A stretch of 64,000 bases of DNA from Monocercomonoides exilis PA203 (taxonomy: Eukaryota; Protista; Preaxostyla): positions 558,001 through 622,000 of the forward strand of contig LSRY02000041.1 in the NCBI GenBank assembly GCA_001643675.2, in the 5' to 3' direction. Below the pieces are notes generated by a model. It ran no database searches. It saw only the letters and a list, made by a program, of their open reading frames with translations, and was not told the DNA's origin. A program made the translations under genes and the position numbers. Positions 1 to 64,000 of the stretch are shown one piece after another. The first letter of the stretch is position 1, and the number at the start of each line of letters is the position of its first letter.

Positions 1-3000
1 GATAAAGTTGAAGGAGAAGAAGAAGAAGAAGAAGAAGAAATTGAAGAATATGTCGGATTCTCATTCATTCTTTCTTCTTCTCTTCCTTCTCCTTCTTCTC
101 CTTCTCCTTCTCTTTCTCTTTCTCTCTTCCTCACAATCAACGAGCTCATTGGTGTCTTCAAGCTAAACTCCTTTGGCCTCTGTTTGTTATCTGCTTCAGA
201 CTGCATCTTCAAATACTGATCAAACGTCTGAAACTCATCCATCGACAGAGAAAAAGAGATGTTTTGCTTGAATTTGTATGACAGTATCGATGCTTCTGTC
301 ATTTTGCAACTGCTCTTGTTCTTGTCTTTGTTGTTTCTATTTCTTTTGCTTTTTCTTTTGCTTTTTCCTTTTGCTTTGATATCTTCTTCTCTTTGGCTGT
401 CAGGCTCTTCTTCTCTTTGGCTTTCTGGCTCTTCCTCTTCTTCCTCTTCTTCCTCTTCTTCATTTCCTGTTTCCTTCACATTCATCTTCCTCTTCACTCC
501 AACCTTCACGTTCATCTTCATCTCCATCTCCACATCCACATCCACCTCCTCCACTGCCTCCATCCTCAGCAACCTCTTCTCCTCTTCTGTAAGCTCCAGC
601 CCCAACGAATGCACTCCACTCATTGACAAAGACGGCAAAACTGTCTGCATGTCCTTCTGACTCCACGCCGTGCGAGAGAAAAACATCATCGGCAGCAGCT
701 TCTTGCTGAACCACTCACGATCATAACTCAGTGCTCTATTTCCTCCTCCTCCTCTTCCTCCTCTTCCTCTTCCTCCCTCTCTTCCTCCTCCCCCTCCTCC
801 ACTGCTTTGTACTCGTTCTCCTGCTCTTCTTGATCGGCTTCCATGTGCCCCACCTACAATCATGTTGAAAATTTTTTCTGATTCATTTAAACCAGAAGAA
901 GAAGAAGAAGAAAGAGAGGAAGAAGAATTCGAAGGAGAAGAAGAAGAAGAAGAATTTGATATTCTTCCATTTCCCGAGCACATAAACCCTTCTTCTTCCT
1001 GAAACACCCGTTTATCTGGATAGAAAGAGCCGAGGAGAAGAGGAGAATCTCTTATGAAAGGGATGCATTCAATGACACCCGTGGCAAAGAGCAGAGAAGA
1101 AGAAGGGTGGAAAAGGGAAGGGGAGACAGTGGTGCTGGTGAGGGTGTAGACTTGAGGGAAAGGGAAGAGGGAAGATTGGAGAGAGAGGGAAGAAGAGGAA
1201 GAAGCAGAAGAAGCAGAAGAAGCAGAAGAAATAACAGAATCTGCCTTTCTGTTCAGATTCTCATTCGCGAGAGGAGAAGAAGGAAAGCTCCATTTGATTG
1301 GGAGAGGGGGATAATGGTGTCTGATGTTGCGAGAAAGAGAGACGAAAAGAAAGCGAATGATTTGAGCGAAGCAGCTGCTGGGTGAGAAAGAAGAGAGGGA
1401 AAGAAGCATTCCGCGGAAGAAGCGGAGAACAAGGGCAGAACGATGAGAAGTAACGAGATGGAGATAAGAGAGGAGTTTGGAGTAGGAAGAGGGGGGGAGG
1501 GAGAGATTGGAAGGAAGGAAGAAAGAGGAAGAAGAGGAAGAGGAAATGGAAGAGGAAGAAGAAGAAGATGATGATGAAATTGATGATGAAATTGAAGAAG
1601 ATGAAGATGAAGAAGAATTTGAAGAAGAACCAACAAATTCGTCTTTCATTTCGTGTTCAACAAAGAATCGGATGGTTCTCTTCATCCAATTCCAACTTTT
1701 GTCCATCTCTTTCTTGTCTCTCTTCTCCATTTTCTCAATCGAACTTATCATTTTCTGCAAATCTTCAATCTTCAATGATTTTTCCCAAAATTGAATATCT
1801 TCCTTTTTTTCCCCTTCTCCTTTGAAATCTTCTTCTTCTTCTTCTTCTTCTTCCATTTTCCCTTCTTTCTCCTTCATTTTTTTCATTCCCTCGTATTTCT
1901 TCATCAGCTTCTTCTTCATTTCTCTTCTCTTCTTCCTTCTTTTCAATGTCTCTCTCATTTTCTCTCTCTCCAATTTTGTTTGAGTCGCCTCTAAAAAGCT
2001 GAAAGGAGGTGCTGCATACACCAAAGAAACAGGCAAAGTGTTATTCTTTGATGACGAAGAAGAAGAAAATGAAGAAGAAGAAGAAGAGTTTGATGAATGA
2101 TTTTCATTGTTTCTTCCTCTTCTTTCATTAAATTCAACATTTTTGTTTGTTTTTTCCAGTTTTCTTTCATTTCCCTTGTTGCAAAGAGAAGCAAACTGAG
2201 AAACAGACTCTGTTGTGTGTGGATTGGGCAGAGGTGACTCAAGAATTGCCTTTGCCAGAAGAAATTCTTCATTCTCAAGGAACTTTTGAAACGCTTCTTT
2301 ATCTTCGTTTATTTCTTTGCCTTCTTTTATTTCTTTCTCATTCTTTTGATATTTGTTTGAATTTCCTTTTTCTTCTTTCCCTTTTTCTTTTTCTTTCCCT
2401 TTCCCTTTCCCTTTTCTCTTTTCTTCTTCTTCTTGCAACTCAACAAATCTCTTATTCCTCATCAACATTTCTTCCTTCTTCACACACTCCTTCACAAACT
2501 CCATTTTTTGCTTCAGTTCCCTCTGCACTTTCTCTTCTTCGTCATACAACACACGAAATGCATCCAAAATTGGCAGAAGAAGAGAAGAAGCCAAATATGT
2601 GTCAGCAAACAGAGGAGCCAAAAGATTCATCAAATTTGACTCAAAATGTGACAGCTGAACGGAAAGAGGAGGGATAGAAGATTGGGCAATGGCTGAGGAA
2701 ATGGAGGTGGACGAATGAAAAGCAGAAGAAGAGGAAGAAGAGGAAGAAGAGGAAGAAGAGGAAGAGGAAGAGGAAGAAGGTGACAATGATGATGATGACG
2801 ACGACGACGAAAGAGAAGAAGAAAGAGAAGAAAGAGAAGATGTTGGGAGTTTTGATGCAGGTGCTGAATTAAGCTCTTCTTCTTGTTCTGGCTCGTCATT
2901 GTGAAGTGAAGATAAAGATGGCAAGGCAAGACGAGAAGAGGAAGAAGAGGAGGAAGAAGAAGAAGAATCAGAAGGAGAAGTTGATGTCTGTGTTATTTTT

Positions 3001-4298
3001 GGAGGACACAGGCAACTTACTCCAATCTCTTGTTTGTTTTGCTTAGCAGCATTGTTTTCCTCAGAATAGCACACAAAACGCCGGATAATCTGCATCTTCT
3101 TCTCCTCTTTCTCTCGCTGCGCCTTCGACATCTCTATCAACCGCTGCTGCTGTTTCGAATTCGATGCCGAATTCGCATTGTTCTTCTGCTGATAATCTGC
3201 TCCATTCCCTTCTTGTTTTCCCTTCTTCTCCTTCTTATTCGCTTCACCCCCAATTTCTGATTCATCCCCGTTACTCTCCCCAAGCACCCACTCCACAGCC
3301 AGCGCCCTCATCCACATTGCAGTCAGACTGCGACACACCTGCACGTAATTCTCACAGGGCGGCAGTGAAATTGGCAGATAACCTGCAGCAGGATAGCGGA
3401 AGGGGGAAAGACTGCCAAAGTTGACGATGGCTGACTGGTGGCCGGACATCGAAATGGCTGGGAAGAACACGAAATGGGGGCTGGCGTCGATGTCGGCTTG
3501 GCTTTTGACTGAAGAAGGCACACGGGACAGAGGAATACGGGAATATGCAATGCCCATTGATTCTCCGTTCAGTAAAAATTCTATGCGGCCGTAGGGCATG
3601 CCTTCTTCACCGTCTTTTTGAGCTTTCGTTTCATCTTCATCATACTTGGCATCAAAGTCAAGAAGCACTGATAAAATATCTCCGGCTTCCCATCTCTGTC
3701 CGTATCCTGGGCAAGATGAGTTCCATGATAAAACTCGATATCCATCGCAAGCAAAACTAAGGAAATCGTCTCCAACTCCTTCTCCAGAAGTAAAAGGCGT
3801 ACTAACTTGACACACTCCAATTTGCATCAATCCGCGAGTTTGCAGCTGAACCTCGTACTGCCATTTTCCAGCAAAAAGTCCAGTGTTACATCTGATTGAA
3901 GAGAATTCGTCAAAAGATTCCAATTCCCCAAACTCTCCAAATTTCATATCTCCATTTAAAGTCGTTCTGTCCCAATCACTGTTCAAAGGACCAATTCTAC
4001 CACGAATTTTTGCTTGATTTGTGAAATAATTCGTTTCCTTGTTCTCTGAAAGTGGATAATTAAGATCATTTGGAGAAGTCATTAATATTTTCTGCAGTTT
4101 TTGAATAGAGAAAGGAGTTGTAGTTGCCAAAAAGGGACGAGACATTTCAGAATGAGGAAGACTCAGCCCAACAACATGAAGAACTCTCGATAAAAGGTCA
4201 GAGCTATCTAGATATGGAAGAGCAAGTTTTCCATTAAATAAAAATGTTGCAACTTCCCTGTTTAGCGAACTTTTCACTTTGTCATCCTTTTGAGGCAT
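1..4298 (-). CDS. RNF123: RNF123/KPC1(RKP)-like E3 ubiquitin ligase, N-terminal SPRY domain; 3' end runs off the window
   Basis: ATG at 4298 (MPQKDDKVK..., in-frame TAG just upstream). The ORF track lists no terminated ORF in this frame, and position 1 is still in the Ser-rich frame. Translation GRIGP...FSSIRCNTGLFAGKWQYEVQLQTRGLMQIGVC...FTSGEGVGDDFLSFACDGYRVLSWN...YGQRWEAGDILSVLLDFD...FLLNGESMGIAY...FFPAISMSGHQSAIVNFGS..PFRYP matches the RNF123-type SPRY domain. The RING domain is not visible in the window. Confidence 0.75.
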   Translation of the reverse strand, partial: MPQKDDKVKSSLNREVATFLFNGKLALPYLDSSDLLSRVLHVVGLSLPHSEMSRPFLATTTPFSIQKLQKILMTSPNDLNYPLSENKETNYFTNQAKIRGRIGPLNSDWDRTTLNGDMKFGEFGELESFDEFSSIRCNTGLFAGKWQYEVQLQTRGLMQIGVCQVSTPFTSGEGVGDDFLSFACDGYRVLSWNSSCPGYGQRWEAGDILSVLLDFDAKYDEDETKAQKDGEEGMPYGRIEFLLNGESMGIAYSRIPLSRVPSSVKSQADIDASPHFVFFPAISMSGHQSAIVNFGSLSPFRYPAAGYLPISLPPCENYVQVCRSLTAMWMRALAVEWVLGESNGDESEIGGEANKKEKKGKQEGNGADYQQKNNANSASNSKQQQRLIEMSKAQREKEEKKMQIIRRFVCYSEENNAAKQNKQEIGVSCLCPPKITQTSTSPSDSSSSSSSSSSSRLALPSLSSLHNDEPEQEEELNSAPASKLPTSSLSSLSSSLSSSSSSSSLSPSSSSSSSSSSSSSSSSSSAFHSSTSISSAIAQSSIPPLSVQLSHFESNLMNLLAPLFADTYLASSLLLPILDAFRVLYDEEEKVQRELKQKMEFVKECVKKEEMLMRNKRFVELQEEEEKRKGKGKGKEKEKGKEEKGNSNKYQKNEKEIKEGKEINEDKEAFQKFLENEEFLLAKAILESPLPNPHTTESVSQFASLCNKGNERKLEKTNKNVEFNERRGRNNENHSSNSSSSSSFSSSSSSKNNTLPVSLVYAAPPFSFLEATQTKLEREKMRETLKRRKKRREMKKKLMKKYEGMKKMKEKEGKMEEEEEEEEDFKGEGEKKEDIQFWEKSLKIEDLQKMISSIEKMEKRDKKEMDKSWNWMKRTIRFFVEHEMKDEFVGSSSNSSSSSSSSISSSISSSSSSSSSSISSSSSSSFFLPSNLSLPPSSYSKLLSYLHLVTSHRSALVLRFFRGMLLSLSSFSPSSCFAQIIRFLFVSLSRNIRHHYPPLPIKWSFPSSPLANENLNRKADSVISSASSASSASSSSSLSLQSSLFPFPQVYTLTSTTVSPSLFHPSSSLLFATGVIECIPFIRDSPLLLGSFYPDKRVFQEEEGFMCSGNGRISNSSSSSSPSNSSSSLSSSSSSGLNESEKIFNMIVGGAHGSRSRRAGERVQSSGGGGGGREGGRGRGGRGGGGNRALSYDREWFSKKLLPMMFFSRTAWSQKDMQTVLPSLSMSGVHSLGLELTEEEKRLLRMEAVEEVDVDVEMEMKMNVKVGVKRKMNVKETGNEEEEEEEEEEEPESQREEEPDSQREEDIKAKGKSKRKSKRNRNNKDKNKSSCKMTEASILSYKFKQNISFSLSMDEFQTFDQYLKMQSEADNKQRPKEFSLKTPMSSLIVRKREREREGEGEEGEGREEERMNENPTYSSISSSSSSSSPSTL

Positions 4299-5575
4299 TT
4301 CACGAACACAAAATTGTTGCTATGGGCGCTGATCACAAAAGTATTTTTTCTTTAAATATTCGAAAGTATGAGATGAAATTCAATATTCAATTCCAAAAAG
4401 AAAATAAAGAAGTTTTATCAATATGTTTATTTGCAAACTAGCAAAAAACAAAGAAAATAATTTCCAAATCATTCATGTTGTTTTTTCAACGAAAAAATAA
4501 ACAATATGAACGCACTCACGAAAGTTATACGTAAGCAGTCGTTAAATATAAACACATTATTGAAATAACAGTTAAACATTTGTGGCTGAAACAAACTTTT
4601 TGAAATCAAATATGCAAATCTCAATTGAGCTTTTGAAATAGGAATAAAAGTGGCAGATTGCCACAAGATAAGAACAACAAATAAAAAGCACAATTTCTGT
4701 TTGAAATGAGAAGTGCAATAAGTGAATGAATTTGCGTGAGAAATAATTCTATTTTTTTTATCTTTTCCTGAAATTGTGCAAAAAAAATTTAGAAGCTAAT
4801 TGATTTATGATCAAAAATATAAGTGGAAAACATTAAAAAGCCACAAAAAAATACAATACAGATATCAAAATGCAGAATGAACTCGCAAAAATAAAAAATA
4901 ATAATAATAAACATAAAATAAAAATAAAATAAAAAATTAAAAAATTTACAGAAGCAGAAGAAATGCAGCAGTGTGTTGGTCAATGAATATGAAATTTCAC
5001 TATCAATAACTTATGAATTCAAAAATAAAATACATAATTTCAAAAATGTGCTTTCCTTCACAAAAAATAAATGAATAAACTGAAAAAAACTCGAATTTAA
5101 AAAATAGAATTTTGAAATAATCAAAAATTGAATTATCCTTCTTGCAAATGAATAAAAAATAATACGCATAACACTACATTTGAAAAGAACAAAAGGATCA
5201 TATTTCATATTTTTTATTTTTTTCAAAGAAAACTCAAAATTGAACGAATAATTAAGAAAAAAAGGATAAAATCAGAAATAAAATAAATAAATAAATAAAT
5301 AAATAGTAATAATCATAATACAATAAATCAAACAAAAAAAAGTGGTTTATCAACTGAAATTATGAAACCAATAATAATAATCATAACAATAAACAAAGTA
5401 ATTAACTTAAACAGAAACATTACATGATTAGCTTTCATCTCAACGAATAATCCAAAATCATTAGAGAAAACTCAAAATAAATTCGTTTTTTTTACAATAT
5501 TAAAAAAAGAAAAGAAAAGAAAAAGATTCAAGAAACAAAATACAAAAAGCAAAAAACAAATAAATAAATATTAAT

Positions 5576-6577
5576 TCAGCTTGTATTCTGTGATATTTGG
5601 TATGTCACAAACTTCCTGCTCTTCAACAGTCCTCTTTGAATATCCTTCTTCTCCTTCACTCCAAACTCTCTCTTCCTTTTGTTGATGATCCTTTGCTCCA
5701 TATCCCATTCACTTTCTTCTTCTTCTTCTTCTTCCTCTTCTTCCTCCTCCTCTTCTTCACTGTCATCATCATCATCGTTGTTATCATCATATCCTTCTTT
5801 CTTTCCTCTTCCTCTTCCTCCTCTTCCTCCTCTCATCCCTTCTTCACCAAACAAACCTCCCTTCTTTTCTCCTTCTCTCCCTTCCTTCCTCTCTTTCCCT
5901 TCTCTCCCTTCTCTCCCTTCTTTCCTCTTCTCCACTCTTCTCATCCCCACAAATTCACACCAGGATCCGCTGTGTAGCAAATGCACTCCAATCTTCAGAG
6001 GAACAGGCAAGTTGCACACAACCAAGGGCTGTTCAATGCCATCAATGGAAATTGAAGCAGTGCGAAATTCAGAAGAGGGGGGAGAAGAGGAAGAAGGGAG
6101 AGAAGAAAGAAGAGATGAAGGAGAGGAAAGAGAAGTAAGAGAAGAAGGAGAAGAAGAAAGAGAGGATGAAGGAGAGGAAGAGGAAGAGGAAGAGGAAGAA
6201 AAAGAAGGTGAGCGAAATGAGGAAGATAAACAAAACTTATCCATTTGAGAATTTTGCAATGTCACAGAAGAAGAAGAAGAAGAGGAAGAATAAGAAGAAG
6301 AAGAAGTTTGAGCAAAATCTGTTGTTATTTGAGAAGGTTCGTTTGAAAGATTGATATTCAAAGAAATCAAAGAAGAATTGGAAGCTCCATTGTTTCCGCT
6401 TGTGTCTCGTCCATTTACCCACACTGCTCCTCTGAAGAGAGAAAGAGAAAGAGAGAGAGAGAAAGAGAAAGAGAGAGAGAGAAAGAGAAAGAGAAAGAGA
6501 AAGAGAAAGAGAAAGAGAGAGAGAGAGAGAAAGAGAAAGAGAAAGTGAAAGTGAAAGTGAGAGAAAGAAAAAGAGAA

Positions 6578-6612
<35 letters not shown>

Positions 6613-6763
6613 AAGAGAAAGTGAAAGTGAAAGTGAGAGAAAGAAAAAGAGAAAGAGAAAGAGAGAGAGAGAAAGAGAAAGAGAAAGAGAAAGAGAGAGA
6701 GAAAAAGAGAAAGAGAAAGAGAAAGAGAAAGTGAAAGTGAAAGTGAGAGAAAGAAAAAGAGAA

Positions 6764-6794
<31 letters not shown>

Positions 6795-6917
6795 AAGAGA
6801 AAGAGAGAGAGAGAGAGAAAGAGAAAGAGAAAGTGAAAGTGAAAGTGAGAGAAAGAAAAAGAGAAAGAGAAAGAGAGAGAGAGAAAGAGAAAAGAGAAAG
6901 AGAGAGAGAGAAAGAGA

Positions 6918-6962
<45 letters not shown>

Positions 6963-7138
6963 AGAGAAAGTGAAAGTGAAAGTGAGAGAAAGAAAAAGAG
7001 AAAGAGAAAGAGAGAGAGAGAAAGAGAAAGAGAAAGAGAAAGAGAGAGAGAAAAAGAGAAAGAGAAAGAGAAAGAGAAAGTGAAAGAGAAAGAGAGAGAG
7101 AGTAAGAGAAAGAGAAAGAGAAAGAGAGAAAGAGAGAA

Positions 7139-7171
<33 letters not shown>

Positions 7172-7237
7172 AAGTGAAAGTGAGAGAAAGAAAAAGAGAA
7201 AGAGAAAGAGAGAGAGAGAAAGAGAAAGAGAAAGAGA

Positions 7238-7276
<39 letters not shown>

Positions 7277-7360
7277 AGAGAAAGAGAAAGTGAAAGTGAG
7301 AGAAAGAAAAAGAGAAAGAGAAAGAGAAAGAGAAAGAGAAAGAGAAAGAGAGAGAGAGAA

Positions 7361-7395
<35 letters not shown>

Positions 7396-10300
7396 AAGAG
7401 AAAGTGAAAGTGAAAGTGAGAGAAAGAAAAAGAGAAAGAAATTATAAAGAAGGAAGGAAATATGAATGATTGAGAAAAGAGGAAGGGGAAAATTTAAAAA
7501 AAGATTCATTAAATTTATCAAAGTAAATAATTTTCCACATAATTAGAAAATGATATTTTCATTCGTTCATTTCAAAAAAAAATGATTTTATGTTTAACAA
7601 AAACAGAAGACACAGAAAAAAAGGTTTTATGCACTTTTCGTTTGAAGAAAGAAAACATACGTTTTGAGAGCAAAGGAAATGGCTTCTGAAATTTGAAATA
7701 AAAAATTCAGTTGAAATCAAAAAAGAAAAAGAGTTTGTGGTTAATTTTTTGAAAAATGATAAAGTTTTTAAAAAATAAAAGAAAGAAAGAAAGAAAAAGA
7801 AAAAAATTGAGAAAAGAAAAAAATGAAAAGTAATAAAATGAAAAGAGAAAAAAAGAGAGAAAAAAAGAATAAATTGATTAATTCTATTTGAAAGAAATAT
7901 AAAACAACATACGGGGATCAAATCTAATATCTGTCTTTGGCTTCACTTTGTAGTTAGCAGGAAGAATGCATACGTCTATAAGCAGGAAAGGAAAGAAATA
8001 AAATTGAAAATAAAATGTTTGAATATAAAATTGTTTGAGAAAATAAAAGAAGAAAAACAAATATCTTTATGTTTCTCCACAAAAAATGCTATCAAAAATA
8101 AAAAGGTAATTGAATTTCACATTTATTTCTCTTTCACAATTCTTCTCATTTCTTCCCATTTCTTCCTTCTCTTCCTTCTCCTTCCCTCTTTTCCTTCTCT
8201 CCAAACACAACAAAACACAACAAAACACAACAAAACACAACAAAACACAACAAAACACAACAAAACACAACAAAACACAACAAAACACAACAAAACACAA
8301 CAAAACACAACAAAACACAACAAAACACAACAAAACACAACAAAACACAACAAAACACAACAAAACACAACAAAACACAACAAAACACAACAAAACACAA
8401 CAAAACACAACAAAACACAACAAAACACAACAAAACACAACAAAACACCACAAAATTAAACGCATACACTTTGAATCATGATGTGCCGAGCTTGAGCCAA
8501 CCCTCAAATCCACCTTCCATCTCCCTTCTTCCAGTGCTTTCCCCACAAAACACGTTATGTGGCTGCTTCTTCTCAGTTTGAACTTCAGCTTCTCAATCGA
8601 CACAGAAGAAGAAAGAGAAGGATGCACATTCCATTCAGGGTAGTATATCTTGTCGATGGGGGGAGGAGGAGGAAGGGGAGAAGAGTGGAGGTGAGAGGAA
8701 GAGGAAGAGGAAGAAGAGGAGGAGAAGGAAGAAGAGGAGGAAGAAGAGGAGAAAGAAGAGGAAGAAGGAGAAGGAGATGAGGAAGAAGAGGAGGAGGAGG
8801 AGGAATGAGAGGGAGAAGATGAAGAGAATTCTGAAGAGAATAAAGATTCTGGCAATGGAAGACTTGCCGATGGAGAAGAAGGAGAAGAAGAAGAAGGAGA
8901 AGGAGAAATGATGAATTTGGAGAAAAGAGAAGGTGTTTGAAGTGTTGTTGTTGTTGTTGTTGTTGGTATCTGTGAATGTGCAAGTGATGGTGAATGTGAA
9001 GAAGAGGAAGATGAAGAAGAAGAAGAAGAATTAATTGGAGAAGATGAAGTTGAATAAGAAGTGGATGGATTGATGTACATAGAAGGTGAAGTGGAAGAAG
9101 AAGAAGGAGAAATTTGATTGAATGATGTTGAAGACAAAACAGGAATGAGAGAAGAAAAAGGTTGAATGAAGCTTTCATTGGAAGAAGAAGGAGAAGAAGA
9201 AAAGGAGGAAGAGGAAGAAGAAGAAGAAGATGTTGGTGATGGATTGGATGTTTGAATGTTGTCTGAAGGAGAAGGAAGAGAAAGAGAAGAAGGAGAAGGA
9301 GATGAAGAAGAAGAAGATAATCTTAAAGCAGCAGCTGAATCAGACAAGTTCACAGAAAATGAATTTGGTGAAATGGAATCAAAAGAAAAAGAAGGCGAAG
9401 GAGAAGGAGAAGAAGAAAAGGAGCAAGTTGAGGCAACTTCTGGATGAGGAAGGTAAAAATCATCAAAAACAAGTTTTTCACCTTCTTTTTCTGTCTCATT
9501 TGTGATATTTGATACAATTTTTATATTTCTTTCCTTTTTGTCTTCGAATTCTTTTAAATTCATTTCTTTCTTTTTGTTCAAAATATTTTCCTCTTCTTCT
9601 TCTTCTTCTTCTCTTTCTCCTTCCTCTCTTCTTTCTCCTTCCTTCCCTACCATCATCTTCCTCCTCAAACCTTCCATCTTCTCCATCTTCTCCTTTATTT
9701 CCCTCAACTCCCTCAGTTCCCTCTCCAACCTCCAATTTTCCCTCCTCAGCATATCCACCTCACTTTCCCTCTCTCTCTCCCTCTCCTCTGCCTCCTTCTT
9801 CGCCTTCTCCGCTTTCCTCAGCTTCATCTCCAGTTTCGACACAACTTTCCTCCTCTTCAAACTCCTCTCGTCTTTGTCTTCAATGTACTTCAGCAGCATC
9901 TTGCAGCCGTCACAGAGAATGTGCGAATAATCGCCTTTGGCTCTGATACTGCCTAAACGCGACATTTCACTGGGAAATTTGATCTTTTGAGACAAAATTA
10001 GAGGGGTTTCTGTGCTTTTTGGGTCAAAATTGATAAGTTTTTGGGGTTTTGTTCCTTCTTCTTCTTCTTCTTCTTCTTCTTCTGCAATTTCTGTTGATGT
10101 TTGCTTCATCTTCTTGATCTTCTCCATTTTCAGGTCTTCTTTGGAATTTTTATTTTTGTTCTTTTTCTTCTTCTTTTCTTTCTCTTTCTCGTTTTCATTT
10201 TCATTTTCTTCAGTTTCCTTTGAAATTATATTGTTTATTTCTTTTTCTTTTTTCTCTTTTCTTTCTGTTTTTTCGCTTTTATCGTTTTTTTCATCAAAAG

Positions 10301-13251
10301 ATTCAGAAATCTCTTCCAATTGAGTCACAATCTTCTGCACAGCTGCTACAGATTTAGCAGCAGCTGAAGAAGAAATAGAGGAAAAAGAGGAGGAGGAAGA
10401 AGAAGAATTATAATTTGAACCAGAATTAGCAAAAGATGAATAACAAGAAGGAGAAAGTGATGCTTGATTTCCTTTCAAAGCAAACTGTCTGAATTTCTCC
10501 GGGTTCTTTTGCTGTTCCATTTCAACTTTTTGTGCCATAATCTGCGCAGTCGTTTTGACATGCATGTCAAATTCTGTTTTTTTAGCTGAATTCGTCTCTT
10601 TCAGTGAACGCATCGCAGAAACTGAAGACAATTGAGGAGAAAGAGAAACAAACGGAATTTCGACTTTCTTTTGCGTTTTTCCTCTTTTTTTGGTTTTATC
10701 TTCATTCCGTTTTTGAATGTTTGGATTGACACTTTTAGGAGAAGGAGATGTGGAAGGAGAATGAATTGGGGTGAGAAGAGGAGAATCCAACGGGAAAAGG
10801 GAATTTTCTGTTGTTTTTGAGGAAGAAGTGGAAGAGAAAGAAGGAGTGGAAGAAGAAGAAGAGGAAGAAGCAGGGTGAGAAGGATGGCAGTAGAGAGGAG
10901 GGGTTCTGTTTGGAAGGGAGGATTGAGGTTTGGAAGAGAAGGAAGAGGAGGAGGAGGAAGAAGAGGAAGAGGAAGAATGAGAGTAAGGAGAAGAAGGAGA
11001 TGATGATGATGATGATGATGATGATATGGTTGTTGCTGGAATTTTTGGAGAAGATAGAGAAGAATATGATGATGAGGAGGTGGAAGAAGAAGAAGGAGAA
11101 GGAACAGATGAAGAAGAAGAAGAAGAAGAAGAAGAAGTATTAATAGCGGATGGCTGAGAAGAAGCTGATCCGTTTGTGACAGCCGAGTTTGAAGAAGGCG
11201 AATAAGAACGCTCTTCAACAATGTTGTTCACTCGAAGTGTAACAGAAGCTGATGAAATGGAGTTGTTATCTTCTTCTTCCTCTGCTTCTTCTTCTTCTTC
11301 TCTTTGTCTTCTTTCTCTTTCTCTTTCTCTATCTCTTCTATCTTCTTCTTTCTCCTGTTCTTTTATTTCATCATCATCTTCATCATCATCAAAGATTCCG
11401 TTCTCTTTGTATCCATTGGCTTTGAACTTATCTTTTTTTCCAACTTTCTTCATCCTTTCATCAAATAAACTTTCTCTTCTCTTTTTTTCTTTTTCCTTTT
11501 CTCTTTCTCTTTCCTTCTTTTCATTAATATCTTTTCCTTCCTCCATTTTCTCCTTCTCCTTCTTCTTCTGCTTCTCAAACTTATCTGCTGTTTTCTTATT
11601 GAATGTGACTGAGAAACGAGAAGAAGACAAATTTGACTGCTTCTTCAGGTCTGCTTCATACATTTCAATAGAAAGGATCGAAGGAGGAGGGGTTGGAGGC
11701 ATAGGAAGGTTGTGGTTTGATGAAGAAGAGGAAGAAGAAGAAGAAGAGGAGGAGGAAAAGGAGGAAGAAGAAGAAGAAGATGATGATGATGAATTGGATG
11801 AAGAAGAAGAAGAAGAAGGTGATGATGAAGACGATGGAAAAGGTGTAAAAGATGTTGAATATATTGAAGACGACGAAAACGACGAAGAAATTGAGTGTTC
11901 ATTTGAAATCACATCATCTTCGTCATCAAACAGACCAATACTTTCTCTGTGGTATCTGACTGAAGGAGAGGCATAGTGAATTAAATGTGAAGAAGGAGAA
12001 GGAGAATGAGAAGGAGAATGTGAAGGGGAATGAGAAGGGGAAGAGGAAGGGGAAGGGGAAGGAGATGAATGAGAAGAAGAAGGAAAATATACGGAAGATT
12101 GCTGGAAAGAAGCAGAGGAAGGATCAGAAGATGATGTGGTTTTGTTTGTTCCATCTGTTATATCCATTTTATTTATTTTATTTGTTTTATTTATTTTACT
12201 TTTTTCACTCATAATATTCATCTTTTTCATTTTATTCGTCTTTTTCTCTAATTTTGTTTCTTCTTCATTCTCTTTCTCTGTTTGTGCTTGCTTCATCAGC
12301 ATGTCCCAGTATTTGCTGCCTTCTTCATCGCTGAATGAATCTTCTTCTTCAATTTGATCCGTTTTTGTTGGGAATGAAGGAAAATCCAAGCGAAAACTTG
12401 ATTTTTCTGAAGAAGATTGAGAAAAAAGTGGGACGTTGGAATCAGAAGAAGAAAAAGAACAAGAAGAAGAAGAAGAAGAAGATGATGATGATGAAAGAGG
12501 TATATGAACATTTTCATCAATTTCCTTCTTTCTCTCTTCTTCTTCCGAGTTGTGTTCTTGAAAGGCTTCAAGCAGCTTGCCTGCCTCTGCAACGAGCATC
12601 TTTTCTTCTTTCTTCTTTCTTTTGCTCTCTTTTGATTTGGTCTTATTTTTCGCTTTCGCTTTTGATTGAGCCAACTTTTCATCACTTGAATCGTCTTCTT
12701 CACAAAAATTACTGTTTTTTGGTTCATTCTCTTCCTCAAATTCCTCTTTTGCCATTATCAATTTTGCTTCTTTAAAATGGTGATTGCACTTTTCTATCAA
12801 AATTTTCGCTGCTTTCGAAATTGCTTCCCTTTTGCTGCTTAAAATAGAACTGTCTGCTTTTTCCAGGCTTGTAAGCAGGCGGAGCAGATGAATTTTTTGC
12901 ACTGGCGGAATCAATTCCTGTGAGCCCAATAATGTCTCGTGCGATTTGCTGATGATCGGATGGCATTTAATCAAAGACGGGGCATCAGATGCCTCTGCTA
13001 ATACAAGTTCTTTGGAATTTGGTAAAGTGTGCAATAAACTTTCCAAACAACAAATTCCGCAGCTGGACACTTGGAGATTGTTATTCTTTGAAAAAGTTTT
13101 TGCGTTGCATTTAATTGTTTATAAATAACATAATTGTGCAAACTAATGACATCTTTAAGCAACAATCAATAAATTCTTTTCTTCCAACAAAAGAATTGTG
13201 AATAGTTTCCAAGTGCGGTATTGTCAAAAAAATTTTTATGCTTTCCGCCAT
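5576..13251 (-). CDS. ~1889-aa low-complexity/coiled-coil protein with a C-terminal SPRY/B30.2-like beta domain; 5 exons
   Basis: Exons 13251-13144, 13085-8468, 7975-7913, 7685-7661 and 6431-5576. All introns are GT..AG and phases chain correctly (5670 nt = 1890 codons). The spliced C-terminus reads HITCFVGKALEEGRWKVDLRV...DSK|YVCILPANYKVKPKTDIRFDP|QAISFALKT|GAVWVNGRDTSGN...ISIDGIEQPLVVCNLPVPLKIGVHLL. Confidence 0.8.
6434..7440. repeat. ~1-kb polypurine/polypyrimidine satellite of (GA)n, GAGAAA and GTGAAA units, intronic
   Basis: Almost pure A/G on the + strand with a recurring GTGAAAGTGAGAGAAAGAAAAAGAG landmark. Lies inside intron 7660-6432. Confidence 0.95.
8201..8450. repeat. 10-bp tandem repeat (CAAAACACAA)x25, intronic
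   Basis: 23 perfect units (8211-8440) plus one imperfect unit at each end. Lies inside intron 8467-7976. Confidence 0.97.
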
Positions 13252-13297
13252 CGTCTCATTTAAAAAAAATCAAAATTAAAAAAACAGTCAGTCAGAA

Positions 13298-13958
13298 TCA
13301 ATGTTCACAAACCACAAGATTTGTGTTATCCGAAACGTTAACAATCTGATCAATCTTTTTTAAAATGTTATCTTTAGTTACATAAGCGATGTTCCTCCAA
13401 TCTTTAAGATACAATAATACATTATCAAAAAAGTTCGAAGATAAATTGGAAATACCTCTCCCCACAATATCCAAAAATGAAGCCAAATAATCGAAGCAGC
13501 TTTTTGAATCGTATAAGTCGCAATCGTAATTAAACATCGTCCTATCAATCTGTCAAAATAAAAATTTATGCTTGAATTCACATTTCATATATAAAAGCAT
13601 TACTTGCATTTTATGCTTTTTTTCCATCACAACTTCCGTAAATTTAAACAAATGCTTGTTTGTATCACGTCAAATGGCAATTCCTATTCAATTCCAATAT
13701 AAAATAATATATATACAAGCGAAATATTTTGATTATTCACAATTAAATAATTTTATTCCCCATAATAATATTTTTTCTTGCTTTCATTAAAAAACCAGAA
13801 AAAACATAAATATAATAAAATAAAAATAAAAATAAAAATAATATGTTCCAAATTTTTTTGTCATTGTTCCATTGAATATCTTGCTTTCTCAGCAAAAATA
13901 AGACAAAAGAAAAAATAGTTAAGATAACAGCAAGAATTTTTTGTGTGTAACATAACAA
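13298..13958 (-). pseudogene. Decayed intron-containing gene of unknown function (3' exons)
   Basis: A GTAATG..GACAG intron joins FTEVVMEKKHKMQ to IDRTMFNYDCDLYDSKSCFDYLASFLDIVGRG...CEH*. Upstream exons carry in-frame stops. Confidence 0.35.
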
Positions 13959-14021
13959 AAGAGCAGAATATTAAATCCAAAATTTCATGATATCAGCATT
14001 TTGAATTTTGTAAGATTGATA

Positions 14022-16196
14022 TAGATTGGTGAAAATAATAGACAGAAAAATAAATTGGAAAAAAGAATTTATATTAAAAACAATAATTCTGTTAGTGCCA
14101 AAGCCGTTCGATGGTTCAACCCTGACCATAACAAAAGCATTTAAAATGACTAACTCTTTGTTATTCTTTCAATTCCATATGTGATAATGAATAATTTCAA
14201 CTGTTCGAAATCACAGGTCGATTTTTTTAACACGAGTACAGTTTCATAATAGCTTTTTAAATAAAAATGAAACTGAGAAACAATCTTTTTGCTTTCTATT
14301 AGAAATTGCCGAAATAGTTGATGTGAAACAATAAAAACGATAACACGTGTCGACAATGCTCGCATAGGGTGTTTTGTTTTCACAGATCACAATTTTCCAT
14401 TGTATTAATTGAAGTACTCTTCACTTATATGTTTTTCTTTCGTATTTAATGAATGAGAAATTTTTCTCTGGGAGTGTGATCGAAGTATTTTATTTCGTCA
14501 CGAGAATTTGATTTCACTTCTTTTTCATCGTCTTTGACTGTTTCAATTATTCTCTTTGCTTTTTTTCTCGATAACTTTTTTTCTTTTACTGGTTCTTTAT
14601 TCAACATCTCATAAAGTTCTTGTCGGCAATGTTTATTTTTATGTTTCTTTTCAGAAGAAGACAAACTTTGTTCACCAATATTCGTCAGCTGTTTTTGAAG
14701 AAAATGTTAACGCTCTTTTGTTGATTCAATTAGTTTCATTAGCTCTAATTCATCCATCTCATTTGCTTCTTTTGATGTTTTTTCATCAGTAGAATTTTCG
14801 TTGGTTGAAAATTTTATTGTCGAATTTTAACTGTGATCTTCATTCAAAGTTAAGCGTTCTTTTGTTATCACAGAATCGTGGAGAGATGAATGTTTTGAAG
14901 ATTGTGAAGAAGATAATAGTTTATCACTATGAGGAGAATATTTCACAAACAACTTTTCTCTCCAATCTCGGGATGAAACATAAGTTTCATTATTGCATTT
15001 GTGATTTTGTGTTGTGGATCCAGATATGCGATCCAAAACAGGGGCTGCAGCAACAAGCCAAACTCCACTTTTAATGAAAGTTGATTTGATTGTGGAAGGC
15101 ATTGTTGAAGCAGCAATTGTTTCAGGGAGAGTGCCTGCAAGTGATGCTCTGTGTGAATGAATAGAAAATTATGAAAAGATTTGAAATTTTTTAAAAAGCG
15201 TAGTTTTCAAACGAGAGAAGATGCATGAATAACCTGGCTGTTAAAGATGAGTCATGTTTGGAGGAAAGAATTTTATAATTATATTGTGTTTCTCTGCAAA
15301 ATCTGCCACAGAATCATCCATATGAGTAATCTGATTATCCATCAAAAACAGGGCTTTATGTGAAGTGGTTGTTTTCAATTTGAATTCTATCCAGGGAATA
15401 CAGCTATTGATCATGAAACTTCTTAAAATCTCTTTTGTAATTTTCCCCGATGAGGAAGGAAGAACTTTAAAATCGAAAGACAAAAGAAAAGAAAATTTTT
15501 CGGGAAAACATTTTGTCGGCGAAAGAAGATATTTTCTTGAAAAGGATTTATCTGCACATCCACATAAACACAACGTTGAATTTGGCACTTTCGGAGGAGC
15601 TGGAGAAGATGGAGAAATTTGATTTTTCAGGCAAACAATCAATTTTCTTGAACTTTCATTCAAATTCAATGAGGTTTCATAAAAATTAAAAATTTTTGAA
15701 GAATCAATGTGGTTTTCGTTAATCACATTCGACAATTCTTCAAACCATTGTCTGACATTTTCTGGTGATTGAGTGGCAATTTTTGACATGTCTGTTGGCC
15801 TTGAAATTGCAGCATGAATGATTTCGCTCCATTTTAACAACTTGTATGCATATTTTTCGTTTTCTTTTCTTGGCTCGTTTTTATTTGTCGAATCCTTTTC
15901 GAAAATATCCACGCACTCATAAAAATGCATATGAGAAGTCTTTTTTGAATCCATATAATTTCTGTCTAAAAATTCAGCTTGAAAATTCAATTTGAATATT
16001 GATATATGAACAGTGGAATGGAATCATTTTTTTTGAAAAACCTTTGTCTCGAGTATTATATCTATGACATCGTCATTTTCAACAATTTTAATGTTTTTGA
16101 CAAATGAATAAATAGTTCCTTTCGAAATTTATAAAATCTTTAAAAAAAATCAACACACGGAAAAAAGTTATGATTTCATTGAAAATCACCCATATA
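14022..16196 (-). mobile_element. Degenerate pogo/Tigger-like (Tc1/mariner superfamily) DNA transposon
   Basis: Ends are TA|TAGATTGGTGAAAAT (14022) and the reverse complement TA|TATATGGGTGATTTTCAATGAAATCA (16196), with TA on both flanks. Encloses a DDE_1 transposase remnant. Confidence 0.6.
14446..15990 (-). pseudogene. DDE_1 (pogo/CENP-B type) transposase, inactivated
   Basis: Motifs KIFNFYETS (cf. NxDET), SSGKIT (cf. GWMT), LFLMDNQITH (cf. LLDxHxSH) and FFPPNMTHL*QPGY (cf. LPPxxTHLLQPLD). Two of three catalytic Asp are lost, there is an in-frame TAA at 15241, and the C-terminus is broken. Confidence 0.85.
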
Positions 16197-16221
16197 TAAA
16201 AATGGAAAAGTCAAAAACAAA

Positions 16222-16520
16222 TCAAACCATGTTTTGAACGTCATGCACTCGAACAGTTTCCAGTTCTGACAACTTCACAAGAACTTGATTTTCTATTATT
16301 TCGAGCTGTCGCGAATAAATTGTTAAAGGATGCCCATCAATTCCACCATCCCTTCCTTCCTTTTGTACTTTAATTTCCATGAACCAATGACCTTTGGATG
16401 AAAAATTTTCATTCACGGAAGTTTGCCATCTCAGTTGTTTATCATTTCGAACTGCAAATATCTTTTTTGTTGCTGAAGGAATGGAACGATATTTTCTATA
16501 CGCGAGCTAGCGATGGAGTT
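16222..16520 (-). pseudogene. Orphan exon-like fragment between the pogo element and the MITE
   Basis: Open frame RKYRSIPSATKKIFAVRNDKQLRWQTSV...ETVRVHDVQNM ends at a GTTTGA donor-like site about 30 bp from the pogo end. Confidence 0.3.
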
Positions 16521-16555
16521 AAATAAATGAGAGATATGTTTTGTTGCTCATATTA

Positions 16556-17523
16556 GGGTCAGAAATTTATCGGTACCAAAAAAATAAATCGGGACCTAAA
16601 TTTTCTGGCTCTCAAGAGCACTTTCAGAAAAAAATAAATAATAGAAAATAATTAATATATTATAATATACTATTTCTGAGAATATTTTTTCAAATTTTAA
16701 TTGTTGTGAAAAGATCTGGTGTTTTTTGTTTTATTTTCAAGATCAAAGACTTGCTCGTATTTTCATGAGCTTTTTGTTTTGAGATTTTTAAGTATTGTTA
16801 TTGTTATTGAACATAACTTCTTTATAATTTTGGTTATTTTTCATTGTTTAACACTTCGTTTTTTTATTATTTTTTGTATTTCACTAAATTTCGATAAAAT
16901 AAGAAAAAATAGTGAAGTTAATGATTGTAATATTTTTATATATCGTAGAATAGTTGAAAAAATGATAGTTATGTGTGTCACAAAAAATTTGAAATGAAAG
17001 AATGTGATTTGAAGTACATGAAACAAAAATACACAAAAATATGTTTTATTGAAATTTCATCTCGATCTTTAAAAAATAAAAGATAATCTTCTTTTTGTAT
17101 ATCTTCATTTGTTGATAATTTATATATTATTTCTTTTAAATGAACGAAAAAATTTATTTATTTAAATGTATTCTTCAATTTGTCTAAATATTGTGAAATG
17201 CAAAAAAAATAATAAAAAAACGAAGTGTTTTATAATATAAAATATCCAAAAACATAAAAATGTGAAGTTTATAAACAATGATACGACTCATAACATTCAA
17301 AACAAAAAACTCATGAAAATACGAGCAAGTCTTTGATCTTGAAAATAAAACAAAAAACACCAGATCTTTTCACAACAATTAAAATTTGAAAAAATATTCT
17401 CAGAAATAGTATATTATAATATATTAATTATTTTCTATTATTTATTTTTTTCTGAAAGTGCTCTTGAGAGCCAGAAAATTTAGGTCCCGATAAAAAAAAG
17501 GGGATATGATAAATTACTGACCC
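16556..17523. mobile_element. 968-bp non-autonomous element (MITE-like) with ~227-bp terminal inverted repeats
   Basis: 16556-16782 is the inverted copy of 17297-17523, with the inner ~190 bp near-identical. Termini are GGGTCAG...CTGACCC, flanked by (T)TA and TA(A). The AT-rich interior has no coding capacity. Confidence 0.92.
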
Positions 17524-17525
17524 TA

Positions 17526-18980
17526 AATGGGTCATGATCAAATTGAAAATTTCGATAAATGCTTTTAGTTAAAACATTTTGCATTTTTTGATATTTATCA
17601 TCGTTTTTTGTGTCAATTTCTTTCAATAACTCAAATATGGGACAAAATATTTTGCTTCAAGCATTTTCATTGTAAAATGATGCACTTTTCGTTGACTTTT
17701 TGAGATCAAAAAACAAAATAAAAATGGGTCCATTTTTTGACATTCGTGAAATATCACAACACTTTCTGTTTTGATTTCAATAATGTTTGTTTACAGATAT
17801 GAAAATCAAATTTATTTTGAAATCTGAGAAAGCGAAATAAAGTTATGAGTGAAGCAATTTTTTTGTGCCTTGTGCAAAAAAAGCTTGAAAGTTCGTATTT
17901 TCCCCCATATGATCTCGTTTTTTCCTTGTATGAGATTTTAAAAAGAAAATATTCGTTCTTTTCTATTTCATCAATCATTTCATTGACTTGTGATTTCTTA
18001 ATGGCAAAACATTGATTAATGATGATTATTGTGTTAATTTATCATATTTTCATTTTTTGAAATGCGTTGATGAGAATTTATTTTCAAAATTGTCGATATC
18101 AGCATATTAATAAAAATCAGGTTTCACACAACAAATTGGATTTGGCACTTTGCTTTAATCATATGCGTATTAATATCATGTAATAATGAGATATTGTTGA
18201 GCTCACTTTACACTTTTGTTATTTTTTTGTAATTTAATTGATTTCCTTTTATCCTTCAATGCAAAGCAATTAACAAATTTAAAAGGAGCAGTATTTAAAA
18301 ACGAGTTGTGTTTGTTAAAGAGATAAAATAAAACTCTGGTTTATTCAGAGAAAATTATTATTTTCTAATTGAATAAGCAATGCTTCAAGATTAAAAATTT
18401 ATTAATTGGATATAATATCAAACCAGTGTTTTATTTTTTATTTTTAATTTTATTTTATTATATATTTTATTATATATTTTATTATATTTTATGATATTTT
18501 TTATGGTGCAAATTTCAATTTCAATTACACTTCTGTAACATGACAAATTACAAAATCATATGTTTGTCACAAAAAAAAGAAGAAAAAATTAATTAATAAT
18601 ATCAAGTTAATAAAAAACAATTCGAATGAGAGCGAAAATTTTAAAAAAACTTTCGATATCTTTGGATTAAATTTATTGAAAGAATTAGAAATATCTGCCT
18701 TTTTCTCATTTTTCAGTGACAGTCAGTGACGGTCAATGACAAATTGTGACATAAAAATTTCACAACCGACGTTTTCTGTAAAAAAATTTCTGTTGGTTTC
18801 TTCTTCATCTAAAAAAAAATACGATTTTTTTAAAATAACAAGAATTGTTATATTTCGATTTTCTTATAAATTATTTGAATTATTAAGAATTGTGAAATCG
18901 AATAAAACTACCCTTTTTGATAAATCTTAAATATCTTGTCAGTCATTTTGTCATTGTTTCAATTTTCTCTTGTCATATCA
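17526..18980. mobile_element. Older partial copy of the right arm of the hAT-like element at 29659-33108
   Basis: 17636-17907 aligns by eye with 31797-32067 (e.g. GCGAAATAAAGTTATGAG, AAGCTTGAAAGTYCGTATTTTCCCCCA). The TGAC-motif cluster at 18716-18770 parallels 32852-32900. Termini are decayed. Confidence 0.6.
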
Positions 18981-19749
18981 CAGAGATATAATTTCAATAC
19001 ACACTTTCATCACCGTTATTGAAAATTGAGAAATAATATCGTTTGAAATAAAAATTAGTGAAAATATAAATTTCATAAATTTTTTTTTTAATCAGAAAAT
19101 ATTTTGAAAAGTTCCTTTTGTTTTATTTTAAAATATTAAAAAAATTTATCAATAATCATCAATTTTCTGTTCCCACTCACATAACAATGCGAAAATGGAA
19201 ATAATAACATTGAAAAGATTCTGTTTTCACGACAGCGAAATTTTGTAGGTTGGAACAGTAATTTGATTGATATATGGGTAAAAATTTTTGAAAAATCACC
19301 ACAGATCAAATAATATCACCCATTCTTATTTTGTTATATCTGTTCCATTCAAACTTCCATAAGTTTAATGGATTTTTTCAATGTCAATATTGATGAGTGA
19401 ACTCGTTTGATTTTTATATCCAATTTCAAGAAATATTTTGTTTTTATTACATTCACTGATCAAATTTATTTTGCGTTTATTTATATAATCGCGTGGCAAA
19501 ATAAGCTTCCATTAATTCTCATACTACCTCTTGAATATAAATGTGGTAATTAACCTTTGAACAGACAAAAGTTATAGGTAGAAAGAATGCAGTGTCAATT
19601 CTTTTTCCGGAAAAAGTCTATGAAATTGTTCTTTTGATGGTGCTGGAGGATCAATTTGTCATTGGAAACCAACGGAGAAATTTTATACTCTCAAATTGTC
19701 TTTTCTATAGTTGCTATGCAATGCGTGGAGAATGTGATGTTAAAATAAT

Positions 19750-20560
19750 GATAGAATTGAAATGATTACAAATTATTGTTTTTCTTCTTTTATTTTCATA
19801 ATAACACATGTTTGAAAGGAGGCCATGACATTACTCTTCAAGAATCGAATTCAAACAACATTGATCCAAATTGCAATTGTACAAGGCAAACATCAAATAT
19901 AGTTTGATCAAGATACAACTCAATTGCGGAAAAAATCGAATGTTCTCGAACGATTTTGGAAAAATCAGATATGCTTCATATGCCAAAACACAGCCGAATG
20001 CCAAAGATGCATATGCATGCAGAACAAACGAAAGTTATCTCTACAGCGCCATCAGCCGTTGTTTGATACCGCCTGTTCATGTAATGTGATTGATATTGAG
20101 ATGCCCAAAGGAACAATTACTGAAATCAAAAGTTAGGATTGGGGCGACAATACTCATACATTATACGGCCAAAGTATTTTTTCAACAACCGTGCAGACAG
20201 AATTCGATGAATCAGGTTTGTCTCTATTTTCAGTCACGGCAGGCACATTATCTGTTAGAGATCTTCCCTTTGTGCATGACTCGGCACATGCAAATAATTG
20301 CGACTCAAAGATATTCGAAATTACTGGAGCTGGAGAGATGAAAATAAGCAATCTGAACATATCTGCTGAAAGTTACACTCAACAGAAACAGCATTCACTA
20401 CAGAGCTGATCAATGTTCAGAATGGGTTGTTGCAAATGGTAAACAAAAATAATGCAAAACCTGTATCCACAACTTAATAATTTTCGCTATTGTCAACACA
20501 AGAGATAACTTTTTCATTTGCTGAGTGCATTTTATGGAATTGAAAGAACAATCACAAACC
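19750..20560 (+). pseudogene. Fragment of a beta-helix surface-protein family gene (decayed)
   Basis: Broken frames such as TVQTEFDESGLSLFSVTAGTLSVRDLPFVHDS...IFEITGAGEMKISNLNIS resemble SVALFTINSGDLRIFSLTIDHN...LFSISDPAGAVHLKHLLIT of the 39808-52066 gene. Boundaries are approximate. Confidence 0.6.
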
Positions 20561-20569
20561 ACTAAATGG

Positions 20570-22260
20570 GTATGGGAAGAAGGAAAGAAATAGATAAATT
20601 CACAGAATTCCCAGAAGCAGATGATGAATGAGAAGGAGCTTTTTCATTGCAGTTGTTGGTTGGCGCATCGATTCCGAGAGGTGCATTCCACTCGAAAAAG
20701 CCAGAAGCCAAGCAGATGCCGAAGGTGCAGAATAAGACGAGGGAGCGAGTGTGAGCAAAGCAGAAATGCAAGTGGGGTATTGAAGGAGGTAATTTTCGAT
20801 GTCATTTCGATGCCAACTTGCAGGAGATACGACGTCCACCGGAACGCAGATGATTCCTTTAGTAAAGCTAACCTGCCCACAAACACACAATGCGAAACAC
20901 TCATAACCCCAATCATCCCTTTCTTCTTTCACACTGACAAAAACGTAAATGTTGCATCCCGCAGAGCTATCGACGGCACGCATTCCGGCGGAACAACAGA
21001 CACAACAGCTACAAACTCATCCATCGTCTATCTTTGCATGTCCGAGTTCAAATGCAACAATACCACATTCTACCACAAGCATCAATTCGATTGACCTTCT
21101 CTCCTTTCCTCCGTCTTTTCAATAACCCGTCTTCTTCTGATGCCCTTCATTTCCGTCTCCTTCTTCCAAAACGGCCACATCTCCTCATTTTCCTCAAAAA
21201 CATTTGCACATCTTCGATTATCATAAACCGCACCAACTCGCTTTTCTTCTGCACCACCTGCTTATCCTCCGGCGATATGCGCACATAGTCCCCAAGCCCT
21301 TGCCTCGGCACCGCCACCACTACCCATATCTGTAATGATTTTGTCTCCACATTTCTCCCGGATAGTCGACAGCCACTTCACCAGCAACCGCAGCAGCCCA
21401 GTCTTCATCATCATCAGCGTCAGCTTCATTGGAACAGAAGACCAAGGTGTGAATCGCATCAGAAGAGCATACACTGTTCGAACGTCATCTTCCATATCAG
21501 CTCAAACATTGTACTTATCAGCCATTTTATCGCCATTGACTCCGCTGGAGAAGGTAATAAACAAGCCAAAGATGAGCCTGTCCAAGATCCACATGAAGAC
21601 GTCATTAGCCAATTCGAATTTTCCCGATTTCTTCGATCTATCATCTGCTCAAGAAGCATGTGCGATCGCTGTTCAACAGTCACCTTCCATGCCCCTTTCC
21701 TTTCTCCAGGAGGAACTACAGCAGGCATCCAGCATTTCAGCTTTTTCTTTGGTAGAAGCGCGGAGATAGCATCACAATCCGCATAATTATCAATATCGGC
21801 AACGAAAATTCAAGCAAATTGTTGGTCGACTGGTACGGAATTTAGTCCGGTGATGAAAAGATCCGTTTAATCACAAATTACTATGCCAACGAAGCTAAGA
21901 GCGACTGATCAGAGTTATCCAGAAGTGCTGAAAGCATTGTTGAAAATTCCACATCATGTACCCATGCAACGCCCCTGTTCATAACTGCACGTTGCGCTAC
22001 AACATATCCCCGCAGTGAATTTGTCTCCCTTTGTGACGACTTCTTTTGATTTGCATTCACCCCCATCCGCAACAGGCACAACAATCCACCACCACCTTTC
22101 AATGAAGCTAATCGCTGCTACAGACGTGTATGAACCCGCCTATTCTGAGACATCCAAATGAACTCATACAAATGCGGTACGTAACGACAATGATTGCTCA
22201 TCGCCTGCCACATTGTTCTCTTCTTTTCACTGCCTGGGGAATGGCGAAGCTGACAAGAAT
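20570..22260 (-). pseudogene. GC-richer coding-like fragments of an unidentified gene
   Basis: Abrupt rise in GC. Protein-like broken frames (NDIENYLLQYPTCISALLTL; VYALLMRFTPW..LMMMKTGLLRLLVKWL). Strand and limits are inferred. Confidence 0.35.
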
Positions 22261-23182
22261 GTGGAATATATATAGAAAAAGATGAAAAAAGTTAGAATAA
22301 ACAATATGGCCTGCAGTTTTATGTATAATGGAAGTTAGAAAATATGCTCAAATTCATTTTCTTTTGCTTTTTTGTTGATCACTTCAATTATAAAAATGAA
22401 CTCGACTTATCGATTATGAATTTGTTTTGTTCTCACTTTTATTCACAATGATCTTAACTTTCATTTTGTAAAAATAGAAAATAAGTTTATTTATAACAAA
22501 AGTTGATAACTATTCATTTCATTAAATGCGGAAAACTTGAAAAACTGAAAAAAGTAATATTTTCATAACCAACGGATATAAAGTTAACACTTAATCAATT
22601 CATATGAATATCATGAATGCATTAGGAAGGGTTGTTATTTTTTTCATAAAAGAAAGCAAAACTCATTGTATTGAAGAAGAAAAAAAGGTGAAATAAAAAC
22701 TGTGCGAGTTTTAGCAAAGTTACATGAATAAACAATTAAACTTCAAGTAATGCGTTATACATTTAGTTTTCATTATGATATAAAAAAATACAAAAACATT
22801 AAAAGTCGATGAAGGGAAATAATGAGCGAATGAATTTTTCGATATTTAATTACGTATTAACGTAATTTTTTTAATTTTTGTGGGACAGATCAGGCTAAAA
22901 AAAAGTGATTTTTCAAAAATTTTCACCCATATGTATTTTTATTTTATTGAAATTAAAAACAAAAGGTAGTTTTCAATAATCATATTGCAAATTATTCAAC
23001 AATAATCAACAAAATTTTTATTGATCGATTGATTCAATTCTTTATCGAATAACATCAAACAAAGAACCAAATTTATTTTCTTTATGAAACATGAAATGTC
23101 TTGCATTTTTGAAAATTAACAAACCAGTTATTAAAATTGAACAATTAAAAAGAATTTTAATTCTCATTTTCCATCAACGATA

Positions 23183-26100
23183 GGCTTGCTTATTTATCTG
23201 TTCCCAAAAAACAAATTGGCACCATTATTTTCTGGTTCCCGAGAGAATTTTTGAAATAAATTAAATTCAGTCCAAACAGGAAATAATCGCATTCGTTTGT
23301 TAACAAATTTTTATATGAAAGATCATTTTTTTTTCATTTTTTTAAATTCATTTTCGATCGCAAATAATCACAGGGCTTGCTGTAATGCAAATAATTCACA
23401 TTTGTGAAAATAACAACAATTAGTTTCAATCTTTTCTGCGTTATTCCACTTTCAGTTTTCCTTTTCAATAGATACAATGCAGATTAAGTTGGGAAATTTG
23501 AATTGATTGAGGTTTTTTTAATAAACCTCAATTTATTTGAATTCATACCACGCAATTCAAATTAAAGCACAAAATTTTAAAATCACCATCCTAATTCAAA
23601 TTAGAAAAGATCATTTAAATTGATTTTCATTAGGGGAATGAAACGAATTTTGAGAATTATTTTTTGTTTTTAATGTTATTCGTTGAACAATTAAGATAAC
23701 AGTTTTTCATCATTTTTTGCGAAAAACAGTTGTTTTCATATTCATAAGATTATTCTCATCAAAATTGTTTTTCAAACTTCTTGACAAATATATTGTTAAA
23801 GACTTTTTCTTGAAATAACAGGAAACAATCTTGTAATTATATCAATTAACATTTTTTTTTAACAATTCAATAACTTCTATTTGAAAAGAATGTCAAATGA
23901 AAATTCTATTTCATCAGAAGGAATCAATATAAAAAACATTATGAAATTAAAGTTTATGAACAAAAAAATGAATTCATTTATTAAAAAACAATAAAGTGTT
24001 CATAAAAAACAGAAAGCAGAAATAAGAAATGAATAAAAAATCAAATAATAACCTTTATTCATTATGCTAATTCTTGTCTCGGAAATGAACATGTTTTCAA
24101 AGAATTGAATTCCGTCAAGAGCCTTTTATCATTTTAAGATTAAATGTAATTATCTCTGTGAGATTCAGCAAGCTTTCAAAAACGCTTCGAAAAAAAACTG
24201 TTTCGAAAGGGCTGATATGAAAAACAAATCATTAAATTTGAAAAAATACTTCACAGATATATTCGTCCTTAAAACCGATATGTAAAATAGTTCTTGTTCA
24301 TCAAGGTTTTCAATGAAAATGTTTCTAATTTAAAAATTATATAATTCAAAGATATATCGAGATTAAAACGTTCATCAAAATTTCAAAAAAGAATGGTTAA
24401 AATTTTAACACTTTTAGAAAATTTTCACACAAAAACATACAATTTTTGTGTTTCCAAAAATTATTCACAGTAAATGAAAAAGATAATGTTAAAAATAACT
24501 GAAAAGAATATTTATCTCAAAAAAATTACAACCAATTTTCTTTCAACAGTTGATCTTCTAATATTTGTCGAATAATAATCAAATTCATATTATTTGGAGG
24601 CTTTCCTAATCATTTTTCTTTCCATACTTGCCCTTGCATTTATTTCTTGAATCAATTTCCTTTCCTTTTCTTTTCTATTTGAGAACTCCTCCACTTTTCT
24701 GTAGAAAATGCCATCATCTGCTTCTAAAGAATTGCTGTCGATCACAATATTCGTTAGCCAACAGGCGATTTTTGCATCAGATGAAAAAACTTCTCGAGAT
24801 CCAGTGTATTTATCTGATAAGCGTAGCCATAATCTCTTCAATCGAACGAAAAACCACTCCACAGGAATTCTGTGCTTGGCAACTTTTTTATTGTATATTT
24901 CTGCTTCTTTCGTAGACATAACACTCGTTCCAGCTTTTGAAGACGTGGATCCTGATTGAGTTGAGTTCACCATAACAGCAGCGGGAACAACTTGAAGGTC
25001 TTCCGTCGGAAAAGAAATTGATGAAAGTTGGGAGGAAGTTGAATTTGAAGATAGCAATGGTGAAACAGATGGAGATGAAAATGAAGGCTGAGAAGATGAG
25101 AAAGAAGAAGGCTGAGAAGATGAGAGTGTCTGAATGGATTCTAATTCTGTAAGTTGGGATTCTTTTTCATTCAAAGTTTTTATAGCTTTGTGTATTCTTT
25201 TAATGGGAGTGATAACGTTGATATCAATAAAATGGCCTTGATACCCCTTATCGGCCATGATTGACCAACTATCGTTTTGATCGTGAACTGAATTTCCAAT
25301 CTTTTCTTCTTCTGTTTTTTTTAAATATTCGATATACCTATGCTTGCCACTTCTGAAAAGTGAAACATCATGAAAACCACCAGGAACTGAGTCCGAAACA
25401 AACAACGCTTTGAATGGAGGCCAGGCTGATACCGCGACTTCAAATTTCATGCTATAAGAGTTGTGGTGCCCATCAAACAATTGTCTTGCATCATCAAAGT
25501 CACCAACCGGAACAGAACATCTGACCGTGGTTGCGTCAACAAGCAAGGCGACAGAGGGAAAATCTTCTGAAATGAACTTTGGAGGTCTGGGCGGATTTTT
25601 GAAAATATCGTCCAACACTCGAAGTAAATATGGCCTGATCTCTCGAATGCTGTTGCTGACCATTGTTTCCGATAATCCAAGAAAACCTGCGATGCCTTTA
25701 ACAGTTATCTTGCTCGATAACCATTCTAAGTGAACAACCAATTGATCGTGAATGGAAAGGATTTTCTTTTGCCCTCTTTTTGGAACTGTGCTTATGTAAG
25801 ATGATATTAAATTTCCTAATTCGATAACAGTTTCTTTTGTAATTCTCAGATGTTCATCCTCCTTTTCTTTTAAAAAATCTTTCAAGTAATGATCCATAAC
25901 TTTCATCTTCCTCTTCACTTTCATCTGAACAATAGGCTTGCTCTTCGATGCTTGCAATTTGTGTATCTCTCTTTTTTCTCAAAGATTGAAAATCAGGTTG
26001 GGGTCTCTTTTTTGGTCTCTTTCTTGATGATGATGATGTAATGTGAAAATCCGTGATTGGAGAATTTTTCTGAAACTTCAATAACTGCGAAGATGTTGGA

Positions 26101-27190
26101 GAAGCTTTGAAAAATGGAGACGAACACGTTTTTTCGCTGTCTATTGAATTTTCCCTTCCTTCAGTTAAAGAATCATGATCTCGATGAATCGTAGCATTTT
26201 TCCGTTTTATTGGAGTCAAAATTATCGATTCTTCTGAAGAATGTGAACTTCTTTCATTTGATTCAATTATTAAACAGTTTTCTTTTGCATTAATTTCAGT
26301 TTGTCCTGATTGAGATGAATTTTCGCTTCTCTGAACTAATCAATAAATTGTGATGAAAATAAATTTCCGTATTGACAAAAAAAACTAAATCACAAACCTT
26401 CTGTCTTGTATCTCATCACTTGAATGCGATGAACCGAAAAATACCTTGCAGTAAAGTGGAGAAGTTTCTGTGATCATTAACTCAGAAAAAGCGTAACTAA
26501 TATTGGGCGTATCTCGAAAATAACCATTTAAATCAAAAACAATTCCATAGCTTGGAATATTCTCAAAATGTTTATTTGTGCGTGATTTGTTATTGGAGTC
26601 ATTTTATCAAACATCATTTATTTTCGATAAAATTCCAGGTAATTCATTTGAGATTTATTTCTAAATCTCAAAAATGTGAATCCTTGTAAACATGTGAAGA
26701 AGTTTTTATGAATACAGAATGCTTGATGTTCATGTTTTATTCAGAATCGTTTCGAATGATATTGAGCAATTTGCCGTGAAATAAAAAGTTACCTCCTGTT
26801 TCAGGATTCGTTCACTGAAAGTTTTCACAATTAATACTGAAGAATAGCTTGCCATCTGCTGAAGCCTTCTTATTAAGCGAAAGTGATTTGTTGCATGTCC
26901 ATGATACGATGCGGTTGGCAAAATAACAAAAATAGATCCAAAATTTCATGCTTGTATGCATGAATTCAGTTAAATAAATTGCAAGCTGAAAACTAATTTA
27001 GTGTAGCATATTGATTTATTCAAAGATATCAAAGTCAATAACTGTTCAAGTAATTGAATTTTCCAAATGCGATGCAGGTTTCCAACAAATAACTTTTAAA
27101 TTATTGTGAAAACATGGACAAAATTATTAATAAATATAAGATTTCTTAAACGGAATTGCAGCAATCTTCTTTCAGAAAATAAAAAAGCAT
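23183..27190 (-). mobile_element. PIF/Harbinger-ISL2EU-type transposon with long degenerate TIRs
   Basis: Contains the DDE_Tnp_4 gene. 23183-23260 (ATTTATCTGTTCCCAAAAAACAAATTGGCACCATTATTTTCTGGTTCCCGAGAG) is a diverged version of the MITE TIR. There are weak inverted matches at 27047-27076 and 27157-27188. The right terminus was not found. Confidence 0.45.
24590..26335 (-). CDS. DDE_Tnp_4 (Harbinger/HARBI1-like) transposase; N-terminal part in a different frame, possibly a pseudogene
   Basis: HTH-like KRGQKKILSIHDQLVVHLEWL, followed by LLVDATT, FDGHHNSYSMKFEVAV, PGGFHDVSLFR, IMADKGYQG and YNKKVAKHRIPVEWFFVRLKRLW, so the D-D-E triad is intact. The upstream frame (26335-25854) overlaps and needs a +1 shift near 25857. 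Confidence 0.88.
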
Positions 27191-27199
27191 TGTAATAAT

Positions 27200-29040
27200 G
27201 GTTGTACACATCGAAATGATATTTGATGCTTGTTAAATGATTTGCATTCTGTTGATTCAGCAGTGATGAGGCGATGTTGGCGATGGTGCAGTTGGTGAGG
27301 GAGAGGGAAAGGGCAGGGGAGGTTGCGGAGGAGAGGACACAGCTTTTGGGAGTAGATGTGGAGGTGATGTCAGTGATGTTGGAGGAGTTGAGGGTGAGGG
27401 GAGATGTGAGGGAGGTGAGGTGGAAGATGCTTTGGCTGTTGAGGGTGAGTTTTGTGATTGCTGTGTGGTTGAGGGTGATGGAGCCAGCAGTGAGGAAGAA
27501 GAGGGGGGTTTTTATTGTTATGGAGGTTGTTCCGGTGATGGTGGTTGTGTTGAGGTTGAGGGAAGGGGAGTTATCGGAGAGGTGGAAGAGGATGGGGGTG
27601 ATGGGATTTGAGGAGTTGAGGGGGATGGTGAGGGCAGAGACTGTGAGGGAGCCCTGGGTCTGTTGGAAGAGGGCAGACGAGGCAGATGGATCTGGGAGTG
27701 GTGAGGGAGATGACGAAGAAGAATTTGTTGAAGAATTCCACTGGAAGCGATGGTGGTGGCAGTTGTACCATTTCCATTGATTTTTGTTTCAGCTGCGCTG
27801 AAAGTGAGTGTTTGAGTTGGAACAAATGTTGAGGTGAGGAGAGTGAGGGAGGCATCTTGTTCATCTGTCATGCATTCAAGAGCATACTCAATTGTGGCGC
27901 ATGGCTTAAGTTGTGTTATTCCACACAAATCAACGTTTGTTCCATTATTTGATACGATTTTATATGTTGTAATGAGAGGGAGCCAGCCATTGTACTCAGC
28001 ATTATCAGCAGTTCCTGCATTCCAGACTCTCTTCGTTAAAGTTGTTGAGCCACATTGCTGGAAATGAGATTGAGTGATACTATTACCGCTGATGAACACA
28101 TCATTCCCCCTGCCATTAGTTGCAGTGTTTCCATCGAAGAAACAGAATGTGATGAATTTTATACTATTCATTCAGGAATATGTGTCTCTGAAAAACATTG
28201 CAGCGCCTCCCCATGAAGTTGAATTTGATGTCAATTTATTATTTATAAACTGGCAATCATTAACCAAAAATTGACTTGGTTTGTTTCCTGGAGGATTATA
28301 AAATGTGAGAGAACCAGCAGCATCACCACCGGAATTTGAGATGCACTTGCATTTGGTGAACAAGAATTGACCGTTTGACGGAAAACCGCCAATCGCAAAA
28401 TACCAACCAGTTCCACACCAATTTGTTATTGAACAATTTTCCACTCTGTTTTCTGAAAATGAATAATCAGAATTTGATTGTGACCCACCAATACAATTTG
28501 CTCCTCCATAAGCAGCAGAACAACTTGTGAAATTGGATTTTGCGATGTCAATTTTCAGCAAGTTATCGCAAAACAACGCTCCTGTATGATCACTTGTTGA
28601 GCAATTGTTGAATGAACAGGAAGTGATTGTGAGATTTGCATTTGCGCAAATAACTATTGGTGCACCTCCATCTCATGATCCACGTCTTGATTATTCCTGT
28701 ACACACCACTCAAAGCAATGGCTACTTGCATAGAATGAAGTCAATCTTCCTGGCGTTTCTCTTTTATTTTCTGATCCTTCGAGTATCATAGAAGTATTTG
28801 GTGTAGAGCTTGCTTGACGAAGAAAGAAGTGTTAAAGACAGAGATAAAAGTGTCGGATCTGTTGACAGAAGAGACAATAGAACAGTTGATGGTGTTTTGA
28901 ACGTGCTGGAAGTGAAAACTGTTGATGGGGACACGAGAGAATAAATGTTAACCACAATTGATATAGAAATTTCGTTTGTGAGTAATTGTTTGGATGAAGA
29001 GGGATAAAAATTAAAACAGGCAAAGGCCAAGAGTTTCAAG
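27200..29040 (-). pseudogene. Truncated beta-helix surface-protein family member
   Basis: GGAAMFF...KFITFCFFDGNTATNGRGNDVF...STTLTKRVWNAGTADNAEYNGWLP...GTNVDLCG...PCATIEYAL matches the first module of the 39808 gene. In-frame TGA at 28172-28174, frameshifts, and the 3' end is cut off next to the Harbinger-type element. Confidence 0.85.
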
Positions 29041-30119
29041 TGTTGAAGGTATAAAAAATATATTGTGTGATCGGCTTAATAAGAAGAAATAAATCGAAAA
29101 AGTTAAATTTGTAAAATATAGAAATGTTTAATAATCAAAACGAAATCATGAAAAATAACCACATATACCTTTAAACATTTAGTGTTTTAAATATTTCTTG
29201 TTAATGATTTTTAACATTGTTTTTCTACAAGGCGAAAAAAGAAAAACAATTTTGTTTGTAAACTGCTGTTGCTAAAAACGAAGAAAGCAGTAATTACCTT
29301 ATGAGCACTGAATAAAATGGAACAGAAGTTGCCGTTGGTGCAAAAGTTTTAAAGAAACAGTTTGCATTTGCGAAGAAATAAACCAAAAGTTTTCAGAAGC
29401 TTTTATGATTTGTATATTGGGAAAAATGAATATTTAATTGTAATAAACGTACAAACTCTCATTATATAACTCATATCTTCGATTGCATTAGTTAGAATAG
29501 CTTTTTAAACGAATTATCGAATTATTCCATTTTTTCGAAGTTGATTATTGAAAGATCAAAGTTTTTTCAAAAAGAGAATCAAAATAAACTTCAGTATTTC
29601 ATATCAATCTTTTATGCAAATTATTAAATGTTATCTATTTTCATATTTGGAACATTCCTAAGCCTGGGTGTCGTGAAGAAAAAACACCGTCACGTCCGTC
29701 ACCAGTTTTCCACTCACAAAAAAAAAAAGCTTTCAATGGAAAAGAACAACAGAAATATTTTTATTATTAAAAATGTTCATTAAGAAAGTATTTATGAGAT
29801 TTAAAATGAATGATCATGAGATCCCATTACAACATGATTCAAATAACAATGCAAGTTATTTTTTATATTATTCGAAGAAACATGCAATTTTCTTTACGGA
29901 ATTGTGCGAATTTTGAAATTGTTTAGAATATTGTTTGTTTGAATAGCATTTTAAATATTTTCTTTTCATTTTTTGTTTGTTCAATAAGATCAACAAACAT
30001 TGTGCTGTTTCATTGAAATGACAATTTCAAAATACAAATAAATAGAATTTGATCAAAAAAGATCTCAGTGTATCTGTTGATATTTTGTATTTCATGATTA
30101 TTGCATTGATTATTTATTT

Positions 30120-31330
30120 TTCTTTTTGAAGAATTGTTTTGCGAATTGGAGCATTTCAATGAAGGTGGACAGAGAAAGAAAATGGAGGAAATGAATGAAA
30201 TAATTGATGAAATGAATGAAGAAGAATTCAAATCTGTCTTCGCAAAAAAAAAAAAAATGGTTCGATGAAACGGATGAAATGATTAAAGAATAGAAACTAT
30301 CGATGGGAAATGCGATTTTTCTGTTGAAGCATGTTGGATATTGCATTGTTTTGAAAGATATGAGGGTCTTAGGCTTTGGGTTTTCTTCATTGAGCGAAAG
30401 AATGAAAGAGATGATAATTGATGAATATGAGAAGAAAAAAGATGAAAAGCATTTAACCAATCTATGTGAATGTTTTGCTTTGCTGAATGATTAGAAAATC
30501 CTAATGAATTGATATCAATCATTGTGCCTTGCCTTATAAAAGCTGCATTTTGGAAAGAGGAAAACGAAGAAGCTCAAAAAGAAGCGGAAGTGACGTTGCT
30601 TGCGTTGAGCAACATCAAATTTCATGTATGAACATTATTATTTCCTTTTGATATTGTTGTTATTTTCTAATTTCTAATTCGTTTTTTTGGCAAGAACTGT
30701 ATATGAATGAAATCAAAGAGATTATCCTGTTTCATCAGGAACATCACAATCTAACACAACTTGCATGTCAGTCTGCATGGGAGTTTTTGATCAACAGATT
30801 ATCCTGCGACAGATCTTTGGAAGACACAATCGTGAATGAACTGCATTTTGCAAGGGAAGCAGCAAGAGAATTAGAACAGTTGACAAGATGTGTGGATTGG
30901 AAGAGAAAACAAGAGGGGAAAGGAGAGAAATGAGAAAAAGAAGTGTTCATAATTATGAGATTGATCCAAGCTCTGGAGCATTTTTTCACGATTGCAAATT
31001 GTTGAATGAAGAATCAGTTGGATTTATTGGCAGCGTTTTTCAGGTATTTCGAGTTGCGAAGGATGATCACCGAGTTATTAGTTACACATGCATTTATTCC
31101 CAGAGAAATACTGTGGATAGCAGAGCTTTTGAAGTTGAAGACCTGTTAAAGAGTTGCGTGGCTGGCACTGTTTTAAAAGAACCACAATAATTAACACTAA
31201 ATAACAAAATGGTACGTTAATGAATTGAATTGTTTGTATTTCTTTTTGAAACTTTTTTGAAGATTGGATAAAAATACAGATAAAGAAATGGAAAAAGCAA
31301 AAAGGAAATATTTGTAAAGGAATAAGAAAA
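30120..31330 (+). pseudogene. Decayed member of the helical 'QKEVEMALLALSNI/HQEHHNLT' multigene family
   Basis: FEELFCELEH..., EEAQKEAEVTLLALSNIKFH followed by a GTATGA donor (30626), then ELYMNEIKEIILFHQEHHNLTQLACQSAWEFLINR. Multiple stops and frameshifts. Paralogous to the 35827 and 37996 genes. Confidence 0.88.
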
Positions 31331-32348
31331 ATATTAATGTGCAATCATTTTGTTTCATGAAATTCTTCATTAATTACAATAAAATTTGAGGGCTTTGATT
31401 TTTCGTTTATTTTTATTGACCATTTTATGAAAGAGTAATGAATAGAGAAATTTTTCATTTTGAACTCAATCTTTTTATATTTCACAAAATAGAAAACAAG
31501 GAATATTTTCAAGCCTTTTTCTATTCTGTTCAGTCAATAATTTTCTTTAACAAAATAATGTGAATCGAAAAATATAGACAAATCCTTTATATGTTTCTAT
31601 TTTTAGAATTTTTTCTACAAAAATCTTCTTCCAAAGACTTATCTGCATGTCAGTTTTATTTAAAACATGGATAATATCTCGTTTTCTCGTCATTTCAAGA
31701 GTTATCTTCTTCTTTTCTTTTTCAAGTTTGTGTTCATCTCACCTCCTCATTTATTTCGCATCAAAAACTGAAATTTCAAACAACTTCAGAAGAGAGTTGG
31801 GGCAAAATTTTTTGCTTCAGGCATTTTTATTGAAAAATTATGCACTTTTTATTGACTTTTTTCGATCAAAAAACATGGAAAAATAGTTTTATTTTTTGAC
31901 TTTCGTGAAATGTTGAAAAACTTGATGTTTTGATTTCAACGATGCATGTTTACGAATCTGAAAATCAAATTCATTTAAAAATCAAAGAAGGCGAAATAAA
32001 GTTATGAGCAAGACAATTATTCAGTTCCTTGTGCATAAAAAGCTTGAAAGTCCGTATTTTCCCCCAGTTATTGGAAGAGGATAAAACCTGATCGCAAAAA
32101 ATAAAAGTTGATGATAAAAAGTTATGAAGGAATATGAAAAAAAAACCTATTCTATAAATGTGGAGAAAAATATCTATGCTGATGAGAAAAAAAATTGCAA
32201 TTTGTCCGAAAGACAAATATTAAATATACAAAATGTTTAAAATTAAAATGGATAGAAATGTTTCTTTTGAAAATCCTTTATCTTATACAAATCATCAAAC
32301 TTATGTTTTGCAAACAACAATTTTGATCAATCTGAGTTTTTACATATG

Positions 32349-32640
32349 TCAGTTCAAACATCTCATTGCTGATCTGCAAGTGATGCTTTGCAGATTATCA
32401 AAGGAAAATATGTTATCAACATTTTTTAATATGTGTTTAGCTTTTGAAAACTTTGATGAAATACATTCATCTGTAGTTAAGCGGTGTAATTTGAAATGGA
32501 TCAGAATTTTCAAATGATATCATTGATGACATAAATACTCCATGCAAGATCTTTAAACATTTTGAAAATGAATTTTTCCAAATAAGATTTAAAATCAAAA
32601 AATTTTTCGCGTAATTCAAACCAAGTCAATATTCTCTATT
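32349..32640 (-). pseudogene. Possible remnant of a hAT transposase C-terminal dimerisation domain
   Basis: Broken frames ILTWFELREKF... and LTTDECISSKFSKAKHILKNVDNIFSFDNLQSI resemble the hATC pattern WW...P.TS..sER.FS.a..I....R..Ls.enl. Similarity judged by eye only. Confidence 0.4.
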
Positions 32641-33967
32641 CCAACGTTTGAGTTATCGTGAAAAACGATAAATAGTATGTTGAAGAAGATTTTACAGATT
32701 TGTCATTTTTTCTTTAAAAAAAATATTTTAATTATCATAATTAATAAGTAAATTTTTGGTTGTTTTATTAGAATAACAAAATCGAGACTTACTTTTAATA
32801 TTTCTTATTAAAATTATTCTATTGCTCATTCTTTCGACTTTTTCAAATAGCTGACAGGAAGTGACGTCAATGACGTCAGCGACTTTAGTGACGTGTCAAA
32901 AATCCCATAGCCGCTTGCAAGTCAGTAAAAAATTTATTACGGTTAATTAGATTTTCACAATTTTCAAAAAAAATATATTTTGAAATTATTTGCATTAATG
33001 AAATAATAAAACAATTATGTTGGTTTTGCTTTGTGACGTGAAAATTTTTGTCACGTCCGTTAAAATTCGAAAACTTAACGTCAGAAGTCAGTACGTCACC
33101 CAGGGTTAAACATTCCATTCAAAATAGGATGTAGATTTTAAAAATAAGCAAGTCAATTCAAATAAACAGGGGTAATTTTAAATAACCCCCACAATTTTAA
33201 ATTATTTTTTCAATTTGAATAATTTGATTCAATCTGCATTGTATCTAATGATTAAATTAACAAAAAAATTTTTTAAATTATATTAAATAAAAAAAAAGAA
33301 TTATGAAGAAAAAAAATTCATCGAACAATAACTTTCGTTCTATTTGAAGTTTTCAAAAATTTTGTCTTTGCTTAAGAATATTTTGTTTTCGAATATAAGT
33401 CTTCGACTTTTATAGAAAGTTTTTCGACTTTGAACAAATTTTGGTGAAATAAAAATAAAAAAAAATGTGGGAAATAATCGTTCTGACAAATATTATCTGA
33501 AAAAAAATTGATATGTTTTGTTTTTGAAAAAAATGGATCAACTACAAAAATCTCCAAACAATTATTTCTCATTCCTCATTAATCACCAAAGTCATTTCAA
33601 TTAGTTAAAGAAAAACAAACAAAGAAGTTAATAATTTTTTGTAAGAACAAGAAATGCAGTCTTCATAAAAACACATGAAAACACTTCGAGAAATAAAGTT
33701 GATGCAAGAATTTCAAATTATCGAAATTGCAAAAATGAATCCAAAGGATACAAAAAATTCATAAAACATAATTTGTTAATAAAACTTTGCTAACACCAAA
33801 CAAAATTCTTTTATTGTTTGAAATCGATTTTGGGAAACAGCAACTATGAATGAAACAATTCAAAACCCATATGATGATGAGAAATCTTGCAAATGTCACA
33901 GTTTCAAATACTCAAAATGAACAAAAATAAAAAGAGTTTCACAACTTGATGAATATGAACTTCAAAA

Positions 33968-35411
33968 CTAATTTAAAGCAAAACCTGATTGATAATATGC
34001 AATGTCTTGAACGCTGTTGTGATTCATGCCTTCCCTTAACAACTTTTTCCTTTGTTTTTTCATCAACACAATAACAAACATGGTTATTACAAAAACAACA
34101 GTGATAAAGCAACCAAATGATATGCATAATGCATTTTTCATTCGTCTTCGAAATTTCTCATTCAGCACGAAAGTCTGGCGCTGCAATAGGAGTCTCTGGA
34201 AGTTCCACATAAAATTCAGATGTTACTCTTGTTCCATTTCCGTTGTCATTGGCAGACGGATATTCTATTTGCACAGCAATAACATTTGCTCCGTCAAATT
34301 CATTCAAACCTGCGCTTACGAATATCGATTCATGCGACATATTCGAAAATAATTTTGAAATTACATTTTTTTCAGTTTTGTTATTCGCGTAAAATGACAA
34401 CAAAACATTCATTTCCCAAGGCGCAAAACCAAAGCCTGAAATTTGTATGCTTAACATTCATTTTTCTTTATTTGTCCAATAAAAAGTCACATTTGCAATG
34501 TTCACTTGGAAGAAAACGTATTTATCTTGATTTCCATTGTTAACCAATTTGCGTTTCCCAATGTCCATCCACAAATCCTCTTGTTCTTCTCCACTCTCAT
34601 GCAACGACCTTATCGAAGATGTATCCAGCGTCCCTCCATTCCCGCAATGTACCGTTCTTTGTATATTTGAATAAGAAATAAATCCACGTGTTTGAAATGA
34701 GTCATTCTCCACATATAATGTACCCTCTTTCTGAAATTTAAACCCAAACATTCCACCGATAAAAGATGTGTTTTTAACAGAAGTCTGACATTTTGACATT
34801 TCCATAGATCCATGTTTCCAAACACAAGCAAGGTTATCTTCAACGGTTTGAATAAATAATCCATTTCTATGATCCTTAATGCGACAATCAACAAAATATA
34901 CAAAAGAATCTTTGAAAATTATAAATGGGTCCCACTCCTCTAAATATGAATACTGACTGAAAGCTTCAATTTCAACTTTCTCAAAAGTTACAGAAGACAA
35001 TTCATCTGAACTCAATAATAAAGCTGTTTTGCAACCATCTGCAAAAGAAATCAGGTTGACCAATTTTATTGAGAATTTTGTTGAATGTATCGTAATTAAA
35101 GGAAAAGAACTCATTCCACAAGGATGAAGACGTGGAGAATTAAATTCTTCTTCTCTGAAAATATCAATATTTTCATCAGTGAATTCAGACGGAGATTGAT
35201 CCAAATCAGCAGATAAAATTATAAACATAATTTTGTGTTGCGTCAGATAACGATTCGAAGCATAACTCATTGATAAACAAGGATAATTTTAATTTCCACA
35301 ATCTTCAGTATCATTCCCCTCAAAAGAAATATAAACTTCTGCTGTATCGTTGCACAAACAAAATTCAGATAAAATAATGGATAAAAGAATTAGTTGCAAT
35401 GCAATCATCAT
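33968..35411 (-). pseudogene. Short type-I membrane protein of the beta-helix family, disrupted
   Basis: Signal peptide MMIALQLILLSIILSEFCLC, then VYISFEGNDTEDCGN*NYPC, ACVWKHG and RTVHCGNGG, ending in a TM segment ALCISFGCFITVVFVITMFVIVL. In-frame TAA at 35289-91, TGA at 34458-60 and a frameshift near 34170. Confidence 0.75.
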
Positions 35412-35826
35412 TTTTTCATATAATTATTAAGGTTTTATATGTTGAAGAAAACAGATTGTCCTTCTTTTATTTTTCCCAAATAATTTAACTCCGTTTCATA
35501 GAATAAAACAAAAATTCTTAATCGCTTTTGGTTTGATCAAACAGAAACAAATAATTACCATTTCCATCCTAGTTCGGAGGAGATCTGCTGTTTCATCAGC
35601 TTTTTTGTAAAAATTAATTTTTGGTAAATCCAGAAAGTTATTGAAGAAATCAAATACTGTTTGTATTGAGAAACAATCAACAACGTTTTATATTTTCACA
35701 AAACTTTTAATTTGATGAACTTTATGAAACACATCGATAACGCCTAGTAGTGAAAAAGAATGTCTTCACGCTTTAACGATATATCGAAAGTTCAACATCG
35801 AGAGATATCTCCATCAGTTGAGTTTT

Positions 35827-37233
35827 ATGGTTTGTTCATTATTATTTTTATTTGAAAGGTTTAATGCTTCAGCCTTTTACGATCATTGAAGATTTGTTAT
35901 TCAAACTGGAGCGCTGTACTGAAAATGAACAGAAGATCATTATTCAAAAGATGAATAGTGCTTTGGAAGAAATGAATTCTCAAATATTTGAACGAGCAGT
36001 TACAGAAGAAACATATAATTTCTTGGAAGAAATGATTGAAGAAAATATACTCTCAATGAGAAATGCAGTAACATTGCTGAAGCACATTGGATATTTTAAA
36101 AAATTGAATTTTATTTATTCTTGTAGCTTTAATGTTTCTTTATTGTTCAAAAGAATTGAAAAAATGATTAGAGAAAAAGAACAGAAAGAAAAAGAAAATG
36201 AAGAAAAGTTGTTTGCAGATCTATGCGAATGTTATCATATTTTGTGTAATTTTTTTGACTGTGTACCAGAAGAAATAGTTGCAGTTAGTGTACCTTGTCT
36301 TCTGAAAGTCGCGTTGAACAAAGGAGAGAGCGAAGAAGTCCAAAAAGAAGTGGAGATGGCTTTGATGGCCATGAGCAATGTGGTGAAGTGGGAGGTCTGA
36401 TGGATTTTGTATATTTTTTTGAATAATAATAAATTTTATTTATCACTTCACGAATTGAAAATTAGAATGCAGAAGAAGAGCTTTATCTGGATGAGATTAC
36501 AGAAATCATTCAATATCACGAAGAGCATCACAATCTCACGCAACTCGCCTATCAGTCAGCTTGGCAACTTTTGATTAACAGATTTATCATGGAAAGAAGA
36601 TTTGAGGATGTGATAATGAATGATTTGCATTTTGTGAGAGAAACGGAAAGAGAGTTTGAAGAGCTTTCAAGATGTGTGGATTGGAAGAGGAATGATGGTG
36701 AAAAGGGGAAAAAAGAAAAGAAAGAAGTGCAGATAATTAGGAATTGGATCAACCTTGTGAGTGATTCTTTGGAATATCACGAATTGTGGGAAGAGGGAAA
36801 TGTCGGAGTGATTCGTTGCCTTGTTGCGCTGTGCAGAGCAGCAAGAGAAAAAGAGCAAGAAGTTTTTGGAGATTGCCTTTGTGTATTTAATAGAATGTCC
36901 AGATATTCAACTGTTGGAACAGATGTCTTGCTGAAACATGGGGTTGTTGATCTGATTCTTGAAGAAATTCAGCGATCAACATTGAAAGACCTGATCATGT
37001 GGGAATATTTGCTATTCTTTTTGAACGTCTCAAAAAGATTGAAGGAAAAGACGGATAGAAATATTGACAAATCGATAAGAAAGACGACAAAAAGGGAGAT
37101 ATTTGAAGCACTGGAGGAAGAAGGATATGAAGATATCATTTCAAGCTTTCATGAGATTTTTGATTTTCTTAACGAAAAACTTTGTTGGACTCGATTATCA
37201 TTGAGCATTTCTGAATATTTTGTTAATGCTTAA
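35827..37233 (+). CDS. Helical-repeat multigene family protein of unknown function
   Basis: Intron 36395-36465 (GTCTGA..TTAG) joins QKEVEMALMAMSNVVKWE to NAEEELYLDEITEIIQYHEEHHNLTQLAYQSAW in frame, ending LEEEGYED...EYFVNA*. The start is uncertain (ATG 35827 plus intron 35830-35872, or ATG 35864). Confidence 0.8.
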
Positions 37234-37995
37234 GGAAATGATATGTTTTGCCTTTTTTCTCTAAGAATTTCAATTTTTCTTTTTGCATCATTTCACAAAA
37301 TTGAAATCAAACAATAATTAAAAGAATATTTTTTCAAATATTTTTTCTTGTTCTCTTTGAAATGAATCTTAGCAATAAAAAAAAAAAAAAAGAAAAGAAA
37401 AAAAGAAAACCAAATCAGAAAGATATTCTCACTTCCAAATTCGAAGAAATTTTATATTATTCATTCATTTTGGAGATATTGATCGAAACAATATTTGCAG
37501 AATTTTCTTCATTTTTTTTCAACATGGTGCGTTCCTGAGATGGCTCAAATTTCAATTTATTGTTGATTTTGGATAATTGAAATTTGTGAATCTCATTTTT
37601 TCCTTCATTCATATGAAACTTCACTTCCTCCTTGAAAAAATAATGCATTGTATTCGAAGAACTTCGATGAAAAGCATATAGAAATTAAAAGATGATCATT
37701 CTTTCAATTATTTTCTTTTTGGAAACAACCCATAAAAATAACATATTTTTCATATCATTTTCGATTCACAAATCAAATGCGAAAAAATCACATCGCTTGG
37801 ATGCCCGACAAGTATGTTTTGAACACTGTTTGAGATTTCGTATCCGTTATGTTCTCTCTGTTTCGAATTCTGTGTTGTTCTCTCTTTTCTTTGAAATACA
37901 AACAATTATCAAAAATTGTTAAAGTTAGCCTTATCGGAATTGTTTCAAGGTGTTGTTTGTTGTTATGATTAAAAACTTTGGAGCTATGCAAATGA

Positions 37996-39315
37996 ATGTT
38001 TTGTTTTCTTGAAGAAAAATATCTGGAACTGGAAGGTTTTTCGTTGGATTTGCAGGCTCGAAATATGTTTGAAATGAACAAGCTTATTTACAAAATGGAA
38101 ACAGAAGAATTGAGCGACATTCTCACAGAAACATTGTTCTCGGAAATTGACAAAATGATTGGAAGAAATCAACTTTCACTTGAAAATGTTTTTGTGTTTT
38201 TGAAGCGTGTTGAGTGTCGCATCGTGTTGAATCATGAAGTGAGATGTGAATTTGAGTTTTCTTCGTTATTCAGAAGATTTGAGAAGATGATAATGAAAGA
38301 AGAAAAGAAAAAAGAAGGAAGAAATGAGCAATTGCTGATCGATCTCCTTGAATGCACTCTGTTGCTGACTGATTTCTTCACTCAAGAAGAAACAGTCCTG
38401 TTTGGTGTACACTGTCTTCTAAAGGCTGCTTTTAACAAGGAGGAAAACAAAGAAACACAAAAAGAAGTGGAGATGGCTTTGCTTTCGTTGAGTAATATCG
38501 GTTGGGAGAAGGTGTGAGTTTTTGCTGTTCTTTGGTGATGAATTTGTTTTTGTGTTCGATTGTGAAATCAGAAAATGGCAAAAGAGTTGTATCTGAACAG
38601 AATAAAGGAAATCATCAGAAATCATCAGGAACATCACAACCTGACGCGACTTGCCTATCAATCATCCTGGTATTTTCTGATAAAAAGATTTCATAATGAT
38701 GGAAGCTTGGAAGATGTGATTGTGGATGAGCTCCATTTGATGAAAGAGACAACGAGAGAATTGGAGGAGTTGGCAAAACATGTGGATTGGGTGGGAGAGG
38801 CGAGAAAGCTTGGGAAGATGACGGAAGTGCATGTGCTGAAACGATGGTTCAACATTCTGAACTCATATTTTGACTGGGTCGAGTCGAAAGGAGGAGACTG
38901 TTCAGATTTTGTTCAATTCATTGTTGAGCTGTGCAGAGTCAAAATGAAGAATGATGCCGAAATGCTTCGAGCACTGTTGAATCTTATTGGAATCATGGCC
39001 GACAACTCATCGATAGAAATTGAGAGCATTTTGAAAGGAGAAGCCATTGATTTTGCTTTGGAAGAGATTTGTCAGTCGACATTGAACAACAACATTGCAA
39101 GGAGCTGCATCAAAATATTTTTGCATCTCGATAAAAGGCTGAGCAAAAAGACAGATTGTGAACACGAAGAAGCAGGATTAACAGCGAAAAGAGAGATAAA
39201 TGACAGATTTGAAGAAGAAGGATTCCAAGATGAAATTATCAGTTTGTCAAAAATCACATTGGCGCATTCCAATAAATTGCTGATTGAATTCAACGAGCAT
39301 TATCCACTTTTCTGA
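37996..39315 (+). CDS. Helical-repeat multigene family protein (tandem paralogue); 5' end uncertain
   Basis: Intron 38512-38571 (GTGTGA..TCAG) at the same position joins QKEVEMALLSLSNIGWEK to KMAKELYLNRIKEIIRNHQEHHNLTRLAYQSSW. FEEEGFQD lies near the C-terminus. Confidence 0.8.
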
Positions 39316-39807
39316 ACTTCAAAAAAGCATATCTCCCATCCCTTCAAAAGATGTTTTCTCAGTTCATTGCATTTCACTTTTCAACAATGATCGATTGTCA
39401 TTCAAAAACGAATATTACTCAGTTGTGATTGGGAAAGAAAGCGAGTGAGAAACACAATGTGCTCATGATATCGAACTTTTTTAAAAGGTTTATTCGATTC
39501 TTGATGTCAAGAGAACAATTTCATTTCAGATTTTATTTTCAAAAACAATTAATCAGAATTGACGAAGAATTCGTGATGATAAGATGAAAATTATATCTCA
39601 AAAGGAAAATGAAATTATTGTGCTTGAAGTGCTGAAATATTGCATAAGAATAATTCTTTTGTAGTGAATCTGAATATTAACAACAATGCAAATGAAAAAT
39701 CTGATGAAGGAATACCAATTTTGAGATTACCCATACTTAATTATTGGGAATTGCAAAAAAAGAAAATTGCCTTTATTTGTTGTTGCCGATTCGAAACAGC
39801 AGAGCAA

Positions 39808-42800
39808 ATGAGATTCCTGAAGCCAATTCATTGTTTTGCAATTTTTCATTTGGCTTCATTTCTTTGTTGCATTGAAGATGATCAGCTTTTGGCGATAAAT
39901 GACAATTTTGCTTTCCCCGAAGACAAAAAGGTGAATGCAAGTTATAAAGGTGAGTTTTTTGCTTTCAATATTGTTTCGATTTGATGTTTTGTTTTTCTGA
40001 CATTTTCATCCATTGTCCTCAGATCGTTTCGAAATACGATTCAAAAATGCTCTTTTAACAAATTTTGTTCAAAGCAATTCCTCTTTGGAAATATCGTGTT
40101 CAGAACTTTATCAGTGTTCAAACAGTCCAATTTTCATTTGCAAGCATTCATCGGTGATTGCTATTGTCCGTTGTTCAGTTCGTTTTCAGGCATTTTTGTC
40201 ATCGTGCCCAATCTCTTTGGCAGAAAGCACAGCTTCTTTATTCAACATCAGCCTTTGCTGCGATTCACCAACATTTGTTGTTCCCCCTTTGCTGGAATCT
40301 TCCCCAACTTCACAATTTTCCTGCTGTGGATTGTTGACAATGTCGCATTGTTCGTTTTCCTCGATGATGATTTCGTCTTCGCCATTTCTATTTTCAGAAG
40401 CAGTGTCCCACGTTTCTGCCATTCATTCCGTTTTTGAGAACATTTCTAATTTCAAATCAGAGGGACCATCTCGAAATCGTTTCACTGCATCAACAGCTCA
40501 TCATTACACAACAATCCACAGCTGCTCGTTTTTTTCAGTCAGTGATGTGTATGATGGTGGACTGTTTCAATCCATAAATTGCCCTTGCTCATCTTTGTCT
40601 TCGTTGAACAGCACTTTTCTTTCTTGTAATCGTTCGTCCAATGCTCGTTATGCTGGAGCTGAAGAAAACCCATTATCTCTTGAAAGGACTGTTGTTGAGA
40701 CTGCAGGAGGGCATTTGTTTGTTTGGTGTGAATGGAAAAATGCAGCACCAGATGCTACCGGAGGAGCTATTTGCATGCATAACATTGGAGATTCCATAAA
40801 TGTTTCTCATTGTTTATTCGATAACATTAATATTATAAAAAATGGACAAAGCTATCATGGAGGATCCATTTATGTATTAGGACTGAATTCTGTTAATATA
40901 GAATCATCAAATTTTAGTCAAAGTTGTGCAAGCCATGGAGGAGCAATTTGCAGTTGCGATCACAGGAATTGCGAGCAATACAAAGATCTTATTTTCAACA
41001 ATTGTTATATTAATTCAACACATGGAATGGTTTGCTATTTGCGCCCTCAATATCTTCAATCATCAGGAGTCTTTATTTTTTCCAACAGTTTTTTTGTGAA
41101 CAATTCAGCTGGAAATTCCGCCGGTTGCCTTGATTTCAGTTCTTCTTTACCAGGTGTTGAACTCATGACTCTTTTGATATCGGAAAATATATTCATAAGC
41201 AATATGCTGAACGATGCAATAACGAATGTCAGTTTATATGGTGGGGCTGGAATACATTTTGATGGACTTTCAGAGCAAGCTGTTCGAATATCTTTCATTC
41301 GTTTTTGTTTTTTCCATCAAAATAAAGCAAACAATGGAGAAGGAAATGACATAAAAATATGTGGAGGAGAAGTTAACAGCAATCCATTTTTTGAGTCATA
41401 TTCAACAACAACAGAAAAGCGGGTGTGGTTCAAAGGCACTGCGGATAGCGAAGAATACAACGGATGGCTTCCAGTTGGGATATTGCTTCTGACTCGATAT
41501 GCCCATCAGAATGGAAATGATTTGGATGGGCTTTGTGGGTTGAGCGACACAACACACTGCAGAACAATAGAGCATGTTTTCTGAAAGTTGAAGAACGATG
41601 TTGAGTGCAAAGTGATTTTGCTGGAATCATCCTTTGCTCCTTCTTCAGCACTCTCCATCAGCAGCCAGAAAGTCAAAGTGATTGGAAACGGAACAAACAA
41701 ATCAGTCATAAGAACTGGCATGCTGACAAGCTCAGTGGCGCTATTCACAATCAATTCTGGTGATTTGCGTATCTTCTCATTGACGATTGACCACAACACA
41801 GAATCAGAGACTGTTGGATTATTTTCCATTTCTGACCCAGCTGGAGCGGTTCACTTGAAGCACCTCCTTATCACTTCAACAAGGACTCAGCCTACTTCTT
41901 TTAACAAGCCATTGTTTGATATTGGCTCAGGAAGCATTTCAATTGAATCATGCAAGTTTTCTGATTTCAGAATCAATGCACAACTGATAAAGGATCCAAT
42001 ATCGTCCTTTTCTCAAATATCAAACACAAACTTCACAGAAATCATTCGAAGTTCTGGAAATGGAGGAGTGATTGAGTGCAACGTTTCAAATAGAGAGGCA
42101 TTGGCGTTGAACAACATATCGTTTGATAAGTGCAAGTGTGAAAGTGGAAATGGAGGATGCTTTTCCATTTTGATGCAAGTCGAATCAAAAGCGAGACTTG
42201 GAGAAATTGATTCGCTGACTTTTACTGATTGCGATGCTGAGGGAGCAGGCAACAACGGATTTGGAGGTGCAATATTTCTGAAATTGGAAAACTCAGCCAG
42301 TGATTTTGTTTTTGAAAAGGTGGCATTCACCAACTGCCATGCTTCACAGTTTGGCAACAACATTTTTATTGAGGCAGCGAACTTGAGCCAAGTGATCAAT
42401 GCAGAGCGGTTGAAGTTTAGCCATCAACTGAATGTGCTCACTGATCTGTGTGGATTTGAAAATGGCGATCGTTCGTTTGCGATTCCTCTTGTGCTTTATC
42501 TCCGGAGCAAGCCGAGCGAGTTTTATGTTGGAAATACGAACAAACGAGATTGGTATATGTGTGGATTTGCTGACGAGCAGTGCTCAACCGTGGATTATGT
42601 GTTCCTGCAGCACAAAACACCAAGCGGTGTGTCAATTGCTGTTGATGGAAGTTCCACCCTTTCACGAGAGATATCTCTGTCTGAAGGCACCACAAGTGTT
42701 CGAGGGATAAGATCCCAGACACAGCTCATCATTAACGACAATTTGACAACAAATCAAGATGGGATGATTATCAGCAGAGCAACAACTTCTTTTTTGAGCA

Positions 42801-45800
42801 TCCAGTTTTATCTGCCAAGCTCACTCTCTGGAAGGGAAGCACTGTTTCTGGTGCAGTCAGGATCTTTCTCATGTGAGCAGTGTGTGCTGATGCTGACATC
42901 GAGCACAACATTGTCTTATGGATTTGTTGTCAGCACTGGTGGAACAAGCATGGTGAAGTCGCTTGTGGTGAAAGGATTCACATTAACAGAAGCCCCGCTG
43001 ATGATTTCACACACGAACGGGCAGCTTAACATTGAGTTGTGCAACATTTCGAATACAACTGCCACATCAAATGAAGGAATTATAAAATGTTCAAACGGAG
43101 GATCACTCACTCTTCAGAATTCAACAATGGAAGGAATTGTGTGCAGCAGCAAGGCAGCTATCTCGATTGAAAATGGGAAAACAGTGAAAATGGAAAAAAT
43201 CAACATGAAATCAATCGAGCTTGCAAATGGAAATGGAAGTGCAATGAGTATCGTTATTCATTCTGACAATATTGTTGAGATTTGTGAATCAACTTTTTTC
43301 AACTGTTTGGCTTGCTCTGGCTGTGGAGGAGGGATATATGCTTCGTTTGCTGGAAGCGGAAAGCTGAGCATCGGGAAAGAAGGAACACTCACATCATTCA
43401 CAAAGTGCGGAGCAAGTGATACAAGAACTCAATGCGGATATGGTGGTGGGTTGTTTGTGAAGGCTGATGGTCGGTTCAATGATTATTCGATTTCTTCAGT
43501 CAGCTTTACGAGCAGTGTTGAAAAAAACAATGCAGAGAAAGGAGGTAACAGCATGTTTTTTGATGAAGCGAATTTGGCAGATTTGATGAATTCAGGAAAA
43601 GTGGATGTGACGATCTCGACAAACACAGCAGAATACAGTGATGCAATGGGCTTCGAAAATGGGGAGGAGGATTATGCAATTCCACTGGCTCTGTATTTCA
43701 TTGCCCCCTTTCCTCTGCCAGCACTCGCTGGGGGAAGCAACAAGAGAGATTTCAGTGGATGTGGACATTCGGGGTATCCTTGCTCCACAATCGCATTCAC
43801 AGTCGATCTTCGTTTTTCCTCCTTGGACAAAGACATCTTGCTTGATCCAACATTTGTTTGGAGCGAAGAGACAGTGATGAGTGCTGGTGAATGGAAGGTG
43901 AAATGTGTTCAAAAGAACACAAGAATTGCTGTTTCTCCACCACCTCCAACAGATTCTCCCTCATTAATAGTTGTGACTCAACCAGCAACAATCACGAACA
44001 TCACGTTTGCATTGCCATTGTCGCTCAACTCCAGATCATCTTTGATTCAATGCAACGGAAAAAGTCTGACGTTCAATGACTGTGGGTTTTCGCGAACTTA
44101 TTCAGAAGAAAGCAACGAGATCAATTTCAGCTTTGCAAGAATAATCGGAGGAACAATTGTTGCAAATGATTTTGTTGTTGTTGCAGAAACAAATAAAATT
44201 ACGTTTTCAACCAGTCCATTTTTATTTGAGGGAGGAAGCTCATTCACGTTGCAGAGCTGTGAGATCAACGGAATAACCGTGAAGAACGGAAATGGTGGAC
44301 TGCTTTGCACAAACGCGAATGGAGGAAGCTGTGAAATCGTGATTGATGGATGTCAGATAAGTTCATCATGCGAAGATGGGAGTGAACTGAAAGGAGGAGC
44401 ATTATTTATTCAGAAACAGGGGAATATGGATGTTAATGTGAAGAACACCAGATTCAGCAGTTGTGATGTTCCGGCTGGTGAAGCAGCAGATAGAGGGAGA
44501 GGACTGGGCGGAGGGGTATATTTGTATGTTTCAGATAATAATGGAATGTGCTTGCTGAAAGACCTGACATTCTCTGGGTGCAAAGCGTGGAAAGGCAGCA
44601 ATGTCTTTGTGGATGGCAACAATTTGACTGAAGCAGTCCGAACAGATAACTTCCAAATTGCTTGGAGAGAGATGGACAAAACGGATTTGATGGGATATGA
44701 GCGAGTCTCCTGCAATCGAGATTTTGCGATTCCTTTGGCTGCATTTCTGACTTCGTTTTCAGGAAGCGGATATGTTGGGGGTGAGGAAGATGGAGGATAC
44801 GATCACTCGGGATGCGGATTCGTATTTGCCCCTTGCCACTCAATCAGCAAAGTTGTTGAATTGAGATTAGTATCAGCGCAAGGGCAAGGCGTTGTTGTGG
44901 TTCTTCCATCATTCCAGCTGGACAGCTGCACAAGGCTTGCCTCGTGTTCTGTTTCCATTTTGGCTACAACAAAGGATTCATCTATTTTTGTCTGCAGCAA
45001 CGGAAGCGGGGAAGGGGATGGCTTGATCGAAACAGCAGCAGATGTGTCGATTTCAAACATCTCTTTTTCGTTGCCTCCAAGATTCATCGAAAATTCTCGA
45101 TTGTTTCTGATTCTGTGCCAGCAATCAACTTTGAGAGTTGCTAATTGCTCAGCGACAAGGCAAATAGAAAGCGAGGCAATCAAATTCAGTATTCTTTGTG
45201 CAACAGGAGGTGAAGTGCATTTGACTGAATTTGAGCTGAAAAGAATTGATTTTGGAGATATTGCAGCAGTTGAGTTGAGTGGACAAGGAACATCATTATT
45301 TGTTGCAGGATGCACTTTTGAAGAGATTGAGAGTCTGACGCATAATGGATTGATCCACTTGACTGGTGAATCTTCAGCTGACATCAAGAAGCTAACAGTC
45401 AATGGCTCAACACTGGAAAGCGGGAGTGTTTTTTCTTTTGGGGAAGGAAATGGAATGAAAGTTGTATCGAGTGAATTGTTGAATGTGACTGGCAACAGCG
45501 GGAATGGCTCAGTCATTTCGGGAGCTGTTGGGCAAGGAAAGCGAGTGGAGATAAGCGGTTGTGTGTTTTCGAAAGACATGTGCCAAGGCGAGGAACCATT
45601 TGGCGGGATGGGGGCATTGAATGTGTCGGATGGAGGAGAGCTGATATTCACTCGGAACAGAGTGGAGAGCTGCACAGCGCTGGGAGCTCGGGGGTGTGGA
45701 GGAGGGTTGCATCTGAAATTCGATGCGAATGTGCAGTACTCGATGAAATCGAACACTTTCACAGGAAATCTTGCTTCGAAGGGAAATGACCTGTTTCTGC

Positions 45801-48800
45801 TTTGCAGGAATCCAGAAGCGCTGATGAAAGAAGATCTGTGGTTTGGGACAATTGACGAATTGAGCACACCCGAGCAAAGCTTCTGGGTGATGGACTTCGT
45901 TGAAAGCCCAGCAATTGACTGTTCGATCAAGAAATATTTGTTTTCTGGAACAGGAGATACTGTTTTCGTGGAGGCAGGGAAAAGCACGTTGCCGAACTGC
46001 GGAAGCGATGCGAATCCATGTGATCGATTGGAGGTTGGTGTCAGCAACCTGAAAGAGAGCCAGACGACTGTCCAGATCAACAACCACAACTGGGTTTCTG
46101 GAGAGATGAGAAGAGACGGGAAGTCGCTGACGATCCGTGGGGTTGCAGCCAAATCCGAGCTGAGAATAGAAAGCAGTGGATTCTTCAATGTGGTTGATAG
46201 CCTCACACCAACAGTGCTTCTGCTCAACAGGCTTGTTTTCAAGCTTCCTGTCTCTCCAACAGATGGAAACGTTGGAGTGATTCGGATGAATAGCGGAAGA
46301 GTGACAATGTTGAATTGTGAGTTTTGAGGAGAAGAAGGCTCTGAAGAAGCAGAAAGGATGTGGATTGCCATTGGGGAAGGTGGAGAAATTTGTTTTGAGA
46401 GCGTTGTCTTTTCACATATGACTTTTCTGTCGAGCTTCGGAATAGCTCGGTTGGAGAGAGGGAAGATGTCGATCAACAATTTGAATGCATCTCATGTCAA
46501 ATCAGAAGGAGACGGATTGATCCAAGATATTGATGGGGAAAGTTTTGAAATCAATGCGGCGAATATTACTGGTTGCTCTGCTTCTGATGGAGGAATATTT
46601 CTTTTGAGGAATGTGGAGCAGGCATCGATTTCAGGAGGATGCGAATTTGTGAGAAGCAAGTCACTCAGCAGTGATGGAGGTGTCGTCAAGTGTGAGCTTA
46701 TTTCTGAGAACAGGTTCGATATGGAAAACGTTGAGATAAGTGAATGTGAAGCGAGTGAAACAAGTGGAAGAGGAGGAGGCATTTTTCTTTGTTTGAGTGA
46801 TGATTCCACAAACAACTTCAAATTCGGAGAAATGGAGTTTCGAGGAAACAACGCCTGGTGTGGGAGGGATATGTTTGTCTGCTGTTCTGATCTGAACCAA
46901 ACAGTGATGAAGAATCGGTTCACCTTCAACTTATTTGACGAAAATGGCTTTTCTGTTGTGGATATGAAAGGTGTTGACAAAAGATTTTTTGGTGAAGCAG
47001 TTGATCTGCTTCTATTTCTGGTGAAATACGAATCAGATGAGGTGTTTGTCGAACAGGATGGCTTTGATGTGATTGGGTGTGGCAGTCTGAGCCATCCCTG
47101 CTCGTCTTTCTGGAGAGGCGTGAAAAATGCCAATTTGAGTTCTCCGAACAGAATTGTGTGGATTGGGTCAAACGTTGTCATCCAAGACGAATATGATCTG
47201 TCCAATTTCGAAGTCAAGTCCTCTGTCCCTGAAGAGCATGAGAAGCTTGATTTTGCTTCTGAAGTGATCGGTTCTGACTCATCTTCTGCGATCATCACAA
47301 ATTCGATGAATCTGCAATTTTGCCTTGTTGAATTCGCATTGCCATCTGAATTCAGCACCAATCGTCAAGTTCTGATTTTGTCTTCAACTGAAAATGGGAG
47401 GCTGTGCTTGAATGATTGTGCATTTTCAGCGAGGCAACAAGGTTTAATCTCGTTTTCGCTGATTTCTGCAAATGGAGGAACATTTGAGCTGATTCGTTGC
47501 ACAATTGTCAATTTGAAGTTTGATTTCACACCCATTTCTGCATCTTCGTCTTCTGCTGTGATTGAAGAATGCGATATTTCTGGAGCCAAAACAGAGAATG
47601 GAGCAGAAGGGGGAGCGCTTCGAATCTCGTTGAAAGCAGAGCAACAATTGATTCTCAACAGAACAACAGGAAAGAGCTGTGAATGCTCACAGACAACAGG
47701 AAAAGGTGGATTTCTTTATGTTGACTGCTCAAACTCAGAAATTGGAACTCCTTTTGTTTTTGAGGCAGTTGTGTTGGAAGGCAATTAGGCAAAAATAGGG
47801 GATCATCTTTTCATTTTGTCGAATGATTTGAACACAACTGTGAAATCATCTTCATTCATGTTTGATTATTCTTCAATGGAAAATTCATCAAATCTGTTTG
47901 TGGGAAGTGACTATACCTTCAACAACACAAATCTCTTCAGATTTCTTGTGGGTTATTCGAATTCTCAGATTCATGTCTCTTCACTTGGATTTGATGTGAA
48001 GAGATGTGGAAGTGCAGATGATCCGTGCTTTTCTTTCTGGAAGGGGATGCAACAGATTGATCGGAGCGAGACAAAGAAGGAGATGATAATTCACAACAAG
48101 ACAGTTTTGAAGGAAAGCTTTGTTCTTTCAGACTTCAAGATATGCTCTGGAACAGCATCTGAAGTGGAAGCCAGACATTCGACATTGGCCGTGAGCCAAG
48201 AAGAGCCAGCTGAAGGCAAAGGATTGATTCAAAACAATAAGACTCTGTCATTTTCGTGGATAATTCTATCAGTGGAGTTTATTTGTGAAAATGGAGAAGA
48301 AACCATTGTGAAAAACGAAGAAGGAACTTTATCTTTTGAAGAATGTTGGCTTTCTTCAACAAGCACGGACAATGTGGCACAAAACTTCTTGTTTGTGGAA
48401 ATGGTGAAAGGAGAGCTGAATGTTGATAATCTGAAGGTGGAGAGAGTCCACACGAAACGTGGAATATTCGATATGTTTGATGGATGCGAATGCAGCATGA
48501 ACAAACTGAGCATTCTTTCATCCACAATCGAAAGTGGAAGCGTGATTAATGTGAAGGATTCAGATGAAGTCAACAGAGAAAATGCAAACACTGTGATCAA
48601 TATCAATGAATCAACCTTCTTTTCAGTTTCAAAAGCTGCTGATGGATCGTGTGTGTGCAAGAGTGATTGCAGCAGTGGTGTCGAAATGGTTGTGAGAAAT
48701 TCGTCGGTTGAGTCGTGCAAGGCACTCTCTTCTGAGGAAGGGGGAGCCGTCTTCTTTTTGCTGATCTCGGATGGCTCACTGAGAGTTGAAGAGACACGAA

Positions 48801-51800
48801 TTGCTCAATGCTCTTGCTCGGTCTCAAGCGGAAGAGGAGGTGGGGGATATTTGAAATGTGTGGATCGGGGAGAATTGTTGTTTCTGTTCAAAAATGTGAC
48901 GTTTTCAGGAGACGAGGCATTTGTGGGAAGAGATATTTTCGTTGAATGCACAAACATCTCGAACCAAATCAACGAGACACAGTTTGTGATGGATTTGAGG
49001 GCAGACTCTTATATCCGCCTGAATGCGATATTTGGGATTGATCCGACACTCTCTGAGCCAGCTGATTTGATGGATCTGATCACGATCTACCAGTCAGCCA
49101 CGATTGTTGTTTCGAACATGTTTGGGGATGGTGGAGGAAATGATCGGCAGTGTGGCGCAAGCACCCATCCTTGCCTCACTCTTGGATATGGTGTTGGCCA
49201 TCTTGCGGGAGACTTCCTGAGAGTCGTGGCCATTGACGAGCAAAGCGTGGTTGAAAAGGAAGTTGAGCTGAATGATGTAACTGTTCAGTCGAAGAGTTTC
49301 ACAAAAGCCAAGTTGGTTGTTTTATCAGACATTCCTGCTGATTGCCCAGCATTGATTAAAGCTGCAGGAAGAAATCACCTGGAGTCCGTTGAGTTCCAAT
49401 TTGCAGACTCATTTTCCTCGAGTCATGAGGTTATTCTGGAAATTGATGAAGGCAGCATGTTGGTCTCTGATGTTGCATTCAAACCAGAGAGTGTCAATTC
49501 AAAAGCTTCTTTGAATGAGCTTGTCCGGATGGAAGGTGGGGTGTTGTTCAGCCAAGTGTCAGTCGAGAGAATTGATGCAACGACTTTGTGCACATTCAAA
49601 AGAGGAACAAGTCAATTCCGTTCAATTGTTGTTGAGAATGTGAAATCTCTTCGAGATTTGTTTGTAATTTTGAACGAAGATGTCTCAATGAAGGAAGTGA
49701 CTATCAGCAACACGAACAGTCAGATGAGCATCATCCGTTTGGATGGAGCAGAGAACAAAGCGCACAATATTGATATGAAAGCTGTGCTGTCTGAATGTGT
49801 TGTTTCGAATGTTTCATGCACAGGAGATTATCCTCTTGTTTGTGTCAGCAACAGAAGAAATGTGGATTTGTCGAATTGTGAAATACACAACTCTTCATCA
49901 AGAATCGAGAAAGGAAAGAAGATTTGCTTTTTTTCTTGTGTGGATGCACTTGTTGATTCGTGCATCTTTGATGGTGATTCTGAAAATGCAAAAGAGAATC
50001 ACATTGTTGAGAATAGATCAGAAGTTTGCAGATGGAATGGGTCTCTTGTGGATATCGCAAAAAGTTCTGTGATGATGAAAGAAACAACAATATCGAATTC
50101 ATCGGCTGGAGGGTTATCAGTTTCCGATAGCTCACTTTCCATAACAAAAGGAGAATTTGAGAACAACAACCCCTTTATTGAGGGATATCCTTCGGCTCGA
50201 AGAAACATCATCTGCTCGGATTGTGGGATGTTGAATGTTGTCAGCTTGAAAGGGGGAGATGGAATCTTGCCAAACACATCTCTTTGGATTCTGAATGATG
50301 GGTGCGAATTGGATGGGATGGCAGGTGAACGAATTTCTCCGTTTTTCATTCCCATTTTGGATTCTGCAAATATGGAGAAAGAAAAAGATTCAGCAAAGAT
50401 AGCGTTTGAGGGATCGCTGCTTCTTCCGTGCAACCTTTCGTTTCAGGTGGTGATATCGGTTGGCGATGAAAAGTCAATCACAACATTTGATTTGAAAGAG
50501 GATTCATTTGGATCGGAGAGAAATGTCTTCTCGACCATCGATTCAGGCTTCATTGAGTCGGCTCCAGAAGAAGCAGAAATATCGGTGAGAATTGTGTTTG
50601 GGAGACTGGATGCTCCATCGTTCACTTGGATGGCTGTTTTGAGGAACAGAAGCGAGCCCGATGGAAAAGGAGATGGGAACATCGTTAAAGGAGAAAATGA
50701 AGCGAAATCATCATGGTTTTTTGTTGTGATTATTCTGGCTGTTGTTCTTTTGATTGTTCTTGTTGTATCTGTTATTGCAATTATTCGATGGAGAAGGGCA
50801 AAAGAAGAAGCTAGAAAATACAAGGAGATAGTTGATGATACAATAAAGAAGGATCCGAAGGCGTTTGAGATGGTGACGATGGAGATGTCACCTGAGGAGC
50901 AATGGAGGAGAGCAGAAAGGGAAGCGGAGAAGAAGAATGAAGAGAGGATAAAGAAGAGAGTGTATGAGAAAAGCTTGGGACATTCGGAGTCGTCTGAGCA
51001 TCTTCTATCTGAGAGTGGCTCCACTGAATACATTCTTGGAAGGGACTCTGACAAGATCCCAGAATGGATGCTGGAGAAAGCTGATGATGATGAAAAGGAG
51101 GAAGAAGAGATTCAAAAGAGATCACCATCACCATCAGTTTCCTCAACTTCAACAACTGATTCAGATTCAACTTTTGTTCGGAGAGAGGATCTGTGTCCAA
51201 CCACCTCGTCGATGTCGAATCTGGTGGATGCGATGGCCTGTTCATCTCCTCATGAGAAGCTGATTGTGGACTTGAGGGATTCGCTGTTCATGTTGCTCCA
51301 TGGAAGAAATAAGACAAAGGAAATGGCAATAGGTTCATTGAAGGAAAGAGAGCAGACAGCTGCACAGATCCTGTTCTGGGTGGCTAATCTTGCTCTCCAC
51401 TCGTTTGATGAAATGGAAAATCCTCTTTCTTCACTTGCCAATCTCAGTCCACACATTGTTCTCTTCTCAGAGCACATGGTGATCTGCATTGCAATGCATT
51501 CAGACTTCTCATCTGATGATTCAGATTCCTCATCCATCTCTTCATTGAGCATTGTTTCTTCTTCCTCGAATATTTCAGTGATGAGCGAGAGATTCACAGA
51601 TTCGCCTCCACCCTCGTCTGCGTTTGAGGATGAGAATGATTTCAAAAAAGAGTGCTTGAGGTGGAAAGCACCAGAGCTGCAGATGAACAAGAAGATGGGA
51701 GCAACAAAAGAATCTGTGGCGTTCTCAATTGGGATGATGCTGTGGGAGTGTGTGACACTCCAGATCCCGTTTGGAGAATACGAGGCAGAAATTGCTGGAG

Positions 51801-52066
51801 AAAAAATAAAAAATGGAGAGAGGCCGCCCATGCAGCCCATCGGCTCGTCTGCCTTCTCTGAGCTCGTCAACGCCTGCCTGTTGGTGAACCCTGCCGACAG
51901 ACAGACCCTCACCAGTCTCAAGCGCCTGCTCATCCAGCACTTCCCGACTGGCGCTGCTATCCTCACCGTCTCTGATGCAGTCGACTACACCTGCTGCTCC
52001 GACAGGCAGCAGCAAGCCTCTGGCTCAGCCTCGTGCAGCTCCATCTCGGTCACTTTCATCTCGTAG
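39808..52066 (+). pseudogene. Giant (~4060-codon) receptor-like gene: signal peptide, repeated beta-helix/CG..PC modules, TM helix, TKL-type pseudokinase; three in-frame stops
   Basis: Exon 1 is 39808-39949, followed by intron GTGAGT..CTCAG (39950-40022) and then one frame to TAG 52066. That frame is interrupted only by TGA 41582, TGA 46325 and TAG 47786; the four track ORFs share the frame. GGA/GGG-F-x-C repeats, TM SWFFVVIILAVVLLIVLVVSVIAII, and tail WKAPEL..FSIGMMLWECVTLQIPF..GERP..CL.VNPADR. Confidence 0.85.
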
Positions 52067-52599
52067 AACACTGTTTTCCTCCTTCCTGCCCGATATCTTG
52101 CTCATAGGCGTGCAGGATTCGCTTCAACAAGGTGGATGAGTGTTGTTGAATTCGGAATAACAAATGATGGACTAGAAAGAAATACCCAATTTGTTCCTTC
52201 CAAATACCATTTTTGATTTGTTTTTTCTTTTCTTTTCTTTCTTTCTTTCTTTTTTTTTTTTGTTTGTTTGTCGATGAAGTTGTTGCACCAAGCACATCAA
52301 CGTTTGCGCATCTTCTTCAGATTGCTCGCTTCTATCCCCGCCGTTTTTATTTTTGTGACATTTCACCTTTACCGTTTTCTGTCCTTCCCCTTGCTGCTCT
52401 TCGTCTTTTTTCTTTTGTGTTTGTCTCGCTCTTTTTTTGTGTTTTTGAATGCAAACAATGAAGTGATTGTTGAAAGCAGATTAACTCAATTCTTTGAGCC
52501 TAAAAATGTCACATGCAAGCAGCCGCACAGAGCAGCCCTCTTTGTCACAGTTCCAGAGAGAAAGAGGAAGAAACAAAACAAAATAATCTCAATTCCCCA

Positions 52600-53520
52600 G
52601 ACTCATTCCCATTCGCTTTCCTAACAATTCTGGGCCAAAGGAAGAGCTGGATGTGGTTGTTTCTGTGGAACTGATGGAATTGGCTGGTGGGCTGGTGCTT
52701 GTGCCTCATCTCCATTGGGCAGAAAATGTGCGAGTTGTTGTTGAAGGCGAGAAAGCACAATGGATGAAGACTCAAATCCCATCTCATCTCAAATGCCCAA
52801 GTCAGTTAAATTGGCTCTTTCTCATCGCGGTGAGCCGGAATCTGTCGCATCCCAGCGGTTTGAGACTCTCACTCCTCGGCAGCGCTCATTCACGATGCTT
52901 CCTCAAATTGGCGTATTTCATCTTTCTTTGCCAAACAACAAACATAAACATTCACATCAACAAACAAAACATACACTTTGTCAAATGGATCGTCCGGCTT
53001 GGCCTCATCAAGAAATCTTGTTTTCACATTTTTCAAAGCAAGCTGCCCTCTGACATTTGCTTTCAAAAATACAATTATAAGGATAATGGAGTGATATATT
53101 AAGGGAAAAAATACTTTTCCCGTTTAGTTTATCTTTTTGCAAGAAAACAAAATTTCTGTTTGTTCAATAATGCACATTTCGATTTTCTAAATGCAACATG
53201 TGATTTCTTGAATCATTGACAACTGCCAGATCTGCAATTCTTCTGAAACAGATTATGAAATATTGCTTCAGCATTCAATCCAGAAATCTCATCCACACCT
53301 GCAACCCGAACACTTCTGTTGCACCCAAAAATTCAGAAAATAATATTTGACAGCTTCAAACTGTCATAAGCACATTTGGAAAAATATAAAATATCAAAAA
53401 TCCAATGAAATGATAATGCATACGTTATGGATGTAACTTTGCTGCTTCTGATTGCTGAATGCAGCCACAAAGTGCAGAAGAAAATGATTGTAAGTGAAAA
53501 ATCAACAGGGATTCGTTATC
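52600..53520 (-). pseudogene. Heavily decayed intron-containing gene remnant, unidentified
   Basis: Higher GC, GTATGT/GTATGC donor-like sites and short protein-like frames (ANVRGQLALKNVKTRFLDEAKPDDPFDK), with stops in all frames. Confidence 0.25.
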
Positions 53521-53765
53521 ATTACAGACTCCAAGAAGAAAAGAAAATTGCTAAATAATATCTGCAGAAATGTTGAGTCTTTTTTTATTTAAAGTGGAAA
53601 ATTGGAGCGACGTTAGGGTCTTTTATCATCACATCACCCAGGATAAGTTTAATTTTTCAAATTCGAAATAATATTCATAAAAATTTGAAGACTTTTTCGT
53701 TGAAAAAATTTTATTATATATATGCTTTTAGTCAGAAATGGAATATTTATCATTCGATCATTTTA

Positions 53766-54529
53766 ATGGAAGAAGTGAAACTCTTTGGAAAGTGGTTTGT
53801 CTTTCTTAAAATTTTAATATTTTTCTTTTATGCATTATTTTCTATGATTTTCTTGAAAAATTAGGACATTTGACGATGTTACTGTTCAGGACCTTTCTTT
53901 AATGGATTACATTGCTGTTAAGACAGCAAAAGTGTATTTGCCGCATACGTCTGGATCATATGCAAAACACCCATTTAAAAAGGCTTCATGCCCTATTGTA
54001 GAACGTCTTGTCAATTCCCTTATGATGTTTGCAAAATAATAAAAATTAAATATATTGAAGAGATAATTTATGTATTGCTAAAATAAAATAGGCACGGGCG
54101 TAACAATGGAAAAAAGCTTATGGCTGTTCGCATCGTCAAACATTGCTTCGAATATATTAATTTGATGACAGATAAAAATCCAATTCAGATCTTGGCTGAT
54201 GCGATCCAAAACAGTGGCCCACGTGAAAACTCAACTCGTATTGGATCAGGTGGTGTTGTTAGACGTCAAGCTGTTGATGTGTCTCCCCTTAGAAGAGTGA
54301 ATGAAGCAATATACCTTCTGACTTCTGGAGTTTGAATTATTAATTGTTTTATTATGTAATTTAAATATTTGCGTAAAACGTACAGGCGCGCTCTGCATCA
54401 TTCCGCAACACAAAGACAATGGCTGAATGTCTTGCTGATGAATTGATGAATGCTGCAAAAGGATCATCAAATTCATTTGCAATCAAAAAGAAAGATGAAA
54501 TTGAACGTGTTGCCAAATCTAACAGATAA
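53766..54529 (+). CDS. RPS5: 40S ribosomal protein S5 (uS7), 190 aa, 4 exons
   Basis: Exons 53766-53794, 53865-54026, 54092-54329 and 54386-54529 (573 nt). Translation [92 protein letters not shown]. Confidence 0.98.
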
Positions 54530-54678
54530 AAACTTTTTAGAAATTTCCACATTTGCTTCAAGACGAGAATCACTTCTTTTGTATTTTCAAGATTTTAAAC
54601 TCTTATTAACATGAATTGATCTTCAACAGAGCCATCATAATTTTTATAGTTAAAACTATTTTGCTGTGAAGTGTTGTA

Positions 54679-56338
54679 ATGAGCACAGGGATAATAATTC
54701 CCGTGTGCCGATTGCGTAACGAACAAGGGCTATCGTATTCTTTTCTAAAAATTATACGAGGTGCGATTGTTTTTCAAAAATTTAATATTTACATTAATAA
54801 AATATTTTTTAGATGATTTGGTTGTTGTGGGAACTCAAGAAGGAAATTTATTGTTTTTCAATCCAAATGTTATTGATGGTTCATTTTCTTTTAAATTTTA
54901 TTTGTTGGGTGGATTTGTTTGGTATCGTCTATTTTTTTCAATTTGAAAAAGAACGAACAAAGAACTGGGCTTTGCAAAATGAATTTTATCTTGGACCAAT
55001 TTTTGATCTAGCTTCATTAGACGAATCAACTCTTTGCTATTCTTTGAAATCTGGTTTGTTTTAATGTCCATTTTTTATAATTTTGATCAAATATTTTTTC
55101 AGAACCTTGTTGTCAGTTGTTAAATGTTGATAAAATGTCAAATATAGGAGTTGTCAAAAACACAATAGGTGCAAGGAAAATGGCAGTGGGAAAACTTAAT
55201 TCAACTTCTAAATCAAGTTCAGTGGAAAGAAATGTAACTCTTTTTGCAGTTTCAATTCAAAGGCAGTACGCGAGATATTTTATTTTTATGCAAAAAATAT
55301 AACATCATTTTTAATTATTAAACTATAAAATTGATATTTTAAAAGAGATCAATTTCAACAACAAGATAACTTCATCATTTTGTTTTCTTGGAATATTGAA
55401 AGAAAAAGAGTCAGCAAATCATGGAATTTGATGGTACATTTCGAGCCAACTCACCTTGATTTTATTGGATGCTCTCTTTTTGCACATTCAGAAACAGAGA
55501 CATTGCAATGCGCATTTTCTTTGAGTCAGCAAAATGACACATCAGAAGGAAACGAAAGAGGCGAGAATCAAGCTGGAAAAGGGCGAAATTCCGAAGAGAA
55601 TAAACTTTCTCTCCAGAATCATGCTTCGCTCGATGCGTCTTCTAATTCTCCGATGCCTCTGATGTCTCCTGCCGCGCCAGGTGCAACACCATCGTCAATC
55701 GCTCCTTCCATTCAGACTCATTCATCTGCTGCATCTTCTGTTCCGAATGCATCAAGTGGAGATGCTTTCACCATCCAGATGCGCATCAAGCAGCGCTCGT
55801 GCCACGCGGCTGTGTGCCCGTTTGACCTGAGAAGGAGAGATGTTCTGATGTGGAAAGAGAAGAAGAAGAACATTCACACTCAATTGAACGACGAACAAGT
55901 GCGCAGCGGATTCGCTTCGCCTTGTCCATCTCCTGGACATTCACCAACACAAACTGTTTCTGGTTCTTCTGGTTCTTCTTCTTCTTCCTCTTCTGTTAAT
56001 TCTCCTTCGCCTTCTTATTCTCCATCCTCATCATTTTCTTCATTTTCATCGTCTTCTGCCCCTCTTCCTCTTCAACAAAGCACTTATTCTGCTTCTTCAA
56101 TGGCAAGTGGGCTTTCTCCATTGAATGCACAAAATGCAGCTGCCTCTTCTTCATCTTCAGCCTTTCAACAAGGGCAGAGTGGGCAAGGAACACAGATGGG
56201 TGTGATGGAACAAGCTGAGCTGCGGAATAAACAAATGGGGAAAATTGGAAGTGAAATGGCGAATACTGATTATAAAGTGAGTGAAAGTGCAGAGAAAGGA
56301 AAGAGAAAGATGGAAGAAGATGCAGGTGGATATGAAGG

Positions 56339-56383
<45 letters not shown>

Positions 56384-59300
56384 AGAGGAGGAGGAAGAGG
56401 AAGAAGACGATGAAAATGAGATAGCATTGCAGGAAGAAGATGAAGGCGAAGGTAACTGTATACTTGTGGATTCATTCACCACTCAACTTTTGGATCCAGC
56501 TATTTTGAAATGGTAAGCTATTCCTGTTAAATTATTTGCTTTTGTTGCACAATCGAATTTTTGAAAAAAAAATATGAAAAAAAGAATAAAAATTTCCTCC
56601 TCTTTTCTTTCTTTCTATCTTTCTTCCTCCCTTTTTCTCTTTTTATTTATCAACGTATAAATTTATTTATTTATTGATTTATTTATTTTTTATTCAAACC
56701 ATTCAATTTCCTTTCTGTATATTTTTTATTTAATTATGCTTTATCCACCAATTTCAGGTCTTCCTCAATACAAGAGCCTGACAAAGCATTCACAATCACC
56801 GAAAATCAGCTAAACACTCAACCAGCTCCCCTTTCATCTTCCACATCTGTTTCATCCTCCTCCTCCTCTTCTGCCTCTCCTTCCTCTTCCTCTCCTTCCT
56901 CTTCTCCTTCTCCTTCTTCATATCCCTCCTCCCAATCCAATATCCACCCCCCATCTCCTCATCTGGTCCAGAGCATGGCTTTGTTTCCTCCATTTGTTGT
57001 TTGTGTGAAAAGAGACCGAATCGAAGTTGCATTGCAACACGACGAAGGAATGGCACATCATGAAGGAATATGGCGTGTGGATGAGATGGAGGCAGAGAAG
57101 GAGAGGAGGAGGAGAGAGGAAGAGGAAGAGGAAGGAGAGGAAGAAGGAGAAGAGGGTGAAGGAGAAGGAAGAAAGAGAAGTGAGAAAGGAAGAAAAACAG
57201 GCTTTGATGGATTAAATGGAAAAGAAAGGCTTTCAGAAGGAGGAAGTGGAGGAGGAGGAGGAGGAGGGAAAGAACAACTAGGTGGATGGGCTGAATGGGA
57301 AGAAGGTTTGAAGAAACAAAGCAAAAACGGAAAGAAAAAAGAGAAAAATGCAAATGCGGAAAAATCTGCTGCTTCACCCAGACAATCATTTAGTCAGAAC
57401 AAAGGAGCCATTCGAAGTGGAAATATAATCAGCAATTCTGGTTTTCCTTCTTCTTCTTCTTCCTCTTCTTCTCCTCTTATTTCATCATCATCTTCTTCTT
57501 CTTCTTTTTCATCATCTTCTCGTTCTCCTTCATTCTCTTCCCAATTAGAGCGAAGCAGACTGAGATCTGGGTCGAATGTTAGTATGGATGATGAGGTGTG
57601 GGCGTTGGGCGAAGAAGAAGACGAAGTTGAAGTGGAAGAAGTGAAACAGGCACTGGCAGAGAGGATTCAGGATGAATTTCGCTCTTCTACGAGATTTATT
57701 GTGCAGTCATTTAGTGAGCAGCAGATTGCAAAGTGTATTGTGTGTTTAATATTATTATTATGATTCTATTTTTATTGTTTATTTTATTTTATTTTATTTT
57801 GATTCATTTTATTTTATTTTATTTTTTATCTTTTTTTTGAAAAATGCGGAAATATTTTGTATTTGGAACTTGTATTTTGCTGAAATTTTTCTTCAAATTC
57901 TTCTTTTATCTTTCCTTTTTTCCCACCAATTTTTGACGTTCATAAACATTTCTTTGAAAATTTTCAAATTAAAATCCGCAAATTTTATTTAATTTTTGGA
58001 TTTCTTCCATTCAATTCTGCTTTTTCACTTTTCATTCATTTATCTTATTTGTTTATTTATTTGTTTATTTCCTAATTTTTAGCACTCCAATTTCAGTTTC
58101 AATCCAACATACGAAAATTCACTTCCTCCTAATTATGCTTCTTCATTTTCCTCTTCCTCTTCTTCCTCTTCTTCCTCTTCTTCCTCTTCCTCTTCCTCCT
58201 CATGTCTCAAATCACATCATGATTCTTCACGTTCCAATTCTTCTCCTCTTTTCCAATCTGCTTCTTCTCAACAACAAACTTCTTTTTCTCCTTCTTTTCT
58301 TTCTTCTTCCTCCTCTTCCTTTTCCTCTTCTTCTCCCTTTTCCTCTTCTTCTTCTTTTTCCTCTTCTTCATTTCGCCTTGTTTCTTCTGCTGAATGCGTT
58401 TCATTCAATTCTCCTTCTCATTTCAAACTCAACTGTGATCCTCTTCTCTTTCTGAGATCAAATTCTTCCTATTCTTCTTCTTCTTCTTTCATTCCTTTCA
58501 CTTCTTCTTCCTCTCCACCTCCTTCTTTTGTTGCTTCTTCTTCCTCTTCCTCTTCCTCTTCTTCTCCTTCTTCTATTTCTAATTCTTTCGATTCTTCTCA
58601 TCCAACACACAAACTAACCCGTTCTTCCATTCTGACTTCTGCTCCTCCATCACTTCGCTCACACTTCAGTCCCATTCCACACAATGGAATTCTTGCTTCT
58701 TTGAATTCTTCTTCCTCCTCTTCTTCTTCCTCCTCTTCTTCTCCTTCCTCTTCTCCTTCATCATCATCATCATCTTCTTCTTCTTCTTCTTCCACTTCCT
58801 CCTCTTCCTCTTCTCCTTCAATCTCCACATATCGCCTCTTCCTCCTCTCTCCTTTCCACATCATCGAATTTGTTGTTCAGACACCTCGTTCAACTCTTCT
58901 TTCTCTCCTCCGCCGCAATCGTTTTTCTTCTGCTTTGTCTTTTGCTCTTTCGATGAATCCAGAATTGTTCTTTGCTAAAACTAACAAGTTTTATTCATCT
59001 TCTTCTCTTCCTCCTTCTCCTTCTTCTTCTTTATCTTCTTCTTTCTCCTCCTCCTCCTCCTCTTCTTCTTCATCTTCCCCTTCTTCCTCTTCTTTTGCTT
59101 CAAATATTTCATCTTTTAACAACAAACTCCAAAACAAACCAGCAGAATTTCTGAAAACTTCTGTGAAAGACATCCAAAAGCGCTTCAGCTCTTCTTTCGC
59201 TCCAATCTCCACAAAACCTTCTCTTTCTTCTCTTTCTTCTTCTTCTCCTCTTTCTTCTTCTCCTTATAATTCTTCTTCTTCTCCTTCTTCCCTCAATATC

Positions 59301-61489
59301 AACATGCCCTTTTTCCCCCAGCTTATTCTCAGAGACCATTCAGAAGTGCTTTTTGCCACTGTCTTCCACTCCCCCATCATATTTCAGAGAAATGGCTTCG
59401 AAATCTCTTCTTCTTCTTCTTATCTTTCCTATCTTTCTTCTTCTTCCTTTTCTTCTTCTTCTTTTGATTCGAATGGAGTTTATTTGCTATCTTCTCAAAA
59501 CCCCTTCCAAGGAGCAAGTGCAACCCATTCAGTGCCATTCAACAACTCCCAAAGACACAACAGCAGCAGATTCAATGCAAACAGAATGAAAGACACATAT
59601 TTCTCGTCTCGCTTGGGAAACAATGGAATTTCTTCTTCTTCCTCTTCCTCCTCTTCCTCTCCTTATGATTCCTCATCTTTTCCTTCTTCTTCTTCTTCTT
59701 CTTCTTCTCTTTCTTCCTCTCTTTCTTCTTCTCCTTTCTCCACTGACCCTTTCCCCTCATACATCACTCGCCCTCTCTCTCAGCAGCGTTTCTCTTCCGT
59801 CTTAAGCAGAGCTCTTCTTGTTTCGATAGCAGCTGGAATTGATCCAATTTCTGTTGCTTCGCTTTTCCCTCTTCTTTTCCAGACACAACACGAAATTTGG
59901 TCATTGTGTCAGAATGTGATAGGAGAGGCATGGAGGAAAGATGAGGAAAGAGAGAGAAAGAGGGAGAAGAAAGAGGAGAAGGAGAAGGAGAAAGAGGAGA
60001 AGGAAAGAAGAGAGAGGAAGGAGAAGATGGAGATGAGTGAAAGAAATGAAAAGAATGAGAAGAAAGACATCGATGGAGCAGACAAAGAGAGAAAGAAAGA
60101 AGCAGAAGGAATTCCTATTTTAACCAACAGCATTATTCCTGAATCTTTCATTGCATCGTCAAAAACTGAACAAGAAAGGCAAAATTCTCTAAAACCCTTC
60201 AGAAAAGCGATAAATGACCGTTTTACTCAAGTCCATTCGCCTTTCTCTGCTTCTTCTGCTGCTCCTGCCCCAATCACATTTGAACAAACACCTCCTGCTC
60301 CATTAATGCCGTCATCATCATCTTCTTCTTCTTCTCCATCATCATTTGCTTCATTTTCTTCTTCTTCCAATTCATCCACCAATTCATCATCTTCTTCTTC
60401 CTCTTCCTCTTCTTCCTCCTCCTCTTCTCTTCAGTCCTCTTCTTATTCAACTCTTCCTCTCAGTTACACAGAGTTGAAAGATTGGGAAGAAGAAAACAGC
60501 ACACAAAACCTGCTTTCGAGGGCAAAACGCACAAAAACGGTTGCTTCATTGACTCCGTTTTCTTCATCAAACAAGAATTTTTCTTCTTCTTCTCTTTCTT
60601 CATCATCTTCTTCATCATCTTCCTCTTCTTCCTCTTCTCAAACTCCTTCTTTTCCTTCCTCCTCCTCCTCATCTTCTTCTTCTTCTGCCATTTCTTCTCA
60701 TTCCCCCATCTTCTCCTCGTTCAATGCCCCCACCACTTTCAGTGCTGTTCCTTCTTCTTCTTCTTCTCCCAATTTGAATGAGTCAAACACACTCTTCACG
60801 ATGTCTCATTCTCTTTCTCTGCAATCTGTAGATAACTATTTTGAGATGTTAAGTTCTTATGATTCTTCTTCTCCTCTTTCTTCTTCTTCTCTTTCTGTTT
60901 CTTCTTCTTCTTCAACAAACAAAAATAATTCTTCTAAATCTCCTTCTTCTTCTTCTTCTTCTTCTTCTTCTTCTTCTTCTTTCTTTTTATCCAATCTTCC
61001 CTTTTCCAATCTGTTGCATTCCCGAAAATCCGTTTCTCTGCCACATTCTTCTCCATTTGAACAAGAAAGAGTCAAAGAAACGAAAACTTCTGAATATTTT
61101 CCTTCTTTTTTCGCTCTACAAACATATTTCTATTCATTCAAGTTTTTCTCTTCAATCGACATGAGCAATTCAGCTGGCTCACAAACAGATTTATCATTAA
61201 TTGATGGCTTTATTTCTTCTTCTTCTTCTTCTTCTTCATCTTCTTCTTCTTCTTCTCCTTCTCCTTCTCCTTTCATCAACATTCGTATGCTTCTTGTGTA
61301 TTCAACTCTTATTCCTCCTCTTTTGTCTTATTTCATCTTGTACAAGTGTTTATATTGCTTGCGTTATTCTTCTCTGTTGAAAGTTTGCTTTGAAGAGCAA
61401 TTCAAAGGAAAGAATTGTAAACAAAGAAATGGAAAAGAGAAGAAAATAATGAAAGGGAACAAAAAGAAGGATGCTTTTAATAGAAGGTT

Positions 61490-61525
<36 letters not shown>

Positions 61526-64000
61526 AGAAGAAGATGAAAGCGAAGATGAAGATGAAGATGATGAAGAGAGTGAAGATGAAGATGAAGAGGAAGAAGAAAC
61601 AAAAGAACCAACCCCAAACAAAACAAATGAATCTCAAAAAGAAGAAGAAGAGGAAAATCAAAACAAATCAGAAATTGATGAACTTATCGAGAATTTCAAT
61701 GGAGCTGTTGATAAAATGGCACTTTTGTGCTTCCATTTGACCGATTGCTTGAAAAGTGAAAGCGAAACTGGAAATTCAAAGGGGAAAGGAGGTGGATACG
61801 AAGAAGAAGATGAGGAGGAGGAGGAAGAAGAAGAAGAAGAGGAAGAGGAAGAAGAAGAAGAAGGAAGAGACGGAAATGGAGGAGATTCTTCAAAAAGCGA
61901 AAGAAAAACAAGACGTGCATCCAAATCTCATCTTTCTTCTTCCACTTTCTCCTCCTCCTCCTCTTCTTCTTCTTCCTCTTCTTCCAATCAACAAATAGCT
62001 TACCATTCAATTCGTCGTCTCTTCTCCAATGCTCAAGAAAAAGGCGGGGTGTTCTTGAGAACTGTTGCCAGAAGCTTAAATAGACTGAAAATTCGGATGC
62101 GTTCAATGAATCTGATGAATGACACGCAAAACAATAGCAATTCTGCTTCTGCTTCTTCTTCTTTAAATTCTTCTGTTTCTTTGAATTCTTCAGGAAATAA
62201 TGCAAAGTCGCAACCAACAACTTCTTTTTCTTCAAATTCTTCCTCTCCCTCATCGTTATCTTCCTCCTCTTCTTCTTCTTCCCTTCTTCCTTCCTCCCTC
62301 CACTCCTTCAACATCTCCTCTCTCCATCTCCTCCCCCTCAACCTTCTCTTCCCTTCTCCTCTCCTCTCGTTCTTCTCTTCCAACCCTCTTTCCATTCTTC
62401 GCTTTCTCGATTTGTGTATTGTCCATCTGACAACTCTATCTGCAAGAGTTATGGCTGCATACTCGTTCACTCTCACTCATTCCATCCAACAGCCTGCTTC
62501 TTCTTCTTCTTCTTCTTCTTCTTCTTCTTCTTCTTCTTCTTCTTCTTCTTCTTCTTCTTCTTCTTCTTCCATCCAAGAAAACGAAGCTCAACTCAAATTA
62601 GCTTCTGTTCTTTTGAAACATCTGTCGAAAAGTTTGAGTTTCGGAATGAATTTCATTATGGCCATGCTTCAAAGAGAAAAAGACACAACAAAAATTTCTT
62701 CTTCTTCTTCTTCTTCTTCCTCATCTTCAACAACAGCATCGTCAATTTCTTCATTTCCAAACAGCATTCAACAAATAGGAAGCAAAAATTATGCTCAGTT
62801 TTCATTCAGAAATCTTGATACTTCAAAAGCTCAATCTTCAACAACTAAACAATCAACAACCTCAACAACAACTTCTTCTTCTCCTTTTAATTCTCCTTCT
62901 TTCAATTCATTATCGTCATCATCTCCTTCTTCTTCTCCTTCAACCTCCACCAACCAATTCTCCACCAAACCCTCTTTCCCTCTTCATCTCCCTTCCTCAA
63001 TCTCTCCTTCTCCCCTCATCATCTTCACCCCTCCCCCTCAATTCACTCTCAAATGCCTTCTTTCAGCCAAATTCGATCGTCTTGCTTTCTTCTTCTGCCA
63101 TTCCATGGGCTGCTTCAAAGAAGCCTGCTCTTTGCTCCTTTCCCGCTCTGTTCATATGGCTCCTTCTGCTTCCTTTGTTTTCTCTTCAAATTATCCAAAT
63201 ATTCTCTCTTCTGTTTCTGGTTCTGGTACTGCTGCAAATACATCTTTATTCGCTGCAGCTAAGTCTTCTGCATCTGCCTCTGCTTCAACAACAACAACAT
63301 CTTCTTCTTCTTCTTCTTCCTCTCCTTCATCATCTTCATCATCTTCTTCTTCTTCTTCCAATCCTTCCAACCTTCCTCAATCTTCATCTGTAGACACCAC
63401 TCTGTTCCACTTCATCACTCCCTTTCCTCTTCTTCAGCAAACAGAACAATCCTTTTTGCATCGCTTTGCCAATGGCGAATGCCCGTTGAGATGTGGCTGT
63501 GCAAAATGCATAGCAGATTGGAAGAGTTTTGCTGCAGAAGACAAACAGAAACTGATGGAAAACAGCGGAATTGAGCTGGAAGAAGAGGAAGATGAGGAAG
63601 AAGAAGATGACGATGACGATGAAGGAGGAGGAGGAGACGGAGAAGATTTCACAAGGAATGAATATGGAGGCGAGAAAGATGGGAGTTCAAAATTGCACAG
63701 AGGAAAAAATGAAGGCAAAAAAGGTGTGTTTGAGAAGGAGATGGGCGGAAGAAGAGGGCAAAGCACAGAAAGCGTCCAGCATCCGTTTGAAGATGTGGTG
63801 AGGTATTTGGAAATACTCTTGTTCTCCACCAGCTCTCCACTTGTGATACAGTCGCAGAGGACTTTGGCTGATTCGTTGAATTCTGACGAGAAAAAGGAAG
63901 GAAATAAGAAGGATAAGGAGAAATTGAAGGAAATGATGAAACTTGCTGGAAGCGATGCTCAAACAGCTTTTGATTCAAAATCCAATTTTTCTGGTTATTC
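54679..64000 (+). CDS. Probable Vps39/TGFBRAP1(Vps3)-like CNH-domain protein with massive Ser/Glu insertions; multi-exon, runs off the window
   Basis: ATG at 54679. Introns include 54761-54812, 56513-56757 and 57735-58082, then the frame appears to stay open to the window end. Motif order LVVVGTQEGNLLFF, NTIGARKMAV, LFAVSIQR, EPTHLDFIGCSLF, ILKWSS, LLRRNRFSSALSFA, GIDPISVASLFPLL follows the Vps39-type layout. Identity is by recall; some small exons are unresolved. Confidence 0.55.
62497..62569 (+). repeat. (CTT)~24 microsatellite encoding poly-Ser
   Basis: Perfect trinucleotide run read as TCT codons inside the large CDS. Confidence 0.9.

What the first reader, a model, noticed from the sequence alone, without database searches (positions are those of the whole stretch)
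29651..33116. hAT-like element with a perfect 8-bp TSD carrying an intron-containing copy of an expanded host gene family (Pack-hAT)
Seen: AACATTCC|TAAGCCTGGGTGTCGT ... ACGTCACCCAGGGTTA|AACATTCC delimits 3450 bp, with CpG-rich subterminal motifs (GTCACGTCCGT at both ends, clustered TGACGT). Inside is a near full-length decayed paralogue of the genes at 35827 and 37996, with the intron donor at the same position. Established: an 8-bp TSD, short TA-initiated TIRs and subterminal motif clusters are hAT hallmarks, and a retained intron means DNA-level rather than retro copying. Inference: the element moved as a unit with its cargo. The perfect TSD alongside heavily decayed cargo suggests the last jump postdates much of the decay.
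Basis: partly seen in the sequence, partly recalled or inferred. Interest (0 to 1): 0.85.

Follow-up and report, generated by a model that had tools for sequence, protein, structure and literature searches.

The report
Gene-carrying hAT transposon family, oxymonad
This is a 3.45-kb transposase-less hAT "cut-and-paste" transposon of Monocercomonoides exilis that, like almost every member of its family, carries a dead two-exon copy of an expanded armadillo-like host gene; it is a clear protist case of transposon gene capture, a process already known from plants and fungi.

Summary
The window is from Monocercomonoides exilis. An 8-bp duplication (AACATTCC) flanks 16-bp inverted ends (14/16 match) enclosing 3450 bp.

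- **Recurrence.** The end motif occurs 60 times in the genome and 0 times in the reversed control. Ten copies have perfect 8-bp duplications.
- **Superfamily.** hAT. A related element shares the terminal 14 bases and encodes a 939-codon frame whose only matches among solved structures are Hermes transposase.
- **No transposase inside.** The window copy holds no transposase remnant and no Dimer_Tnp_hAT signal.
- **Cargo.** It is not a private capture. Of 20 copies tested, 18 carry the same two-exon gene at the same place and orientation, with the intron and always broken.
- **Moved as a unit.** A sister copy on contig C27 has its own duplication (ATGAAAAT) and shares four stop codons and two frameshifts. 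The element therefore jumped with dead cargo.
- **Exchange with free genes.** The two halves of the cargo give conflicting trees, which indicates gene conversion with free paralogues.
- **Possible two-gene relatives.** Coordinates alone suggest about 6.2-kb relatives that hold both this gene and a transposase. This was not checked by sequence.

This is a new member of a known kind. Other first-stage notes on this genome also report hAT elements with cargo.

The parts
29651..29658 (.). left copy of the 8-bp target-site duplication, AACATTCC
   Evidence: identical to 33109-33116
29659..29674 (+). terminal inverted repeat, End A (TAAGCCTGGGTGTCGT; one change from the family consensus ...GTGACGT)
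29675..30112 (+). End A subterminal, non-coding region; GTCACGTCCGT at 29689-29699; shared only with the E1 subfamily copies
30113..30625 (+). cargo pseudogene, exon 1 homology (first ATG at 30182); stop at 30291 shared with the C27 copy; private stop at 30492 and a 7-nt insertion near 30242
30626..30681 (+). retained intron; GT donor in the same column as in free genes; acceptor AG changed to CG at 30680-30681
30682..31360 (+). cargo pseudogene, exon 2 up to the ancestral stop (31358-31360); shared stops at 30931, 31188, 31258 and 1-nt deletions at 30982, 31306; the stop at 31188 is shared by all six E1 copies
31361..31798 (+). element-specific 3' region, part 1 (no coding signal; shared with E1 copies)
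31799..32065 (+). nested 267-bp MITE (ends GGGGCAAAAT / ATTTTCCCCC) with 4-bp duplication AGTT (31795-31798, 32066-32069); absent from the five other E1 copies compared; clean single-AGTT empty sites in C27, C68 and C8
   Evidence: read depth about 30,000 against about 100
32066..33092 (+). element-specific 3' region, part 2, and End B subterminal region (ACGT cluster at 32864-33093; GTCACGTCCGT at 33050-33060); no transposase relic
33093..33108 (-). terminal inverted repeat, End B (reads TAACCCTGGGTGACGT on the minus strand)
33109..33116 (.). right copy of the 8-bp target-site duplication, AACATTCC
35852..37233 (+). free paralogue 1 of the cargo family (two open exons; context, not part of the element)
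37996..39315 (+). free paralogue 2 (MONOS_2150 model at 38095-39312, 60-nt intron; context)

Best explanation
Window 29659-33108 is one copy of a family of transposase-less hAT DNA transposons of Monocercomonoides exilis.

**Shown**
- The ends are TAASCCTGGGTGACGT. The two subterminal regions differ and are rich in ACGT motifs. Insertion makes an 8-bp target duplication.
- At a fixed place, 0.5-0.8 kb from End A and reading inwards, the family carries a genomic two-exon copy (intron kept) of a lineage-specific, expanded gene family. That family encodes proteins of about 400 residues predicted to be armadillo/HEAT-like.
- The carried copy is a pseudogene in every element examined. It was already dead before the E1 subfamily radiated and before the window and C27 copies separated, so the element has been transposing as a unit with dead cargo.

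**Inferred**
- A hAT transposase supplied in trans moves it. Relatives with the same termini encode one.
- The gene entered an ancestor of the family once, by DNA-level capture during repair or replication at a transposon end. The short elements then arose, like Ds from Ac, by loss of the transposase from an element of about 6.2 kb holding both genes.
- The 5' 830 bp of the cargo has since been overwritten repeatedly by gene conversion from free paralogues.
For: **Recurrence.** There are 30 forward plus 30 reverse exact end motifs against 0 in the control. With up to 2 mismatches there are 126 plus 147 against 13 plus 12.

**Duplications.** Perfect 8-bp duplications occur at C2a, C8, C9, C10, C11, C13, C18, C68 and the window and at C27. 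T at position 2 or A at position 7 occurs in 13 of 20 cases.

**hAT identity.** Elements ending in TAAGCCTGGGTGACTT hold a 939-codon open frame starting 553 nt from the end.
- That frame has a Dimer_Tnp_hAT hit: 23.8 bits, over the cut-off, in the six-frame genome search, and 18.6 bits, under it, on the isolated frame.
- Its only PDB matches are Hermes, at the CxxH and SEAxxERxFS motifs.
- End B of our family resembles the transposase-side end of those elements.

**Non-autonomy.** There is no PF05699 hit in C38:587659-591108 even at E<=1. There is no tblastn hit of the 939-aa frame in the window at E<=0.01; across all the elements at E<=10 the only hit is one 18-residue match at E 5.5.

**Cargo.** It is found in 16 of 18 End A loci plus C27 and C10b, always plus-oriented and starting 476-800 nt from End A, and never near End B. 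All copies have stops or frameshifts. The intron donor column is shared.

**Unit transposition.** C27 is 90-98% identical and has a different duplication. It shares lesions with the window copy. The stop at exon 2 codon 170 is in 6 of 6 E1 copies and the stop at codon 190 in 5 of 6.

**Conversion.**
- Between E1 copies, element positions 455-1283 are less alike than the flanks. For C68 against C8 the figures are 84% against 90-96%.
- The 3' tree gives E1 as one clade at 100/100.
- The 5' tree rejects E1 as one clade (AU 0.007) and rejects all element-borne copies as one clade (6e-10). It places window, C27, C68 and C8 with the free C32/C80 genes.

**Free genes.** They have intact exons and no end motif within 1.5 kb.
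Against: - No transposase with exactly these termini was read as sequence. The 6.2-kb architecture rests on coordinates from three searches.
- No empty site or excision footprint was seen in the available contigs, and there is no RNA evidence.
- The first five end bases (TAAGC / TAACC) do not fit the classical hAT YARNG start.
- A single capture is inferred from position and orientation, and from an AU test that merely fails to reject it (p 0.17).
- Only 40 of 2458 family candidates were scored in the DNA search, so the sample of free genes is biased.
Confidence: 0.8

Rival explanations
1. Repeated independent captures. The E1 and E2 subfamilies, and lineages within E1, each picked up a copy of the same abundant host gene separately, as Pack-type elements do. 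There was no single old capture followed by gene conversion.
For: Element-borne copies are not one clade in the whole-region and 5' trees; AU rejects it. Between E1 and E2, only the termini and the cargo can be aligned.
Against: The cargo has the same position, orientation and intron in every subfamily. The 3' half of the cargo makes E1 one clade at 100/100 with shared stop codons. One clade for all elements is not rejected there (p 0.17). The conflicting segment has sharp, recurring boundaries at element positions 455 and 1283, as expected of conversion tracts.
Confidence: 0.12
2. Reverse direction. The armadillo-like gene is the transposon's own second gene, and the large 'host' family was seeded or spread by the element. 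Free copies would then be elements that lost their ends.
For: About 6.2-kb units seem to carry the gene and a transposase together. The family is confined to this species in the protein search. Family searches give 628-2458 first-look candidates. Free copies sit in dispersed repeats longer than 3.8 kb. In the published genome, 35% is unclassified repeats (PMC8767320).
Against: Free genes are intact and lack end motifs within 1.5 kb. Element-borne copies are all dead and sit on long branches among free genes. Homology between free and element copies stops at the gene's edges.
Confidence: 0.07
3. Not hAT. The element belongs to another cut-and-paste superfamily that also makes 8-bp duplications (P, Mutator-like, Merlin and others), and the nearby hAT transposases are unrelated nested insertions.
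For: The end start deviates from YARNG. The hAT genes inside the large pairs on C8 and C2 are nested or foreign.
Against: The terminal 14 bases are identical to those of elements whose only long frame is a hAT transposase starting 553 nt from that end. In C35 the exact end lies within 9 bp of the place predicted from that geometry. hAT domain hits lie 3084-3122 bp from End A in five copies, after subtracting the nested insertion in C15.
Confidence: 0.01

Closest known systems
Pack-TYPE transposons, in particular the Pack-hAT elements of maize (PMC8903248)
   Same: Non-autonomous, with inverted ends, an 8-bp duplication and no transposase. The interior is made of host gene DNA copied at the DNA level.
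   Different: Here one nearly complete gene with its intron is a fixed feature of the whole family (18 of 20 copies). Plant Pack elements hold assorted fragments that differ between elements. Here the gene also seems to be present in transposase-bearing relatives. The host is an oxymonad protist.
hAT transduplication of histone H3 in Dothideomycete fungi (Pyrenophora tritici-repentis, PMC3538342; Pseudocercospora fijiensis, PMC6710886)
   Same: A hAT family with an 8-bp duplication carries a host gene and amplifies it. In P. fijiensis the full-length elements hold both a transposase and the captured gene, and the copies are dead.
   Different: The fungal capture lacks introns, so a transcript was captured. 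Here the intron is kept. The fungal source is a single-copy housekeeping gene. Here the source is an already expanded family with which the cargo still exchanges sequence. Decay here is not by RIP.
Ac/Ds of maize (autonomous element and its internal-deletion derivatives; from general knowledge)
   Same: Short elements keep both ends and subterminal motifs, lack the transposase and depend on it in trans. A 664-bp derivative with only the ends exists (C10).
   Different: The derivation of the 2.9-3.5-kb elements from the 6.2-kb units is inferred, not shown. Ds elements do not share a fixed host gene.
Hermes transposase (PDB 2BW3, 4D1Q, 6DWW)
   Same: It is the only solved protein matched by the 939-codon frame of the same-terminus relative, at the CxxH region and at the C-terminal SEAxxERxFS motif.
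   Different: The match is weak (E 3.5e-4). The Monocercomonoides frame is longer, and no BED finger or DUF659 was detected by Pfam.

Membership tests
hAT superfamily (element level) | 8-bp target-site duplication | tested here: met
   The window, C2a, C8, C9, C10, C11, C13, C18, C68 and C27 are perfect. C1 and C23 match at 7/8.
hAT superfamily (element level) | short terminal inverted repeats with subterminal short-motif clusters | tested here: met
   The ends are 16 bp and match 14/16 here. The conserved subterminal blocks are GTCACGTCCG (End A) and GGTGACTTCTGACGTGAC (End B).
hAT superfamily (element level) | ends begin with YARNG (feature recalled from the literature) | tested here: not met
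   The ends begin TAAGC, TAACC or TAGCC, so the fifth base is C. Other hAT elements of this genome that carry transposases also start TAGGC or TAAGC.
hAT superfamily (element level) | weak target preference nTnnnnAn (recalled from the literature) | tested here: inconclusive
   13 of 20 positions fit. P is 0.0025 against window composition and 0.024 against the duplications' own AT content. Only ten sites were used.
hAT superfamily (protein level) | transposase with the C-terminal hAT dimerisation region and catalytic motifs, encoded between these ends | tested here: inconclusive
   None is present in this element. One is present in elements sharing the terminal 14 bases. For exact-end units (C14, C15, C35, C38, C42, C45) there are only coordinates.
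Pack-TYPE (Pack-hAT) | non-autonomous: ends and duplication but no transposase | tested here: met
Pack-TYPE (Pack-hAT) | interior derived from host gene DNA, copied at the DNA level | tested here: met
   Homology to MONOS_2150 and to intact free genes, exon by exon, with the intron retained.
Pack-TYPE (Pack-hAT) | cargo acquired by the non-autonomous element and absent from the autonomous relative | tested here: inconclusive
   The End A plus cargo block recurs 3.1 kb from a hAT domain hit, and 6.2 kb from a second end, in several copies.
MONOS armadillo-like gene family (the cargo) | sequence homology over both exons with the family's intron position | tested here: met
   The fold assignment comes from the Atlas model only (TM 0.55-0.73 to importin-alpha, plakoglobin and ARMC8). 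There is no Pfam hit.
MONOS armadillo-like gene family (the cargo) | open reading frame (a functional member) | tested here: not met
   The window copy has 6 alignment-frame stops plus frameshifts. All 14 element copies tested are broken.

The most novel reading that the evidence does not exclude
The armadillo-like gene may be a long-term resident second gene of an autonomous hAT lineage rather than passive cargo of a Pack element. In that reading the lineage is a unit of about 6.2 kb, with the transposase and the gene convergent between TAASCCTGGGTGACGT ends. Its deletion derivatives would keep exchanging sequence with the chromosomal paralogues by gene conversion, possibly in both directions. 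A transposon family would then be coupled to the diversification of one of the expanded, species-specific gene families that make up the large 'unclassified repeat' fraction of this genome.
Probability: 0.3. Interest if true: 0.65.

Novelty: new member of a known kind. Interest (0 to 1): 0.5.

Why it matters
Monocercomonoides exilis is the reference amitochondriate eukaryote. Nearly half of its genome is repeats, 35% is unclassified, and the genome papers found give no account of its mobile elements (PMC8767320).

This finding does three things.
- It defines a concrete hAT family by its ends, its duplication and its subfamilies.
- It shows that the family hauls an intron-bearing copy of an expanded host gene.
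- It gives sequence evidence that transposon-borne pseudogenes and chromosomal paralogues recombine.

It extends gene capture by hAT elements from plants and fungi to metamonads. It also helps explain why gene families and repeats are hard to tell apart in this genome. It does not reveal a new mechanism.

Tried and rejected
There was no hit in the six-frame genome search at E<=1. Pfam found nothing on the open frames there. tblastn with a hAT transposase of this genome found nothing.

**Large end pairs as autonomous copies.**
- C8:56422-68675 is an E1 copy with a nested 9-kb hAT of a different kind, with ends TAGGCCTTTGCGAC and duplication GTTTTGCG.
- C2:1489118-1498137 has unequal flanks. Its 924-codon hAT frame matches, in length and score, frames found elsewhere with no exact end motif listed nearby.

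**Fetching the 6.2-kb units.**
- The search for homologous proteins on the transposase was blank.
- The look-up of encoding contigs leaves this genome out.
- The representative search returned mostly unnamed metagenome relatives at 24-33% identity.
- The far end of the same-terminus autonomous relative was not reached after two walking steps.

**Reads.** Four runs from one sample, available only as short contigs, showed no joint skipping 29659-33108 and included no RNA run. This says nothing about activity or expression.

**Flank test of the C14 unit.** It was swamped by a high-copy MITE.

**Paralogous empty site for the window insertion.** None was found in the DNA held.

**Other blanks.** Pfam on the cargo family gave nothing above cut-off. 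Rfam found nothing in the window.

Exons were handled separately by reference.
Full report
**Source.** The window is G000:C38:558001-622000 of an 82.3-Mb assembly in 101 contigs. Protein hits are all MONOS_ genes of Monocercomonoides exilis. Size and contig number match the published Nanopore assembly of strain PA203 (PMC8767320).

**Observation.**
- AACATTCC lies at 29651-29658 and 33109-33116. It flanks TAAGCCTGGGTGTCGT (29659-29674) and the reverse complement of 33093-33108, TAACCCTGGGTGACGT, a 14/16 match.
- The degenerate end pattern hits the window only there, against 0.03 expected.
- GTCACGTCCGT occurs 31 nt from the left end and 59 nt from the right end. ACGT and CpG are enriched at the ends.

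**Recurrence.**
- The exact pattern occurs 30 times forward and 30 times reverse in the genome, against 0 for the reversed control. Many pairs lie 2.5-3.9 kb apart.
- With up to 2 mismatches there are 273 sites against 25 in the control.
- Flanks give perfect 8-bp duplications at nine pairs, and 7/8 at two more. The sister copy on C27 adds a tenth perfect one.
- The two ends are not alike beyond the repeat. End A continues GAAGAAAAAA...GTCACGTCCG. End B continues GGTGACTTCTGACGTGAC.
- A 664-bp copy on C10 has only the ends.

**Superfamily.**
- The window element has no transposase. There is no PF05699 hit on C38:587659-591108 at E<=1. Pfam finds nothing on its open frames. There is no tblastn hit of a hAT transposase of this genome.
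- Elements ending in TAAGCCTGGGTGACTT share the first 14 bases. They carry a 939-codon open frame from nt 553 to 3369. Copies on C9 (two), C32 and C2 are 99.4-99.9% identical.
- That frame has a Dimer_Tnp_hAT hit. It scores over the Pfam cut-off in the genome search and 18.6 bits on the isolated frame.
- Its only matches among solved structures are Hermes transposase, at the CxxH region and the SEAxxERxFS motif.
- Its database relatives are unnamed metagenome proteins of 800-1000 residues. Some of these have the same domain at similar sub-threshold scores.
- End B of our family resembles the transposase-side end of these elements (GTGACTTCTGAC against GTGACTTCAGAC).
- The genome holds several related hAT families whose ends start TAAGCC or TAGGCC.
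- The duplications lean towards nTnnnnAn (13 of 20).
- I therefore file the element as a non-autonomous hAT. One caveat is that its ends do not start with YARNG.

**Cargo.**
- MONOS_2150 (P0001) maps to 38095-39312 with a 60-nt intron. It also maps to the element in three pieces, with a gap where the intron lies.
- Using the exons of intact free genes as separate queries, all 14 element copies tested contain exon 1 and exon 2 homology in the same order and orientation.
- Exon 1 starts 476-800 nt from End A in 16 of 18 End A loci, and the C27 and C10b copies also have the gene. It is never found next to End B.
- All element copies have stops or frameshifts.
- The GT donor is in the same alignment column in element-borne and free copies. 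The window copy has lost the acceptor AG.
- Free paralogues have open exons and no end motif within 1.5 kb. They lie in dispersed repeat units longer than 3.8 kb.
- The family has no Pfam match. The Atlas model of a member aligns with armadillo/HEAT solenoids.

**Transposition as a unit.**
- C27:420086-428392 is a sister copy, 90-98% identical by segment, that includes the cargo. It has its own perfect duplication, ATGAAAAT.
- It carries a nested 5.1-kb element with CAGT ends and a TA duplication.
- The window copy carries a nested 267-bp MITE with an AGTT duplication. The five other E1 copies compared lack the MITE, and C27, C68 and C8 show a clean single AGTT at the empty site.
- The window and C27 copies share stops at 30291, 30931, 31188 and 31258, and 1-nt deletions at 30982 and 31306.
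- The stop at exon 2 codon 170 is in all six E1 copies, and the stop at codon 190 in five.
- The cargo was therefore dead before the subfamily spread.

**Exchange with free genes.**
- Between E1 copies, element positions 455-1283 are less alike than the flanks. For C68 against C8 the figures are 84% against 90-96%.
- C68 and C8 are 80-84% identical to the free C32/C80 genes over just that tract, with sharp borders.
- Trees of the two cargo halves disagree. In the 3' half the six E1 copies are one clade (100/100), and one clade of all element copies is not rejected (AU 0.17).
- In the 5' half E1 monophyly is rejected (AU 0.007), and so is all-element monophyly (6e-10). Window, C27, C68 and C8 sit with the free C32/C80 genes.
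- Rows left out were the partial copies C14, C2b and C23b, and the long-branch C26 copy.
- I read this as gene conversion, or template switching during repair. It is inferred from the incongruence.

**Transposase-bearing relatives with exact ends (coordinates only).**

The 1.5-kb End A plus cargo block of C14 recurs at 78-94% identity on C38, C47, C45, C21, C42 and C15.

| Copy | PF05699 hit from End A, opposite strand | Second end motif from End A |
|---|---|---|
| C14 | 3084-3122 bp | 6242 bp |
| C21 | none listed | 6219 bp |
| C15 | about 3111 bp after subtracting a nested insertion | about 6258 bp after subtracting a nested insertion |
| C47 | none listed | about 6.3 kb after subtracting a nested insertion |
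| C38, C45, C42 | 3084-3122 bp | not seen |

- In C35 an exact end lies within 9 bp of the place predicted from the transposase position.
- This suggests a unit of about 6.2 kb laid out as End B side, transposase, then the gene facing it, then End A. The short elements would derive from it by deletion.

**Comparison with what is known.** Pack-hAT elements are described in maize (PMC8903248). hAT families that amplified a captured histone H3 are described in fungi. In one fungus the full-length elements hold a transposase plus the captured gene, but the capture lacks introns (PMC6710886). I found no paper on transposons of this organism.

**Scan notes.** Other first-stage notes on this genome mention hAT elements with cargo, and a MITE with GGG...CCC ends and a 4-bp duplication. 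They are unchecked apart from the MITE type, which I saw here.

**Verdict.** The finding is real, well delimited and correctly read by the first stage. It is a new member of a known kind. The added features are that the cargo is fixed across the family, that the cargo recombines with its free paralogues, and that it may belong to a two-gene autonomous element.

Noticed in passing
window 31799-32065 and 17638-17907: A MITE of about 267 bp with ends GGGGCAAAAT / ATTTTCCCCC and 4-bp duplications (AGTT; ATAT at the second copy). It is absent from the five other E1 copies compared, with clean single-AGTT empty sites in C27, C68 and C8. Its last 38 bp has read depth of about 30,000 against about 100 nearby, so it is a very high-copy family.
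   Followed up: partly
L028:1623 onward and L035 up to 1500 (C27:420208-425328): A 5.1-kb element with CAGTTTGTG... inverted ends of about 29 bp and a TA duplication (Tc1/pogo-like). It is nested in the sister copy of the element at element position 3329.
   Followed up: no
L033:4114 onward and L039 up to 1500 (C8:59035-68037): A 9-kb hAT element of another family, with ends TAGGCCTTTGCGAC, duplication GTTTTGCG and a 900-codon transposase frame. It is nested in the C8 copy and explains the 12-kb end pair.
   Followed up: partly
L063, L074, L080 (C9:554516-559031) and C32:124976-129489: An autonomous-looking hAT family ending in TAAGCCTGGGTGACTT, with an uninterrupted 939-codon frame. Copies on C9 (two), C32 and C2 are 99.4-99.9% identical, which suggests recent activity. 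A family of deletion derivatives joins the first 454 bp or so to the 3' part (L061, L065, L067-L072). Its far end was not reached.
   Followed up: partly
L009:1-1500 (C9:1442200-1443699): A third related hAT (end TAAGCCTGTCTGACCTGAC, with a transposase carrying one stop) lies about 100 bp from the C9 copy of our family.
   Followed up: no
L017:1626-1857 (C14:179802-180033): A palindromic MITE-like repeat of about 235 bp with 1700 first-look candidates in the genome. It matches on both strands.
   Followed up: no
window 29659-33108 against C27 copy: Divergence between the two sister copies is uneven: about 2.5% over the first 1.28 kb but about 7.5% over the rest. Either the copies exchanged sequence, or the 5' part was homogenised.
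   Followed up: no
window 6438-7439 and 8203-8455: A 1-kb (AGAGAA)n tract and 25 near-perfect copies of AAACACAACA. These account for the strong purine skew at 6-8 kb.
   Followed up: no
C2:1489118-1498137 (L005, L006): An End B ... End A pair 9 kb apart with unequal flanks (cgaaaact / tcgtaaac), enclosing a 924-codon hAT frame of another family. It is either rearranged or two separate elements.
   Followed up: no
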